Notes: generated by a model not told the origin, from the sequence alone. A DNA stretch of 64,000 nt from an uncultured Candidatus Rokubacteria bacterium (GCA_963747235.1 CAVVEU010000040.1:448001-512000), one strand, 5' to 3'; shown: positions 1 through 64,000, counted from the first letter of the stretch. Program-made: numbers and translations.

Positions 1-740
1 CCCAGCACGGGCCGCTCGCACCCGGCCGCGAGCCGCTGGACGAGCCGGCGCTCGAGCTCCGCGCGCTCCGCCGCGCCGTCGTAGGCGAACGTGGTGAGGC
101 GCCGGTAGAGGCCCTCGACGGCCTGGCGGGCGGCCGGGTCCGTGATGGCGGGCGCCTGGAGCAGGTAGGCGTGAAACCATCCCTCCTTGAGCCAGGGCGG
201 CGCGAAGGTGCCGCCCGCGCCGATCGCGTGCGCGGCCAGCAGGCCCTGGAGGTCCACCTCCTCGACGGTCACCGGCCGGGACGGCGGGCCCGCGGGTGCC
301 GTCTCGACGGCCTTGCGCGCGGCCTGGGCGAGATCCCAGTGCTGGAGATAGTCCGCGTGATAGGGCGTGATCGCGTACGGATGCGCGACGTGACCGGCGC
401 GCGGACCGCCCAGGCTCTTGCCGGCACGCGAGGCGGCGGCGCAGCGGGCCGGGGCGTCGGCCGGCGCCGGGTTGAACCGCGCGACCAGGTAGCCCCCGAG
501 CGAGTCCACGGAGGTGACGTGGGCCGGGAGCCGGCCGCCCGCGAAGGGATCGCCGCCGACATAGGCGTGCAGCGTGCCGTTGCGCAGGAGCGGCACCGCG
601 GCGGCCGGGGAGAGCGCCTCGATGCGGATCTCCTGCGGGTAGTAGCCGGGATAGAACGGCAGCTCGTGCCCGGCGCGCGCGGGAGGCGCGCCGCCGGCGA
701 ACACGAGCATCAACGCAACGGCGAGACCGCGGGTGAACAC
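1..740 (-). CDS. Exported hypothetical protein, runs off the left edge (partial)
   Basis: Own translation from GTG 740: MFTRGLAVALMLVFAGGAPPARA-GHELPFYPGYYPQEIRIE...; signal peptide with AxA site; absent from the ORF track, presumably because no stop lies in the window. Confidence 0.75.
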   Translation of the reverse strand, partial: MFTRGLAVALMLVFAGGAPPARAGHELPFYPGYYPQEIRIEALSPAAAVPLLRNGTLHAYVGGDPFAGGRLPAHVTSVDSLGGYLVARFNPAPADAPARCAAASRAGKSLGGPRAGHVAHPYAITPYHADYLQHWDLAQAARKAVETAPAGPPSRPVTVEEVDLQGLLAAHAIGAGGTFAPPWLKEGWFHAYLLQAPAITDPAARQAVEGLYRRLTTFAYDGAAERAELERRLVQRLAAGCERPVL

Positions 741-745
741 AGGAG

Positions 746-833
746 CCCCCTCACCCCGGCCCTCTCCCCGACGGGGAGAGGGGGCAGCGAGACTCCCTCT
801 CCCCCGCGAGGGGGAGAGGGCAGGGTGAGGGGG
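746..833. repeat. REP-like palindromic repeat family A, inverted doublet
   Basis: CCCCTCACCCCGGCCCTCTCCCC-GAC-GGGGAGAGGG followed by inverted copy CCCTCTCCCCC-GCGA-GGGGGAGAGGGCAGGGTGAGGGG. Confidence 0.9.
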
Positions 834-847
834 CGTGTCCGTGTGAC

Positions 848-2233
848 CTAGGCCTTCATCTGCGGCCAGGTCTTGTCGATCCAGGTATACGTGGAGGTCG
901 GCTCCCCCTTCGGCCAGCCGGGAGGCGCCGTGATGTTGCGGATCGGGATCGTGATGATGCGGGTCGGATCCAGGATCTGGAACGGATAGTCGGGCGAGTT
1001 CATGCTGAAGCCCGTCATCGCGTCCTTGTAGCCCTGGTGCGTATCGGGCCGGATGTACACGTAGCCGGCGGGCCCGGCGTGCATCGCGCCCTCGAGCTGG
1101 CTGATGATCGCGTCGTCGTCCGGCCAGCCGCCCATCAGCTTGTTGGCCTTCTCGACCGCGGTCTTCAGCATGTACAGCGTCGAGTACGCGCCCTCCGACT
1201 GGAAGTTCGGATACTCCTTCCACCGGTCGAAGTACTTCTTCACGAACTCGGTGTTGAGCGGCCAGCGATTGTTCGGCGGGTAGTTGAAGTAGTAGTTGGA
1301 GTGCACGCCCGCGATCGCGCCCTCGGGATGATCCTTGCCGATCGCGTGCGGGGCCACTCCGAAGGCGATGGTGGAGGCGAACTTCATCTTCTTGAACATG
1401 TCGTAGCGGAGCGCCTGCTTGTACATGGCCACGTAGTCGCCGCCCCACACCGAGGACACCAGGAGGTCCGGCTTCGACGAGATGGCCTTGGTGATGTGGG
1501 AGGTGAAGTCGGTGGTCCCGAGCTTGGGCCAGCCCTCCGACACCACCTGGGCCCCCGGCACCATCTTCTTCATCACGATGTTGAAGTGGTCGAAGGCGTT
1601 CCGCCCGTAGGAGTAATCGGGATGGATGTGGGCGACCCGCTTGATCTGTTTGCCCCACGTCATGGCCGCGGCGACCGCGCAGGTGACGCCGTCGGCCGAC
1701 TGGATATTGGTGATGCGGAAGATGTAGTGCGGGTTCGGCACCGCCTTGTCGAAGAGAAAGTCGGTGCAGCCGTCCACGAAGATGGTGAGCAGCTTCAGCT
1801 CCTCGGCCACCGGCCCGAGCGCGGGCGTGTTGCCGCTCGAGATGACCCCGGTGAAGAGGTCGACCTTCTCCGACAGCTTGAGCCGCCGCATCTCCTTCAC
1901 GTTGGCGTCGGTGCCCGCGTTCTCGTCGGCCTTGAACGTCTCGATCTTGCGCTTGCCGAGCAGGCCGCCCTGCGCATTGATCTCCTCCGCGGCGAGCGTG
2001 TGCCCCTTGAAGGAGGGCTCGCCCAGCACCGCGGCGGCGCCGGTGAAGAAGGTCATGTGGGCGATCTTGTACGGCGTGTCCGGGATCGTGCCCTTGGGCT
2101 GCGCGTGCGCTTGCGAGATCAGCGGCACGGCGGCGAGGGGTACGCCGGCGGCGGTGGCGGCGCCGGCGGCGGCGGTGCCGACGGTCACGCCCAGACGGGC
2201 CAGGAAATCTCGACGGCTCACTTCTTGGGTCAT
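848..2233 (-). CDS. Branched-chain amino acid-type ABC substrate-binding protein, Tat-exported
   Basis: MTQEVSRRDFL twin-arginine signal; AEEINAQGGLLG and PDYSYG LivJ-like motifs; GAGG upstream. Confidence 0.9.
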   Translation of the reverse strand: MTQEVSRRDFLARLGVTVGTAAAGAATAAGVPLAAVPLISQAHAQPKGTIPDTPYKIAHMTFFTGAAAVLGEPSFKGHTLAAEEINAQGGLLGKRKIETFKADENAGTDANVKEMRRLKLSEKVDLFTGVISSGNTPALGPVAEELKLLTIFVDGCTDFLFDKAVPNPHYIFRITNIQSADGVTCAVAAAMTWGKQIKRVAHIHPDYSYGRNAFDHFNIVMKKMVPGAQVVSEGWPKLGTTDFTSHITKAISSKPDLLVSSVWGGDYVAMYKQALRYDMFKKMKFASTIAFGVAPHAIGKDHPEGAIAGVHSNYYFNYPPNNRWPLNTEFVKKYFDRWKEYPNFQSEGAYSTLYMLKTAVEKANKLMGGWPDDDAIISQLEGAMHAGPAGYVYIRPDTHQGYKDAMTGFSMNSPDYPFQILDPTRIITIPIRNITAPPGWPKGEPTSTYTWIDKTWPQMKA

Positions 2234-2350
2234 GTGTGCTCCCTCCTCATGGAGAGGCCGGTTAAGGACAGTCGGGCAGGTACCGGGCGGATCATCCGTC
2301 GCCATACTGCCCCAGCCACCGAGGCAACCGCAAGGATCTCGCGCACCGGC

Positions 2351-2356
2351 TATAAT
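2351..2356 (+). promoter_or_regulatory. Consensus -10 box upstream of the 2376 gene
   Basis: Perfect TATAAT in a very GC-rich divergent intergenic region. Confidence 0.5.
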
Positions 2357-2375
2357 CGGGCCCGGGGTCCGGGCC

Positions 2376-3104
2376 ATGGGCGTGGTGAGACGAGTTCTGA
2401 CGGGAATCGGCCGGGCGCTGCGCGCGCGGCCACGGCTCTTCGTCGGCGTGGCCGCCGCGGTCCTGGTCCTGGACGTCCTGGTGCCGGTCGCGGTCCTCTC
2501 GATCGCTCGCGTCCGGGTGGACTACTTCACCTTCAATCCCTGGCTCGGGAACCTGCCGGGCTACCTGGCCTCCGGCAAGGGCACGCTCGGGGAGCGGCTG
2601 GGACGGGCCTGGGAGCTGGCGCTCTTCTGGTTCTCGGCCGACGGCGTCTTCGGCATCGACTGGGGCTTCGCGGTGACCACCGCCGATCTCGCCCGCTTCC
2701 TCCTGATGGGCGCGCTGGTCGGCGCCTACTTCGCGCTCTGGGCGCACCGGCGCGCCGGGGCCGGCGGGGCGGCGGGCTGGCGGATGCGCGCGGGTAGGCA
2801 GGGCGGGATGCTCGGCGCGGCGGGCAGCGTGTGCGGGCTGGCCACCGGCGGCTGCACCGTCATGGGCTGCGGCGCGCCGGTGATCCCGGTCGTGGGCCTG
2901 GCCTTCGTCGGGCTCTCGAGCACCACGCTCACCCTGTTCGCCCAGGTCTCGACCTACGCGACGCTCGCGGTGATCGGGGGACTCACGGCCGGGGTGATTT
3001 ACCTCGCGTGGCGCGTGGGCGCCGCGCCCCCTCACCCTGCCCTCTCCCCCTCCGGGGGCGAGGGTTCAGCCTCCCTCTCCCCTCTGGGGAGAGGGTCGGG
3101 GTGA
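2376..3104 (+). CDS. Polytopic membrane protein of unknown function with a Cys-rich motif
   Basis: ATG 2376; several hydrophobic segments; SVCGLATGGCTVMGCGAP motif; C-terminus encoded by a repeat. Confidence 0.75.
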   Translation: MGVVRRVLTGIGRALRARPRLFVGVAAAVLVLDVLVPVAVLSIARVRVDYFTFNPWLGNLPGYLASGKGTLGERLGRAWELALFWFSADGVFGIDWGFAVTTADLARFLLMGALVGAYFALWAHRRAGAGGAAGWRMRAGRQGGMLGAAGSVCGLATGGCTVMGCGAPVIPVVGLAFVGLSSTTLTLFAQVSTYATLAVIGGLTAGVIYLAWRVGAAPPHPALSPSGGEGSASLSPLGRGSG

Positions 3105-3108
3105 GGGG
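3027..3108. repeat. REP-like family A, inverted doublet overlapping the 3' end of the CDS
   Basis: CCCCTCACCCTGCCCTCTCCCCC...GGGGAGAGGGTCGGGGTGAGGGG. Confidence 0.9.
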
Positions 3109-3115
3109 CCCGATT

Positions 3116-3910
3116 CTAGCGGCCCTTGAACTGGGGCTCGCGCTTCTCGACGAAGGCGCGCGCGGCCTCGCGGTGATCCTCGGTCATGCCGGTGCGCGTG
3201 TGGTTCCACGCCTCGAGGTCGAGCATGTCTTTCAGGGACGCGGTTTCCGCGGCGTTCATGTTCCGCTTCATGTAGCGATAGGCCACGCGCGGCCCGCGGG
3301 CCAGGCGTGAGGCGAGCGCCATCGTCTCCTCCTCGAGGCGCGCGTCGGCCACCACCCGGTTCACCAGGCCCAGGCCGAGCGCCTGCTGCGCGTCGAGCAG
3401 GTCCGCGGTGAAGTAGAGCTCGCGCGCCTTGGCGGTGCCCACGAGCTGGGTCAGGTAGTAGCTGCCGCCGAAGTCGCCGGAGTAGCCGACGCGCGCGAAG
3501 GCGGTGCCGAGCTTCACGGTGTCGCTCGCGATGCGCATGTCGCAGGCCATCGCCAGCGAGAGCCCGGCGCCCGCGGCCGGCCCCCGCATCATCGCGATGG
3601 TGGGCTTGGGCATCTCGTGGAGCCACCGCGAGGTCTCCATCCGCGAGCGCAGCGCCTGCGCCCGATCCTCCATGGTCTGGCCGCCCAGCTCGTTGCCCTC
3701 CGCCATGGCCTTGACGTCGCCGCCCGCGCAGAAGCCGCGGCCGGCCCCGGTGAGCACGACCACGCCGACCGCCGGATCCTCGGCCAGCCGCGGGAGGGCT
3801 TCCAGCAGCGCGTCCAGCATCGGCCGCGACATCGCGTTCAACCGATCGGGGCGGTTGAGGGTCAGCACGGCCACTCCGTCCTTCACCTGCTCGATCAGAT
3901 CGGTGCTCAT
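3116..3910 (-). CDS. Enoyl-CoA hydratase/isomerase (crotonase) family protein
   Basis: LTLNRPDRLNA, GRGFCAGGDV, GAGLSLAMACD motifs; start MSTDL with GGAG RBS. Confidence 0.92.
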   Translation of the reverse strand: MSTDLIEQVKDGVAVLTLNRPDRLNAMSRPMLDALLEALPRLAEDPAVGVVVLTGAGRGFCAGGDVKAMAEGNELGGQTMEDRAQALRSRMETSRWLHEMPKPTIAMMRGPAAGAGLSLAMACDMRIASDTVKLGTAFARVGYSGDFGGSYYLTQLVGTAKARELYFTADLLDAQQALGLGLVNRVVADARLEEETMALASRLARGPRVAYRYMKRNMNAAETASLKDMLDLEAWNHTRTGMTEDHREAARAFVEKREPQFKGR

Positions 3911-3994
3911 CGTGGGTCTCCTCCGGCGGCGCCGCCGGATCGTCGTGAGAAATCGGATAGCGTGGACGGGTGATTGTACAATGAAGGCCCGACC

Positions 3995-4933
3995 ATGAAG
4001 CACGCGATGGTGTGGCTGATCGCGGTGGCGTGCAGCGCGGCCGCGGTGCCGTCCACGGCGGCGGACCGCGCGACCCAGTCGCACACGCTCGAGGTCGACG
4101 GCCTCACCCGCACCTACCTGCTGCACGTGCCGCCGACCCTGCCCGCGGGCCCCGCGCCGCTCGTGCTCGTCTTTCACGGCGGGGGCGGCAACGGCCCCGG
4201 CACCGAGCGCCTCACCCGCTTCAGCGAGCTGGCCGATCGCGAGGGCGTCCTCGTCGCGTATCCGGAAGGCGTCGGCCGGAACTGGTACGACGGGCGCGAG
4301 TTCGCCAGCGGCTCGCGCGCCCACCGCGAGCGGATCGACGACGTGGGGTTCGTGGCCGCGCTGCTGGACGCCATCGCGCGCGCGCACGCGGTGGACCCGC
4401 GGCGGATCTACGCCACCGGCATCTCCAACGGCGCGGTCTTCTCCCACTATCTCGCCGCGCACCTCTCCGCGCGCATCGCGGCCATCGCGCCGGTGGTCGG
4501 CGGGATCGCCGATCCGCCCGACGCCTGGCTGCGGCCCGAGCGGCCGGTCTCGGTGCTGATCCTGCAGGGCACGGCGGATCCGCTGGTGCCGTACCGGGGC
4601 GGCGCCATCGCCTTCGGACGCGGCCGGATCATCGACACGGAGGACGCGACGCGCCGCTGGGCCCGGCTCAACGGGACCGCGACCGAGCCCCGGCCGACGG
4701 TGCTGCCCGCGCCCGGACCAGCGCCCGGAAAGGATCACTGCGGGGGCCTCCGGCTCACGTACTCGGGCGGGCGCGACGGCAGCGAGGTGGTGCTGGTGCG
4801 GCTCGACGGCGGCGGCCACACGTGGCCCGGCGGCGGCCAGTATCTCCCGGAGGGGCTCATCGGCCGCGTGTGCCGCGATTTCAGCGCCACCACGGTCATC
4901 TGGGAGTTCTTCCGCACCCATCCGAAGCCGTAG
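3995..4933 (+). CDS. Secreted PHB depolymerase/LpqP-like esterase
   Basis: Signal peptide; LVFHGGGG, GISNG nucleophile elbow, GTADP, GGGHTWPG. Confidence 0.88.
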   Translation: MKHAMVWLIAVACSAAAVPSTAADRATQSHTLEVDGLTRTYLLHVPPTLPAGPAPLVLVFHGGGGNGPGTERLTRFSELADREGVLVAYPEGVGRNWYDGREFASGSRAHRERIDDVGFVAALLDAIARAHAVDPRRIYATGISNGAVFSHYLAAHLSARIAAIAPVVGGIADPPDAWLRPERPVSVLILQGTADPLVPYRGGAIAFGRGRIIDTEDATRRWARLNGTATEPRPTVLPAPGPAPGKDHCGGLRLTYSGGRDGSEVVLVRLDGGGHTWPGGGQYLPEGLIGRVCRDFSATTVIWEFFRTHPKP

Positions 4934-4977
4934 CACGGTATGCTCGCGCGAATCCACCCACGGAGGCCGCGCGACCA

Positions 4978-5475
4978 GTGATCGCCCCGGATGAGATCGA
5001 GCAGCGGGTACGGCAGGTCCTCGACGGCCTCGGCCTGCCCCACGAGATGGTCGAGATCGATCCGCAGTACGCCGACACCGCCGCGTTCTGCGCGCAGTAC
5101 GGCTACCCGCCGGAGCAATCGGCCAACACTATCATCGTCGGCTCCAAGAAGGAGCCGAAGCAGTACTGCGCCTGCGTGGTCCGCGCCACCCGGCGGGTGG
5201 ACGTCAATCACACGGTGCGCAAGCTGCTCGGCGTCTCCCGGCTCTCCTTCGCGGATCCGGAGGAGACCCGCGCGCTCACCGGCATGATGCTGGGCGGCGT
5301 CACCGTGTTCGCGCTGCCCGCCGATCTGCCGATCTACGTGGACGAAGGGCTGATGCCCCTGCCCTGGATCATCCTGGGCGGCGGGAGCCGCTCGCTGAAG
5401 GTGAAGATCTCGCCGGAGGTGTTCCGCGTGCTGCCCGGCGCGACGGTCACGCCGGGGCTGGTGACGGAGCCGTAG
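4978..5475 (+). CDS. YbaK/EbsC family aminoacyl-tRNA deacylase-like protein
   Basis: SANTIIV, LSFADPEET, TGMMLGGVTVF, GGGSRS motifs. Confidence 0.85.
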   Translation: MIAPDEIEQRVRQVLDGLGLPHEMVEIDPQYADTAAFCAQYGYPPEQSANTIIVGSKKEPKQYCACVVRATRRVDVNHTVRKLLGVSRLSFADPEETRALTGMMLGGVTVFALPADLPIYVDEGLMPLPWIILGGGSRSLKVKISPEVFRVLPGATVTPGLVTEP

Positions 5476-5482
5476 AGCCCGA

Positions 5483-5516
5483 CCCTCACCCTGCCCTCTC
5501 CCCAGAGGGGAGAGGG
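5483..5516. repeat. REP-like family A, single unit between convergent genes
   Basis: CCCTCACCCTGCCCTCTCCCC-AGA-GGGGAGAGGG. Confidence 0.88.
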
Positions 5517-5518
5517 CG

Positions 5519-6334
5519 CTATTCGCGCAGGGCGCCGGCCAGGAGGCCGCGGACCAGGTAGCGCTGAAAGCCCACCACGATCAGGATGGGCGGCAGGCTC
5601 GCCAGCAGCGAGGCGGCCGCGATGTCGCCCCAGGGCACCTCGAACACGCCGGGAAAGAGCGCCAGCGCGACCGGCACCGTGCGGCTGGCCTCGGTGGCCG
5701 TGAAGCTGTAGGCGAACAGGAACTCGTTCCACGAGAACAGGAACGCGAGCAGCGCGGCGGACGCCATGCCCGGCGCCACCAGCGGTAGAACAACCCATCT
5801 GAGAATCGCCAGGCGGTCGGCGCCATCCGTCGCCGCCGCCTCCTCGAGTGCCCGGGGGATCTCGCGGATGAAACCGGTGAGCAGCCAGATCACCAGCGGC
5901 AGGGCGAACGAGCCATTCGCCAGGATGAGGGCCAGCCACGTGTCACGCAGGCCCAGCGCGCGCATCAGGAGATACAGCGGGCTCACGGTGGCGATCTGCG
6001 GAAACGCGGTGGCCGCGATCATCGCGAGCAGGATCACGCCGCGGCCCCGCACCGGCAGCCGCGCGAGCGCGTAGGCGGCCAGCGCCCCGAGCCCCACCGC
6101 GAGCAGCGTGCTGAGGAGCGCGATGCCCAGGCTGTTGACGAGGGCGCGCGGCATCAGGCTCTGGCGGAACACCACGTCGTAGTGCGCCCACGTGAGATGG
6201 CTCGGCAGGAGCCGCGTCAAGGGCAGCAGCTCGGCGTCGGGCCGCACCGAGGTCAGCGCCTGCCAGAAGAAGGGCGACGCGTAGCACGCCAGGGCGAGCA
6301 GCACCAGGCCGTCGCGCAGCCGGCCCGCCCTCAC
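5519..6334 (-). CDS. Carbohydrate ABC transporter permease (MalG-type)
   Basis: EEAAATDGA EAA loop; FLFSWNEFLFA; GTG start overlaps upstream stop. Confidence 0.9.
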   Translation of the reverse strand: MRAGRLRDGLVLLALACYASPFFWQALTSVRPDAELLPLTRLLPSHLTWAHYDVVFRQSLMPRALVNSLGIALLSTLLAVGLGALAAYALARLPVRGRGVILLAMIAATAFPQIATVSPLYLLMRALGLRDTWLALILANGSFALPLVIWLLTGFIREIPRALEEAAATDGADRLAILRWVVLPLVAPGMASAALLAFLFSWNEFLFAYSFTATEASRTVPVALALFPGVFEVPWGDIAAASLLASLPPILIVVGFQRYLVRGLLAGALRE

Positions 6335-7188
6335 GCGGTCCGCTCCTGCCGGCCGATCAGGCGCAGGTAGAGGGCCGCGACGACCATCACGAGCGCGAAG
6401 ACCACGACGCCGATGGCGGAGCCGAAGCCGATCTGGAGCGTCTGGAACAGGGCGCGATAGGCGTAGACCGTCAGCGACTCGGTGCTGCCCGCCGGCCCCC
6501 CGCCGGTCAGCACGAACATGATGTCGAAGGCGCGGATCGCGTCGAGCGTGCGGAAGAGCAGGGTCACGAGGAGGATCGGCCGCACGAGGGGCCAGGTGAT
6601 GCGGGCGAAGGCCTGGAGCCCCGCGGCGCCGTCCACCTCGGCGGCCTCGTAGAGCTCGGGCGGAATCGTCAGGAGCCGCGCGTAGCAGAGCAGCGCCACG
6701 AACGGCGTCGCGCGCCACACGTCGGCCAGGATCAGCGACGGCAGGGCCAGGTCCGGATCGCCGAGCCAGTTGATCGCGCGGCCGCCCAGCAGGAAGTTCA
6801 CGAGCCCGCCCGCGGGATGGTAGAGCCACTCGAACATCTTGGCCGTCACCACCGACGGCAGCGCCCAGGCCAGGAGCAGCAGCGCCAGCGCGGTGCGACG
6901 CCCGTCACGCTGCCCGCGGAGCGCCACCGCGATGGCCAGGCCCAGCGCGCCCTCCAGCGCGACGGAGGCCACCGTGAACACGCCGGTCACCCACGCCGCG
7001 TTCCAGAAGCGCGTGTCCACCGCGAGAAACGCGAAGTGCTCGAGCCCGGCCCAGCGCGCGATGCCGAACACCGGGATGCGGTACTGGAGCGCGAGCCACA
7101 GCACCCAGAGCGCGGGGTACACGGTGAGCGTGCCGAGGACGAGCAGGGCCGGTGACAGGAGAAGCCAGGCCAGGCCGCGGTCGCTCAC
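6331..7188 (-). CDS. Carbohydrate ABC transporter permease (MalF-type)
   Basis: LYEAAEVDGA EAA loop; FVLTGGGP motif. Confidence 0.9.
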   Translation of the reverse strand: MSDRGLAWLLLSPALLVLGTLTVYPALWVLWLALQYRIPVFGIARWAGLEHFAFLAVDTRFWNAAWVTGVFTVASVALEGALGLAIAVALRGQRDGRRTALALLLLAWALPSVVTAKMFEWLYHPAGGLVNFLLGGRAINWLGDPDLALPSLILADVWRATPFVALLCYARLLTIPPELYEAAEVDGAAGLQAFARITWPLVRPILLVTLLFRTLDAIRAFDIMFVLTGGGPAGSTESLTVYAYRALFQTLQIGFGSAIGVVVFALVMVVAALYLRLIGRQERTA

Positions 7189-8483
7189 GGCGCCACGGAG
7201 CGCAGGAGGTGCTGGATCTGGGCGGTGGCGTCGCGCATCGCGCGGTCGGGGGACTTGCGGCCGACCAGGACCGCGGAGAACTCGGGCTGGAGCGTGGTGG
7301 AGAGCATCAGGTAGTAGGGCGTGATCGGGCGCGGGTGGCCGCGGAGCATCAGTCCGTGGAGCGCGGGCAGGCTCGGATCGCGCGCGACCAGCGCGGCGTC
7401 GCGATAGAGCGCGGGGCGCGAGGGGCGGAGCGCGGCGCCCTCGGTCATCGCGCGCTGGGCGGCCTCGCTGGTGAGAAAGCGCACGAGCGCCACCGCCAGG
7501 TCCCGGTGCCGCGTGCGCGCGCTCACCGCCAGGTGCGCGCCGCCGGTGGAGGCGGCGCCGACCGGGCCGTGGCGCAGGCGCGGGATCGGCGCCACGCCCA
7601 CCTTGCCGCGCACGCGCGAGCCCGGCAGCTCGAAGAGATCGAGCGCGTAGGGCCAGCCCCGCAGGAAGATGGCGCGGCCGTCGCCGAAGGGCCGGCGCGT
7701 CAGCTCCTCGTCCGCCGCGGTGACCCAGGCCGGGCTCACGCCGCTCTCGATGAGGTCGCGCAGGAAGGCGAGCGATTCGCGCGCCCGCTCGGGTTCGGGG
7801 AACGGCCGCCCCGCCTCGTCGAGGAGCCGCGCCCCGTTGGCCCAGAGCGCCTCCAGCACGTTGACCATGCCGCCCTCGTACTGCTTGCCCTGCCAGAGAT
7901 AGCCGTCGAGCTTCGGATCGCGCTCCCCCGCCTGGATCCGCCGCACCTGCCCGGTCAGCTCGTCGTAGGTCTCGGGCGGGCGGAAGCCGTACTTGGTCAG
8001 CAGGTCGGCGCGGTAGTAGAGCAGACCCACGTTCATGAACCAGGGCAGCGCCCAGAGCCGCCCGTCCTGCCGCGCGGGCTCGATCGCGGTCGGGAAGTGC
8101 GCGTCGCGCTCGGCCGGGGTCACCGACGCGGTGAGATCCAGGATCCAGCCCGCGCGCGCGAACTCGGGCACCCAGATCACGTCGAGCATCATCACGTCGA
8201 AGGGCGGGCCGCCGCCTTCGAGGTTGATCACGTAGAACTGATGCTGCTCGTCCGAGCTCCAGGTGAGCGCCTCGCTCTGCACGCGCACGCCGGGGTGCTC
8301 GGCCTCGAAGCGCCGCAGCAAGCCGGGCACCGGGTCGGCGGGCCCCAGGATCTTGGCGTGCTTGAAGACCAGCGTGATCGGCGCGCCCGCGACAGGACGC
8401 TCCCGGCACCCGCCCAGCACGAGGGCGAGGAGCAATGAGACGAGGAGGCCGGCGGCCGCGGCGCGCGCCGGACAGGGCGCCAT
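7185..8483 (-). CDS. Sugar ABC substrate-binding lipoprotein (family 1)
   Basis: LGGC lipobox; DVIWVPEFA, LLYYRADLL, WQGKQYEG motifs typical of trehalose/maltose-type binding proteins. Confidence 0.9.
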   Translation of the reverse strand: MAPCPARAAAAGLLVSLLLALVLGGCRERPVAGAPITLVFKHAKILGPADPVPGLLRRFEAEHPGVRVQSEALTWSSDEQHQFYVINLEGGGPPFDVMMLDVIWVPEFARAGWILDLTASVTPAERDAHFPTAIEPARQDGRLWALPWFMNVGLLYYRADLLTKYGFRPPETYDELTGQVRRIQAGERDPKLDGYLWQGKQYEGGMVNVLEALWANGARLLDEAGRPFPEPERARESLAFLRDLIESGVSPAWVTAADEELTRRPFGDGRAIFLRGWPYALDLFELPGSRVRGKVGVAPIPRLRHGPVGAASTGGAHLAVSARTRHRDLAVALVRFLTSEAAQRAMTEGAALRPSRPALYRDAALVARDPSLPALHGLMLRGHPRPITPYYLMLSTTLQPEFSAVLVGRKSPDRAMRDATAQIQHLLRSVAP

Positions 8484-8501
8484 GGGCGGCGGCCCCGCGG
8501 G

Positions 8502-9296
8502 CTAGCCCGCGCCCAGCATGTCGCGCAGGGCGCCGCCCTCGGTCTTGAAGTAGTCGAACAGCACGCTCACGTCCCAGCCCATGCAGAAGTGCCGGACGCC
8601 CTGGTCGAGATAGGCCTTCGCCTCGCTCGGATGCGAGATCTCGGCGCGCGGAGCGATGCCGAGCCGGAGCGCGGTCTTGATCACGTGCCGCTCCGCCTCG
8701 ATCACGCGCGGATGGTTCCACTGCCCCGGCAGGCCGATGCTCATCGAGTAGTCGGCGGGGCCGAACTGGACCATGTCCACCCCCTTCACCGACAGCATCG
8801 CCTCCAGGTTCTCCACCGCGGAGGCCTTCTCGATCATCACCGCCACCACCGCGTCCTCGAGCGCCTGGACGAACGCGGGCGAGCCCACGTCCATCACGTA
8901 GCCCACGTCGCGGCGCATCCCCACGCCGTGGATGCCGCCCGCCTCGGGCGTCTCGGCGCGCACGCTCCGCACGCACTCGCGCACGTCCTCGGGCGTGCGC
9001 GGATCGGCGAAGAGCACGTTCTGGATGCCCGAGCCGATGGCCCGCACCGCGAGGTAGGTGCGCGGCTGCTGCTCGACCTTGAACATGGCCGACATGTGGT
9101 CGAAGGTGTTCACCGCCCGCCCCAGGTTCTCGAGCGCGAAGAGATCATAGGGCGCGTACTCGCCCGCGAACTCCACGTAGTCGAAGACCCCCGCGTGACC
9201 CGCCAGCTCCACCACCGCCGGCCACGCCGAATGGATGTGCGTGCCCAGCGTGGGCCGTCCCGCCCGCAGCAGCTCCCGGAGTCGATTGGGTCGCAT
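8502..9296 (-). CDS. HpcH/HpaI family aldolase
   Basis: VMIEKASAVENLE and VQFGPADYSMSIG motifs. Confidence 0.88.
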   Translation of the reverse strand: MRPNRLRELLRAGRPTLGTHIHSAWPAVVELAGHAGVFDYVEFAGEYAPYDLFALENLGRAVNTFDHMSAMFKVEQQPRTYLAVRAIGSGIQNVLFADPRTPEDVRECVRSVRAETPEAGGIHGVGMRRDVGYVMDVGSPAFVQALEDAVVAVMIEKASAVENLEAMLSVKGVDMVQFGPADYSMSIGLPGQWNHPRVIEAERHVIKTALRLGIAPRAEISHPSEAKAYLDQGVRHFCMGWDVSVLFDYFKTEGGALRDMLGAG

Positions 9297-9302
9297 GCGC
9301 CG

Positions 9303-9346
9303 AGTCTAGGGGGGCAGGTGCGCCCCGTCAATCGCCGCGCTATACT
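9303..9346. promoter_or_regulatory. Divergent sigma70-type promoters, both apparently leaderless
   Basis: Minus strand TTGACG-17-TAGACT-6 nt-ATG(9296); plus strand TATACT(9341-9346)-6 nt-GTG(9353). Confidence 0.65.
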
Positions 9347-9352
9347 CCCCCG

Positions 9353-10558
9353 GTGCGCGCCCCCGGCCCGCTCTCCGATCTGGTCGTCCTCGATCTCACC
9401 CGCGTGCTCGCCGGCCCCTACTGCACGCGCCTGCTCGCCGACCTGGGCGCGCGCGTGGTCAAGATCGAGCGGCCGGGCGAGGGCGACGACATGCGGAAGA
9501 ACCACCTCCAGATCGAGCCCGGCCGCGCCGACCAGTCCACCTACTTCATCCGCATCAACGTGGGCAAGGAGAGCGTCGCGGTGGACCTGAGCCACCCGCA
9601 GGGCCGCGGCGTGGTGGCCGATCTCTGCCGGGTCGCCGACGTCTTCGTCGAGAACTTCGCCCCCGGCGTGGTCGAGAAGCTCGGCCTGGGCCATGCCGCG
9701 ATGGCCGCCATCAAGCGCGATCTCGTCTACTGCTCGATCTCGGGCTTCGGCCAGACCGGCCCGTGGCGCGAGCGGCAGGCCTTCGCCCACATCATCAACG
9801 CGGCCTCCGGCATGATGCACCTCGACCAGGGCGATCAGCCGTCGCCCCGCGCGTCGAATCTCCAGGCCGCCGACGTGCTGGCCGGCACCCACGCCTTCGG
9901 CGCGATCCTGGCCGCGCTGCGCCGGCGCGATCGCACCGGGCAGGGCGCCTACCTCGACGTCTCGATGCTGGAGGCCCTGATCGCGGCCGACGACGTGTCC
10001 TACGCGGCGGTGCTCAACGGCGGCGAGGCGCAGGGCTCCCCTCGCCCGGCCATGGGCGTCTTCGCGGTGGGCGGCCGGCATCTGGCGCTCCAGACCGGCG
10101 GCGCCGCCGCGCTGTGGCCGCGGCTGCAGGCGCTGCTCGGCCGGCCCGACCTGGCCGCCGATCCGCGCTTCGAGACGCCGGACCAGCGGCGGCGCAACTG
10201 GCCCGCGCTCCGCGACATCATCGGCCTCTGGCTCGCGCGCTTCGCCACCGTGGACGCCGCGCTGGAGGCGCTCCGCGGCGCCCGCATCCCCGCCGCCGCG
10301 GTGCTGATGCCCGAGGAGGTCGTCGCGCACCCGCACCTGCAGGCGCGCGGCGCATTCCCCACCGTGCCGCATCCGGCCCGCGGCGAGGTCCGCGTCACCG
10401 CCGCGCCGTTCCAGCTCGATGGCCAACCGGTCACGCCGGCGGGACCGGCGCCGTACCGGGTCGGCGAGCATACCCGCTCCGTGTTGACCGAGCTGCTTGG
10501 TTACAAGGAACGTGAGATCGACGATCTCGCCCAGGCCGGCGCCGTACAGGCGCCCTGA
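9353..10558 (+). CDS. Family III CoA-transferase (CaiB/BaiF)
   Basis: DLTRVLAGPYCT, LADLGARVVKIERP, VENFAPG, SISGFGQTGP. Confidence 0.93.
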   Translation: MRAPGPLSDLVVLDLTRVLAGPYCTRLLADLGARVVKIERPGEGDDMRKNHLQIEPGRADQSTYFIRINVGKESVAVDLSHPQGRGVVADLCRVADVFVENFAPGVVEKLGLGHAAMAAIKRDLVYCSISGFGQTGPWRERQAFAHIINAASGMMHLDQGDQPSPRASNLQAADVLAGTHAFGAILAALRRRDRTGQGAYLDVSMLEALIAADDVSYAAVLNGGEAQGSPRPAMGVFAVGGRHLALQTGGAAALWPRLQALLGRPDLAADPRFETPDQRRRNWPALRDIIGLWLARFATVDAALEALRGARIPAAAVLMPEEVVAHPHLQARGAFPTVPHPARGEVRVTAAPFQLDGQPVTPAGPAPYRVGEHTRSVLTELLGYKEREIDDLAQAGAVQAP

Positions 10559-10583
10559 GGCGGGGCCACAGGAGAGACGAGAC

Positions 10584-12221
10584 ATGGCGGCGACACCGAT
10601 GACGGGCGGCGAAGCGCTGGTACGCTCCCTCTACACCGAAGGCGTCCGCGTGATCTTCGGGCTGCCCGGCGTGCAGCTCTACGGCGTGATGGCGGCGCTG
10701 CGCGACGAGCCACGCATCCGCTTCATCACCACGCGCCACGAGCAGGCCACGAGCTTCATGGCCGACGGCTACGCGCGCGCGGGCGGGAGCTTCGGCACCG
10801 CCCTCGTGGTGCCGGGCCCGGGCCTGCTCAACGCGATGTCCGGACTCTCCACCGCCTACTCGGCCTCCTCGCCGGTGCTGATCCTCTCCGGCCAGATCCC
10901 GCGCGATAGCATCGGGAAGGACATCGGGCTGCTCCACGAGGTGAACGACCAGCTCGACTGCATCACGCCGGTCACCAAGTGGCGCAAGCGCGTGCTGCAG
11001 GTCGCCGACATTCCCGCCGCGGTGCGCGAGGCGGTCATCCAGCTCCGGTCGGGCCGGCCGCGCCCGGTCGAGCTCGAGATGCCGCCCGAGACGATGGAGG
11101 ACGAGGGCCTCGCCGAGCTGCTGCCGCCGACCGAGGTGCCCCGGCCCGCCGCGGCTGCGCGCGACGTGGACCGCGCGGCCGAGCTGCTGCTCGGCGCGCG
11201 CGCGCCGCTGATCTACGCGGGCGGCGGCGTCCATCTCTCCGGCGCGCACGACGCGCTCGCGGCGGTGGCCGAGCACCTGCAGGCCGGCGTGGCCCAGTCC
11301 GCCGAGGGCAAGGGCGCGGTGAGCGACCACAACACGCTGTCGCTCGGCGCCGCCTACTGGCGCGACTCGCCGCTGCGCAATCACGTGCAGGACGCCGACG
11401 TGGTGCTGGCGGTGGGCACGCGCCTGGCCCTGGTGACCTTCAAGCCGGGCACGCGCATCGTCCAGATCGACGCGGACGAGCGGGAGATCGGGCGCAACCA
11501 CAAGGACACGCTCGGCCTGGTCGGCGACGCGCGGGCCACCCTCGAGGCCCTGCTCGAGCGGCTGCGCGCGGCGTCCCCGCCCCGGGCCTCGCGCAAGGCG
11601 GAGCACGAGGCGCTCCGCGCGAGGATCGCGGCCGACAACACGATGGAGCCCAACGCGTCGATCATCAAGACCCTCCGGGCCGCGACCCCCGAGAACGCCA
11701 TCCTGGTGGCGGGCATGACCCAGATCGGCTACTACTCGCGACCGTTCTGGCCGGTCTACGAGCCGCGGACGTATCTCTCCTCGTCGTACTCCGGCAACCT
11801 CGGCTACGCCTATCCGGTGGCCCTCGGGGCCAAGGTCGCCCGCCCGGACCGTCCGGTGGTCTCGGTCTCGGGCGACGGCGGCTTCCTCTTCAACGCGCAG
11901 GAGCTGTCCACCGCCGCCCGCTACGGCATCAACGTGGTGGCGGTGGTCTTCAACGACAGCTCGTACGGCAACGTGGCGCGCGATCTCGACGAGTCCTGGG
12001 GCGGCCAGTACGGCGCGGAGCTGAAGAACCCGGACTTCATGAAGCTGGCCGACGCCTACGGCGTCCTCGGCATGCGCGCCAAGGACCCGACCGAGGTCGG
12101 ACGCCTCGTGCGCGAGGCCATCGACAAGGATCGCCCGGCGCTGGTAGAAGTGCCGGTCGGCCGGATGAACCGCCCGATGTTCTTCGCCCCGCGGCGGACG
12201 CCGGCCAAGCACCCGCGCTAG
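10584..12221 (+). CDS. Thiamine pyrophosphate-dependent enzyme (acetolactate synthase-like)
   Basis: RHEQ motif; GDGG...NDSSYG TPP-binding motif; AGGAG RBS. Confidence 0.92.
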   Translation: MAATPMTGGEALVRSLYTEGVRVIFGLPGVQLYGVMAALRDEPRIRFITTRHEQATSFMADGYARAGGSFGTALVVPGPGLLNAMSGLSTAYSASSPVLILSGQIPRDSIGKDIGLLHEVNDQLDCITPVTKWRKRVLQVADIPAAVREAVIQLRSGRPRPVELEMPPETMEDEGLAELLPPTEVPRPAAAARDVDRAAELLLGARAPLIYAGGGVHLSGAHDALAAVAEHLQAGVAQSAEGKGAVSDHNTLSLGAAYWRDSPLRNHVQDADVVLAVGTRLALVTFKPGTRIVQIDADEREIGRNHKDTLGLVGDARATLEALLERLRAASPPRASRKAEHEALRARIAADNTMEPNASIIKTLRAATPENAILVAGMTQIGYYSRPFWPVYEPRTYLSSSYSGNLGYAYPVALGAKVARPDRPVVSVSGDGGFLFNAQELSTAARYGINVVAVVFNDSSYGNVARDLDESWGGQYGAELKNPDFMKLADAYGVLGMRAKDPTEVGRLVREAIDKDRPALVEVPVGRMNRPMFFAPRRTPAKHPR

Positions 12222-12249
12222 TGAGACGCCCCGGCGAGGGATAGGCGGC

Positions 12250-13335
12250 ATGGAAGCGCCGGCCTCGGGCGAGCGCGGCTCCGCGGACCGGCTGCAGTTC
12301 CTGGACGCGGTGCGGGGCTTCGCCCTGCTGCTGATGATCGCGAACCACACCGGCCGCTGGTGGCAGGACGGCGCCATGGGCTGGCCGCGCTACAACCTGA
12401 TCTACGCGACGATGGCGGTGGGCGCGCCGCTCTTCCTGTTCCTGGTCGGCTTCTGCCTGCCCCTGTCGTTCGCGCCGCGCCGCCAGGCGGGCGCGCCGCT
12501 CAGCCCCGGCGTGGCCGCGAAGTTCCTCCAGCGCGGGGCGAAGCTCGTGCTGGCGGGCTGGGCGCTCAACCTGGTCGTCTTCCGCGACGAGCCGTTCTGG
12601 GAAGGCGGCGTGCTCCAGACCATCGGGCTCGGCATCATCCTGGCCCTGCCCCCGATGCTGATCCTGCACCGACGGGTGGCCCGCTATCTCCTCGTGGGGT
12701 TCGCGCTCGCCTTCTACGCGCTGTTCTCGATCTTCCACTCGAGTATCGAGGCCTGGCTGCCCACCCATCGCGCCCTCGGGCGCATCTTCTTCTTCGAGTT
12801 TCCTCCGTGGCCCTGGATCGCCATCGTGTGGATCGGGCTCTCGCTGGGCTGGGTCTTCGCGCTCCAGGACACGCCCGAGCGGCGCGCCCGCTACCTCACC
12901 CGCATGACCGCGGCGGGCCTCGCCGGCCTCGCCGTCTTCGCGATCTGGGACTGGGCGCACGGCACGCCGCTCCATCTCTCGCTGGCCTTCAAGCGCGACT
13001 TCGTCGTCAACAACCACTGGACCGCGCGCGGGATCACGACGTTTCTGTGCGTCGGCTCGGTCTTCTGCCTGCTCGGCCTCGCGTACTACCTGGTCGAGGT
13101 CAAGCGCCTGCCCGCCGGATGGCTGGTGATCCTCGGACGCACGTCGCTGATGCTCTACTTCCTCCATCACCTGATCGTGCTCACGCTCGCCAAGGAATGG
13201 CTCGGTCTCAAGCTGAACAACTGGTGGTGGTACGCGCTCGCGAACGCGGTGCTGCTGGTTCTCCTCGTGGGAATCGGCCGGCTCTGGCTGGCCATCCGCG
13301 CCGTCGCGGCTCGGCGGCGCCTCCAGCCCGCGTAG
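12250..13335 (+). CDS. DUF1624/heparan-alpha-glucosaminide N-acetyltransferase-like membrane protein
   Basis: RLQFLDAVRGFA, APLFLFLVG, GVLQTIG, LGRTSLMLYFLH. Confidence 0.8.
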   Translation: MEAPASGERGSADRLQFLDAVRGFALLLMIANHTGRWWQDGAMGWPRYNLIYATMAVGAPLFLFLVGFCLPLSFAPRRQAGAPLSPGVAAKFLQRGAKLVLAGWALNLVVFRDEPFWEGGVLQTIGLGIILALPPMLILHRRVARYLLVGFALAFYALFSIFHSSIEAWLPTHRALGRIFFFEFPPWPWIAIVWIGLSLGWVFALQDTPERRARYLTRMTAAGLAGLAVFAIWDWAHGTPLHLSLAFKRDFVVNNHWTARGITTFLCVGSVFCLLGLAYYLVEVKRLPAGWLVILGRTSLMLYFLHHLIVLTLAKEWLGLKLNNWWWYALANAVLLVLLVGIGRLWLAIRAVAARRRLQPA

Positions 13336-13428
13336 CGCCGGTGCTCTTTTCCGGCCGGGCCCTGACGATTTCTGGAGCCTCGTTCCGCTCTCGCGGCTGA
13401 ACCGGCTGATTTCCCTGCCGCATCCCGC

Positions 13429-13443
13429 TGGCCCGCGTCTTGC
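13429..13443 (+). promoter_or_regulatory. sigma54 -24/-12 promoter
   Basis: TGGCCC-GCGTC-TTGC with correct GG/GC spacing, 14 nt before the receiver gene. Confidence 0.6.
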
Positions 13444-13456
13444 TCTCTCAAGGGGC

Positions 13457-13849
13457 ATGGCCGCTCCCGCATCGCGCCCGAAAATTCTCGTGGTGGACGA
13501 CGAGCCCATCATCGCGCAGCTCATCACCGACGTGCTGACCGGTGATGGCTACGACGTCGACACCGCGTCGGACGGCCTCGTCGCGCTCGAGCACATCGGC
13601 CGCCACGCGTACGACCTCATCCTCAGCGATCTGCGCATGCCCGGGCTCGACGGGCTCGGCCTCTACCGCGAGCTGGAGCAGAGCCGGCCCGAGCTGGCGC
13701 GCCGCTTCGTCTTCATCACCGGCACCTCCGAGCACACCGACTACGCGGGGCTCATCGGAGACCTCGCCGTGCCCATCCTCACCAAGCCGTTCGACATGTC
13801 GGCGCTCCAGCGCGTCGCCCGCGAGACTCTGGCCGCCTCCGTTTCCTGA
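13457..13849 (+). CDS. Stand-alone response regulator receiver domain
   Basis: ILVVDDE, SDLRMPGLDG, FITG, KPF. Confidence 0.92.
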   Translation: MAAPASRPKILVVDDEPIIAQLITDVLTGDGYDVDTASDGLVALEHIGRHAYDLILSDLRMPGLDGLGLYRELEQSRPELARRFVFITGTSEHTDYAGLIGDLAVPILTKPFDMSALQRVARETLAASVS

Positions 13850-13947
13850 CCCGTCCGGCTCCTGACGGGCGTCCCGCCGCTGACAAACCGCGTCACTCCG
13901 CGTCGCGGTAGGGCTCACAAATCCAGCCGCTTAGCCGGCCTCTCGCC

Positions 13948-13962
13948 TGGCATGCGCCATGC
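13948..13962 (+). promoter_or_regulatory. sigma54-like promoter
   Basis: TGGCAT-GCGCC-ATGC, correct spacing, upstream of the mlaC-like gene. Confidence 0.5.
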
Positions 13963-14000
13963 TCTGTCTCAAGCCGGGGAGTGATCCCCCGGAGGGAATC

Positions 14001-14684
14001 ATGCAAAAGGCACTGGCGATGTGGCTCCTGCTCGCGGCGAGCGGTGGCGCGCAACCCGAGGTGAGTCCGACCCAGGTGGTGCAGAAAGCCACCGAGCAGG
14101 TCTTGCAGGTCGTCCAGGATGGCCAGCTGGCCGCGTCGGCCAGCCCGGAGCACCGGCGCCTCGAGGTCCAGCGCATCGCCGACCGCCTCTTCGACTTCCA
14201 GGAGATGTCCCGACGCTCGCTGGCGCTGCACTGGCGCGAGCGCACCCCGCAGGAGCAGGCCGAGTTCGTCGCGGTGTTCAAGCAGCTCCTCGGCCGCGCC
14301 TACATCGGACGGCTGGAGAACTACTCCGGCGAGCAGATCGTGTACCTGAGCGAGCACGTGGATGGCGAGTTCGCCACTGTCCGCTCCAAGATCGTGACCG
14401 GACGCGGCGCGGAGATCCCGGTGGACTACCGTCTCCACCAGGTGGGCGCGCGCTGGGTGGTCTATGACGTCGCGGTGTCCGGCGTGAGCTTCGTCGCGAA
14501 CTACCGCGGGCAGTTCGACAAGATCATCCGGAGCTCGTCGTACGCGGCCCTGATGCGCGACCTGAAGGTGAAGTACGCGGAGATGACCGGCCGCGCGGCG
14601 GCGCCCCCGCTTGCTGCCCCGGTTGCTCCCCAAGTTACTCCTGTGGTTGCTCCCGCCGCCGCGCCCGCCCCGAAGAATCCGTAG
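14001..14684 (+). CDS. mlaC: MlaC/Ttg2D phospholipid-binding periplasmic protein with Pro/Ala-rich tail
   Basis: FDFQEMSRRSL, VDYRL, VYDVAVSGVSFVANYRGQF; GGAGG RBS. Confidence 0.88.
   Translation: MQKALAMWLLLAASGGAQPEVSPTQVVQKATEQVLQVVQDGQLAASASPEHRRLEVQRIADRLFDFQEMSRRSLALHWRERTPQEQAEFVAVFKQLLGRAYIGRLENYSGEQIVYLSEHVDGEFATVRSKIVTGRGAEIPVDYRLHQVGARWVVYDVAVSGVSFVANYRGQFDKIIRSSSYAALMRDLKVKYAEMTGRAAAPPLAAPVAPQVTPVVAPAAAPAPKNP
14611..14658 (+). repeat. Four degenerate 12-nt tandem units encoding the Pro/Ala/Val tail
   Basis: TTGCTGCCCCGG TTGCTCCCCAAG TTACTCCTGTGG TTGCTCCCGCCG. Confidence 0.5.
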
Positions 14685-14900
14685 CCCGCCCGGCCGAGAC
14701 CGGCGGGCCGCGCCGCGGGCCCGCGCTCGGATCGGCACCCGCCCGATCCGCCGTCCGCCCACCCACCTGCCCCGGCCTCTCGACCACCGATCGCTCCTCG
14801 ATCCGCCCCGCCGAATTCGCGGGGCCACTCTGATAGACTCGGGCAGCCGGATCGGGCCGACCCCGTTCGTGGGGCCGACCCGTCCTCAAGGAGGAGCGCG

Positions 14901-15182
14901 ATGACCCGAGCGTGGGCGGGGCTGCTGGTCTGTGTGCTCGCGGTCGGCCTTGTCGTGGGGTGCAGCCGCAGCAAGGAAGATCTCATCCAGAAGTCGCGCG
15001 GCGTCGGCACGCGCGCGGAGCTCGAGCGGGCGCTCGGCAAGCCGAGCGACATCAGCAAGCTGGGCCCGGTGGAACGGTGGACCTACCAGGCCTCGAACGG
15101 GAACGTGGTCTTCCTCATCGTGGGCGACACGGTCACGATGCAGGCCACCATGAGCCCGGACGAGAAGAAAGACCAGAAGTAG
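14901..15182 (+). CDS. Small lipoprotein, SmpA/OmlA-like
   Basis: VVGC lipobox; LGKP...ERWTY motif; AAGGAGG RBS. Confidence 0.8.
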   Translation: MTRAWAGLLVCVLAVGLVVGCSRSKEDLIQKSRGVGTRAELERALGKPSDISKLGPVERWTYQASNGNVVFLIVGDTVTMQATMSPDEKKDQK

Positions 15183-15193
15183 GAGGACTCGAC

Positions 15194-16034
15194 GTGAGCG
15201 AATCCATCTCCGACCATCTCACGCGACGGCTCGATCGCCTGGAGCGCGAGAACCGGCGCCTCAAGCTCCTGGGCGGCCTCGCGCTGCTCGGGCTCGCCGC
15301 CCTGACCGTGATGGGCCAGACCGCGCCCACCTCGGTGGCCAACACGCTCGAGGCGGAGCGCTTCGTCCTCCGTGACAACGCGGGCAACGTGCGCGCCACC
15401 CTCGGCCTCCGCCCGGACGGCACCGCCGCGCTGGCGCTGGCCGACGACACCCAGCAGGACCGCGCGGTGCTGAGCGTCACCGCGCCCGGCCTGGCGAGCG
15501 TCGATCTCTCCGATCGCGCCGGGCACCTGCGCGCCGGCCTGGGGGTGCGCGCGGACGGCGCGGCCCTGCTCTCGCTCCTCGATCAGACCGATCGGCCCCG
15601 CCTCGAGCTCCGGACGTACGGCGACGGGCGCCCGAGCGTCGCCCTGCTCGACCAGGGTGGCCGGCCCCGGTCGCTGCTCGCGCTCACCGCCGAGGGCGCC
15701 ACCGGGCTCACGCTCTACGACCGCAACGGGCGGCGGCGCGGCGCGATGGGGACGGAGCCGGCGGGCGCGCCCGCGGTGTGGCTCTACGACGTCGAAGGCA
15801 ACGGCCGCGCCATGCTCGCGGTCACCGGCGACGGGCAGCCCACGCTCAATCTCACCGACGCGGGCGGCAAGGGACGGCTCTGGCTGCGCGTGAGCGCGGA
15901 TCTTCCAGCTTCCGTTCTTGAGCCTGCACGATCGGGACGGCAAGCAGCGCGTGGCCATGCTCCTGTAGCAGGGCGGCGTGCCGAGGCTGGCCCTCGGCGA
16001 CGCCGCCGAGCGGGTGATCTGGAAGGCCCCCTAG
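15194..16034 (+). CDS. Membrane-anchored protein with about 9-10 tandem 23-aa beta-rich repeats; frameshift near 15905 and in-frame TAG at 15966
   Basis: AGGAGG RBS; coiled coil RLDRLERENRRLK then TM helix; repeats LxLxDxxGxxRxxLxxxxxG; continues in another frame to VIWKAP* at 16032-16034. Confidence 0.75.
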
Positions 16035-16040
16035 GCCCGC

Positions 16041-16679
16041 ATGCCCGGCACCAATGTCCTGGTGCTGGTCGGCCTCGTCTTCTACCTGGCCGCCAGCCTT
16101 CTGCTCTGGCGGCTGCTCCTCAAGGAGTCGCCGCCGATGGGGCCGCGCCGGAGCCGGCCGCGCTGGCCCCGCCGTCTCGCGAAGGCCTTCGCGACCCTCG
16201 TCGGCGGCACCGCCGCGGGCGCGGCCTCGCTGCTCGTCGTCGCGACCGTCGTCAACGCGGGCAAGCCCGGCACCTTGTCCTCGCACGAGATGCTCGCGGT
16301 CTGGGCGGTGGCGTCGGTGATCGCGATGCTCTTCATCGGACGCGCCCCGCTGATCCGGAGGGTGGTGACGCGCGCCTGCCTCGCCGTGGGGGTGCAGGGC
16401 GTGATCCTGCCGCTGGCCAGCCTGCTGTCCTTCGTCGTGGCGGGCGAGCGCCTGGCCGGCTCCGCGGGCACCGGCGCCGAGCGAACGGTGGAAGTGCTCG
16501 GGGTGCGACTGGTGGGCAACCTGCCCGCGGTCTGGATCGGGCTCGGCGGGTTCTGCGTCGGCCTGACCCTCGTGTTCATCGGCGACCGGGCGCACCGCCA
16601 GGTCGCCCGGCGCCGCGCGCGGCGGAACTTCCGCTCCTCGCGCGCGGGCATCATCTCCGCCCGCCGTCGCCACCGCTAG
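16041..16679 (+). CDS. Hypothetical membrane protein (about 5 TM)
   Basis: Multiple hydrophobic helices; follows the previous gene by 6 nt. Confidence 0.7.
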   Translation: MPGTNVLVLVGLVFYLAASLLLWRLLLKESPPMGPRRSRPRWPRRLAKAFATLVGGTAAGAASLLVVATVVNAGKPGTLSSHEMLAVWAVASVIAMLFIGRAPLIRRVVTRACLAVGVQGVILPLASLLSFVVAGERLAGSAGTGAERTVEVLGVRLVGNLPAVWIGLGGFCVGLTLVFIGDRAHRQVARRRARRNFRSSRAGIISARRRHR

Positions 16680-16728
16680 GAGGGGGCTGAAAAGGCCCCT
16701 CTGCTTCGTCGGCGCCCTCCGGGAACCG

Positions 16729-18036
16729 CTAGCGGGGGGGCGCGGGCTCGCTCCGGGCGAGGCGGGCGCGGGCTTCTTCGAGCGCGAGCGCGACGTGCAG
16801 GCGGCAGTGGTAGACGTCGCGCTGATGCGGCAGGGAGAGGCGGCGGGCCAGGCCCTCGATCTGGCCCCGCAGTGACTCGAGGCGCGTGACTTCCTGGCGG
16901 AGCGCCTCCGGGCCCGGCGCCGACGCGACCGCGGCCTCGGCGTCCCGCAGCAGCGCGTAGTGCCGCTCGAGGATGCGGTTGCCGCGCCACCGCAGGAGCC
17001 ACGGCAGGATCTTGAAGAGCGGCACCCAGATCGCGATGAGAGGCAGCAGGAGCACGCGAAGCTGGATCACCCACCGGAGCGCCCAGTACGGCAGCACGCG
17101 CGAGAGGAACGACTCGCCGCGGGCCAGGTAGGAATCCGCCGCGTCGTGCAGCGGGACGTCCACACCCTCGCGGGTGGGAAAGCGTCCCGGGGGATCGAGG
17201 AGGCTCCCCGCGCCGTGCACCGCCTGGGCCACCGTGAGGATCTGCTCGACCGCGCGAGGATGGAGCGTCTCGCGGCAGACCAGCAGGGCCGCCGGCGCCA
17301 TCAGCGTGATCGCCTCCCGCGGCAGGCCGGCCTTCAGGTCGAGCAGCCCCGGCGGGATCCGCATCGCGGAGAGATAGCGGAAGTTGCCGCTGAAGGCGGC
17401 GTCGCGCTGGAAGCTCAGCAGGCGGACGTCCGGCCGGTGGAGGAGCGCCGCGACGTTGGCGTCGCGGTAGGAGGACACGAAGAAGGCCGCGTCGATCTCG
17501 CCGCTCTCGAGGCGCCCGCGCGCCTCGGTGCCCGGCAGGCTCACGAGGTTCGGACCCGAGGTCGGCAGACCGACGCCCTCGAGCAGCGCCCGGGCGATCG
17601 CCTCCGTCCCGCTGCCGGGCGCGCCGACCGCGATGCGCCGGCCGGCCAGCGCGCCGAGGTCGTCGGTCACCACCTTGCCGCGATAGAAGATCCAGAGGGG
17701 CTCGCGATACAGCGCGGCCATCCCGCGCAGCCGGCCGTCCACGTCCTTCGCGAGCGGGTAGGTGCCGCCCTGCACGAAGGCCACGTCCACCTCGCCGCGC
17801 AGCAGGCGCTCCAGGTTCTCGACCGAGCCCGCGGTGCGGCGGAGGTCCACGCGCAGGCCCTCACGGGCGAGCCGCCGCTGGTACTCGCGGCCGAAGTCGT
17901 CGTAGGCGCCCCCCGGCTGGCCGGTGGCCAGCACGATGCGGGTGGGCGGGAACGGATCCACGAAGCGGAGGCTGAGGCCGACGACGGCGACGGTGAGCAC
18001 CGCCGCCACCGCCCAGAGCGCGAGCCGGCCCTTCAC
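16729..18036 (-). CDS. TAXI-family TRAP solute receptor with C-terminal TM extension
   Basis: ATGQPGGAY, TAGSVENL, VQGG, LYREPLW, GAPGSGT. Confidence 0.85.
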   Translation of the reverse strand: MKGRLALWAVAAVLTVAVVGLSLRFVDPFPPTRIVLATGQPGGAYDDFGREYQRRLAREGLRVDLRRTAGSVENLERLLRGEVDVAFVQGGTYPLAKDVDGRLRGMAALYREPLWIFYRGKVVTDDLGALAGRRIAVGAPGSGTEAIARALLEGVGLPTSGPNLVSLPGTEARGRLESGEIDAAFFVSSYRDANVAALLHRPDVRLLSFQRDAAFSGNFRYLSAMRIPPGLLDLKAGLPREAITLMAPAALLVCRETLHPRAVEQILTVAQAVHGAGSLLDPPGRFPTREGVDVPLHDAADSYLARGESFLSRVLPYWALRWVIQLRVLLLPLIAIWVPLFKILPWLLRWRGNRILERHYALLRDAEAAVASAPGPEALRQEVTRLESLRGQIEGLARRLSLPHQRDVYHCRLHVALALEEARARLARSEPAPPR

Positions 18037-19199
18037 CGGCGCCGGAACTCCTCCTTCGTGGCCGCGAGCCGGGACGGATCGGCGAGCAGGTCCGCCGCGC
18101 TGAGCGCCATCAGCTTGGCGCCCGCGAGCAGTCCCGTCCGCGCGGCCGGCGCCACCGCGGCGGCGGCGAACTCGCGCGTGTGGATCGCGGTCCCCAGCGG
18201 CGCGATGGCCACCCACGCGTGGATCGTCGGCGTCACCTGGCTCACGTTCCCGATGTCCGAGGAGGCGACGCGATCCGGCGCGGCCGGGCCCTCGGCCAGC
18301 CCGGCGGCGGCCAGATTGCCCGCGAAGACGTCGTTGAGCGCCTGGTTGCGCCGGAGCGGCTCGTAGATGTCGGTGTGCTGGAAGGCGGTGAGGCGCGTGG
18401 ACGTGGCGGCGGCCGCGGCCTCCGCGGCGGCGACCACGCGGCGGTAGAGCGCCCACATCGCGTCCAGGCTCGGCCCGCGCACGTTGAAGTCGGCGACCGC
18501 GCGCTCCGGGATGATGTTGGCGGCGGCGCCGCCCTCCGCGACGACCCCGTGGATGCGGCAGTCGGGCCGCATCTGCTGGCGAAGCATGGCCACCGCGTTG
18601 AAGGTCGCGACGCAGGCGTCGAGCGCGTTCACGCCCTCCCACGGATCGGTCGAGGCGTGGGCGGCGCGGCCCGCCCACTCGAACGTCACGCGCACCACGC
18701 CGAGCAGGTCCTGGTGGAGCAGCGTGCGATCGAAGCCGTGGATCATCATGGCCGCGTCCACGCCCTTGAAGACGCCCGCCTCCACGAGCACGCCCTTGCC
18801 CCCGCCCCGCTCCTCGGCGGGCGTGCCGATCACCTGGATGCGTCCGCCGGGCAGGCGGTCGCGCACCGCCATCAGCGCGGCGCCCGCGCCGGCCCCGGCG
18901 GCGGCGATGACGTTGTGCCCGCAGGCGTGGCCGATGCCGGGCAGCGCGTCGTACTCGCAGAGGATGGCGAGCGTGGGACCCGGGCCGGTGTCGAGGCTCG
19001 CGCGGAACGCGGTCTCGACGCCGCCCACGCCGGTCTCCACCTGGAAGCCGTGCTTGGCGAGGAACTCGCCGATCCAGCCGCAGGCGCGCCGCTCCTCGAA
19101 GGCCAGCTCGGGATGCGCGTGGATGCGCGACGACAGCGCGGCGAGCTCGTCGCCCAGCCCGTCCACCGACTCCGCGATGCGTTGCTTGAGGGCGTCCAT
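18033..19199 (-). CDS. M20 family amidohydrolase (AbgB/ACY1L2-like)
   Basis: HPELAFEE, EYDALPGIGHACGHN, GTPAEE. Confidence 0.92.
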   Translation of the reverse strand: MDALKQRIAESVDGLGDELAALSSRIHAHPELAFEERRACGWIGEFLAKHGFQVETGVGGVETAFRASLDTGPGPTLAILCEYDALPGIGHACGHNVIAAAGAGAGAALMAVRDRLPGGRIQVIGTPAEERGGGKGVLVEAGVFKGVDAAMMIHGFDRTLLHQDLLGVVRVTFEWAGRAAHASTDPWEGVNALDACVATFNAVAMLRQQMRPDCRIHGVVAEGGAAANIIPERAVADFNVRGPSLDAMWALYRRVVAAAEAAAAATSTRLTAFQHTDIYEPLRRNQALNDVFAGNLAAAGLAEGPAAPDRVASSDIGNVSQVTPTIHAWVAIAPLGTAIHTREFAAAAVAPAARTGLLAGAKLMALSAADLLADPSRLAATKEEFRRR

Positions 19200-19223
19200 C
19201 GGCCCACCACGATACCATGAGCC

Positions 19224-19940
19224 ATGCGCAGGCGACGGGGATGGGCGGGCCGGCTGCTCGCCCTCGTGCTGCTGGCGGCCGCGATCTGGATCGGCGTGGA
19301 GATCTGGCGATGGCCCGCGGTGGGACGGCTCGCCACCGAGCGCCCCACGACCACCGCGTTCATCGAGCGGTACCGCGCGCAGCAGCGCGCGACCGGCCGC
19401 CCGGCCCGCGTCGCCTGGACCTGGACGCCCTATGCCGCGATCTCGCCCGCGCTCAAGCGCGCGGTGCTGGTGGCGGAGGACATCGGCTTCTTCTCCCACC
19501 ACGGCTTCGCGCTCGCCGAGATGCAGAACGCCCTCGAGGACGCGCTGCGCGACCGCGAGCTGCCGCGCGGGGCATCCACCATCACCCAGCAGCTCGCCAA
19601 GAACCTCTGGCTCTCCCCGTCCCGCAACCCGCTGCGCAAGGGGAAGGAGGCGCTGCTGACCTGGCAGCTCGAGCGCGCGCTCTCCAAGCGGCGCATTCTC
19701 GAGCTCTATCTCAACGTGGTGGAGCTCGGGCCGGGCATCTACGGGGTGGGCGCGGCGAGCCAGCGCTACTTCGGCAAGGCGCCCGCCGATCTCGACGAGA
19801 GCGAGGCCGCGCTGCTCGCCGCCGCGCTGCCGAATCCGAGCGCGTGGCATCCCGGCGCGACCAGCGCGGCCTACCGACGCCACGTGGCGACCATCGAGCG
19901 GCGCATGAGCCGCGCCGCCTTCCTCCTCAAGCAGATCTAG
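19224..19940 (+). CDS. mtgA: Monofunctional peptidoglycan transglycosylase
   Basis: AEDIGFFSHHGF, RGASTITQQLAKNL, RKGKE, ILELYLN. Confidence 0.93.
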   Translation: MRRRRGWAGRLLALVLLAAAIWIGVEIWRWPAVGRLATERPTTTAFIERYRAQQRATGRPARVAWTWTPYAAISPALKRAVLVAEDIGFFSHHGFALAEMQNALEDALRDRELPRGASTITQQLAKNLWLSPSRNPLRKGKEALLTWQLERALSKRRILELYLNVVELGPGIYGVGAASQRYFGKAPADLDESEAALLAAALPNPSAWHPGATSAAYRRHVATIERRMSRAAFLLKQI

Positions 19941-20577
19941 AGGCAGCGTCGAGCAGGTCGGGGAGCGCGGTCAGGCGGTGGTCCGCCTCGCGGAAGTCCT
20001 GGTGGCGGGTGTGGGCGCAGGGCACCACCGCGCAGGCCATGCCCGCGGCCTTGGCCGCGAGCAGGCCGTTGCGCGAGTCCTCGATCACGAGGCAGCGGTC
20101 GGGCGCCACCGCGAGCCGCTCGGCCGCGGCCAGGAACACGTCGGGCGCGGGCTTGCCGCGCGCCACCTGGGTGCCGGAGACCACCGCCTCGAAGAGCGGG
20201 GCGAGCGCGAGCGCGGTGAGGTTGGCCTGGATCACCCGCACCTCCGCGGACGAGGCCAGGGCCATCCGGTATCCCGCCGCGCGCACCCGCTCCAGCACGT
20301 CGGGCACGCCGGGCATCGGAATCGGGCCGTCGCCGATCTGCGCGAGCATGCCGTCGATGTAGAAGCCGGCCAGCGTCTCCGCCGAGTCCGGCAGCGCGTG
20401 GCGGGCCTTCAGGATGCGGCACGACTCGAGCGTGGTGCGCCCGAGGAACTCCGCGTTCTCCTCCTCCGAGTACCCGAGCCCGTAGCGGGCCATCACCCGG
20501 CGCAGGGCCTCGAAGCCGAACGGCTCCGAGTCCACGAGCACGCCGTCCATGTCGAAGATGACGGCCTGGACCTTCAC
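19927..20577 (-). CDS. HAD-superfamily phosphatase (beta-PGM-like)
   Basis: FDMDGVLVDS, KPAPD, IEDS. Confidence 0.92.
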   Translation of the reverse strand: MKVQAVIFDMDGVLVDSEPFGFEALRRVMARYGLGYSEEENAEFLGRTTLESCRILKARHALPDSAETLAGFYIDGMLAQIGDGPIPMPGVPDVLERVRAAGYRMALASSAEVRVIQANLTALALAPLFEAVVSGTQVARGKPAPDVFLAAAERLAVAPDRCLVIEDSRNGLLAAKAAGMACAVVPCAHTRHQDFREADHRLTALPDLLDAASRSA

Positions 20578-21524
20578 CGGGCGAGCGCATGAGGGCGGCG
20601 CCTCCCGCGGCCGACGCCCAGGCCCGCCTCGTCGAGGAGGGCCGCGATCGCCTCACGCGCCGCGGGCGACGCGGGCACGAGCGGCGGCGCCGGGCGGCCA
20701 TTGCCCAGCCCCAGCATGGCGCACGCGGCCTTGAGCGCGGACAGCCACGGCCCCTGCTGGTAGATCCGCGCGAGCGCGGTGACCTGCCGCTGGAGCTCCG
20801 CGCACTCCGGCGCCGCGCCGCGGTCGGCGGCGGCCTGCAGGCGGACGAAGAGCGCGGGCGCGAGATTGGCCATGCCCGGCACCATGCCGTCGCCGCCCTG
20901 CAGCAGGCTCGCGGCGGCCAGCGACTCGTGGCCCTGCAGCACGCGGAAGTGCGGGCGCTCCCGCTTGATCGCGAGCAGCTTCTGGAAGGCCTCGAAGTCG
21001 CCCGCCGAGTCCTTGATGCCGAGCACGCGCGGATCCCGGGCCAGCCGGGCCACCGTGTCGGCGGGCAGCACGTGGTGCGTGCACTGGGGAATGTTGTAGA
21101 GCAGCGCGGGCAGCGGCGTGGCGGCCAGCACCGCTTCCACGTGACGCTCCTGCGCGGCGGGCTCCACCCCGAAGTAGTACGGCGAGCCGACCACGAGCGC
21201 GTCCGCCCCTTCGCCCGCGGCCTGGCGGGCGGCCTCGACCGCGGGCCCGGTGGCGGGCAGCATCACGCCGGCCAGCACCGGCGCGCGTCCGGCGGCCGCG
21301 CGCGCCGCCTCCCGCACCACGGCGCCACGCTGCGCGGTGGTGAGCCAGGCGCCCTCGCCGCAGCCACCCAGCATGAACAGGCCGGAGCAGCCGCCGCCGA
21401 TCACGTGGTCCACCAGCGCGGCCATGGCGCCCGCGTCCGGCGCGCCCGCGTCGTCCAGCGGCGAGATCAGGGGTGGAATGATGCCGTGAAGCTGCCGTGC
21501 CCAGTTCCAGTCGCGCTCGCTCAT
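20574..21524 (-). CDS. DHDPS/NAL family aldolase
   Basis: GIIPPLISP, GGCGEG, LYNIPQ, GIKDS. Confidence 0.9.
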   Translation of the reverse strand: MSERDWNWARQLHGIIPPLISPLDDAGAPDAGAMAALVDHVIGGGCSGLFMLGGCGEGAWLTTAQRGAVVREAARAAAGRAPVLAGVMLPATGPAVEAARQAAGEGADALVVGSPYYFGVEPAAQERHVEAVLAATPLPALLYNIPQCTHHVLPADTVARLARDPRVLGIKDSAGDFEAFQKLLAIKRERPHFRVLQGHESLAAASLLQGGDGMVPGMANLAPALFVRLQAAADRGAAPECAELQRQVTALARIYQQGPWLSALKAACAMLGLGNGRPAPPLVPASPAAREAIAALLDEAGLGVGRGRRRPHALAR

Positions 21525-21594
21525 ATCCGAGGAGCATAGCAGAGTGGCCTCGGCGGCCGCCCTGATGTAGGCTCTACCGGGAGGAGGACCCCTC

Positions 21595-22245
21595 ATGTTC
21601 GGTTTGAAGAAGCGTGGTTTGCCGTCGGCCGCCGAGGCGCTCCCCGGCCGCCAGGAGCGCATGCCGGTACCCGCCACCCACTTCGTGACCGGCGCCCGTC
21701 TCGAGCCGCCCTTCCCGGCGGGCACCGAGCGCGCCGTCTTCGGCATGGGCTGCTTCTGGGGCGAGGAGAAGAAGTTCTGGGGAATCCCGGGCGTCTACTC
21801 GACCTCCGTCGGCTACGCGGGCGGCCACACGCCGAACCCGACCTACGAAGAGGTCTGCAGCGGGGCGACCGGCCACACCGAGGCCGTGCAGGTCGTCTTC
21901 GATCCGGCCAAGGTGTCCTACGAGTCCCTGCTGCGCGTCTTCTGGGAGGGCCACGATCCGACGCAGGGCATGCGCCAGGGCAACGACGTGGGGACCCAGT
22001 ACCGCTCGGCCATCTACTGCTACGGGCCCGCCCAGCAGGAAGCGGCGGAGGCCTCGCGCAAGGCGTACCAGGCGGTGCTCGAGAAGGCGGGCTACGGTCC
22101 GATCACGACCGAGATCCGCCAGGCCCCCGAGTACTACTACGCCGAGGACTATCACCAGCAGTACCTGGCCAAGAATCCGTGGGGCTACTGCGGCGTCGGC
22201 GGCACCGGCGTCGCCTGTCCGACGGGTCTCGTGCAGTCCACCTGA
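21595..22245 (+). CDS. msrA: Peptide methionine-S-sulfoxide reductase
   Basis: [37 protein letters not shown]. Confidence 0.96.
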
Positions 22246-22265
22246 GGCGCCCGCCCGCCCCACTC

Positions 22266-23477
22266 GTGACCGACGACTCCCTGCCGCTGCACGGCCTGCT
22301 GGTCGTGGATCTGACCCGCGTGCTCGCCGGCCCCTACTGCACGCGCCTGCTCTCGGATCTGGGCGCCCGCGTCATCAAGATCGAGCGCCCGATCGAGGGT
22401 GACGAGATGCGCCACAACCCGCATCAGATCGAGGCCGGGCGCGACGACCAGTCCACCTACTTCGCGCGCGTGAACGCGGGCAAGGAGAGCGTGGCGGTGG
22501 ACCTGAGCCGGCCCGACGGGCGCGACGTGGTGCTCGGGCTCGCGGGCCACGCGGACGTGTTCATCGAGAACTTCGCGCCCGGCGTGGCCGGCAAGCTCGG
22601 CCTGGCGTACGAGGCGGTCCGCGCCGCCAAGCCCGACATCGTCTACTGCTCGATCTCGGGCTTCGGCCAGACCGGGCCGTGGCGCGAGCGCCCCGCCTTC
22701 GCCCACATCATCAACGCCGCCTCCGGCATGATGGCGCTCGAGCAGGGCGACGAGGCCGCCCCGCGGGCCTCGAATCTCCAGGCCGCGGACGTCCTGGCGG
22801 CCGCCCACGCGATGGGCGCGATCATGGCCGCGCTCTGGCGGCGGGCCCGGACCGGGCAGGGCGCGCACCTCGACGTCTCGATGCTGGAAGCGCTGGTCGG
22901 CGCCGACAGCGTCACCTACGCCTCGGTGCTGAACGGCGGCGAGGAGCACGGCAATCCGCGGCCGGGCATGATCGTGCACAAGCTCGGCGATCGCTACATG
23001 GCGATGCAGATCGTGGGGGCGCCGCGGCTCTGGCAGCGGCTGCTCGGGCTCATGAAGCGGCCGGAGCTGGCCGAGGATCCGCGCTTCACCACCGCGCTCA
23101 CGCGCCGGCGGCACTGGCGCGACCTGCGCTCGGTCATCACCGGGTGGCTCGACACGTTCCCCAGCGCGGACGCGGCGCTCGCGGTGCTCACCGCCGCGCG
23201 CATCCCCTGCGCCCCGGTGCTGCGACCGGCCGAGGTCATCGCCACCGAGCACCTGGCCACGCGGGGCTTCTTCCCGGTGCTGCCGCATCCGGGCCTGCCC
23301 TCGCTGCGCGTGACCGCCAGCCCGTATCACCTGGACGGACGCCCCACCCACCCCCGGGGCCCGGCCGCCTATCACGTGGGCCAGCACACGCGCGCCGTGC
23401 TCCGCGACGTGCTCGGCTACAAGGACGAGCGGATCGCGGAGCTCATCGCGGCGGGCACCGTCGAGGGCCCGGCGTGA
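22266..23477 (+). CDS. Family III CoA-transferase, paralog of 9353-10558
   Basis: Same CaiB/BaiF motifs; GTG 22266. Confidence 0.92.
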   Translation: MTDDSLPLHGLLVVDLTRVLAGPYCTRLLSDLGARVIKIERPIEGDEMRHNPHQIEAGRDDQSTYFARVNAGKESVAVDLSRPDGRDVVLGLAGHADVFIENFAPGVAGKLGLAYEAVRAAKPDIVYCSISGFGQTGPWRERPAFAHIINAASGMMALEQGDEAAPRASNLQAADVLAAAHAMGAIMAALWRRARTGQGAHLDVSMLEALVGADSVTYASVLNGGEEHGNPRPGMIVHKLGDRYMAMQIVGAPRLWQRLLGLMKRPELAEDPRFTTALTRRRHWRDLRSVITGWLDTFPSADAALAVLTAARIPCAPVLRPAEVIATEHLATRGFFPVLPHPGLPSLRVTASPYHLDGRPTHPRGPAAYHVGQHTRAVLRDVLGYKDERIAELIAAGTVEGPA

Positions 23478-23490
23478 GCTACCGGCGCAC

Positions 23491-23797
23491 ATGAACTACC
23501 GAGAAGAAGCGCTCCAGCGGACCGAGAAGGAGATCATCGCGGAGAAGGCGGCCACGCTCGGCCGCGCGGGCGAGCGCCTGGAGGCCGCCCTGCGCCTGGC
23601 CGCCGCAGCTGCACGACGCGATGCGAGAAGCACCCGAGGGCGACGCGCGGGAGCTCGCGCGCGAGCGGTACCGCCAGGCCCGGACGCGAGCTCTCGAGGC
23701 GCGCCGCATCCTGATCATCCAGCGTGAGGCGATCGGCCTCCGCAATCACCGCCTCGTGGATCAGCAATTCCCGGAGCCGCCCCGCCTCGACGTCTGA
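23491..23797 (+). CDS. Small helical protein, DUF6665-like; one frameshift near 23605
   Basis: EKAATLGRAGERLEAAL then in the shifted frame LIIQREAIGLRNHRLVDQQFPEPP*. Confidence 0.65.
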
Positions 23798-23891
23798 TCG
23801 AGCAGAAATTTCCCGGTTGTCTCTGGGACTGACGCAATTCTCTTGACGCGACCACCGACCTAACACCCTGATTCTCCGACCCGTTCGTCCA

Positions 23892-23906
23892 TGGCCTGCC
23901 TCTTGC
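23892..23906 (+). promoter_or_regulatory. sigma54 -24/-12 promoter
   Basis: TGGCCT-GCCTC-TTGC. Confidence 0.55.
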
Positions 23907-23936
23907 TCCTCTGAGCGTCCGCGGAAGGAGCCTGCC

Positions 23937-24287
23937 ATGACCCGGGCCATCGTTCTGACGTGCACCGTTTTGCTATGCAGTGGATTTACATGGCCGCCCG
24001 ACTACGCCGAGCAGTCGCAGGCGGACGTGACCACGTGCGTGAGCTACGCGCAGCGAACCTCCCCCACCTTCGAGGCGCGAGTGCGCGGGGTGGACCTCCA
24101 GACCGGTCACGTGGACATCGAGCGCGCCGCCATCGACGACGCGCGAGGCGAGCGCGCGTTCTCGCGCTGCCTGCTCGCGGTGCGCCAGTGGCGTCTGATC
24201 GAGCGCAACCTGCCGAAGCCCGGCGAGCCTGGCGAGCCCGATCCGGCCACGATGGCCGGCGGAGGGCCCGATTCGCTGACCCGGTAG
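23937..24287 (+). CDS. Small secreted hypothetical protein
   Basis: AAGGAG RBS; hydrophobic N-terminus; two Cys in the mature part. Confidence 0.65.
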   Translation: MTRAIVLTCTVLLCSGFTWPPDYAEQSQADVTTCVSYAQRTSPTFEARVRGVDLQTGHVDIERAAIDDARGERAFSRCLLAVRQWRLIERNLPKPGEPGEPDPATMAGGGPDSLTR

Positions 24288-24332
24288 GACAATCTCGGGG
24301 ACCCGCTGGCAGGGCGTGGTAGGCTCCCGCCC

Positions 24333-25254
24333 ATGAAGCTCGGGATCTGCCTGCCCCACTACGGACGTCCCATCGAGCCCTCGCGGCTCGCCCAGATCGC
24401 CGCCCGCGCCGAGGAGATGAGCCTCGACTCGATCTGGGTGACCGACCACGTCATCGTGCCGCGCGACGTGCCGCTGATCTATCGCAGCGACATGCTGGAC
24501 CCGCTCGCGATGCTGCCCTGGCTGGCCGGCGTCACCGAGCGCATCGCGCTCGGCACCAGCGTGATCGTCCTGCCCTACCGATCGCCCCTGCCCGTGGCCA
24601 AGCTCCTCGCCAGCGTGGACGTGCTCTCCGGCGGCCGCCTCATCGTCGGCGTCGCGGTCGGCTGGGTCGAAGGCGAATTCGACGCCCTCAACATCCCCTT
24701 CCGCGAGCGCGGCCGCCGCACCGACGAAGCCATCGAGCTCTTCCGCACGGTGTGGACCCAGGAATACCCCGAGATCAAAACCGCGAACCACACCCTGACC
24801 AACGTGAAGGCCTCACCGATGCCGCTCCAGAAACCGCGTCCCCCGATCCTGGTGGGTGGCGCCTCAGAGGCGGCCCTCCGCCGCGTCGCTCGGCTGGGCG
24901 ACGGCTGGCACGCCTCCGGCATGCCACCCGTCAACGTTCCGCGCCAGCGCCCTCGCCGTCGGAAACCTCTGGAAAGAAGCCAAGCGCGAAGGCGAGCCGC
25001 ATCTGAGCCTGCGCATCCCGATCCTGATCGACGGAGTCCATCAAGCCGCGGTCGACACCGCCCTGCTCGGCACGCGCCACGTCCTCCGCGGCCCACTTCA
25101 AAACATCGTCCGCGAGCTCCGCCAGTACCAAACCGCGGGCTGCGAGCACGTCGCGCTAGAAGTCAGCTACAGCACCTACCCCGCGATACTAGAAACGATC
25201 GACATCATCGCCGAGGAAATCCGCCCAGCCCTCGAACAGCAGCGCGAACGCTAG
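24333..25254 (+). CDS. LLM-class (probably F420-dependent) oxidoreductase; +1 frameshift near 24930
   Basis: WVTDH, LDPL, ALGTSV, LSGGRL, GVAVGW, ARLGDGW; C-terminus lies in ORF 24856-25254. Confidence 0.88.
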
Positions 25255-25277
25255 GGAATCAAGAGACCACACGGGAA

Positions 25278-25453
25278 GGCGGCCGCCAGCCGGGCGGGGG
25301 TGGGGGGCATGGGGGTCGGTTCACCCGTTCCCCGCCAAGGCAAGCCAGGAAGCTCCCCAACCCGGATTGGGAACTCCTCCCCGCGGCAAGACGAAACAAC
25401 GTGTCGTGGTGAGAGACCCCCTGCCCCCCACCCCCGCCCGGCTGGCGGCCGCC
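25278..25453. repeat. 176-bp MITE/REPIN-like element with about 40-bp inverted arms between convergent genes
   Basis: Left GGCGGCCGCCAGCCGGGCGGGGGTGGGGGGCATGGGGGTC; the right arm is its reverse complement apart from one base. Confidence 0.85.
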
Positions 25454-25456
25454 GCT

Positions 25457-26542
25457 TCACGCGCGCAGCTTCTCCAGTCCCTTCCAGTCAAACTCAATGC
25501 CGTGGCCGAGGCGATCTGGCGCGATGGCGCGACCGTCTTCGATGCGGAGTGGGTTGGCGATGTAGCGGTCGAGCCCGAAGCCGTGCGCTTCGAGGTAGGA
25601 GCGGTTCGGGACGGCGCCGAGCAGGTGGACCGTGACGTCGTGAGCGCCGTGTGAGGTCACCGGGAGGTTGAAGGCCTCCGCGAGGTGGCAGATCTTCATG
25701 AATGACGTGATGCCGCCGCAGTTGGTGACGTCGGGCTCGGGGAAGGTCACGCCACCGGCCGCGATGAGCGCGCGGAACTCGTAGAGCGTGTGGAGGTTCT
25801 CGCCCGCCGCGATGGGCAGGCCCCCCTCGCGGACGATGCGGGCGTGGCCCGGGATGTCGTCGGGGATGGTCGGCTCCTCGAGCCAGACCGGGTTGAGGTC
25901 CTGGAGCGCGCGCGCCGCGCGGATGGCGTCGTCCACGCTCCAGCGCATGTTGGCGTCCACCATCAAGGGAAACTCAGGGCCCAGATGTCCGCGCATGGCG
26001 CGGACGCGCTCGACGTCCTCGCGGAGCGAGGGGCGGCCCACCTTCATCTTGATCGCGCGGAAGCCGCGGGCCAGGTTGTCGTCGGTCTGGCGCAGCAGGG
26101 CGTCGAGCGGGAACTCGAGGTCGATGCCGCCCGCGTAGCAGGGCACGCGCGGGTCGAAGCCGCCCAGCACGCGCCAGAGCGGGGCGCCCTGCCGCCGCGC
26201 GCGCAGGTCCCACAGGGCGATGTCCACCGCCGACATCGCGAAGCCCTGCGCGCCGCCGCGGCCGCCGTAGTGGAGCGCCCACCACATGGCCTGCCACAGC
26301 TCCTCGATACGCTCGGCATCGCGACCGGCCAGGCGGGGCGCCAGGTCCCGCGCGAGGATCGCGTGCACCGCGGCGCCGCCGGTGCCCACCGTGTACGTGT
26401 AGCCGACGCCCTCGGCGCCGTCCTCGTCGCGCAGGCGCACCGTGATCAGCTCGAAGCCCTCGATCACGCCGTGGGTGCTGTCGGAGAGCGCGACCGGCAG
26501 CGGGATGCGGTAGTGGTCGGCCCGCACCTCCTGGAGCCGCAT
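25457..26542 (-). CDS. Mandelate racemase/muconate lactonizing enzyme (enolase superfamily), probable acid-sugar dehydratase
   Basis: SAVDIALWDL, KMKVG, MVDAN, WLEEP, AGEN. Confidence 0.92.
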   Translation of the reverse strand: MRLQEVRADHYRIPLPVALSDSTHGVIEGFELITVRLRDEDGAEGVGYTYTVGTGGAAVHAILARDLAPRLAGRDAERIEELWQAMWWALHYGGRGGAQGFAMSAVDIALWDLRARRQGAPLWRVLGGFDPRVPCYAGGIDLEFPLDALLRQTDDNLARGFRAIKMKVGRPSLREDVERVRAMRGHLGPEFPLMVDANMRWSVDDAIRAARALQDLNPVWLEEPTIPDDIPGHARIVREGGLPIAAGENLHTLYEFRALIAAGGVTFPEPDVTNCGGITSFMKICHLAEAFNLPVTSHGAHDVTVHLLGAVPNRSYLEAHGFGLDRYIANPLRIEDGRAIAPDRLGHGIEFDWKGLEKLRA

Positions 26543-27522
26543 CAGGTCCCCAGCGCCGCGCGCTCGGCCTTCCGCGGCCGCCACGCGCCCATGAGGCTCC
26601 CGACGATACCCTTGGGCAGGAACACGATGAAGAGCACGAGCAGGACCCCGTAGACGAGGTTGTCCCAGCCCACCGCGCGGGTGCCGAACGAGATGCGCAG
26701 CACCTCGGCGAGGAGAATGGTGATGACCGCCCCCACGGTGGGCCCGAGCGAGACGTAGATGCCGCCCACCACGACCGCGAACACCATCTGCAACGAGATG
26801 GAGATGCCGCTCACGGTGTCCGGCGAGATGAACATCTGGTACTGGCAGTAGAGCGCGCCCGCCAGCGCGGTCATCATGGCGCTCAGGACCGTGATCTTGA
26901 GCTTCTCCGCGGTGACGTGCACCCCCGCCGCCGCGGCGCCGTCCTCGTCCTCCGAGATCGCCTCGAGCGCGTAGCGCATCATGCTGCGGTCCACCCGGTA
27001 CCATACGTACAGCCCCGCCCCCCAGACCGCGAGCGCGATGAGATACCAGGTGGTCTTGCCGGTGAACTGCAGGGCGTAGAGCGAGCTGCCCCCCTGGTGC
27101 CGCGTCGGGGTGTAGCCGAGCGAGCCCCCGGTGTGATCGCGCGTGGCCGTGATCACCTGCAGCACGATGCCGGACAGCGCGAGGGTGACCAGCGCGAAGT
27201 AGTGGCCGGTGATACGGAAGCGGAAGCACGGGTAGGCCACCAGCAGCGCCAGGATGCCTCCCGCCAGCAGGGCGAGCGGGATGCCGATCCAGGGCGTGAG
27301 GCCCGCGTGGTTCCACGCCAGCGCCGTCACGTACGCTCCGATGCCCATGAACCCGCCGTGGCCGAGAGAGACCAGACCGAAGCGCCCCATGACCGACCAG
27401 GACGTGTAGGCGAACGACCACAGCAGGATGACGACCATGATGTGGAGATGGTAGGGCTGCTGGTAGACGAACGGCAGAACGACCAGCCCCGCCCCCGCGA
27501 TCCAGCCCAGGTAGCGGGTCAT
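26542..27522 (-). CDS. livM: Branched-chain amino acid ABC permease
   Basis: VSLGHGGFMGIGAY, GHYFALVTL, AISEDEDGA. Confidence 0.88.
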   Translation of the reverse strand: MTRYLGWIAGAGLVVLPFVYQQPYHLHIMVVILLWSFAYTSWSVMGRFGLVSLGHGGFMGIGAYVTALAWNHAGLTPWIGIPLALLAGGILALLVAYPCFRFRITGHYFALVTLALSGIVLQVITATRDHTGGSLGYTPTRHQGGSSLYALQFTGKTTWYLIALAVWGAGLYVWYRVDRSMMRYALEAISEDEDGAAAAGVHVTAEKLKITVLSAMMTALAGALYCQYQMFISPDTVSGISISLQMVFAVVVGGIYVSLGPTVGAVITILLAEVLRISFGTRAVGWDNLVYGVLLVLFIVFLPKGIVGSLMGAWRPRKAERAALGT

Positions 27523-28388
27523 GACCGGCGGGCCATCAGGCCCTCGGGCCGCACGAACATCATCACGATGAAGAACACGAAGGCGAACACGTAGCCCCAT
27601 TCGAGATCGAGGTAGAGCCCGCCGAGAGAGATCAGCTCCGCGAAGACGAAGGCGGCCGCGAAGCCGCCCACGAAGTTGCCGAGGCCACCGAGCACGCAGA
27701 TCAGGAAGGTGATCGGCCCGAACGACAATCCCACGAACGGATGCACGTCGTACTGGAGCACGAGCAGGCAGGACGCGAGCCCGGCGAGCCCTCCGCCCAG
27801 CGCGGAGGTGATGAGGTAGATCCGTCGCGTATCCACGCCCATCAGCACCATGATCTGCCGGTCCTGGGCGATGGCGCGGATGGCCGCGCCGGTATACGTG
27901 CGGGTCAGGAGCAGGTAGACGAGCACCATCCCGATCAGGGCCGCCGCGAAGGCGAGCAGCCGGGAATAGCTGATGAACATGCCGGCCAGCTTCAGCACCG
28001 GCAGGCGCAGGCCCAGGTTGCGGAACTCGATGCTGAACAGCACGGTCGCGGCCGACTGCAGGAAGAACAGGACCCCGCCGGTGGCCAGGAGCTGATTGAT
28101 CGGCGCCGCGCCGAGCAGCGGCGCGATCACGAGCACGTGGAGCATCACCCCCAGGAGACCCACCCCCACGATGCAGACCACCGCCGCGGCGAGGATCGGC
28201 CAGTGATACACCGTGTAGAGGAAGTACATCCCGTACATGCCGAACATGATCAGCTCGGCGTAGCAGATCCAGACCACGTCGATGACACCGAAGACCAGGT
28301 TGAGCCCGAGCGACAGCAGCGCGAGCACGCCGCCCAGCAGCACGCCGTTGATGAGGGCCTCCAGCAGGAAGACGTCGAAGATGGCCAT
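27519..28388 (-). CDS. livH: Branched-chain amino acid ABC permease
   Basis: SLGLNLVFGV, AIRAIAQD, VLGGLG. Confidence 0.88.
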   Translation of the reverse strand: MAIFDVFLLEALINGVLLGGVLALLSLGLNLVFGVIDVVWICYAELIMFGMYGMYFLYTVYHWPILAAAVVCIVGVGLLGVMLHVLVIAPLLGAAPINQLLATGGVLFFLQSAATVLFSIEFRNLGLRLPVLKLAGMFISYSRLLAFAAALIGMVLVYLLLTRTYTGAAIRAIAQDRQIMVLMGVDTRRIYLITSALGGGLAGLASCLLVLQYDVHPFVGLSFGPITFLICVLGGLGNFVGGFAAAFVFAELISLGGLYLDLEWGYVFAFVFFIVMMFVRPEGLMARRS

Positions 28389-28389
28389 G

Positions 28390-29094
28390 TCAGACTCCCA
28401 GGTAGGCCTCGCGGAGCGTGTCGCTCGACAGCAGCTCGGACGCGGGGCCGGCCGCGCGAATGCTCCCCGCCTTCAGCAGGTACGCCCGGTCCACCACCCG
28501 GAGCACCTGCCGCACGTTCTGCTCGACGATCAGCACGTTCAGGCCGCCGGCCCGGATCCGCTTCACGAGGTCGAACACCTGCTCCACGATGACGGGCGCC
28601 AGGCCCGCGGACGGCTCGTCCAGCAGGAGGAGCTTCGGATCCGACATCAGGGCGCGGCCGATCGCGCACATCTGCTGCTCCCCGCCCGACATGGTGCCCG
28701 CGAGCTGGCGACGGCGCTCGCGCATTCGCGGGAACAGGTCGTACACGAAATCGAGGCGCTCCCGGTACTTGGCCCGCGCCGACGGCAGGAAGCCACCCAT
28801 CTTGAGGTTGTCCTCCACGGTCATCCGCGGGAAGAGGCGCCGGCTCTCCGGCACGTGCGCGATGCCCACCGCCACGATGCGGTGCGCGGGCGTCGCGACC
28901 AGGTCCACCCCTTCCATGGCGATGGAGCCGGCGGTGGGCCGGATCAGCCCCGAGATCACCCGCAGGAGCGTGGTCTTGCCCGCTCCGTTGGGACCGATCA
29001 CCCCGACCGCTTCCCCGTGGCGGACCTCGAGCGAGACGTCGAACAGGGCCTGGAATCCGCCGTACCCCGCGCGGACCGATCGGAGCTCGAGCAT
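28390..29094 (-). CDS. livF: Branched-chain amino acid ABC ATPase
   Basis: GPNGAGKTT, MSGGEQQM, LLLDEP, VEQN. Confidence 0.92.
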   Translation of the reverse strand: MLELRSVRAGYGGFQALFDVSLEVRHGEAVGVIGPNGAGKTTLLRVISGLIRPTAGSIAMEGVDLVATPAHRIVAVGIAHVPESRRLFPRMTVEDNLKMGGFLPSARAKYRERLDFVYDLFPRMRERRRQLAGTMSGGEQQMCAIGRALMSDPKLLLLDEPSAGLAPVIVEQVFDLVKRIRAGGLNVLIVEQNVRQVLRVVDRAYLLKAGSIRAAGPASELLSSDTLREAYLGV

Positions 29095-29097
29095 GGA

Positions 29098-29850
29098 TCA
29101 GAGGCGGGCGGCCGCGACCGCGCCGGCGGCGCCCGACTGGGTACCGAGGTACACCTCGATCACCCGGGGATCCGCCGCGACCTTCGCCGGAGTTCCCTCC
29201 GCGATCTTCTCGCCGTGATCGAGCACCATCACGCGGTCCACCACGCGCATCAGGACTCCCATGATGTGCTCGACCCAGATGATGGTGATCCCGAGGTCCT
29301 TGCAGATCCGGTGCAGCATCAGCGCGGCCTGATCCATCTCCTGCTCGTCGAGTCCGCTCAGGCTTTCATCGGCGAGCAGGAGCTTGGGCTCGGTGGCCAG
29401 CGCCTTCGCCAGCTCGAGCTTCTTGAGCGCGGCCGCGCCGAGCCCGTCCACCGTCGCCGCCGGGTCGGCGGGCAGGCCCACCAGCCCGAGGGCGCGCTCG
29501 GCGGACTCGAAGGCCCGGCGCCGGGAAGTCCGGCCCTGGCCGAAGAAGCCGGCGAGCACCACGTTCTCGAGCAGGGAGAGGCGACGGAACGGCCGCGGAA
29601 TCTGGAAGGTCCGGCCGATGCCGAGGTTGATGATCCGGTGCGGCGGCTGCCCGGCGATCTCGCGCCCTTCGAAGCGGATCGACCCCGCGTTGGGCACGAG
29701 CGCGCCGGAGAGCAGGTTGAAGATCGTGCTCTTGCCGGACCCATTGGGCCCGATCAGCCCGAGGATCTCGCCCGGCTCGACCTTGAACGACACCTCGTTC
29801 ACGGCCGTGAAGCCGCCGAAGCGCCGGGTCAGCCCCTCGACGGTCAGCAC
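29098..29850 (-). CDS. livG: Branched-chain amino acid ABC ATPase
   Basis: GPNGSGKST, GRTFQ, VEH, VIEVYLG. Confidence 0.92.
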   Translation of the reverse strand: MLTVEGLTRRFGGFTAVNEVSFKVEPGEILGLIGPNGSGKSTIFNLLSGALVPNAGSIRFEGREIAGQPPHRIINLGIGRTFQIPRPFRRLSLLENVVLAGFFGQGRTSRRRAFESAERALGLVGLPADPAATVDGLGAAALKKLELAKALATEPKLLLADESLSGLDEQEMDQAALMLHRICKDLGITIIWVEHIMGVLMRVVDRVMVLDHGEKIAEGTPAKVAADPRVIEVYLGTQSGAAGAVAAARL

Positions 29851-29892
29851 GGCCCCACGCCAGGACAGATCACGCGATAGGTCCCGGCTCCG

Positions 29893-31221
29893 TCAGTTCG
29901 CCGCGTAGGGCGAGGACGCCGGCAAGGGCAGCACCGGCTCACGGATCTGGAGGCTCTTGGGCCACACCACGTACGGCTTGTCGTCCACGTACTGCACGAT
30001 GACCGGGAAGGCGCGCTCGTTCTGGCCGGCCATGGGCGCGCCGTCGCCCACGAACTTCACGCCGAAGCCCAGCATGGTGCCGCCTTCGGGCAAGTTCACC
30101 TCGAGCGCGGCCTTGCGGAGCGAGTCGGCGTCCACGCCCCCGTACTTCTTGATCGCGCGCGGCAGCACCTCGGTCATGAACACGTAGGTGTTGCTGGCCG
30201 CCATGCCGACGTGGGCCGAGCGGACGCTGGTGCCCGGCCGGGCCTTCTCGTACTCGTCCCCCACCATCTTGATCAGGGGCAGCAGCTCGGGCTTGAGCGC
30301 CTTCTCGTTGGCGAGCCAGATCGAGATCGGATCCACGTTGTAGAAGTAGTTGACGTCCTTGCCGAGCGCTTCCTTCAGCTTGTCGTAGACGCCGTAGCCG
30401 GCGCCGTGCCCCACCAGCGCGTTGAAGCGCAGCCCCAGCTCGCGCGCCTGGCGCAGGAACAGGGAGATGTCCGGATTGTAGCCGGTGTGGAAGATGACGT
30501 CGGGCCGCGCGCGCTTCAGCTTGGTGACGAGCGGGGCCAGGTCGGGCGCGGTCGCCGCGTAGCCCTCCTTCAGCACCACGTTGAAGCCCGCCTTCTTCGC
30601 TCCCTCCTCGTTGCCCTTGGAGACGTCCACCCCGTAGGCGCCGTCCTCGTGGATGATCGCGACCCGCAGGTCCTTCGGCTCCTTGCCGAGCTTGGCCTTC
30701 GCGTTCTGGGCGATGAAGTCGGTGGACATCAGGCCGAACTGCCGCCCGCTCGGCTGGATCCGGAACACGTACTTGAGATTGCGATTCTCGAGGACCGCCG
30801 AGGAGATGCAGGTGGTGATCCACATGAACTTCTGGAGCTGTTCCACCCGGCCGGCCACCGGCACGCACTGGGCCGACGAGTAGAAGCCCAGCAGCATGTC
30901 CACCTTCTCCTGCTCGATCAGGCGCACCGCCTCGTTGATGGCGATCTCGGGCTTGCTCTGGGCGTCCGCGTAGATCGCCTCGATCTTGTAGCCCTCGACC
31001 CCGCCCTTCTTGGCGAAGTGGTCGATCATGATCTTGGCGCCGAGGGCGTGCAGATCGGAGCCGCCTCCCGCGAGCGGGCCGGTGTAGTCGAAGATCACCC
31101 CGATCTTCAGCTTCTTGGCCTGAGCGTGCACGGGAGGGATCGGGGACGCGGCGGCGAGCAACCCCGCCAGCACCAGCCCGGAAACCAGCAGCAGCCATAC
31201 GGTCGATCTGCGCAGGGACAT
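29893..31221 (-). CDS. LIV-type ABC substrate-binding protein
   Basis: Signal peptide; KIGVIFDYTGPLA; ADAQSKP; EDGAYG. Confidence 0.9.
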   Translation of the reverse strand: MSLRRSTVWLLLVSGLVLAGLLAAASPIPPVHAQAKKLKIGVIFDYTGPLAGGGSDLHALGAKIMIDHFAKKGGVEGYKIEAIYADAQSKPEIAINEAVRLIEQEKVDMLLGFYSSAQCVPVAGRVEQLQKFMWITTCISSAVLENRNLKYVFRIQPSGRQFGLMSTDFIAQNAKAKLGKEPKDLRVAIIHEDGAYGVDVSKGNEEGAKKAGFNVVLKEGYAATAPDLAPLVTKLKRARPDVIFHTGYNPDISLFLRQARELGLRFNALVGHGAGYGVYDKLKEALGKDVNYFYNVDPISIWLANEKALKPELLPLIKMVGDEYEKARPGTSVRSAHVGMAASNTYVFMTEVLPRAIKKYGGVDADSLRKAALEVNLPEGGTMLGFGVKFVGDGAPMAGQNERAFPVIVQYVDDKPYVVWPKSLQIREPVLPLPASSPYAAN

Positions 31222-31292
31222 GATGATCCTCCCAAGCGGCGTCGGTCGGGATTCGAGCGTGGGCGGCATTACAAACCGCCGCCCTCGACTTG

Positions 31293-32312
31293 TCAAGGAC
31301 CGGCGAGAACGATCTTGCCGAACTGCCCGGCCTCTTCCATGCGCCGGTGGGCGGCGGACACCTCGGCGAGCGGGTAGACCCGGTCCACGACCGGGCGGAG
31401 GCCGTCGCGCGCGTAGAGCTCCAGCATGTCCGCGAACTCGGCCGGGCTGCCCATGGTGGTGCCCAGCACCGAGATCTGCCGCCAGAAGATCGAGCGCAGC
31501 ACCATCTGGGGCACCGGGCCCGTGGTGGCGCCGTAGGTCGCGATGCGCCCGCCCGGCCGCAGCAGGTCCACCGCGCGCGCGAACGTCTCGCCGCCCACGC
31601 TGTCGATGACCACGTCGGGCCCGCGGCCCCCGGTGAGCGCGAGGATCTCCTTCACCCAGTCCTGGGTGCGGTAGTTGGCCCCGCCCGCCGCGCCGAGCTC
31701 GCGGGCGCGGGCCAGCTTGGCGTCGCTGCCCGACGTCACCAGCACGCGGGCGCCCCGCCGGGCCGCGATCTGGAGCGCGAACGTCGACACCCCGCCGCCG
31801 ATGCCGGTGACGAGCACGGTCTCCCCCGCCCGCACCTGGGCGCGGCTGACCACCGCGCGGTAGGCGGTGAGGCCGGCGAGCGGGAGGGCGGCGGCCTCCT
31901 CGAAGGAGAGCGCGGCGGGCTTGGGGTGCACGTTGCGGGCCGGCACCCGGATCTGCTGCGCGTAGGTGCCGTCGTCGGGCAGGCCCAGGATGCGAAACTC
32001 CGGACCCTGGGCGACACCGTCGTCGCCCCAGTCGAGGCTCGGATTGATGACCACCGCGCGGCCGGCCAGCGCCGGGTCGGCGCCCGCGCCGACGGCGGAG
32101 ACCTCCCCGGCGCCGTCCGAGCCCAGGATGACGCGCTGGCGGAATCCGCCCGCGTACGCGCCGGTGCCGCTGCGAATCCACACGTCACGATGATTGAGGG
32201 CGGCGGCGCGGAGCCGGACCACGACCTCCCCCGGGCCGGGCGTGGGATCGTCCACGTCCTCCAGCCGCAGGTTCTCGGCCGGGCCCGGCTCGCGCAGCAC
32301 CGCCGCCCTCAT
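31293..32312 (-). CDS. MDR-family (quinone oxidoreductase-like) NAD(P)-dependent dehydrogenase
   Basis: AALNHRD, GSDGAGEV, GIGGGV, GKIVL. Confidence 0.9.
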   Translation of the reverse strand: MRAAVLREPGPAENLRLEDVDDPTPGPGEVVVRLRAAALNHRDVWIRSGTGAYAGGFRQRVILGSDGAGEVSAVGAGADPALAGRAVVINPSLDWGDDGVAQGPEFRILGLPDDGTYAQQIRVPARNVHPKPAALSFEEAAALPLAGLTAYRAVVSRAQVRAGETVLVTGIGGGVSTFALQIAARRGARVLVTSGSDAKLARARELGAAGGANYRTQDWVKEILALTGGRGPDVVIDSVGGETFARAVDLLRPGGRIATYGATTGPVPQMVLRSIFWRQISVLGTTMGSPAEFADMLELYARDGLRPVVDRVYPLAEVSAAHRRMEEAGQFGKIVLAGP

Positions 32313-32316
32313 CGCG

Positions 32317-33675
32317 CTACGCCTCGTAGATCTTCTTGAGCTCGATCTCCGCCCAGTGCACGGCGTCCTCCGCCTTCATGCCCTGCGCGGCCTTGGCGTA
32401 CATGTCGGTGATGATGTACTTGGTGAAGACCTCGGTGGACTTGGCGGTCGACGGCCCCGCGTAGCCGAAGAGGCGGCTGCTGCGCGCGGCGGTGCGGAAC
32501 ATCTTGAGCGGCTCGTCCACCCGGCCCCACATCGCGTGGTTCTCCCAGACCTTGGTGGCGCCCACGCTGTAGGCCTCCTGGGTGAGGAACCACTTCTCGT
32601 AGTTCTCCTTCTTGTGCACCCAGCGGATCAGGTCCTTGGCCAGCTTCGGGTTCTTGCTGTGCTTCATGACCGCGTGGCCGTGGTTCAGGAAGAGCAGGTA
32701 GGCCCCCGCCGGGCCGGCCGGGAGCGGAGCGTGGTCGATGTCGGTCCACATCGGCTCGCCCTTGTCGTCCTTGATCTTCTCCTTCTGCCGCTTGGCCACC
32801 AGGTAGATGCTGGCCCCGTTCAGCGTCGCGGAGAGCTCCCCCGCGTGGAAGGCACGGTTGTTGTTGGTGTCGTCCCAGGCGAGCCCGCCCTCGTCGCACG
32901 CGTCCTTCCAGAAGGCCTGCATGAACTTCACCGCCTCGATCGCGCCCTTGCTGTTGAGCACGACCTTCTTGCCGGTCTGATCGGTCTCCGCCCCGCCGAA
33001 GGCCCAGAGCATGGTGTAGGTGAACACCGGCGCGTCGCCGAAGGTGTGGCCGAGGGTCTGGCCGTAGGGCTTGCCCTTCTTCTTGAGCGCGGTGAAGACC
33101 TTGCGGGCCTCGTCCCACGTCTTCGGGTACTGCGTGGCGCCCACTTCCTTGAGCCACGACTTCCGGTACGCCACCGCGTTGCCCACGATCGAGTGCGGCA
33201 CCGCGAGCCACTTGCCGTTGACCTGCATGGACGGCGGGTAGATGTCGTAGAAGCCGCCCTCCGCCTTGGCCAGATCGCCCGCCACGTCGCTCACGTCCAC
33301 CACCGCGTTCTGGTAGAGGTGCGCCCAGTTGTACTGGAACATGAAGATGTCGGCGCCGGAGCCGGACTGGATCGCGGCGGTGATGCGCGGCTGCAGGTCG
33401 TTGGCGTTGATCGTCTCCAGCACCACCTCGGCCCCGAGGGCCTTGGAGGCCTCCGGCATCTGCCGCTTCAGCTCGACGTCGGACTCGGGCACGAAGTCCA
33501 CCCAGCGCACCCAGTGCAGCTTGGTTCCCTGCGCGAAGGCGGGGGCCCGGCGCGCGGCCAGGATGCCCTCGATGCCGCCCGCGACCGCGGCGGCCGCGCC
33601 GGCGGTCTTGAGGAAGGCGCGACGACCGACCGGCGTCGCGCTCACCGAGTCCTTGCTCTCTTCGAGATCAGCCAT
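32317..33675 (-). CDS. Tat-exported family 1 solute-binding protein
   Basis: GRRAFLK signal; PKTWDE, WDDTNNN; AGGAGG RBS. Confidence 0.9.
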   Translation of the reverse strand: MADLEESKDSVSATPVGRRAFLKTAGAAAAVAGGIEGILAARRAPAFAQGTKLHWVRWVDFVPESDVELKRQMPEASKALGAEVVLETINANDLQPRITAAIQSGSGADIFMFQYNWAHLYQNAVVDVSDVAGDLAKAEGGFYDIYPPSMQVNGKWLAVPHSIVGNAVAYRKSWLKEVGATQYPKTWDEARKVFTALKKKGKPYGQTLGHTFGDAPVFTYTMLWAFGGAETDQTGKKVVLNSKGAIEAVKFMQAFWKDACDEGGLAWDDTNNNRAFHAGELSATLNGASIYLVAKRQKEKIKDDKGEPMWTDIDHAPLPAGPAGAYLLFLNHGHAVMKHSKNPKLAKDLIRWVHKKENYEKWFLTQEAYSVGATKVWENHAMWGRVDEPLKMFRTAARSSRLFGYAGPSTAKSTEVFTKYIITDMYAKAAQGMKAEDAVHWAEIELKKIYEA

Positions 33676-33713
33676 GCTGTGTCCTCCTGGACGTGGGATG
33701 TGGGGATTTCGAC

Positions 33714-34611
33714 CTACCGGAGCACGCCGGCGCCCTGGAGCGCCGCCCGGATCGCGGTGGCCTGGGCCGGCGACGTGGCCGGCATGGGCGCGCGCGGCAC
33801 GCCGGCGGGGCGGCCCATGAGGGCCTGACAGTGCTTCACGTTCGCGGGCAGGTTGTCGTGGAAGATCGCGTTCCAGATCGGCAGCAGCTTGCCGTGCAGC
33901 GCCAGCGCCTGCTTGTGATCGCCCGCCTGCACCGCGTCCCAGAGCTGCACGCAGAGACCGGGCACCGCGGTGAGGATCGCCGCGATCGCGCCGTGGGCGC
34001 CCAGGATGAACGAGGGATACAGGAGCGCGTCCACCGCGGTCATGATGCGGGCATCGTCGCCCACCAGCAGCAACAAATCGGCGAGCAGCTTCATGTCGCC
34101 CGCGCTCTGCTTGACCCCGATCACCCCGGGCACCGTCTTGATGATGCGGGCCAGGAGCTGCGGCGAGAGATACGTCCACGGGACGACGTTGTAGATGATG
34201 ATCGGCATGCCGGTGCGGGTGGCCAGGGTGTCGAAGTGGCGAACCATCGCGTCGTCGTCCGGCCGGAACAGGTAGTGCACCGGCGTCACCTGGAGCGCGG
34301 CCACCCCCAGGTCCTTCACCGCCAGCCCCCGCTCCACCGCGGAGGCGGTGCTGTCGGTGATGACGCCGGTGATCACCGGCACGCGGCCCCGCACTTCCTC
34401 GACCACCGCGGCGGTGATGCGGCGCACCTCGTCGGTGGAGAGGACGTGGCCCTCGCCGGTGCTGCCGGTCACCGCGAGGCCGTGCACCCGCGCGGTCTCG
34501 ACCATGAAGCGCGCCTCCGCGCGCAACGCCGCTCTCGTCGATGGTGTCGTCGGGACGAAACGGGGTGGTCATCGGGGGAACGATGCCGAAGATCCGATCA
34601 GGGCTGTTCAT
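33714..34611 (-). CDS. DHDPS/NAL family aldolase (KDG aldolase-like); +1 frameshift near 34528
   Basis: GIVPPMTTPF then GSTGEG, IYNV, GVKQS. Confidence 0.88.
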
Positions 34612-34649
34612 GTGAGCCTTTCTGGATTCCGTCTCCGTCTCTCTAGACC

Positions 34650-34696
34650 GGTGGGGGGCGTCCGGGGAGGAGCGGCGGTCGCTCCCCCCGGATTAG
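34650..34696. repeat. Palindromic repeat family B
   Basis: GGTGGGGGGCGTCCGGGGAGGAGCGGCGGTCGCTCCCCCCGGATTAG; related copy at 56729-56771 in inverted orientation. Confidence 0.7.
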
Positions 34697-34697
34697 A

Positions 34698-36417
34698 CTA
34701 GACCACCAGGCGCTCGTACATGCCCTGCACGTCGGCGGCGTGGAAGCGCGCCACGTGATTGGTCGGGGGCAGCGCCTCCGCGTAGAAGAACTCGGGCAGC
34801 TCGTCGTCCTTGGCGGTGAAGCCGGCCCGCTTGTTGAACTCGTGCTCGAGCTTGAGCGTCTCGCGGCCGAGGGCCTCGAAGAAGTCCTTGGTGAGGCTCG
34901 TGCCGTGGGCCGCGTTGATCGTGTCGGTGAGCCACTCGGTGTTCGGGATTGGTCACGCTCATGCCGAAGATGCAGAGGCCGAGCGAGTCGTTGGCCGCCA
35001 CCCGCGCCTGGTGGGCCACGCTCTGCTCCACGATGGCGGGCGTCTCCATCTCGCGGGTCTTGAGCCGCGGCAGGTTGCCCGCGGTGTGATCGGCGCCCTG
35101 GGCGGTGGCCATCATGGTGATGCCGGTGGCCTCGACCACGCGGGGATCGTAGGCGCTGATCGCCTGCTTCTTGATGACCGGCACGCGCTTGACCTTGTAG
35201 TGCTCGCCCACCCGCCAGGTGCCCTGGGCCCAGATGCGGCCCTTCTCGGAGCCCTGCCGGATCTCGGCCAGGCAGTCGGCCATGAACGCGCACGTCGCCG
35301 AACGCGCCGAGCCCCGCCTCCATCAGCACCGCGATCATGGCCCCGAGTCTCGATGGTGTCCACGCCCAGGTCGTTGGCGATGTAGTTCATCTGGGCGAGA
35401 TCGTCGGGATCGGTGAGCCCGCAGTTGGTGCCGAGCAGCCCGAGGGTCTCGTACTCGACCGGCGAGACCACTTCCTTGCCGTTCGCGTCCGCGTAGATGT
35501 TGCTGCACTGGATCACGCAGCCGGGCATGCAGGCGTGGGTGTGCTCGCCCCCGCGCGAGACGTTGAGCTGGCTGATGTACTCGCCGCCCATCTTGAACTT
35601 CTCGCCCGTGGAGACGTCCACCTGCTGGCCCACGCTGAAGTTGTTGACCGGCAGGCCGCCCAGGGTGTTCTGCAGATCCGCCATGCCCATGGTGCCGACC
35701 TTCGCGTAGAAGTTGGTCACCATGGAGTCGGCCTGCAGCATCTTCGCGTAGTTCTTGATGGCCGCGTTGACCTTCTTCGGATCGGAGAACGGCGGGATCT
35801 TGTCGAGGTCCACCACGACGGCCTTGACCTTCTTCGATCCCATCACCGCGCCCACGCCACCCCGGGCCGAGAGGCGCGCCGGGCGGCCGTCCTTGTCGCT
35901 GAACGCGATGCCCGCGATCAGGCCCTGGTACTCGCCGACCGGGCCGCAGAGCCCGATCGTGACCTTCTTGCCGTACTTGGCGTGCAGCATGTTCTGGGCC
36001 TCGAAGTTGCCCTTGCCGAGATACGGCGCCGCGTCGTCGAACTCGATCGTGCCGTCCTTCTTGAAGTGGATGACCACCCAGTCGGGCGAGGCGTCCAGCA
36101 GGGTGAAGCCGGCGATCTTCTGCTGGCCGAGCCCGTAGCTGAAGCTGCCGCCCCCGTTGGCCTCCTTGATGCCGCCGGTGAGCGGGCTCTTGCAGCCCAC
36201 GCTGGTGCGATTGGCGTTGGAGAAGCTGGTCCCCGCGAAGGGCCCGGCCGAGAAGATCAGCGGATTGGCCGGCGAGAGCGGATCCACCGTCGCGGCGCCC
36301 AGCTCGAGCAGGGTCTTGGCGATGAAGTAGCGGCCGGCCTTCACGATGGCCTCGCCTTCCAGCTCGCGCTTCGTGATCGTTCCGGTCGCTCAGGCGGATG
36401 TCGTAGTAGGTGCGCAT
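34698..36417 (-). CDS. Aldehyde:ferredoxin oxidoreductase family (W/Mo-pterin, AOR/WOR); four +1 frameshifts near 36381, 35348, 35290 and 34946
   Basis: KSPLTGGIKEANGGG, ARGGVGAVMGSKKVKA, CMPGCVIQC, EYET, NDLGVDTIE, DSLGLCIF. Confidence 0.88.
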
Positions 36418-36437
36418 CGCGTGCTCCTCTTGTTCGG

Positions 36438-37286
36438 TCAGGATGATGGAGGCTTGGCCTGCGGCTGCAGCTCGGCGCTCGTCGACTGCTCGCTCGCGCC
36501 CGGCTCGACCAGCTCGATACTCTCCGCGGGCGGCATCTGGGACGGCTCCAGCGGCCGCCGGGCCCGGAAGCGGATCTGGGGCAGCCGGCCCACCGCCTGG
36601 CGGAGGGCCTGCTCCCAGCGCATGCCGATCTTGATGAGGTCGGGGTCGCCGGCGGGAAACCGGCGCAGCCGGGTGATCTCGAGCTCGTCCACCTCGTAGG
36701 CGAGCAGGTCCACCGGCGGGCCCACCGTGACGTTCGAGCGCATCGTCGAGTCGAGCGAGAGCAGCGCGTACTTCGCCGCTTCCTCGAGCGTGGTGCGCTC
36801 GAAGCGGATGCCGCGGTCGAGGATCGGCCGGCCGTACTTGGTCTCGCCGATCTGCAGATACGGCGAGTCCACGCTCGCCTGCAGCGGGTTGCCCTGCGGG
36901 TAGATGATGAAGAGCCCGGGCGACTCGCCCCGCACCTGCCCGCCCAGCACCAGGTTCACGTTGAACTTGAAGTCGTCGCGCTCGAGCGCGTCGCGGTCCA
37001 TGTCGGAGACGCGGCGCACCTGCTCGCCGATGATCCGGGCCGCGTCGTAGAGGGACGGGGCCTGCGCGAGCCCCCGGCCCTGGTCGAAGTCCCGCTGGAT
37101 CAGGGTGATGATGGACTGGGTGCAGGAGAGGCTGCCGCTGCTGAGCAGGATGAACACGCGCTCGCCCGGCTGGACGAAGGTGTGCATCTTGCGCGCGACG
37201 TTGACCTGGTCGTGGCCCGCGTTGGTCCGGGAGTCCGACGCCATCACCAGCCCGTACTTGGTCCAGATCCCGACACAGTAGGTCAT
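36438..37286 (-). CDS. Proteasome-type protease (Anbu)
   Basis: N-terminal MTYCVG (Thr1 nucleophile), SDSRTNAG, IYPQGN, QIGETKYGRPILDR, DSTMRSN. Confidence 0.93.
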   Translation of the reverse strand: MTYCVGIWTKYGLVMASDSRTNAGHDQVNVARKMHTFVQPGERVFILLSSGSLSCTQSIITLIQRDFDQGRGLAQAPSLYDAARIIGEQVRRVSDMDRDALERDDFKFNVNLVLGGQVRGESPGLFIIYPQGNPLQASVDSPYLQIGETKYGRPILDRGIRFERTTLEEAAKYALLSLDSTMRSNVTVGPPVDLLAYEVDELEITRLRRFPAGDPDLIKIGMRWEQALRQAVGRLPQIRFRARRPLEPSQMPPAESIELVEPGASEQSTSAELQPQAKPPSS

Positions 37287-37413
37287 AAACCCCTTGAGTC
37301 TCTCTATATCCGCTCGGCTCGCCGTTGGCTGCACCTCGCCCAACGGGAGTCATGTTACCAGAACCGCGCGCGATCCGATTGACCGGCACACCAGCGAGGA
37401 TTACCGTGGCCTC

Positions 37414-38229
37414 ATGCGGATCCACATCGGGCACGAGCTCGTCTTCGAGGTGCCCCGACCCACGCCGATGCTCCTCATGCTCTATGTCCGACCGGAGGTG
37501 GCGTCGGCGCTTCAACAGCCGGAGGGCATCGTGGCCGACCCGGCCGGAAATGTCGAGAGCTTCGTGGACTGGTTCGGCAACCGAGCCGCTCGGATCGTGG
37601 CGCCCGCCGGCTCGCTCCGCCTCCGCTACGACAACGTCGTGGAAGACTCGGGCCGGCCCGACCCGACCATCGAGGGGCTGCCACTCCGGCCGATGGCGGA
37701 GCTGCCCGCCGAGAGCTGGCGGTATCTGCTCGCGAGCCGGTACTGCGAGGTCGACCGCATGTCGGCGATCGCCTGGGACCTCTTCGGCTCGACACCCGAG
37801 TCCTGGGAGCGCGTGCAGGCGGTGCTGGAGTGGGTGCACAACAACGTGACCTTCGGCTACCAGTACTCCCGGCCCACCAAGACCGCCTTCGACGTCTTCA
37901 CCGAGCGGCAGGGCGTCTGCCGGGACTTCCAGCACCTGGCCATCACCTTCCTGCGCGCGCTGAACATCCCGGCCCGCTACACCACCGGGTACCTGGGCGA
38001 TATCGGCGTGCCGCCGGATCAGAACCCCATGGACTTCTCGGCCTGGCTCGAGGCCTATCTGGGCGACGGCTGGCACACGCTGGATGCCCGGCACAACAAG
38101 CCGCGCATCGGGCGCGTGCTCATGGGCCGCGGCCGGGACGCGGTGGATGTGGCGCTGACCACCTCCTTCGGCAGCACCACCTTGACGAAGTTCACCGTCT
38201 GGACCAGCCAGCTTCCCGAGAGCGCATGA
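37414..38229 (+). CDS. Transglutaminase-like protein
   Basis: SRYCEVD, GVCRDFQH, NIPARY, DFSAW, GRDAVDV; TTGACC-17-TACCGT-6 nt-ATG promoter. Confidence 0.92.
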   Translation: MRIHIGHELVFEVPRPTPMLLMLYVRPEVASALQQPEGIVADPAGNVESFVDWFGNRAARIVAPAGSLRLRYDNVVEDSGRPDPTIEGLPLRPMAELPAESWRYLLASRYCEVDRMSAIAWDLFGSTPESWERVQAVLEWVHNNVTFGYQYSRPTKTAFDVFTERQGVCRDFQHLAITFLRALNIPARYTTGYLGDIGVPPDQNPMDFSAWLEAYLGDGWHTLDARHNKPRIGRVLMGRGRDAVDVALTTSFGSTTLTKFTVWTSQLPESA

Positions 38230-39071
38230 TCGCGACGCCCGAAGGCCATTTCACGATCGACACCGCGGGCCCCGCCACCGGCCCGCTGGTCCTGCTCCTC
38301 CACGGCTACCCGCAGACGCGGCACACGTGGCGCCACCAGCTCCCCGCGCTCGGCGCGGCCGGCTATCGCGCGGTCGCGCCCGACCAGCGCGGCTACTCCC
38401 CCGGCGTGCGGCCGGATCCGGCCAAGGGCCTCGACGCCTACGCGATCGACCGGCTGGTCCAGGACGTCCTCGACCTGGCCGACGCGGCCGCCGCGCCCGG
38501 CGAGCGGTTCCACCTGGTCGGGCACGACTGGGGCGGGCACGTGAGCTGGGTCACCGCGCACCGCCATCCCGCGCGCATCCGCTCGCTGACCGTCCTCTCG
38601 CGCCCGCATCCCGCGGCCTTCCGGCGGGCCTTCAAGGAAAACGCCGACGAGCAGCGGCACCGCTCCCGCCACCACAAGATCTTCCACGACCCGACCACGG
38701 GCCCCCGGCTCCTGGAGGACGGGGCGCGCCGCCTGCGGGCCCGGCTCAGCGAGCAGGGCGTCCCGGAGGCCGCGGTGGCCGAGTACCTCTCGGTGCTGGG
38801 AGAGCCCGCCGCCCTGGAGGCCGCGCTGGCCTGGTACCGGGCCGCGGGGACCCTCACCGCGGTGGACGTGGGCCCCGTCACGGTGCCGACGCTCTACTTC
38901 TGGGGCGACGCGGACGCCACCGTCGGCCCCTCCGCGGCCCGCTTCACCGCCGATTTCGTCACCGGCCCCTTCCGGTTCGAGGTGCTGCCCGGAATCGGCC
39001 ACTTCGTCACCGACCAGGACCCGGAGGCGGTCACCCGCGGGCTCCTCTCCCACCTCGCCCGCCATCGGTGA
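38226..39071 (+). CDS. Alpha/beta hydrolase (epoxide hydrolase-like)
   Basis: LLHGYP, PDQRGY, GHDWGG, WYRA, GHF. Confidence 0.9.
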   Translation: MIATPEGHFTIDTAGPATGPLVLLLHGYPQTRHTWRHQLPALGAAGYRAVAPDQRGYSPGVRPDPAKGLDAYAIDRLVQDVLDLADAAAAPGERFHLVGHDWGGHVSWVTAHRHPARIRSLTVLSRPHPAAFRRAFKENADEQRHRSRHHKIFHDPTTGPRLLEDGARRLRARLSEQGVPEAAVAEYLSVLGEPAALEAALAWYRAAGTLTAVDVGPVTVPTLYFWGDADATVGPSAARFTADFVTGPFRFEVLPGIGHFVTDQDPEAVTRGLLSHLARHR

Positions 39072-39129
39072 TATTCTCTCTGCGGTCGGGCGCCGCACCG
39101 CAGGGGCGCCGACAACGGAGGATTCCATC

Positions 39130-40053
39130 GTGGCGAAAGACCTCAAGATCTGGATGAACGGGCGGCTCGTCCCCCAGGCCGAGGCCGTCCTGCCCGTGAA
39201 CAGCGCGGCCGTGTTCTACGCGACCAACGTGTTCGAGGGGCTGCGGGCCTACTGGAACGAAGCCGACGGCGAGGTCTACTGCTTCCGCCTCGGCGAGCAC
39301 TTCGCGCGCCTGCGCGAGTCCATGAAGATGATGCGCTTCACGGTCCCCTACACCGACATGGACCTCTACGAGGCGGTGCGGGAGGTGCTGCGCGGCAACG
39401 AGATCCACGAGGACGTCCACATGCACCTGGTGGCCTACGTGGCCGGTCCCGGGCTCGACGCGACCACCCCGACCGGGCTCTACATCAATCCCCGGCGGCG
39501 CGCCCGCATCATCGACGGCCATGGGCTCCGCTGCTGCATCACCTCGTGGCAGCGCACGAGCGACAACGCGATCCCGATTCGCCTCAAGTGCGGCGCCAAC
39601 TACCAGAACGGCCGGCTCGCCACGCTGCAGGCCAAGGCCGACGGCTACGACGCGCCGATCTTCCTGAACCAGCACGGCACGGTCGCGGAGGGCTCGGGCG
39701 CCACGTTCTTCATGGTGCGCCGCGGCCAGCTCGTGACGCCGCCGATCACCAGCGACATCCTCGAGTCCATCACCCGCACCACCCTGATCGACGCGGTGGC
39801 GCCGGCGCTGGGCATGGACGTGGTGGAGCGCGACATCGCGCGCACCGAGCTGTACGTGGCCGACGAGGCCTTCTTCTGCGGCAGCGGCTACGAGATCACC
39901 CCGATCCTCTCGGTGGACAAGTTCCCGCTCGGCGACGGCGGCGTCGGCCCCATCACCCAGCGGCTGCTCACCGCCTACATGAACGTGGTCCGGGGCGCGG
40001 ACCGGCGATTCCCCGAGTGGCGGATGCCGGTCTACAAGCCCGTCACGGTCTGA
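39130..40053 (+). CDS. ilvE: Class IV aminotransferase (branched-chain amino acid type)
   Basis: VFEGLRAY, RLKCGANY (PLP Lys), EGSG, ILESITR, ADEAFFCG. Confidence 0.85.
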   Translation: MAKDLKIWMNGRLVPQAEAVLPVNSAAVFYATNVFEGLRAYWNEADGEVYCFRLGEHFARLRESMKMMRFTVPYTDMDLYEAVREVLRGNEIHEDVHMHLVAYVAGPGLDATTPTGLYINPRRRARIIDGHGLRCCITSWQRTSDNAIPIRLKCGANYQNGRLATLQAKADGYDAPIFLNQHGTVAEGSGATFFMVRRGQLVTPPITSDILESITRTTLIDAVAPALGMDVVERDIARTELYVADEAFFCGSGYEITPILSVDKFPLGDGGVGPITQRLLTAYMNVVRGADRRFPEWRMPVYKPVTV

Positions 40054-40068
40054 TCCTTCGCCCCTGTC

Positions 40069-40110
40069 CTCCCTCTCCCCCGCCGAGGGGGAGAGGGCAG
40101 GGTGAGGGGG
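40069..40110. repeat. REP-like family A, single inverted unit
   Basis: CTCCCTCTCCCCC-GCCGA-GGGGGAGAGGGCAGGGTGAGGGGG. Confidence 0.88.
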
Positions 40111-40139
40111 CTCCCCCGGTGAAGCAAGGAGACTCCCCC

Positions 40140-41762
40140 ATGCCCAACGCCGTGCGTGTCCTCGCGCTCCTCCTGATCCTCTCCGGCCTCGCCGCGCTGC
40201 CTGCCGCCGCGCAGGCCCCGGCGCCCACGGTGCGGGAAGGCAAGCCGGGCGGCATCCTGCGCATGGTGCTCCGCGAGGACCTGCCCCAGGGCTTCTCCGT
40301 CCACGAGACCGCGACCAACTCGGTCACGTGGCCGTCCATGCCCTGCTACAGCAACCTCGTCGTCTACGATCAGACCAAGCGGCTCGGGCGGATGGATACC
40401 ATCGTCCCCGAGCTGGCCGAGAAGTGGTCGTGGCAGGACAACTACCGGAACCTCGTCTTCTTTCTCAGAAAAGACGTCAAGTGGCACGACGGCCAGCCCT
40501 TCACCTCGAAGGACGTGAAGTTCACCTTCGACACCGTGCGCGAGGCCGCCGACGCCCCCGCCAAGCTGCGCATCAACCCGAGAAAAGAGTGGTACGCCAA
40601 CGTGGACGCGGTGGAGGCGCCCGATCCGCACACGGTGGTATTCCGCCTCAAGCGGCCGCAGCCCTCGCTGGTCGCCATGCTCGCCTCCGGCTACTCGCCG
40701 GTGATCCCGGCCCACGTGCCGATCGCCGAGCACCGCGCGCGCTGCATCGGCACCGGCCCCTTCAAGTTCAAGGAGTGGAAGCGCGGCCAGACGGTCGACC
40801 TGGTGCGCAACCCGGACTACTTCGTCAAGGGCCGGCCCTACCTCGACGGCGTGCGCTACACCGTCATCGTCGAGCGCGGCACGCGGGTCGCCGCGCTCCA
40901 GGCCAACCAGATCGACGTGGCCTACCCGGGCGAGACCACGCTCTCCATCGCGGAGCAGCTCAAGGGCGCGGTCCCGAGCATGGTCTTCACCGAGACCGCG
41001 AGCAACGTCAGCGAGAACCTCCTGCTCAACACCAAGAAGCCGCCCTTCGACAACGTCAAGGTGCGGCGCGCGCTCAGCTTCGCGATCGACCGCCGCGCCT
41101 ATACCCAGACCGTGCACCGCGGGGCCGCGGTCATCGGCGCCTCGCTGGCGCCCAAGCCGTGGGGCGTGTGGGGCCTGGTGGACAAGGATCTCAACCAGCT
41201 CCCGGGCTACGGGGGCGCCGCGGAGGGCCGCGCGACGGCCAGGAAGCTGCTGGCCGAGGCCGGGTTCGGACCGGGCAACCCGCTCAAGGTCGAGATCGTC
41301 ACGCGCGCCATCGCGATCTACCTCGACTTCTCGGGCTTCGTGGTCAGCGACCTGAAGCAGGTGGGCGTGGAGGCCACGCTCAAGCAGATCGAGACCGCGC
41401 AGTGGCACCCGATGGTCACGCGCCGCGAGTTCCACATCGGCGCCAATCTCACCGGCCTCGGGGTGGACGATCCCGACGCGAACTTCTACGAGAACTACGC
41501 GTGCGGCTCGTCCCGGAACTACGGGGACTATTGCAACGAGGAAGTGAGCAAGCTCATCGAGCAACAGTCGCAGGAGATCGATCAGAAGAAGCGCCTCGCC
41601 CTCGTCTGGCAGATCCAGAAGAAGCTCGAGGAGGACGCGGCCCGCCCGACCATGGGCTGGCGCACCGACCGCTTCGCGCACTACCCGTACGTGAAGAACC
41701 TGATCCCGAACCAGGTCACCTACAACTGCTGCCGGCTGCAGGAAGTCTGGCTCGACAAGTAG
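40140..41762 (+). CDS. Family 5 (peptide/nickel) ABC substrate-binding protein, orphan
   Basis: Signal peptide; PELAEKW, VKWHDGQPFTSKDV, IGTGPF, PFDNVKVRRA. Confidence 0.92.
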   Translation: MPNAVRVLALLLILSGLAALPAAAQAPAPTVREGKPGGILRMVLREDLPQGFSVHETATNSVTWPSMPCYSNLVVYDQTKRLGRMDTIVPELAEKWSWQDNYRNLVFFLRKDVKWHDGQPFTSKDVKFTFDTVREAADAPAKLRINPRKEWYANVDAVEAPDPHTVVFRLKRPQPSLVAMLASGYSPVIPAHVPIAEHRARCIGTGPFKFKEWKRGQTVDLVRNPDYFVKGRPYLDGVRYTVIVERGTRVAALQANQIDVAYPGETTLSIAEQLKGAVPSMVFTETASNVSENLLLNTKKPPFDNVKVRRALSFAIDRRAYTQTVHRGAAVIGASLAPKPWGVWGLVDKDLNQLPGYGGAAEGRATARKLLAEAGFGPGNPLKVEIVTRAIAIYLDFSGFVVSDLKQVGVEATLKQIETAQWHPMVTRREFHIGANLTGLGVDDPDANFYENYACGSSRNYGDYCNEEVSKLIEQQSQEIDQKKRLALVWQIQKKLEEDAARPTMGWRTDRFAHYPYVKNLIPNQVTYNCCRLQEVWLDK

Positions 41763-41774
41763 CCGGAGCGCCGG

Positions 41775-42512
41775 ATGCGGGTCGTCTTCTGGAACATCCG
41801 CGCGGGGGGCGGCGTGCGCGCCGCCGCCATCGCGCGGCAGATCGCGGCCTGGGAGGCGGACGCGGTGGCGCTGGCCGAGTTCCGCGGCACGCCGCCCAGC
41901 GGGGAGCTGGCCCGCGACCTGGCCCGGCTCGGGCTTCCCTACCAGTGGACCACCGCGGACCCCGCGCGGCCCGGCGTCAACGGCCTCTTGCTGGCCTCAC
42001 GCTGGCCGCTGCGCCGGCTCCGGCTCCCCTGCGCGCCCAGCGAGCCGTGCCGCTGGCTGCTGGCCCGCGTCCTGGCCCCGGAGCCGCTCGCGCTCGGCGT
42101 GATGCACGTGCCCAACCGGGTCGGCGGCCGCAAGTACCCGTTCCTCGACGCGGTGCTCACCACCGCGCGGCGGCGCTGGGCCACCCCCGCCCTGCTGGTC
42201 GGCGACACCAACTCGGGCCGCATCGGCCTCGACGAGGAGGTCCCCGCGTTCAACCGGATCGAAGACGGCTGGATGCGCGAGCTCGACGAGGCGGGCTGGA
42301 CCGACGCTTACCGCCATCTGCGGGGCACCGCGCGGGCCTACACCTGGTACTCCCCGAACGGCGGGAACGGCTTCCGGATCGACCAGGCCTTCCTCAATCG
42401 CGCGCTACAACCCCGCCTGCGCCGCTTCCGCTACGACTGGGGCCGACGGTCCCGTCTCACCGGCCGCCCCGCAAGCGATCACGCGGCCATGATCCTCGAC
42501 CTGGCCGGCTGA
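41775..42512 (+). CDS. Endonuclease/exonuclease/phosphatase (ExoIII-like) family protein
   Basis: WNI, LAE, GDTN, YTWY, RID, SDH. Confidence 0.88.
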   Translation: MRVVFWNIRAGGGVRAAAIARQIAAWEADAVALAEFRGTPPSGELARDLARLGLPYQWTTADPARPGVNGLLLASRWPLRRLRLPCAPSEPCRWLLARVLAPEPLALGVMHVPNRVGGRKYPFLDAVLTTARRRWATPALLVGDTNSGRIGLDEEVPAFNRIEDGWMRELDEAGWTDAYRHLRGTARAYTWYSPNGGNGFRIDQAFLNRALQPRLRRFRYDWGRRSRLTGRPASDHAAMILDLAG

Positions 42513-42513
42513 C

Positions 42514-44028
42514 CTAGTCGCGAGGGCGGCGCACTCGCGCAGATGGGCCTGTTTCGCGCCCTCGCCCGGCGGGCGTCGCGTTGGCTTCCTGGCAGAGCCG
42601 CTTCCAGTCCGTGGCGTTCAGCGAGCAGTCGATCGTCGCGGTGTTCGCCTCCGCGACCCGGCCCGTCTTGCGGAGCAGCCGGATCTTGTGGGGCATCCAG
42701 CGCGGGGCGCCGCCGAAGGCCTTCGAGGCCTGGTCGGTCCACTCGAGCGCGGCGGGCAGGTTGCCGGCGCCCTCGTGGGCCACGATCAGGTCCTCGTACA
42801 CGTTGGGCACCGGCTCGCTCGAGGTGACCGCGCGCCGGAGCGCCTCGATGCCCTCGCGCGAGCGGCCGAGCGCGAAGGCCGCGCGGGCGAGCACCCAGTT
42901 CGGGTACGCGTCGGTGGCGGTGCGCCCGGTGATCGCGGTCCGCGCGGTGGCATAGGCCTCCTGGTTCTTGCCCTGGTCGAGCTGCTTCTTGGCCAGGAAC
43001 GCCTGCTTGTAGTTGCGCAGCACCAGGGCCACCTCGGGCCGGGCCCGCAGCGCCTTCCACGATGCGCTCGCGGGCTCCACCAGCGCGCGGGTGCCGTAGT
43101 GCCGCTCGAAGTACTCCGCGGCGTCGGTGATCCGCTCCTCGGTCTTGGGGTGGCTCACCGACACCGAGCTGAGCATCTTCTGGTACGCCATCCCCATCGC
43201 TTCGTTGACGTTCCGCTGCGAGGTCTGGCTCATGCGGTTCCAGAACGCCTCGTCGGTCTCCGCGGTGGCCTTCTCCCACGCCTGGAGCTTCTCGAGCATG
43301 GTCACCAGCGCGGGCGCCGACTGGCGGGTCTCCGCGAGCAGGTCCAGGCCGAGGAGATCCGCCTCCTTCTCCTGGCCGCGGCCCCACGCGGGCAGCACGA
43401 GCTTGTCGGTGGCGTCGGTGGCGAGCTGCACCTGCTGGATGGTCCGGGCGTCGCTCTTGGCCACCGTGCTCCGGCCGCTGAGCGCCGCCTTGGCGCCCAC
43501 GCCCATCTCGAAGAGGGCCTGCCCCTTCTTCTGCATGTCGCCGAGCACGTCGGAGGTGTGATGCTTGAGCAGCACGTGCGCGGTCTCGTGGGCGAGGATC
43601 GCCGACACCTCGTCCGCGTTCTCGAGCGTCTCGATCAGCCCCATCGCCAGGTACACGTTGCCGTCGGGGGTCGAGAACGCGACGAAGCCGGGATTGGCGA
43701 GGATCATCACCTTGCCCGGCACCCCGGTCTTGCCGACCGCCGCGATGAGGCGCGCCCGCGCCTCGTTCAGGTACTGCTCGAGGACCGCCGATCGCACGAA
43801 CCCGAGGCCGTCGCCCCGGTGCTGGGCGATGTCCTTCGCCTCGCCGATGGCCAGCGTGGACGGCTCGTAGGGACCGGGCTTGACGGTGGAGAACACGGTC
43901 ACGTTGGCGGGCTTGCCGCCCAGCCAGGTCGGCGCGGAGACACCGCTCCCCTGGCCGCCGCCCGCGCTCGTCCCCGCGCAGCCGGAGAGGACGAGCAGCG
44001 CCAGGCTCGCCGCGAGGCGACCGATCAC
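42514..44028 (-). CDS. M48 family zinc metalloprotease lipoprotein with TPR-like C-terminus
   Basis: LSGC lipobox; AFSTPDG; ILAHETAH (HExxH); QEKEADLLG; SHP. Confidence 0.9.
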   Translation of the reverse strand: MIGRLAASLALLVLSGCAGTSAGGGQGSGVSAPTWLGGKPANVTVFSTVKPGPYEPSTLAIGEAKDIAQHRGDGLGFVRSAVLEQYLNEARARLIAAVGKTGVPGKVMILANPGFVAFSTPDGNVYLAMGLIETLENADEVSAILAHETAHVLLKHHTSDVLGDMQKKGQALFEMGVGAKAALSGRSTVAKSDARTIQQVQLATDATDKLVLPAWGRGQEKEADLLGLDLLAETRQSAPALVTMLEKLQAWEKATAETDEAFWNRMSQTSQRNVNEAMGMAYQKMLSSVSVSHPKTEERITDAAEYFERHYGTRALVEPASASWKALRARPEVALVLRNYKQAFLAKKQLDQGKNQEAYATARTAITGRTATDAYPNWVLARAAFALGRSREGIEALRRAVTSSEPVPNVYEDLIVAHEGAGNLPAALEWTDQASKAFGGAPRWMPHKIRLLRKTGRVAEANTATIDCSLNATDWKRLCQEANATPAGRGRETGPSARVRRPRD

Positions 44029-44426
44029 TTGCACTCTCCGACCCCGCGGGTGGCCCCGGTCTTCGGGAGCTTGCCCGCCACCATGGCCCCGCACTCCCGG
44101 TCCCGGTCGATCACCACCGGCTTCTCGGTCTCGACCGCGAAGGCGCGGACGCAGTACTCCACGCGATCCACCTGCACCTTGAGGTAGAGCGGCGAGGCCG
44201 GATCGCGCGTGGCCATCCACGGGCCCTTGAAGTCCTTGCGGGCCACGTCCATCTGCGGCTTGCGCTTGTCCCGGTCCGGGTTGCAGTCGTAGAGCGTCAC
44301 CTTCTCGGTGCGCAGCCCCTTGACCGTCCAGGTCTCCTCGGCGGCCGCGGCGGGCCCGGCGCTCGTGCCCCCCAGGAGCAGCGCGATTCCGAGCGCCTCA
44401 CGCCACCGCATGCGTCGTCTCCCCAT
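44025..44426 (-). CDS. Small secreted 4-Cys protein ending in GATRGVGECK
   Basis: Signal peptide ending AAAA; stop overlaps the M48 start (GTGA); alternative start about 15 nt downstream (MRWRE). Confidence 0.82.
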   Translation of the reverse strand: MGRRRMRWREALGIALLLGGTSAGPAAAAEETWTVKGLRTEKVTLYDCNPDRDKRKPQMDVARKDFKGPWMATRDPASPLYLKVQVDRVEYCVRAFAVETEKPVVIDRDRECGAMVAGKLPKTGATRGVGECK

Positions 44427-46191
44427 GAGTCGTCTCCTCGTGATCCCCTCGCACGCAGAGCGTGAAGAGCCAGTCCACCGCGGCGAGCACCCCCGGCCCG
44501 ACGCCCCACTCCTCGGGCCGCGGGTGGGCCCGGCGGAGCGCGAAGTACTTCCCGGCCGCCTCGTCGGCGTGCCGCATGAGATGCCGCGCGATCTCGAAGA
44601 AGGCCACGTACGCCACGATGTTGCGCGGACCCAGGTTGATCGGCGGCAGGAAGCTCACCACCGCCGCGCCCACGAAGAGCACCGAGGTCGCCACGAAGAG
44701 CACGTCGCGCGCGACCAGCGCCTTGTAGATGAAGTAGCCGGGCAGCACCACGAGCAGCAGGCCCGCCTCGACCCCGTACCGCGTGTCGACGAGCAGGAAG
44801 AGCACGGCGGCCACCGCCAGGATGCCGACGCCGAGGAACGAGACCCGCAGGAACTGTCTAGCTGAGACCGGCTGGGGCGGGCGGGTGGCGGCCAGGTGCA
44901 GGACCGCGACCACCCCCAGCAGCAGCGGGACCAGGAGCAGCACCGCCGACAGGCTCGTCGGGAAGGCGAACGTGATCCCGATCAGCAGCAGGGCCACCCC
45001 GAGCGCGAGCCACTTGATCGCGGGACGCACCGCGGCGAGCTGTTCGAGCAGGGCCCGGGCGAACGCGGGGGGCTTGTCCACCAGCAGCAGCAGCACGACC
45101 GTGAAGAGGAGGAGCAGGCCGTTGACCACGCTCGAGAGCGAGAGCCCGTGGTGATCGGCGCGCTTGTAGGCGGCCTTGAAGGTCACCAGGTTGTCGTAGG
45201 CCATCGCGTGGAGGTAGACGCCCGGAAGATCGTCGTAGACCGGCGAGATCACCCGGTCGCCCACCATCTGGAAGTTGCCCCCGTAGAAGATCGCCTTCTT
45301 CCCGACGGCCTTCTCCACCCCGGTGTTGTGGGGCCCGAGGAGGTGGAGCACCGAGATCGTGTTCGTGTGCGGGCACGTCCGCTTGGCCGCGAGCGGGTTC
45401 TCCCGGAGGATGTTGACGAGGTGGCGCAGCGCCCCCTCGCTGGAGCAGTGCATCCAGCTCTCGTTCAGGTCCGAGGCGAGATTGCCCCAGATGATCTCCA
45501 TCGGCTGGGCGTCCTTCGGCGAGAGCCGCGGCTTGGACTCGGCGCGGGCGTACACGTCGTACATCGCGAAGGCGGGGGTCCACGTGAACCCGGAGGTCCC
45601 CCCGCCGTGCGCGTAGGTGAGCACGCCGCTCACCCCACGCTCGGCGTCCATCTGCGCGTTCACCGCCTCCGCGCACTCGAGCAGCGCCGGGTTGACCCGG
45701 ACGCCCTCGTCGCGGCCTCCGCTCGGGGCGGGCGCGGCCAGGTAGACCGGCACCTTCCCGCGCGCGTTCAGATCGCAGATCGCGCGCGTGAGCAGCGCCT
45801 GATCCTCGGGGCTGCGCGCGTCGATGAAGGCGAAGTCCACGAACACCGCGCGCGGCCCGTAGCTGGCCAGCGCCTCGAGCACCTCGGCGTGGCGCGCGTA
45901 GGAAACGGGGAAGGACTCGCCGAGCTCGGCGAGGTTCTCCTCCCGGAACAGGACCACGGTGGTGTCGCGCTGCCCGGTGGCCGGGTACGCGTACTTCACG
46001 ACGCCGTTGACGATGGCCTGCGACCACGGCGTCAGGTGGAGCGAGATGCCGTGGAACATGAAGAGCATGGCGCCGACCGCGGAAAGGAAGAGGAACTGGG
46101 CGATGGCGCGCGCCGCCGGGCCCGGCCGCCGGACGCGGACGGCAGCGGACTCGATGACCGCCGATCCGTCTCCTACGAGGGGCTGACTCAC
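44398..46191 (-). CDS. CHASE2-domain polytopic membrane protein lacking a cytoplasmic output domain
   Basis: N-terminal TM; HAEVLEAL..GPRAVFVDFAF; D.VISPV...PGVYLHAMAYDNL; about 6-7 further TM helices; AGGAGG RBS. Confidence 0.85.
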   Translation of the reverse strand: MSQPLVGDGSAVIESAAVRVRRPGPAARAIAQFLFLSAVGAMLFMFHGISLHLTPWSQAIVNGVVKYAYPATGQRDTTVVLFREENLAELGESFPVSYARHAEVLEALASYGPRAVFVDFAFIDARSPEDQALLTRAICDLNARGKVPVYLAAPAPSGGRDEGVRVNPALLECAEAVNAQMDAERGVSGVLTYAHGGGTSGFTWTPAFAMYDVYARAESKPRLSPKDAQPMEIIWGNLASDLNESWMHCSSEGALRHLVNILRENPLAAKRTCPHTNTISVLHLLGPHNTGVEKAVGKKAIFYGGNFQMVGDRVISPVYDDLPGVYLHAMAYDNLVTFKAAYKRADHHGLSLSSVVNGLLLLFTVVLLLLVDKPPAFARALLEQLAAVRPAIKWLALGVALLLIGITFAFPTSLSAVLLLVPLLLGVVAVLHLAATRPPQPVSARQFLRVSFLGVGILAVAAVLFLLVDTRYGVEAGLLLVVLPGYFIYKALVARDVLFVATSVLFVGAAVVSFLPPINLGPRNIVAYVAFFEIARHLMRHADEAAGKYFALRRAHPRPEEWGVGPGVLAAVDWLFTLCVRGDHEETTHGETTHAVA

Positions 46192-46218
46192 GCGACCTCC
46201 TACCGAAAGAGTTTCAAC

Positions 46219-46289
46219 AGTCTAGACGGAAATCGGCCGCCGTCAAGTGAGCCGCGCCCCTTGCGACGCTCCCGGCCATGTGCTAGACG
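46219..46289. promoter_or_regulatory. Divergent sigma70-type promoters for the CHASE2 operon and the lipoprotein/Sel1 operon
   Basis: Minus TTGACG-16-TAGACT (46246-46219); plus TTGCGA-17-TAGACG with TG extension (46261-46289). Confidence 0.5.
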
Positions 46290-46327
46290 AGAGGGCCACC
46301 GACCCACCGATCCCCCGTGCCGGGAGA

Positions 46328-47290
46328 ATGAGCATGGACGTCACTGTCACCCCCCACCGCCGCACCGCCGTCGTGCTGCTGGCCGTCACGCTGCTGGCCG
46401 GCTGCGTGTCCCAGGACTACTACCGCGCCACCGGCCAGAGCGCCGCCGCCGGCGCCATGCAGGGCGTGCGGGAGGGGATTGCCGGCATCCAGGAGCCGCT
46501 CCGGCAGACTTTGCATGGGGCCCTCGTCGATGACCCGATGCTGAAGGACGCCGCCCGCGACATGACCCGGTCCGCGATGGAGGTCCTCGAGGCGCGCCTC
46601 GGCTCGCCCGAGATGCGCCGACAGGTGGACGCGCTCGTGGCCCAGGCGATGGCAAGCCTCCAGCGCGACAGCGACAAGACGGTCCGGGAGCTCGTCACGG
46701 CGGCGGGGGGCACGCTGGAGGCGGAGCTCCGCCGCGTGGCCACCGCCAGCATCCTGGCCGCGACCACCACCCTGCGTGACTCGCTCGAGCGGGACGTGAC
46801 CCCGGCCGCGCAGCGGCTGGCCAGCCGCATGGGGGAGGAGCTCGTGATCTCGGTGGTCAAGGGCCTGGAGGGCCCGCTCCAGAAGACCATGCTGCAGGCC
46901 GGGCGCAACATGTCGCAGGCCCTGATCAAGGGCGCGGCGGAGGGCGCCGAGGATCCGATCAACCAGGCCGGGTTCGGCGGGCTCACCAACCACGTGATGC
47001 TGCAGGCGGTGCGCGGGGCGCGGCAGGGCATGACCGAGGGCCTGCCCGACCAGGCGCAGATCGCGCTCATCTCCGGCATGGTCCTGCTCGGCGCGCTGGT
47101 GCTGGCGACCAGCGGCGGCCTCGGCTTCTTCTGGTGGCGCTACCAGCAGAGCGCCAAGACCCTGACCATCGTGGCCAAGAGCATCAACAATCATCAGTCG
47201 GGCGCGCTCAAGGACACGATCAAGAAGAGCACCCACGACAACTACGTCGGCCCCTGGTTCAGCAGCTTCCTGAAGCGCCGCGGCCTCTGA
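46328..47290 (+). CDS. Helical lipoprotein with an additional C-terminal TM helix
   Basis: LAGC lipobox; long amphipathic helical region; TM IALISGMVLLGALVLATSGGLGFFWW. Confidence 0.8.
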   Translation: MSMDVTVTPHRRTAVVLLAVTLLAGCVSQDYYRATGQSAAAGAMQGVREGIAGIQEPLRQTLHGALVDDPMLKDAARDMTRSAMEVLEARLGSPEMRRQVDALVAQAMASLQRDSDKTVRELVTAAGGTLEAELRRVATASILAATTTLRDSLERDVTPAAQRLASRMGEELVISVVKGLEGPLQKTMLQAGRNMSQALIKGAAEGAEDPINQAGFGGLTNHVMLQAVRGARQGMTEGLPDQAQIALISGMVLLGALVLATSGGLGFFWWRYQQSAKTLTIVAKSINNHQSGALKDTIKKSTHDNYVGPWFSSFLKRRGL

Positions 47291-47294
47291 TCCG

Positions 47295-48566
47295 GTGAGG
47301 CTCCCTCGCGTCGTCGCCGGCGCCCTCGCCGTCGCGATGCTGCTGTCCGTCCCGGCCCACGCCGGGCTCGCCGAGGACCTCGCGCGGTGCCAGAACACGG
47401 TGTGGCCGCGCTTCGCCGGCTGGTCGCTCTCGCGCCAGCAGGGGCCGGACAGCCCGCGGACGCCGGACGACTTCTACTGCCTGGCCCTCGGCCACTGGTC
47501 CGGCCAGGGCCCGTTCCAGGGCAAGGATCCGGTGAAGGCCGCCGGGTACGCGCGGACCGCGGCCGAGCAGAACCATCCGGGCGCGCAGGGCCTGCTGGGC
47601 TTCTTTCTGAGCAAGGGCATCGGCGTGAAGGCCGACCCGGCCGCCGCGGTCGACTGGTGGCGCAAGGGCGCGGCGCAGGGGCACGCGGACAGCCTCAACG
47701 CGCTCGCCGCCGCGTACGAGAGCGGCGAGGGCGTGGCCGCCGACCGGCAGGAGGCGGTGCGCCTCTATCGCCAGGCCGCGGAGCGCGGGAGCAAGGAGGC
47801 GCAGCAGCGGCTGGCCGCGCTGGGGCCGGCGAAGGCAGCGGCGGCCGGCCAGGCCGAGTTCGACGAGGGCACGCGTCTGTACAAGGCGGGCCAGCACGCC
47901 GCCGCGGCGAAGCAGTTCCTGCGCGCGGCCGAGCTCGGCCACGCGCGCGCGCAGCTCCAGATCGGCTACCAGTACAACTACGGCGAGGGCGTGCCGGTCA
48001 ACGCGAGCGAGGCGGTGAAATGGTACACGCGCGCGGCCGGCCAGGGCGACGCGACCGCGCAGTCCAACCTCGGCAGCATGTACGAGCACGGCGGAGGCGT
48101 GCGCGAGGACTGGGTCGAGGCCGCGCGCTGGTACGCCAGGAGCGCCGCCCAGGACCACGCGGCGGGCCAGTTCAGCCTGGGCCGCGCCTACCAGTTCGGC
48201 ATCGGCGTGCCGCAGAACCGCAAGCTCGCCATCGAGTGGTTCCAGAAGGCCTCGTTCCAGGGGCACGCGCAGGCGCGCTTCTTCGCGCAGCATCTCCTGA
48301 GCCGGGGGAACTTCATCGGCTTCCGCGACGAGCAGGAGGAGGCGCACGTGATCGCGGGGAAGCTGCGCACCGGGCTGCTGTGGGAGGAACCGGTCGGCAT
48401 GCTCTTCCACCACTCGGGCGAGCGGCTCGCCTACATCAAGAACCTGCGCTACCGCGTGGACCGCTACGAGGCCTACACGGCGTGGGTGCTGCGGCGGAAC
48501 GACTACGACGACTGCCAGCGCAGCAGCCGGTCGGGCTGCCGCGATCCGGGGCCGGCCCCGCCGTAG
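47295..48566 (+). CDS. Secreted Sel1-like repeat protein
   Basis: Signal peptide; repeated AQxxLGxxYxxGxGV...AxxWY.KAA. Confidence 0.9.
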   Translation: MRLPRVVAGALAVAMLLSVPAHAGLAEDLARCQNTVWPRFAGWSLSRQQGPDSPRTPDDFYCLALGHWSGQGPFQGKDPVKAAGYARTAAEQNHPGAQGLLGFFLSKGIGVKADPAAAVDWWRKGAAQGHADSLNALAAAYESGEGVAADRQEAVRLYRQAAERGSKEAQQRLAALGPAKAAAAGQAEFDEGTRLYKAGQHAAAAKQFLRAAELGHARAQLQIGYQYNYGEGVPVNASEAVKWYTRAAGQGDATAQSNLGSMYEHGGGVREDWVEAARWYARSAAQDHAAGQFSLGRAYQFGIGVPQNRKLAIEWFQKASFQGHAQARFFAQHLLSRGNFIGFRDEQEEAHVIAGKLRTGLLWEEPVGMLFHHSGERLAYIKNLRYRVDRYEAYTAWVLRRNDYDDCQRSSRSGCRDPGPAPP

Positions 48567-48570
48567 CGCG

Positions 48571-50743
48571 TCAGCCGGCCAGGAGCGCGTCCACCGCCCG
48601 CGGGTCCACCGGCTTGGCGAGGTGGACGTCGAAGCCGGCGTCACGCGTCTTCTGGCGATCCGCGTCGGTCCCGTAGCCGGTGAGCGCCACCAGCCGCGGC
48701 GAGCCCAGCTCGTCCATCATCCGCACCCGGCGCGCCACGTCGTAGCCGCTCATCCCGGGCAGCCCCAGGTCGAGGAACACCACGTCGGGGCGATAGCGCT
48801 CGATCTCGTCGAGCGCGCTCGGCCCGTCGTGCGCGGTGCGCACCTCGTGGCCGCGCAGGCGGAGGAAGAGGGCCAGCGAGTCGGTGGAGTCCTGGTGGTC
48901 GTCCACGACCAGGATGCGACGGGCCGGGCCCGCCGGGCCGTTCGCCGCCGCCGGCTCCGCCACCACCGCAGGCTCGGTGGCCTCCGCGGCCACGCGTGGC
49001 AGGCGAATCGTGAAGGCGCTGCCGAGCCCCGGCCCGGCGCTCGCCGCCTCCACGCGCCCCCCGTGCATCTCCACCAGCCGGCGCACGAGGGTCAGGCCGA
49101 GGCCGAGCCCGCCCTGCTTGCGCTCGAGCGAGCGGTCGGCCTGGATGAAGAGATCGAAGACGTGCGGCAGGAGCTCGGGATCGATGCCCACGCCCGCTGT
49201 CCTCGACCACGATCACGACCTCGTCCGCCTCGCTCCGCGCCCGGAGCCGGACCCGTCCGCCGTCGTCCGTGTACTTGATCGCGTTGTCCAGGAGGTTGCC
49301 GACCGCCTGGGCCAGCCGCGCCGGATCGCCGTCCACCCAGCCCGCGTCCTCGGGCACGTCCACCTCGAGCGCCTGCCCCCGGCTCTCCGCGGGCGGGCGC
49401 GCCGCCTCCACCGCCTGGGCCAGGACCTCGCGCACCGACACCGTCGCGCGCTGCAGCGTGATCTTGCCCGACGTGATGCGGGAGACGTCGAGCAGATCGT
49501 CCACGAGCCGGGTCATGAGCCCGACCTGCCGCTCGATGACGCCCGAGACCCAGCGCACCCGGTCGTCGCCCGTGCCGAGCAGGGCCAGCGTGTGGGCCGC
49601 GTTGCGGATGGGCGCGAGCGGGTTCCGCAGCTCGTGGGCCAGCATGGCGAGGAACTCGTCCTTGCGCCGGTCGGCGTCCTCCAGCGCGCGCTCCGTGCCC
49701 CGCCGCTCGGTGATGTCGCGGAAGACCAGCACCACGCCCACGATGCGGCCGCGGGTGTCGCGGATCGGCGCGCCGCTGTCGTCGATGGGCAGCTCGCGGC
49801 TGCCGTCCTTGGCGATCAGCACGGTGTGGTTGGCGAGGCCCACGATCGTGCCGAGGCGGATCACCTGCCTCACCGGGTTCTCCACCGTCTCGCGCGTCGC
49901 CTCGTTGACGATGCGGAACACCGTGTCCAGGGGCTGGCCCAGCGCCTCGCCGCCCCAGCCGGTGAGGGCCTGCGCCACCGGGTTCAGCAGGGTGATCCGC
50001 CCCTGCGCGTCGGTCACCACGACCGCGTCGCCGATGCTGGTGAGCGTGGTGCGGAAGCGCTCGCGCTCGGCGTGCAGCACGTCGGCGGCCCGCTGCCGGG
50101 CGGCCAGGTTGCGCGCGACGAGCGCGATGACCATCGTGACCAGCACGAGCCCCAGCCCGAGCCCGACGATCGTGGTCGCGAGCGCGGTGCGGGTATTGGC
50201 GCGCGAGGCCGCGTCCCGCCGGGCGAGCAGCGCGCGCTCGAGCTGCTGCATGCCGTAGATCTCGTCGCGGATCAGGTCCATCAGGCGCTTGCCCTCGCCC
50301 TGGAGCAGGTACTGCCGGGACAGCGTGAGGGCCCGGGTCTTGTCGGGCTCGGCCTGGAAGCGGTCGATCCCCCGCCGGAGCACCGCCAGCCGCTCGGCGG
50401 TGAGCTGCTCGAGCTTGAGCGCGTGCGCGGTCTGCGGGGGGTTGTCGATGGTGAGGTCGCGAAGCCGGTCGAGCTGCCCCCGGATTCGCGCCACCGCCTG
50501 CTCGTACGGGTCGAGGTAGGGGCGTTCTCCGGTCAGGAGATAGCCGCGCTGGCCGGTCTCGGCGTCCTTGAGGGTGGAGACCACCTGCTCGAGCTGGCCC
50601 AGCACCTCGTGGGTGTGGGACACCCACTGCACGCTGGTGGCGACCTCGCGGATATTGTGCAGCGTGAGGACCGCGTCCGTCAGGAGCGCGGCGACCAGCA
50701 GGACGATCGCGACGGTCTGGCCGCGCGTCAGGCTCCAGGGCAT
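48571..50743 (-). CDS. Hybrid sensor kinase CHASE3-PAS-HisKA-HATPase-REC; +1 frameshift near 49193
   Basis: DAETGQRGYLLTG (CHASE3), PAS, LAHELRNPL, NAIKYT, GLGLGL, DLGLPGMSG. Confidence 0.9.
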
Positions 50744-50765
50744 GCGAGGCGTCCCCGCGAGCGCG

Positions 50766-51780
50766 TCAGCGGCCGCCCGCGAGGGCGGGCGCCACCTCGG
50801 CCAGGAACCGCTTGAGCTGGCCGCGCTGGTCCCAGGACGTGAGCCGGAGCGCGATGTGGCCGAGGCCCGCCTCCGCGTAGTCGCGCAGCTCGGCGATGCA
50901 CTGGGCCGGGCTCCCCGCCACCGTCCAGCCCTCGACGAAGGCGGGCGAGAACTTGGACGTGTAGTAGGTGTCGAGGAACGCCTTGCTCTCCTCGAGCGCC
51001 CGCCGCGCGGTCCTCGTTGATGTTGATGTTGTGGTAGAGCGCGCTGCCGAGGGCGTCGGGGTTGCGGCCTTCCTCCCGCGCCATCTTCGCGATCCGCGCC
51101 CACTGCTCGCGGAACTGGGCCGGGCTCACCTTGTTGGTCATCCAGCCGTCGGCGTAGCGGGCCACGCGGCGGAGACCGCGCTCCACCGCCGCGTCGGAGG
51201 CGCTGGCCCCGCCCTTCCAGGTCAGGCCGGTCGGGTTGCTCGCGATCCAGATCGGGCACGGCTGCTGCGCCGGCCGGGGCTCGATCTTGACGCCCTCGAA
51301 CTGGTAGAACTCGCCCTGGTGCGAGACCTTCTCGCCGCTCCAGACCTTCCGGAGGATCTGGATGCCTTCCTCCAGGCGGCCCACGCGCTCGCTCGAGCGC
51401 ACGCCCATGACCTTGTGCTCGAGCGCCTGCGCGGCGCTCTGCTCGTCGGGCCCGCCCAGGCAGACCGCCAGCAACGCGCGACCGCCCGAGATCACGTCGA
51501 GGCTCGCCCACTGCTGCGCGAAGAGCAGCGGGTGACGGTGCACGAAGGTGGCGAGGCAGCCGACCGCGAGCTTGAGGCGCGAGGTGGCGCCGGCCAGGGC
51601 GGCGAGGAGGGCCACCGCCTCCAGGCGCGGCTTGGCCAGGAGGCTGTCGCCGACCCAGAGCGTGTCGAAGGCCCCCGACGTCTCGGCCTGCTGCGACAGC
51701 TCGATCAGATCGCGGGCCTGGATCGCGCCCAGCACCACCGCTCGATTCGCCAGGATCAGCCCGAAGGATGCGCGCGCCAT
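50766..51780 (-). CDS. LLM-class flavin-dependent oxidoreductase; +1 frameshift near 51000
   Basis: WVGDS, SLDVISGGR, PIWIA, ARYADGW; TTGACG-17-TAAATT promoter and GGAGG RBS. Confidence 0.88.
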
Positions 51781-51934
51781 GAGGTCCTCCCCCGCGCCAA
51801 TTTAGGGGTCGCGATGGGACACGTCAAGCGCGAGCCCGGGTGGGCGCGGGCCGCGAGATCACCGGGAACATTTCTACCCGATTGACCCGTGACCGGACTC
51901 CTCGGCTACGGTCTCCGGCGGAGACAGAGGATCG

Positions 51935-52854
51935 ATGAGCGCTCAGCCGGCCTTCTCCGTGGCTCTCAGCCTGACCTGGTTCGCGCTGTCGCTCGGCGCG
52001 GCGCTCACCCAGGCCGTGCAGTTCGCCGTCGTCAAGGGACGCGCGCGGGAGATCCCCCCGCTGGTGATCGTCGCGTGGACGCAGGCCGTGGCCTGCGCGG
52101 CGTGGGTGGTCTTCTTCGTGGTCTCGGGTCACGCGTTCGTGCCGCCCGGCGCCGCCTGGCCCGCCATCGCCGCCTCGTCGCTGCTCGTGATCGGGATGAG
52201 CGGCCTGCTCGCGCGGGCCAGCGCGCGGGGCGACATCTCGATCGTCGGGCCGATCCTGGCCCTGAGCCCGATTTTCACGATCCTGCCGGACGCGGTGCTC
52301 TCCGGCGGGTGGCCCAGCGCGCTCGGCTGGATCGGGCTGGGCCTGTCTCTCACCGGCACCGTCAGCCTGTCCGGCGGGCCCGGCGCGGTGGGCCTGCTCG
52401 GGCGCGTCCGCGTCCTCTTCGCGCGGCGCGATGCCCTCGACGCGCTCGGGGCCGCGTTCTTCCTGGGCTTCCTGGCCGCGGTGGACCGCTGGGCCGCGCT
52501 GGCCATCGGGCCGCCCAGCTATCTCGTGTCCTCGCACGGCACGACCGCGGTGGTCACGACGTTGATCGTGCTGCTGACCAACCCGCGCGGGCTGGCCGCG
52601 AGTTTCGTGCCGCGCAACCTGGTCACCCTGGTGAGCCACGGGCTCCTCGGCGTCACCGGCACCGGGATGCAGACGCACGCGCTCACGATGGCGCCCGCGG
52701 CCTACGTGAACGCGATCCGCCGCATGTCCGCGGTGCTGGCCGTCCTCCTCGGCCGCACGCTCTTCGGCGAGCCCGACCTCGCCCGCCGCCTCACCGCCGC
52801 CCTCCTCGCCTGCCTCGGCGCCGCCTGCCTCCTCCTCGCGTCGGGGCGAAGTAA
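51935..52854 (+). CDS. EamA/DMT family transporter; the expected stop (TAA 52852) is one base out of frame
   Basis: About 10 TM; GDISIVGP, AAYVNAIRR, LFGEP. Confidence 0.8.
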
Positions 52855-52856
52855 TC

Positions 52857-52939
52857 GGGGTCAGGTCTTGCATTCCGACATTTCGGCCGCGCCCGAGGCA
52901 CTCGTGGCCGCGAAATGTCGGAATTCAAGACCTGACCCC
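52857..52939. repeat. 83-bp palindromic element (family C) between convergent genes
   Basis: 29-bp arms GGGGTCAGGTCTTG(C/A)ATTCCGACATTTCG with one mismatch, plus an inner hairpin. Confidence 0.9.
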
Positions 52940-52942
52940 AAG

Positions 52943-53905
52943 CTAGTCGTAGAGGTGGCAGGCTACCAGACGGTCGGACGTCCGGCGGAGGGCGGGCGGG
53001 TCGGTGGCGCAGCGGGGCATCACGTGAGGGCAGCGCGTGTGGAAGCGGCAGCCCGCGGGCGGGGCGAGCGGGCTCGGCACCTCGCCGGCGAGCACGATCT
53101 CCTGGCGGGGCGTGTCGAAGTCGATCGGCAGCGCCGCCGCGAAGAGGGCCTGGGTGTAGGGATGGCGTGGCGTGAGCGCCACCGCCGCCGCGTCGCCCCA
53201 CTCCACGATCTGGCCCAGGTACATCACCGCGATGGTGTGGCTCATGTGCGCGACCGCGGCCAGGTCGTGGGCGATGAACAGGTACGACACGCCGAGCCGC
53301 TGCTGCAGATCGCGCAGCAGGTTCAGGATCTGCGCGCGGATGGAGACGTCGAGCGCGGAGACCGGCTCGTCCAGCACCACCAGGCGCGGCGACAGCGCGA
53401 GCGCCCGCGCGATGGCCACGCGCTGCCGCTGGCCGCCCGAGAACTCGTGCGGGAAGAGCTCGGCCGCGCGCGCGGGCAGGCCGACCAGGTCCAGCAGCTC
53501 GAGCACGCGCCGGCGGCGCGCGGTCCGGTCCATGGGATCGTTGATCACGAGGGGCTCGGCGACGATCGCGCCCACGCGCATGCGCGGATCGAGCGACGCG
53601 TACGGATCCTGGAACACCGCCTGGACTCGCCGGCGGTAGCGCCGCATCCCGACGCGATCGAGCGTCAGCACGTCCTCGCCCTCGAACCGGATGGCCCCCG
53701 CGGTCGGCCGCTCGAGGCCCAGCACCAGCTTGGACGTGGTGGTCTTGCCGCAGCCCGACTCGCCCACCAGGCCGAACGTGGTGCCGGTCTCGATCGTGAA
53801 CGAGATCGAATCGACCGCGCGGACCAGCCCGGTGGACCGGCCCAGCAGCCCGCGGCGGACCGGAAAATGCTTGGTCAGCCCCTCGACCTCGAGCAGCGCG
53901 CTCAC
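52943..53905 (-). CDS. Oligopeptide/dipeptide ABC ATPase (OppF/DppF-type)
   Basis: GESGCGKTT, FSGGQRQR, DEPVSALD, GCRFHTRCP. Confidence 0.92.
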   Translation of the reverse strand: MSALLEVEGLTKHFPVRRGLLGRSTGLVRAVDSISFTIETGTTFGLVGESGCGKTTTSKLVLGLERPTAGAIRFEGEDVLTLDRVGMRRYRRRVQAVFQDPYASLDPRMRVGAIVAEPLVINDPMDRTARRRRVLELLDLVGLPARAAELFPHEFSGGQRQRVAIARALALSPRLVVLDEPVSALDVSIRAQILNLLRDLQQRLGVSYLFIAHDLAAVAHMSHTIAVMYLGQIVEWGDAAAVALTPRHPYTQALFAAALPIDFDTPRQEIVLAGEVPSPLAPPAGCRFHTRCPHVMPRCATDPPALRRTSDRLVACHLYD

Positions 53906-54878
53906 GCCGGCGCCTCGAGCCAGCAGCGCGCCACGTGCCCGTCGCCGACGGGCGCTCGGGCGGCGCCTCCACCCGGCACCGCTCCATGACGTGCGGGCAG
54001 CGCGGCGCGAACGCGCAGCCGCCGGGCAGCCGCGCCAGGTCCGGCGGCTGGCCCTCGATGGCGGTGAGGCGCTCCGCGCGCGCGCCGAGGCGCGGGATGG
54101 ACTCGAGCAGCGCCCGGCTGTAGGGATGCGCGGGCCGGGTGAAGAGGCGCCGCACCGGCCCCATCTCCACGATGCGCCCGGCGTACATCACGGCCACCCG
54201 GTCGCAGATCCTCGCCACGATCCCGAGATTGTGCGTGACGAAGACGAGGGCGAACCGGTGCCGCTGCTGGAGCTCCTTGAGCAGGCCCAGGTACTGCGCC
54301 TGGATCGTGAGATCGAGGCTCGTGGTCGGCTCGTCCGCGATGAGCAGGCGCGGCGGCGCCGCGATGGCCATGGCCCCCACCACCCGCTGGCGCATGCCGC
54401 CCGAGAGCTGGTGCGGGAACGCGCGCAGCCGCTGGCGCGGCGACGGGATGCGCACCGCGGCCAGCAGCGCGGCCGCCCGCTCGGTGAGCGCCCGCCCGCG
54501 GAGGCCGTGATAGAGCGCGACCGGCTCGCGCATCTGCATGCCGATCGAGAACACCGGGTTGAGCGAGCTCATCGGATCCTGCAGGATCATGCCGATCCGC
54601 CGGCCGCGGATCTCCCGCATCTCGTCCTCGCTCCGGGTGAGGAGGTCCAGGCCGTCGAGCAGCACCTGCCCGCCCAGGATGCGCGCGGCGGGCCGCGGCA
54701 CCAGCCGCACCAGGCTCAGGCACGTCATGCTCTTGCCCGAGCCGGATTCGCCCACGAGCCCGAGCGTCTCCCCTTCCCCGATGGCGAACGAGACCCCGTC
54801 CACCGCCTTCACGGTGCCCCAGCGGGTGACGATGTGGGTGCGGAGGTCGCGGACGTCGATCACGGGGGGCGGCGTCAC
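53902..54878 (-). CDS. Oligopeptide/dipeptide ABC ATPase (OppD/DppD-type); frameshift near 53952
   Basis: GESGSGKS, LSGGMRQR, DEPTT, GCAFAPRCP. Confidence 0.9.
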
Positions 54879-54892
54879 GGAGGATCGGGCGC

Positions 54893-55777
54893 TCAGAGCT
54901 GGCGGAGCTTCGGGTCGAACGTGTCGCGCAGCCAGTCCCCGAGCAGGTTGAACGCGAGGACGACGAGCAGGATCGCCAGTCCGGGAAACAGCGACACCCA
55001 CCACGCGCTCGTCACGACGTCGCGGCCCTCCGCGATCATGGAGCCCCAGGCCGGCGTGGGCGGCGGGATGCCCGCGCCCAGGAAGGAGAGCGAGGCCTCC
55101 ACGATGATCACGTAGCCGATCTGCAGCGTCACCAGCACCATCAGGGTGCCGAGCGTGTTCGGCAGGAGGTGCCGGGTGATGATGCGCCAGGCCCCCGCGC
55201 CCGCGATGCGGGCCTGCGCGATGAAGTCGAGCTGCATCAGGGTCAGCACCTGGCCACGGATGACGCGGGCGTAGCGCGCCCACAGGATCACCGCGATGGC
55301 CACCACCACGTTGGTGAAGCTCGGGCCCACCGTCACGGCCAGGATCAGGGCCAGCAGGATGACCGGGAAGGACATCGTCGCGTCGGTCACGCGCATCAGC
55401 ACCGCGTCCACGCGGCCGCCGTAGTAGCCCGCGGTCAGCCCCACCGCGGCGCCGAAGGCGCTGGCGAGCAGGACGGTGACCACGCCCGCCGAGAGCGAGA
55501 TCCGCGAGCCCCAGACGATCCGCGAGAGCATGTCGCGGCCCAGCCGGTCGGTGCCCAGCGGATGGGTCCAGCTCCCGGCTTCCTCCCACACCGGCGGCTT
55601 GAAGCGATTCCGCAGCGATTGCGCGTGCGGGTCCGGCAGGCCGAGCAGCGGGGCCACCAGGGCCATCAGCAGGAAGAGGCCGATGACCCCGAGCGGGAAC
55701 ATGGGCAGCCGCCACCCGCGGGAGGCGGGCGGGGCCGCGACCTCGGGCAGGACGAGGGCCGCCGGCTCAGCGGGCAT
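54893..55777 (-). CDS. Peptide ABC permease (OppC/DppC-type)
   Basis: LGTDRLGRD, HLLPN, EASLSFLG. Confidence 0.92.
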   Translation of the reverse strand: MPAEPAALVLPEVAAPPASRGWRLPMFPLGVIGLFLLMALVAPLLGLPDPHAQSLRNRFKPPVWEEAGSWTHPLGTDRLGRDMLSRIVWGSRISLSAGVVTVLLASAFGAAVGLTAGYYGGRVDAVLMRVTDATMSFPVILLALILAVTVGPSFTNVVVAIAVILWARYARVIRGQVLTLMQLDFIAQARIAGAGAWRIITRHLLPNTLGTLMVLVTLQIGYVIIVEASLSFLGAGIPPPTPAWGSMIAEGRDVVTSAWWVSLFPGLAILLVVLAFNLLGDWLRDTFDPKLRQL

Positions 55778-56687
55778 AGCGGATGCGCGGGTCGATCCAC
55801 GCGTAGAGGCAGTCCACGCCGAGGTTCACCACCGCGACGATCGCCGCGGTCGTCAGCACCACCGCCTGGATCACGGGAAAGTCGCGCGAGCTGATGCCCT
55901 CGTAGGCCAGGCGCCCGATGCCGGGCCACGCGAACACGGTCTCGACCACGATGGCGGTGGTGACCAGGATCGCGAAGTAGATCCCCGCGAAGGTGACCAC
56001 CGGGATCAGCGCGTTGCGGAGGGCGTGCAGCCAGATGACCCGGCGCTCCGACACGCCCTTCACCCGCGCCAGCTTCACGTACTCCGAGTCGAGGACCTCC
56101 AGCATGCCGGAGCGGAGCAGGCGCATGAGCCCGGCCACCACGAACCACCCGAGGGTGAAGCCGGGCAGCACGTAGCTGGAGAAGCCGCTGATGCCGCCCG
56201 CGGGCAGCCACTGCAGCCGCCCGGCCACGAACTCCACCAGGAGAATGGCCACCCAGAAGGTGGGCAGCGATTGCCCGAGCACCGAGATGACCTGGGCGGT
56301 GCGATCGAGCCCGGTGCCCTTCTTCACCGCGGCCATGATGCCGAGCGGGAACGCCATCGCGAGGGACACGCCCATCGCGAAGGCGGCGAGCTTGAGCGAG
56401 TTGGGCAGGCGCTCCCGGATCAGCTCGCTCACCGGGCGCCGCGCGCGCAGCGACATCCCGAAGTCGCCGGTGACCGCGCGCCCCACGAAGGAGAGGTACT
56501 GCTCGACGTAGGGGCGGTCGAGCCCCAGGTAGCGGCGGGCGTTGTCGAAGTCCTCCTGGGACGCCGACATCGGGAGGATCAGGTAGAGCGGGTCCCCGGT
56601 GGCCCGCGCCAGCACGAAGACGACCACCGACACGATGGCGAGCGCGATCAGGGACTGCAGCAGGCGGGCGGCGATGAAGCGGAGCAT
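55767..56687 (-). CDS. Peptide ABC permease (OppB/DppB-type)
   Basis: GDFGMS, ARVKG, HALRNA, ETVFAWPG. Confidence 0.92.
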   Translation of the reverse strand: MLRFIAARLLQSLIALAIVSVVVFVLARATGDPLYLILPMSASQEDFDNARRYLGLDRPYVEQYLSFVGRAVTGDFGMSLRARRPVSELIRERLPNSLKLAAFAMGVSLAMAFPLGIMAAVKKGTGLDRTAQVISVLGQSLPTFWVAILLVEFVAGRLQWLPAGGISGFSSYVLPGFTLGWFVVAGLMRLLRSGMLEVLDSEYVKLARVKGVSERRVIWLHALRNALIPVVTFAGIYFAILVTTAIVVETVFAWPGIGRLAYEGISSRDFPVIQAVVLTTAAIVAVVNLGVDCLYAWIDPRIRYAR

Positions 56688-56728
56688 GGCGCGGGGTACG
56701 GTTACCGTTTAGAGCCTTGAGGCTTGTT

Positions 56729-56771
56729 CTAATGGGGGGGAGCGGCGGCGCTCCTCCCCCATGCCCCCACC
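56729..56771. repeat. Palindromic repeat family B (inverted copy)
   Basis: Reverse complement GGTGGGGGCATGGGGGAGGAGCGCCGCCGCTCCCCCCCATTAG. Confidence 0.7.
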
Positions 56772-56807
56772 ACACGATCATCCGCGCGCGACCATTCCGG
56801 CGTTCGC

Positions 56808-58394
56808 TTATTTGCCGGAGGCGAGCTGGTCGAAGAAGAGGTCGTACATGACGCTGCCCACGTTCCACTTGGCCAGGCTCTTGGACGTCGCGTACGGCGA
56901 GTGCAGGTAGACCACCGGCACGCCGTAGTGCTCGCTGCGCAGCCGCGTGTAGACATTGCGCATCAGCGCGTTGATCTTTTCCCGGTCCGTCTGGCGCATC
57001 ACCTGCGACAGCATCCCGTCGATCTCCGCGTCGTTGACGGTGTCGGAGGGCTTCGACGCCGAGTACGCCTGCTTCTCGAGCAGGGCGTAGGCGCCGATCC
57101 AGTCCCGGTTGGCGATGTTGAAGTAGCCGACCGCGCCGGGGGCGCTGCGATCGAACCACGCCTTCCGGAAGGCCGGATAGTCCACCGGGATCAGCCGCGT
57201 CTTGATCCCGAGCTTCTCCCAGTAGCCGGCGACCGCCTCCGCCATCGTCTTGCCTTCGGGGAGCCCGGGGAGCTGGTAGGCGTACATGTCCAGATTGAAG
57301 CCCGCGCCCACGCCCGCGTCGGCCAGCAGCTTCCTGGCGCGCGGCACATCGTAGGGGTACATCATGTCCTGCGTCGGCTTGAAGCCCACGTCCTTGAAGG
57401 ACCAGGAGAGCCCGAGCGGGACGGACGCGGGCTCGGCCTTGCCCCCGAAGATGGACTGGGCGATCTCGGCGCGATCGATCGCGAGGTTGAGCGCCTCCCG
57501 GACCCGCTTGTCCTTCGACGGCCCCACCCGCCCGTCCGGTCCCAGGACCCACCACATGGTGAGGATGGATTCCTCGCGCCGGTAGTGGATCGGGAATCCG
57601 TCCTTCTCCACGTCCTTCACCCGCTCGCGGCTCAGCTCGGCCACGTCCACCTCGCCCCGGCGCAGCAGCGCGATGCGGGTGGTCTCCTCGGGCACCAGCC
57701 GGAAGGTCATGGTCTTGTACTTCGGGGTGCCGATGCGCCAGTGGTTGTCCCCCGCGGTCAGCGTGATGTGCGAGCCGGTCACCTGCTCCACGAACTTGTA
57801 GGGCCCGCTGCCGATCGGCTTGCGCGCGAAGACGTCGTCCCCCACCGACTCGATGTACTTCTTCGGCGTGATCATGCCCTCGGTGGAGAGCGAGCGGGAC
57901 AGGTAGAGCGGGATGATCAGCGTGGGCTCCTTGGTCACGATGACCACCCGGTCGGGAGCGGGCGTCTCGATGTCCTGGATCAGGGTGCGCAGCGGCCCCG
58001 CGTACCCGGTGGTGGAGCGCTTGCCGATGTCGCGCATGATGCTGAACTTCACGTCCTCGGACGTGAGCTCGTCCCCGTTGTGGAACTTGACGCCCTTCCG
58101 CAGGTGGAAGGTCCAGCGCTTGAAGTCCGCCGAGTTCTCCCAGCGGGTGGCGATGCCGCCATCGCGGGAGGGCTGGCCGTCCGGCGTCGTGCCCACGAGG
58201 TAGTCGAACATCATCGAGAGGTAGTACTTCACGAGGTGGCCCCCCAGGGGCGGATCGAGCACCTCGGTGGCGAAGCTCGACAGGGCGATCGTGAGCTCGG
58301 TCTTGGGCTGGGCCCAGCCGGTTCCGACCACCACCATGCCCAGGAGCGCCAGGACCAGCAGGAAGACTCGGGCCATCGCCGTCGCACGCTTCAT
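56808..58394 (-). CDS. Family 5 ABC substrate-binding protein
   Basis: Signal peptide; LRKGVKFHNG, PIGSGPYKF, VREALNLAIDR. Confidence 0.92.
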   Translation of the reverse strand: MKRATAMARVFLLVLALLGMVVVGTGWAQPKTELTIALSSFATEVLDPPLGGHLVKYYLSMMFDYLVGTTPDGQPSRDGGIATRWENSADFKRWTFHLRKGVKFHNGDELTSEDVKFSIMRDIGKRSTTGYAGPLRTLIQDIETPAPDRVVIVTKEPTLIIPLYLSRSLSTEGMITPKKYIESVGDDVFARKPIGSGPYKFVEQVTGSHITLTAGDNHWRIGTPKYKTMTFRLVPEETTRIALLRRGEVDVAELSRERVKDVEKDGFPIHYRREESILTMWWVLGPDGRVGPSKDKRVREALNLAIDRAEIAQSIFGGKAEPASVPLGLSWSFKDVGFKPTQDMMYPYDVPRARKLLADAGVGAGFNLDMYAYQLPGLPEGKTMAEAVAGYWEKLGIKTRLIPVDYPAFRKAWFDRSAPGAVGYFNIANRDWIGAYALLEKQAYSASKPSDTVNDAEIDGMLSQVMRQTDREKINALMRNVYTRLRSEHYGVPVVYLHSPYATSKSLAKWNVGSVMYDLFFDQLASGK

Positions 58395-58489
58395 GTCGGA
58401 CGCTCCTCGGTTGGGGGGCCGGTGAAGTTTCACTCGCGGGCAAACCTTAGCCCGGGAGGGGGCCCGACGGCAAGCCCCGCGGGCGGCGA

Positions 58490-59158
58490 TCAGTCCCGCG
58501 GGGCGCTGGACTTGGTGAGGTCGAGGACGGCGGGAAGCTGCGGGGCCTGGCGGGACAGCTCGAGCCGGGTGATGCGGGACATGTTCCGGACGGTGTCGCG
58601 GATCTGCTCGGCCGACTTGATCGCGCGCTGGACGTACGCGGCCGCCGGCTCGGGCACCTGCCCGCGCGCCATCATGAGCTGGAGGCTCGCCATGATCACG
58701 GTGAGCGGGTTGTTGATCTCGTGCGCGGTCGCGAGCGCGAGCTGGCCGACGGAGCGCAGGGCCTCCGCCTCGCCCGCCCGCGCATCGGACCGCTTGATGT
58801 CGGTGATGTCGTGGGCGTGGCCGAGCACGTAGTCCGGCCCGCCGGGCTCCCGGCCGCGCACGTTGCTGTACGTCCAGATGCGCTCGTCCCCGTCCCGCGT
58901 CACCACGAGCATGAGCCCCTCGTCGGTGGCATCGCGCCGGATCCGGGCGAGGTACTCGGGGAAGAGATGCCGGACCGGGGGGGCGAGCAGGTCGCCCATG
59001 CTGCGCCCGACCAGCTCGTCCGGGGTGTAGCCGAGGCGCTCGGCCGCGGCGCGATTGACCGAGAGCAGGACCCCGGCCAGATCGTGGGTGCAGATCAGGC
59101 CGCGGCTCTGCTCCACCAGCTCGCGATAGCGCTGCGGGGACAGCTCGACGCGGGGCAC
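58490..59158 (-). CDS. PAS plus HisKA (DHp) protein without an ATPase domain
   Basis: PAS (HDLAGVLLSVN...HDITD) then AHEINNPL; stop about 60 aa later with no N/G boxes. Confidence 0.8.
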   Translation of the reverse strand: MPRVELSPQRYRELVEQSRGLICTHDLAGVLLSVNRAAAERLGYTPDELVGRSMGDLLAPPVRHLFPEYLARIRRDATDEGLMLVVTRDGDERIWTYSNVRGREPGGPDYVLGHAHDITDIKRSDARAGEAEALRSVGQLALATAHEINNPLTVIMASLQLMMARGQVPEPAAAYVQRAIKSAEQIRDTVRNMSRITRLELSRQAPQLPAVLDLTKSSAPRD

Positions 59159-59172
59159 CGCGGGCTCTCCGC

Positions 59173-59547
59173 TCAGGCCAGCGAGAAGGCCCGCTGCACC
59201 GCGCCGACCAGGTCGGCGATGGTGAAGGGCTTGGCGAGCACGGGCACGCCGCTCTGCCGGAGGAACTCGTCGTACTCCTCGGCCTCCGCGTACCCGGTGA
59301 CGAACACGAGGCGGCTCTGCGAGGCCGGGTAGTGTAGCTCGACCTCGCGGAAGAGCCCGCGCCCGTCCATCTTCGGCATCGCGAGATCGCTCACGATCGC
59401 GGAGTAGACGTTCTCGGCCAGGAGCCGCAGCGCGTCCGTGCCGTCCACCGCGGTGTCCACGTGCTCCCACTCCTCCCGCAGGATCTCCGCCTCCAGCTCC
59501 CGGACGTTCGTCTCATCCTCGACCACCAGAATGCGCGGTTCGGACAC
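59173..59547 (-). CDS. Stand-alone receiver domain
   Basis: ILVVEDE, SDLAMPKMDG, VTG, KPF. Confidence 0.9.
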   Translation of the reverse strand: MSEPRILVVEDETNVRELEAEILREEWEHVDTAVDGTDALRLLAENVYSAIVSDLAMPKMDGRGLFREVELHYPASQSRLVFVTGYAEAEEYDEFLRQSGVPVLAKPFTIADLVGAVQRAFSLA

Positions 59548-59606
59548 GGGCTGCTCCTCTCGGTACCGGAAATGGCCGGGCTCACGGGCCCGGCGCGGCA
59601 TTTTTG

Positions 59607-59622
59607 TGCAAGAAGTGCACCA
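59607..59622 (-). promoter_or_regulatory. sigma54-like promoter
   Basis: Minus strand TGGTGC-ACTTC-TTGCA with correct spacing. Confidence 0.5.
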
Positions 59623-59640
59623 CGGGCCAGGCCACACAAA

Positions 59641-60177
59641 TCAAGGGCTTATCAGGGACTTACGAGACCGGCGGGAGCGGGGAGACTGCTGGGAAATGTC
59701 AGTGCGGGCGCGCCTACGGTCAGCGTGGGCGCGCTTGCGCGCGGCGCGGGTCTCGGCCTCCTCGACGGAGTGCGACGCGGTGAGCGTCGTATCGCGCTTG
59801 GCGATCTGGGCGAGCGTCTGGTAGTGCCGGTGCAGGGTCGCCACCTCGTGCTCGGTCAGATCCTCGACGTTGATCAGCCGGTTGCTCGCGCCCTGCAGCA
59901 CCGCCACGATCTCGTTCAGCTTGAGATGGATCGCCAGCGAGTCCTTGTTCTGCGAGCGCTGGATCAGGAACACCATGAGGAAGGTGACGATGGTGGTGCC
60001 GGTATTGATGACGAGCTGCCAGGTATCCGAGAAGTGGAAGACCGGCCCGAGCAGGGCCCAGACGATGATGACGCCGACCGCGCCCGCGAAGGCCTGCGAG
60101 CTACCCGTCCAGACCGTGACCGCCCGCGCGGAGCGCTCCAGCCACCTGCTCCCGTCCGTCTGCCGTCGCTTGGCCAT
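59641..60177 (-). CDS. Low-affinity iron permease (Fet4-like) family small membrane protein
   Basis: FSDTWQLVINTGTTIVTFLMVFLIQ..QN; KLNE. Confidence 0.88.
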   Translation of the reverse strand: MAKRRQTDGSRWLERSARAVTVWTGSSQAFAGAVGVIIVWALLGPVFHFSDTWQLVINTGTTIVTFLMVFLIQRSQNKDSLAIHLKLNEIVAVLQGASNRLINVEDLTEHEVATLHRHYQTLAQIAKRDTTLTASHSVEEAETRAARKRAHADRRRARTDISQQSPRSRRSRKSLISP

Positions 60178-60197
60178 CGCGTGATCCTCCGGAGCGC

Positions 60198-61575
60198 TCA
60201 GCTCATCGGCCAGCGGGAGCGCGGGAACGAGACGCCGGTGCGGGCCTGCAGCCGCTCGCCGATCTCCTGCACGCGCGCGAAGAGGCGCGGCTCGTCCACG
60301 AAGCTCTGCCGGTAGGCGTCCACCACCACCCGCCCGTCGATCACCACGGTGTGCACGCTGCGGCCGTCCGCGTTGTAGACCAGATTGTTGACCGGGTTCC
60401 AGAGCGCCTGCCATTCCGGGCGCAGGGTGTCGAAGCAGACGAGATCGGCCTTCTTCCCGACCTCGATCGAGCCCAGCTCGTCGCCCAGCCCCATCGCCTG
60501 CGCGCCCTGGAGCGTCGCCATCTCGAGCGCGGTCTCCGCGGGGACCTGGCGCGTGTCCTGGCGCGCGTCCTTGTACTGGATCGCCGCCATGTTCATGGTG
60601 CGCACCATGTCGAGGTGGTTCGAGTTGTTGGGCGAGTCGCAGCCGAGCGCGACCTTCACGCCGCGGGCGAGGAACTCGGGCATGCGGCCGTGCTGCGGCA
60701 CGCCGCGGCCGCCCTTGGCCGCGGTGACCGGGCACATCGCGATCGCGGTGCCGGTCTGCGCGACCACGTCGATCTCCGCCTCGTCGAGGCCCAGGCAGTG
60801 GGCCAGCAGCACGTTCGGCCCCAGCACCCCGATGGACTGCAGGTAGGCGGTCGGGCTGTGCCCGTACCGGGCCACCGCGTCCTCGCGCGCCTTGGTCCCG
60901 CTGTTGTGGTGCAGCGTGAGGCCGCTGCCGCGCTCGTCCACCACCCGCTTGAGCGCCTGCAGCAGGCCCGCGCTGCACGTCTCGTACGAGAACGGCATCG
61001 CCCACGCCCGGATCCGCCCGTCGAGCCGGCCGTTCCACTTCTCGATGAACGACGTGGTGCGGGCCACCGCCTCCGGCGCCGGGTAGCGCGGGCAGCTTCC
61101 ACGGCGCCTCCTGGTCGGTCACCGCCTCTCCGAGCACGACGCGGATGCCCGCGTCCTCGTAGGCCTGCAGGCACGCGTCGGGGAACTGCGTGCTCCCGGG
61201 GTCGAGGAAGCACACCGTGCCGTTGCGGACCAGCTCGACCAGGCCGAGCAGGGTGGCGTGGTACTCCTCGTCCTCCGTCATCGCCGATTGCAGGTTGAAG
61301 ACGTGGAGCAGCGGGCTCGCCTGCTCGTCGGGAAAGATGCCGCGCACCGGATGCGCGTAGCTGATGTGCATGTGCCCGTTGAAGAAGCCGGGGGTGATCA
61401 CGAGATGGCGCCCGTCGATGACGCGGGCGGCGCGCGCGTCGGCCAGCTCGGCCGCCTTGCCCACCCGGGTGATGCGGCCGCCCTCCACCAGGATGGCGCC
61501 GTCCTGGATGATGCGGCGCTGGCGATCGACGGTCAGGATGTACCGCGCGTGATCGATCTTGAGACTCTCTGCCAT
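60198..61575 (-). CDS. Metal-dependent amidohydrolase (Atz/Trz/MtaD-like); +1 frameshift near 61092
   Basis: PGFFNGHMH, LAHC, LGCD, GSIEVGKKAD. Confidence 0.88.
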
Positions 61576-61696
61576 GGAGCGCCGCCTCCCGGAACGGGGA
61601 TGATGAGCCGCCCGGAGTCTACGTCGGCGGGCGGGCCTTGTCCATCGGACGCCCCTCCCCGATGGTCGGACGTCATGGATGCTATGGTCGGGCGTC

Positions 61697-62576
61697 ATGA
61701 CGCTCGCGCATACGGCCCTCGTGCTCGCGGTGGTGGTCATCTGGGGCCTCGCCTTCGTCGCCACCCGATGGGCGCTCGACGACTTCTCGCCGCCCCAGCT
61801 CACCGCGCTGCGCTTCCTCATCGCGGCCGCGCCCGCGCTCGTGCTGGCGCGCCCGCGCGTGCCCTGGCGCATCCTCGTTCCGATCGGCCTCACGCTGTTC
61901 ATGGGCCAGTTCCTCCTGCAGTTCTTCGGGATCGCCTCGGGCATGCCGCCCGGCCTCGCCGCGATCGTGGTCCAGACCCAGGCGCTCTTCACGATCCTCT
62001 TCGCCGCGCTGGCCCTGGGCGAGCGCCCCGGCCGCCGCGAGTGGACCGGCACCGCGCTCGCGTTCGCCGGCCTCGGGCTGATCGCGCTCACCGTCGGTCG
62101 CGACCTGACCGCGGCGGGCCTCGCGCTGACCGGGCTCTCCGCGGTGAGCTGGGGCGTCGGCAACGTGCTCGTCAAGCGGCTGCCGCCGGTGGACATGCTG
62201 CGGCTCATGGTGTGGCTGAGCGTGATCCCGCCGCTGCCGTCGCTCGCGCTGTCCCTCGCGCTCGACGGCCCGCGCGCGCTCGGCGACGCCCTCGCGGCCA
62301 GCTCGTGGCTCGGCCGCGGCGCCGCGCTCTACCTGGGCCTGGTCGCCACCGTGCTCGCGTACGCGATCTGGGGCGGCCTGCTGCGCCGCTACCCCGCCGC
62401 GACCGTCGCGCCGTTCGCGCTCCTGATCCCGTTCGTCGCGGCCTACGCTTCCTCGCTCGCGTTCGGCGAGCGGTTCGGCCCGCTCCGTCTCGCGGGCATG
62501 GGGCTCGTCCTGCTCGGACTCGCGGTGATCGTGGCGCCGATCGGCGCGACGGGCCGGGCCCGTCGCATTCCGGTGA
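61697..62576 (+). CDS. eamA: EamA-family exporter (O-acetylserine/cysteine exporter-like); stop probably displaced by a frameshift
   Basis: IWG..F, GMPPGLAA..QTQA, LALGERP, YAIWG.LL..YPAATVAPFALL. Confidence 0.8.
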
Positions 62577-62683
62577 CACCGGGTAAAACCGCCCGGGAAG
62601 AAACTTCCCGGAGGCCGGCCGGAGGGGCCACGCCCTCGGGCGCACTCCGCCATGGTGACGCGGGTTTCTCCACGCACGGTCGC

Positions 62684-62698
62684 TGGCACGTCAGTTGC
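62684..62698 (+). promoter_or_regulatory. Consensus sigma54 promoter
   Basis: TGGCACG-TCAG-TTGC(T), an exact match to the -24/-12 consensus. Confidence 0.75.
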
Positions 62699-62714
62699 TG
62701 TTCACTCTCCGCCC

Positions 62715-64000
62715 ATGTCCGATCCGGAGCCGTTCGAGCACTTCGTACAATTCTACGAGGCGGATCCCTCTCTCTACGACTCGCTGGTGACCTTCATCGG
62801 CGGCGGCCTCGCGGCCGGCGAAGCCGGGATCGTGGTCGCCACCCCCGAGCACCGGGACGAGCTCGAGCGGCGCCTGCGCGCGACGGGCATCGACCTGGAC
62901 GCGGCGCGCGCCGCCGGGACCTACGTGACCCTCGACGCCGACGAGACCCTCGCGCGGATCATGGTGGACGGCATGCCGGATCCGCAGCGCTTCGCCGAGG
63001 TGATCGGCGGCGAGCTGACGCGCGCCGCGCGGGGCGGGCGCGGGCTCCGCGTGTTCGGCGAGATGGTCGGCCTGCTGCTCGCGCGCGGCCACGCCTCCGC
63101 CACCATTCGCCTCGAGGAGCTCTGGAACGAGCTGCGACGGACACACGCGTTCCGGCTCTTCTGCGCCTATCCCCTCGACCGGCTCGGAGACCGCGGGCTG
63201 GCGCACCCGATCGCGGAGGTCTGCGCCCGCCACTCCCGCGTCATTCCCGCCGGGAGCCACGCGTCCGACGCCGCCGCCAGCGAGCGGCTGGGCGAGCTCG
63301 AGGCGCAGATCGAGGATCTCCGCCAGCTCCACGAGACCAGCGTGCGCCTGACCAGCCTGCTCGACGTGGAGTCCGTGCTGCGCGAGGTCCTGCGCGCGGC
63401 CATGGCGGTGCAGGCCACCGGGCTCGGCCTGCTCTCCCTCTGCGATCCGGAGCAGGCCGGCCTGCGCCTCGGGGTGCACGCGGGGCTCGACGACGAGTTT
63501 CTCCGGCAGCGTCGCGGCGGTGCCCCCGGGCGGCGGCGCCTGCGGCACCGCCTACGCGGAGCGGCGACGGGTGGTGGTCGAGGACACCGAGGCGGATCCG
63601 ATCTACGCGCCCTATCGCGAGGCGGCCCGCAAGGCCGGCTTCCGCGCCTGCCACAGCACGCCCCTGATCAGCCGGCGCGGTGACATGATCGGCGTGCTGT
63701 CCGTCCTGTTCGTGGAGCCGCATCGGCCGTCGGACCGCGAGACGCGTCTCATGGATCTCTACGCGCGGATCGCGGCCGACTCGATCGAGAATGCCCGGCT
63801 GCACCAGCGCCTGCAGCAGGAGCTCGAAGACCGCCGGCAGTCGCTGACCCGCGAGCACACCGCGCGCGCGGAGGCCGAGACCGCCAACCGGATGAAGGAC
63901 GAGTTCCTGGCCACCGTCTCGCACGAGCTGCGGACGCCGCTCAACGCGATCCTGGGCTGGTCGCACATCCTTGCGCTCGGGCAAGCCCGACGAGGCCACG
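62715..64000 (+). CDS. MEDS-GAF-histidine kinase, runs off the right edge; +1 frameshift near 63510
   Basis: HFVQFY, RVFGEMV, LEELWN, CAYP (MEDS); ACGTA...CHSTPL (GAF); [16 protein letters not shown]. Confidence 0.88.

Follow-up and report, generated by a model that had tools for sequence, protein, structure and literature searches.

The locus described here raises the question of what a CHASE2 receptor might do when it is encoded without any recognisable output domain, next to a small secreted protein and an M48 metalloprotease. CHASE2 was reportedly first described by Zhulin et al. in 2003. The inputs of CHASE2 domains are largely unknown, and a 2016 paper likewise states that the factors they recognise were not known; the trio analysed here reduces the problem to a small unit of fixed gene content, in which the sensor is always accompanied by a single candidate partner protein and a single protease. 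The initial annotation of the window (the whole analysed stretch of 64,000 nt from an uncultured Candidatus Rokubacteria bacterium) had described three overlapping genes behind one promoter. All three genes were recovered on the minus strand, as shown in Table 1, with the CHASE2 gene and the small gene overlapping by 29 nt (small-gene ATG at 44426, CHASE2 stop codon at 44398–44400), and the small gene and the M48 gene overlapping by 4 nt, where the GTG start of the M48 gene (44028–44026) and the TGA stop of the small gene (44027–44025) have the letters TG in common. A GGAGG/GAGGAG-like motif is located 5–7 nt 5' of all three start codons, and the GC3 of the coding frames of the three genes ranges between 0.87 and 0.95. 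The single promoter proposed for them comes down to one promoter-like consensus site at 46246–46219 (minus strand), with 1 site observed against 0.1 expected in shuffles, which is a pattern match only.

Table 1. Features of the three-gene locus, with positions counted from the first base of the window.
Feature	Position	Strand	Remarks
CHASE2-only membrane protein	44398..46191	-	597 aa; GTG start; GGAGG 5 nt upstream
Periplasmic CHASE2 sensor domain	45082..46026	-	residues 56-370, including first helix after the sensor; PF05226
Multi-helix membrane domain	44527..45135	-	residues ~353-555; PPINLGPRNIV before last helix; hydropathy and AF2
Small secreted protein	44025..44426	-	133 aa, including ~28-aa signal peptide
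SH3b-like beta domain of small protein (weak assignment)	44103..44342	-	mature residues 1-80; AF2, weak Foldseek and profile matches
Conserved C-terminal tail of small protein	44028..44102	-	two-Cys loop; sequence ends ...TRGVGEC-K
M48 zinc metalloprotease lipoprotein with TPR-like C-terminal domain	42514..44028	-	504 aa; GTG start
Lipoprotein signal peptide, lipobox L-S-G-C (Cys17)	43978..44028	-	read from sequence
M48 catalytic domain	43117..43770	-	residues 87-304; PF01435; HETAH at 43576-43590
TPR-like helical repeat domain of M48 protein	42559..43041	-	residues ~330-490; sub-cut-off TPR_16 and profile
Promoter-like site (TTGACG, 16 nt, TAGACT)	46219..46246	-	upstream of CHASE2 gene; consensus scan, pattern only

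The conservation of this arrangement was assessed in 80 genome loci fetched through two motifs of this CHASE2 subfamily, so that the co-occurrence figures describe this subfamily only. A member of the small-protein family is located directly downstream of the CHASE2 gene on the same strand in 78 of the 80 loci, with the two exceptions ending at a contig edge, and the M48 gene follows in the same strand and order in 76 of the 80, with the four exceptions cut at a contig end; the small protein was also detected in all 13 loci that were kept out of the seed alignment. The mature small domain begins at a median of 70 nt after the CHASE2 stop codon (78 loci) and the lipobox cysteine of the M48 protein at a median of 60 nt past the small-gene stop codon (61 loci), and the signal peptides therefore begin at or before the preceding stop codon. 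In a reciprocal search of plasmids with a Pseudomonas M48 protein, a CHASE2 gene was observed upstream in all of the best 5 non-Acinetobacter records examined, and each of them encodes, between CHASE2 and M48, a small protein with a signal peptide and a C-terminal loop between two cysteines. The hosts of the trio include Pseudomonas, Xanthomonas, Paraburkholderia, Dechloromonas and Methylomirabilota. Pfam scans of the trio flanks in seven genera detected unrelated functions that differ between genera, and 19 Pseudomonas loci have the same trio neighbours. Gene order is common to related genomes, such as the close relatives L001–L010, which is nothing specific and would also be observed if the three genes were neighbours by descent only, without a common function; however, order and packing persist at 22–27% mean protein identity, on plasmids as well as in loci assigned by their labels to several phyla, and they do so although the flanking genes differ; such an explanation is highly improbable. 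The trio is a real unit that is strongly conserved across lineages, and the neighbourhood comparison bears out the grouping first proposed. The correlation of pairwise distances among the three proteins (Spearman 0.41–0.52, 22 loci) was discarded as evidence, because it is to be expected of any set of genes that share their genomes. The metagenome occurrences of the trio families are protein matches without gene context, and the DNA of the Pantoea trio had no match in 5,426 complete E. coli genomes.

The CHASE2 protein was matched by Pfam PF05226 at residues 56–370 (E 7.7e-14, 52.3 bits against a cut-off of 26.3), and no second domain was detected in it by Pfam and NCBIfam scans. The hydropathy scan displayed one transmembrane peak before the sensor (residues 29–47), six peaks after it (353–515) and a tail of about 80 aa, and the AF2 model (mean pLDDT 81.5), in which the sensor is predicted to adopt an alpha/beta fold, agrees with the scan on the helices, in keeping with the six to seven helices and short tail noted initially. 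The CHASE2-only architecture was observed in all 20 receptors taken from diverse loci and in all 3 that are encoded on plasmids, and all 120 homologues among the matches listed, of 399–638 aa, carry PF05226 only, whereas output domains in the homologues would have marked the window protein as truncated; a search for fused or longer relatives (1046–2985 aa) found none, which is weak evidence. The receptor of the window is without a cytoplasmic output domain, as the initial annotation had proposed, and it is not truncated, since no examined relative has such a domain. Residues C249 and C273 of the sensor are at least 90% conserved in 60 relatives. Most members of the family (445–550 aa) have about three helices after the sensor and minimal cytoplasmic parts, and the extra membrane helices are confined to the window's clade, in which the motif PPINLGPRNIV is invariant in 10 of 10 members; a P-x-N-[WI]-L-G motif with a helix is located at the end of many shorter relatives, as judged by eye. 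Foldseek with the whole CHASE2 model against the PDB returned 0 matches at E ≤0.001, with unrelated enzymes as the top matches, and a profile search of PDB sequences with the CHASE2 family returned 0 matches at E ≤0.1; therefore, the CHASE2 protein has no solved relative. The best ESM Atlas score of the C-terminal membrane part was 0.86, below the level counted as more than a lead. The canonical CHASE2 receptors (such as CyaD1, CyaD2, CyaK and the Burkholderia kinase) have the same periplasmic sensor, preceded by one helix and followed by three or more, but they carry a cyclase, histidine kinase or GGDEF/EAL domain, whereas the window protein and the examined relatives have no output, and the window's clade adds membrane helices as well as the conserved tail, some 80 aa long.

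The N-terminus of the small protein resembles a signal peptide, and neither Pfam nor NCBIfam holds a model for the family that the trio defines with it; the family encompasses 736 representative clusters at E ≤0.001, and the relatives are annotated in the databases as 'hypothetical protein'. The description of the protein as Cys-rich was overstated, as the mature protein, of about 105 aa, contains four cysteines, of which the last two alone are conserved across the family. The AF2 model of the protein alone exhibits a beta domain of seven strands (pLDDT 80–93) and a tail with a pLDDT of about 40. The best Foldseek matches of the beta domain bear SH3b, and they are weak (E 0.061 or worse, TM 0.38–0.45); the profile of the family also matches tandem SH3b-repeat proteins, and ESM Atlas returned one cluster, an SH3_3 lead with a score of 0.91, while SH3_3 (PF08239) had no match in the window's small protein and 0 of 23 relatives reached a curated cut-off. 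These models suggest, as a weak assignment, an SH3b-like beta domain followed by a C-terminal two-Cys loop. The loop of about 20 residues between the two cysteines is the only strongly conserved part of the protein, with C84, G100 and C104 at least 90% conserved in 65 sequences, and a tail that is conserved yet disordered in the lone AF2 model would be typical of a binding epitope.

A receptor of this kind could still signal inward, with the M48 protease maturing or presenting the small protein as the CHASE2 ligand, and the membrane helices or the short tail passing the signal to a separately encoded partner, such as a kinase or a cyclase, which we regard as possible but somewhat unlikely. In the characterised cases covered here, CHASE2 domains feed cytoplasmic outputs; the S. 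meliloti set CyaD1/CyaD2/CyaK responds to a protein signal according to a 2026 paper, and a secreted FecR/LysM accessory protein frequently accompanies CHASE2 kinases (PMC5192318). In the operon of a response regulator, a FecR-LysM protein and a CHASE2 kinase described there for Burkholderia and relatives, CHASE2 is likewise located beside a secreted protein and the two probably meet in the periplasm, whereas the accessory protein of the trio is without FecR or LysM, no kinase or response regulator is present, and a protease gene is always attached. FecR, LysM, kinase and response regulator were all absent from the trio and from the flanks of relatives that were scanned. Inward signalling would also fit the membrane part, whose helix bundle and apparent C-terminal motif are kept family-wide and are invariant in the window's clade, and the conserved tail of the small protein, which could be the ligand. 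On the other hand, the extra-gene search, an all-against-all clustering of six-frame ORFs from the 80 loci, recovered the CHASE2 family in all 80 loci and the M48 family in 78, followed by a cluster of 167 ORFs in 42 loci that was assumed not to be a trio partner, with the remaining clusters following genus lines; it detected no non-trio gene family common to all 80 loci and no conserved cytoplasmic partner gene. The lack of a candidate partner conserved beside the trio in the lineages examined, the minimal cytoplasmic parts of most members and the restriction of the extra membrane domain to one clade all count against inward signalling. The initial proposal of an exit for the signal by way of the extra membrane domain does not extend to the family, in which most members have about three helices after the sensor; the extra helices cannot be its general output route, because they are restricted to the window's clade. 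If the signal does go inward, the family would show a sensor handing its signal to an unfused partner.

The M48 protein was matched by Pfam PF01435 (E 8.9e-22, 78.2 bits against a cut-off of 20.3), and the HExxH motif and downstream glutamate attributed to it were located as HETAH at residues 147–151 and Glu220, together with H293-P-x4-R299. The protease looks active: the HExxH residues H147, E148 and H151, together with E220 and R299, do not vary among the 44 sequences compared; H293 is conserved in at least 90% of them. The lipobox motif LLVLSGC was read directly in the window sequence and lipidation is predicted, with a lipobox-like motif present in 54 of 70 ORFs of the M48 family by a regular expression, not a trained predictor. 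We take this lipoprotein signal to resemble that of LoiP and YcaL. The C-terminal domain reached 24.8 bits with TPR_16, below the cut-off of 32.7, and the profile of the M48 family matches designed TPR/PPR proteins at profile positions 313–434 (E 1e-13 to 2e-3). The closest solved relatives are BepA (YfgC; E 1e-9 with the single sequence, 7e-20 with the profile), the best solved match, which has the same M48 motifs and a C-terminal TPR domain where the protein of the trio has a putative TPR-like one, and a Geobacter M48 protein. This layout would suit envelope housekeeping, in which the M48-TPR protein acts on envelope proteins or cell-wall enzymes in the manner of BepA, LoiP or YcaL, the small protein is a wall-binding accessory or an inhibitor by means of its disulfide loop, and the CHASE2 protein is mainly a scaffold; the resemblance of the beta domain to SH3b modules of wall hydrolases, the constant neighbours in Pseudomonas, as expected of core genes, and the zero families returned by PADLOC-DB 2.0 for the three trio proteins and the upstream 347-aa protein are in agreement with it. 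We nevertheless consider housekeeping unlikely, with the M48 protein far below the equivalog models of BepA (NF052400, 45.8 bits against 570) and LoiP (38.2 against 365), no peptidoglycan or BAM genes linked to the trio in the neighbourhoods examined, and D119, D312, H328 and N334 of the CHASE2 sensor conserved in 60 sequences, whereas a mere scaffold needs no conserved sensor fold. BepA is not known to share its locus with a CHASE2 gene or with a gene for the small protein of the trio. An anti-phage defence reading was rejected on the same zero PADLOC matches.

The reading that we tentatively put forward is a module of regulated periplasmic proteolysis, in which the tail of the small protein would be the recognition element. 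The trio would be a self-contained cell-envelope module with all of its working parts facing the periplasm, and the small protein would be a dedicated adaptor or substrate of the M48 protease, with its conserved tail recognised by the CHASE2 domain, the protease or both. Depending on the state of the CHASE2 protein, the protease would or would not cut the small protein, and perhaps other proteins of the envelope as well, and the primary output would therefore be extracytoplasmic proteolysis, not a second messenger or phosphorylation. In this scheme we infer contact among the three proteins, the pairs that bind, the target of cleavage and the CHASE2 input. The strict co-occurrence, tight packing, lack of an output domain, intact catalytic residues of the protease and conserved tail argue for regulated proteolysis, as do the export signals or periplasmic topology of all three proteins. 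CpxP-DegP-CpxA serves as the working analogy, and both there and in MucE/OMP-tail-DegS/AlgW a membrane sensor works together with a periplasmic protease and a small protein of the periplasm, with a C-terminal peptide as the recognition signal. The Cpx and DegS/AlgW systems, however, have a kinase or an anti-sigma factor as their endpoint, neither of which is linked to the trio, and the protein families are unrelated. Against regulated proteolysis, one anchor helix would suffice for a CHASE2 protein that only had to regulate a periplasmic enzyme, yet a bundle of several helices and the apparent C-terminal motif are retained throughout the family, and the window's clade has expanded the bundle, with invariant residues, which argues that the membrane part acts itself, for example by relaying a signal laterally to a partner encoded at another locus; the cytoplasmic outputs of the characterised CHASE2 domains cited above point in the same direction. 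A possible though rather doubtful form of the module is a periplasm-only switch, in which CHASE2 is not the input of an inward pathway but the sensing subunit that controls the M48 lipoprotein through the small adaptor, and the disulfide-closed loop of the latter is a latch, acting as pseudo-substrate or activator. Input and enzymatic output would then both be outside the cytoplasm, and the enlarged, invariant membrane domain of the window's clade would contribute a separate activity, for example as a channel or as a place where a partner docks.

The initial annotation drew a parallel with cyanobacterial clusters of CHASE2, DUF928 and CHAT. Cyanobacterial neighbourhoods and fusions do tie CHASE2 to a protease in the wide sense, as two reports describe a CHASE2 neighbourhood with DUF928 and WD40 genes in one strain of Nostoc punctiforme (PMC5587647) and metacaspase-CHASE2 fusions (PMC3501461). 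The caspase-like domain of the fusions is cytoplasmic and part of the same protein, whereas the trio has a separate exported metalloprotease and is without DUF928, CHAT or a caspase domain; the genes next to the trio likewise gave no match to DUF928 or CHAT. According to published abstracts, autoinhibition restrains M48 proteases such as BepA until they are activated, and a dedicated sensor and adaptor pair for an M48 protease would, if true, be a new mode of control. The searchable literature yielded no paper linking CHASE2 with M48 and no description of the trio or of its function as a cell-envelope module. The trio occurs in easily handled bacteria, such as the fluorescent pseudomonads. The complex prediction, which weighs neither for nor against binding, combined the periplasmic domain of the CHASE2 protein (residues 50–352) and the M48 protein (18–504) with the mature small protein as partner, and the three runs scored 0.58, 0.43 and 0.64, compared with 0.00 and 0.00 in the two controls with a replaced partner and 0.56 with an unrelated protein in place of M48.

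The CHASE2 receptor gene (gene 1), the gene for a small secreted protein (gene 2) and the gene for an M48 lipoprotein protease (gene 3) constitute a real and strongly conserved three-gene envelope module, of which the window copy is one member. The G+C content of the window is about 71%, its best protein matches carry the names Methylomirabilota or Rokuibacteriota, and the trio lies head to tail on the minus strand from 46191 to 42514. By the codon-position G+C test the three ORFs are real genes (GC3 0.87–0.95), and they form a discrete unit, since a divergent gene flanks them on one side and a convergent gene on the other. The small gene begins with an ATG 29 nt within gene 1, its TGA has two bases in common with the GTG of gene 3, and a GGAGG-like motif was observed 5–7 nt upstream of each of the three starts. 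The initial annotation had described three overlapping, apparently translationally coupled genes behind one promoter; the packing, with coding-type GC3 and overlapping starts, is present, and one promoter-like consensus match lies upstream of gene 1 with no terminator-like site found inside the unit in a sequence scan, but the single promoter is a pattern match only.

Coordinates of the trio, its flanking genes and other features of the window
Feature	Position	Strand	Remarks
Gene 1, CHASE2 receptor	44398–46191	minus	597 aa; Pfam CHASE2
Gene 2, small protein	44025–44426	minus	133 aa; signal-peptide-like start
Gene 3, M48 protease	42514–44028	minus	504 aa from the most likely start, a GTG at 44028; Pfam Peptidase_M48
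Divergent gene flanking the trio	46247–47290	plus	347-aa product
347-aa gene, then Sel1-repeat gene	46247–48566	plus	347-aa gene divergent from the trio, its product with a weak DUF445 match only
Convergent gene flanking the trio	41775–42512	plus	
Weak proteasome-family match after the aldehyde ferredoxin oxidoreductase ORF	36441–37343	minus	
Transglutaminase-like gene	37294–38229	opposite to the proteasome-family match	start overlapped by that match
Kinase ORF 1	48641–51511	minus	CHASE3, PAS, HisKA, first 48 positions of HATPase_c
Kinase ORF 2	48571–49191	minus	HATPase_c positions 48–109 and receiver domain

One genome per species was scanned with two conserved peptides of the window receptor, which matched 153 stretches, 108 of them encoding a relative; the best 80 were kept as loci L001–L080, and since this receptor subfamily supplied the motifs used to pick them, the counts apply to the subfamily and not to CHASE2 at large. 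By tblastn, 76/80 loci have an M48 gene downstream on the same strand; in the other four (L016, L020, L053 and L077) the contig edge comes before the gene could appear. The window small protein as sole query found a counterpart only in the 15 closest loci, and a family profile was therefore built from the C-terminal 105 residues of the ORF between the CHASE2 and M48 genes in 65 loci and run against every six-frame ORF from the window and the 80 loci. The profile matches exactly the between-genes position in 78/80 loci, among them 13/13 loci absent from its seed, the other two being cut by the contig end. Profile-to-profile comparison of six lineage groups shows that their small proteins form one family: the window's group is linked to a Burkholderiales/Rhodocyclales group with 99.7% probability and the latter to the remaining groups with 91–98%, whereas direct comparison of the window's group with the Pseudomonas group reached only 6%, which is not significant, so that homology there rests on a chain of links. 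The gene packing is uniform across loci, with the mature small domain beginning a median of 70 nt past the receptor stop (78 loci) and the lipobox Cys of the protease a median of 60 nt past the small-gene stop (61 loci), spacings that leave room only for signal peptides. In a reciprocal test, a Pseudomonas M48 protein used as query against a plasmid collection returned 19 records, 11 of which are Acinetobacter plasmids with partial matches only; CHASE2 was found upstream on the same strand in 5/5 examined non-Acinetobacter records (Photobacterium, Paroceanicella, Novosphingobium, Tistrella and Caballeronia), three of which match the small-protein profile, with the remaining two carrying in the same place an annotated 'hypothetical protein' of 107–124 aa that begins with a signal peptide and ends in a two-Cys loop. 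The association proposed from the window recurs in the same order and on the same strand in genomes and plasmids. The RefSeq names of the genes are 'CHASE2 domain-containing protein', 'hypothetical protein' and 'M48 family metalloprotease/metallopeptidase'.

Lineage labels, which cover 79/80 loci, comprise 39 Gammaproteobacteria (28 Pseudomonas), 19 Betaproteobacteria, 5 Alphaproteobacteria and 10 Methylomirabilota/Rokuibacteriota, with one locus each for Chlamydiota, Myxococcota, Bacteroidota, Verrucomicrobiota, Dormiibacterota and Nitrososphaerota; several of these single-phylum loci are metagenome bins and may be mis-binned. In L003, L006 and L009, which bear the labels Nitrosotalea, Verrucomicrobiia and Dormiibacterota, the trio shows 52–63% identity and lies beside Methylomirabilota-type neighbours as in the window (all three have the 347-aa gene, and L003 and L006 also the EEP gene); these are probably mis-binned contigs rather than transfers.

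Besides the trio, no gene family common to all 80 loci was found, and one further ORF cluster occurs in 42 of them. The trio flanks compared in seven genera (Pseudomonas, Dechloromonas, Xanthomonas, Novispirillum, Pusillimonas, Azonexus and Castellaniella) have unrelated functions, such as a LysR regulator, an EamA transporter, a TonB receptor, PEP carboxylase, an AraC regulator, an autotransporter and SRP54; the window neighbours are an endonuclease/exonuclease/phosphatase-family protein, the 347-aa protein, a Sel1-repeat protein, and transport and metabolic genes. With unrelated flanks and nothing else common to all loci, no conserved cytoplasmic partner is therefore visible, and PADLOC gave no defence match. 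The 347-aa gene holds the same position in 10 of the closest loci (L001–L004, L006–L010 and L016) and is not in that position in L011–L015, which suggests synteny at the level of the lineage and a place outside the core module.

The gene 1 product matches Pfam CHASE2 at residues 56–370 (E 7.7e-14) and no other family in Pfam or NCBIfam. The hydropathy profile places a single membrane segment ahead of the sensor and six behind it, and in the AlphaFold2 model (60 relatives; mean pLDDT 81.5, pTM 0.82) the same helices are followed by a long helix (525–555) and a short tail. The lack of an output domain, remarked on initially, holds for the homologues as well: the best 120 of 257 are 399–638 aa long with PF05226 only, CHASE2 is the sole Pfam family in 20/20 receptors from diverse loci and 3/3 from plasmids, and no longer relatives were found among proteins of 1046–2985 aa, which is weak evidence. 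By these comparisons the window receptor is not truncated. The initial annotation had the signal leaving through the extra membrane domain or a partner encoded elsewhere; the enlarged domain fails as a general output route of the family, since the extra helices, like the invariant PPINLGPRNIV motif, are confined to the window's clade, and most family receptors (445–550 aa) have about three helices after the sensor. By eye, many shorter receptors (among L013–L080) end in P-x-N-[WI]-L-G followed by a hydrophobic helix, the window version of which is PPINLGPRNIVAYVAFFEIARHL at 44527–44650, and with this related C-terminal element in many shorter relatives the membrane part seems to matter. If the PPINLGPRNIVAYVAFFEIARHL helix spans the membrane, the window receptor would have eight helices and a cytoplasmic C-terminus. 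Inward signalling through CHASE2, as first modelled, agrees with a membrane bundle that is retained and conserved, but no linked partner was found, and this reading is considered somewhat doubtful. The CHASE2 proteins of L017 and L018 (Azonexus and Dechloromonas bins; 609–621 aa) carry a different C-terminal extension of three extra hydrophobic segments, unrelated to that of the window, which suggests that enlargement of the membrane part took place more than once.

The gene 3 product has the lipoprotein signal LLVLSGC at its N-terminus, matches Pfam Peptidase_M48 (E 8.9e-22) and contains HETAH, Glu220 and H293-P-x4-R299, in agreement with the HExxH and downstream Glu first reported; its C-terminal third is TPR-like, with TPR_16 below cut-off and the family profile matching designed TPR/PPR proteins. 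The catalytic residues are invariant in 44/44 aligned M48 members, and a lipobox-like motif stands ahead of the mature part in 54/70 M48 ORFs. The closest solved proteins are BepA (E 1.1e-9 by single sequence, 7e-20 by profile) and a Geobacter M48 peptidase (3.9e-25 by profile). Identity as BepA or LoiP was rejected, as the NCBIfam scores are far below both equivalog cut-offs, and the protease is assigned on its sequence to a separate M48-TPR branch. Two Cys about 10 residues apart were observed at its C-terminus (CSLNATDWKRLC, 42514–42600), with the same pair in the family consensus, and could form a second terminal disulfide loop in the module.

The gene 2 product has a signal-peptide-like N-terminus and matches no family in Pfam or NCBIfam. 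Among 65 aligned mature small proteins the body is little conserved, with C84, G100 and C104 of the tail near-invariant; the earlier description 'Cys-rich' was overstated, as there are four Cys, two of them conserved across the family. Among 1.84 billion representatives, the family profile detected 736 representative clusters with E no higher than 0.001, 166 of which reached 1e-10 or better, and the 148 matches fetched from among the matches listed comprise 134 proteins of ≤200 aa and 14 long proteins. Two or more Cys occur within the last 45 residues in 125/134 short proteins, the last Cys lying 0–4 residues from the C-terminus in 119 and the two-Cys loop measuring 18–23 residues in 117 of these 125; exactly two Cys follow residue 25 in 100/134, and the tail consensus is roughly C-G-A-V-V ... 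A-A-T-R-G-[LV]-G-E-[GE]-C. The 14 long proteins (547–2011 aa, including P0194, P0195, P0201 and P0208) match the middle of the profile only, in 4–18 stretches; by eye, the four inspected resemble wall-hydrolase proteins with tandem SH3b-type repeats, two with glucosaminidase-like N-termini. The AlphaFold2 model shows a seven-stranded beta domain (residues 1–80, pLDDT 80–93) and a disordered tail (pLDDT about 40). Foldseek against the PDB gave no match at E 0.001 or better, the best matches (E 0.06–1) carrying SH3b domains (TagH, NlpC/P60, LytB and an endolysin), and the ESM Atlas returned 29 unnamed clusters and one SH3_3 cluster at 0.91; an SH3b-like body is therefore a lead and not a membership. 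A housekeeping role of the trio in the envelope or cell wall, with CHASE2 as a scaffold, is a third and rather unlikely option.

The trio genes are always encoded together in a fixed order with coupled starts, and their products are predicted to be exported or periplasm-facing, comprising a receptor devoid of an output domain, a protease with intact catalytic residues and a small protein with a conserved terminal loop. We infer that the three proteins act on one another, and regulated periplasmic proteolysis is the reading tentatively preferred: the small protein would serve as dedicated adaptor or substrate, with its tail as the recognition element, CHASE2 would control whether cleavage by the M48 enzyme takes place, and the output would lie outside the cytoplasm. 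According to abstracts, a plug keeps M48 enzymes autoinhibited. The mechanism is directly testable in common laboratory pseudomonads.

Known CHASE2 contexts, as given in the searchable text of the papers, include S. meliloti CHASE2 cyclases responding to a plant protein signal (PMC13001267); an operon of a response regulator, a FecR-LysM protein and a CHASE2-kinase (PMC5192318); a CHASE2-DUF928-WD40 neighbourhood in one Nostoc strain (PMC5587647); and metacaspase-CHASE2 fusions (PMC3501461; PMC8195603), and in that text none of the four matches the trio. No description of a CHASE2-M48 association was found in the searchable literature; likewise that literature gave no CHASE2-metalloprotease link, the two being treated separately where both occur, and the papers listed for 'CHASE2 domain-containing' were unrelated by title and abstract. 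The trio is 'undescribed' in the sense of not found in the literature searched: it is a combination of two known families, unusual in being output-less, with a small-protein family that has no Pfam or NCBIfam model, and it falls under the type of sensor, accessory protein and protease, the window copy having a clade-specific enlarged membrane domain.

Elsewhere in the window, an aldehyde ferredoxin oxidoreductase ORF of 410 aa (within 35115–38229) covers the N domain but the C domains only in part, and the gene calls in this interval are uncertain. A hybrid histidine kinase (48571–51511, minus strand) is split by a frame change near 49190, and represents either a frameshifted pseudogene or an assembly error.
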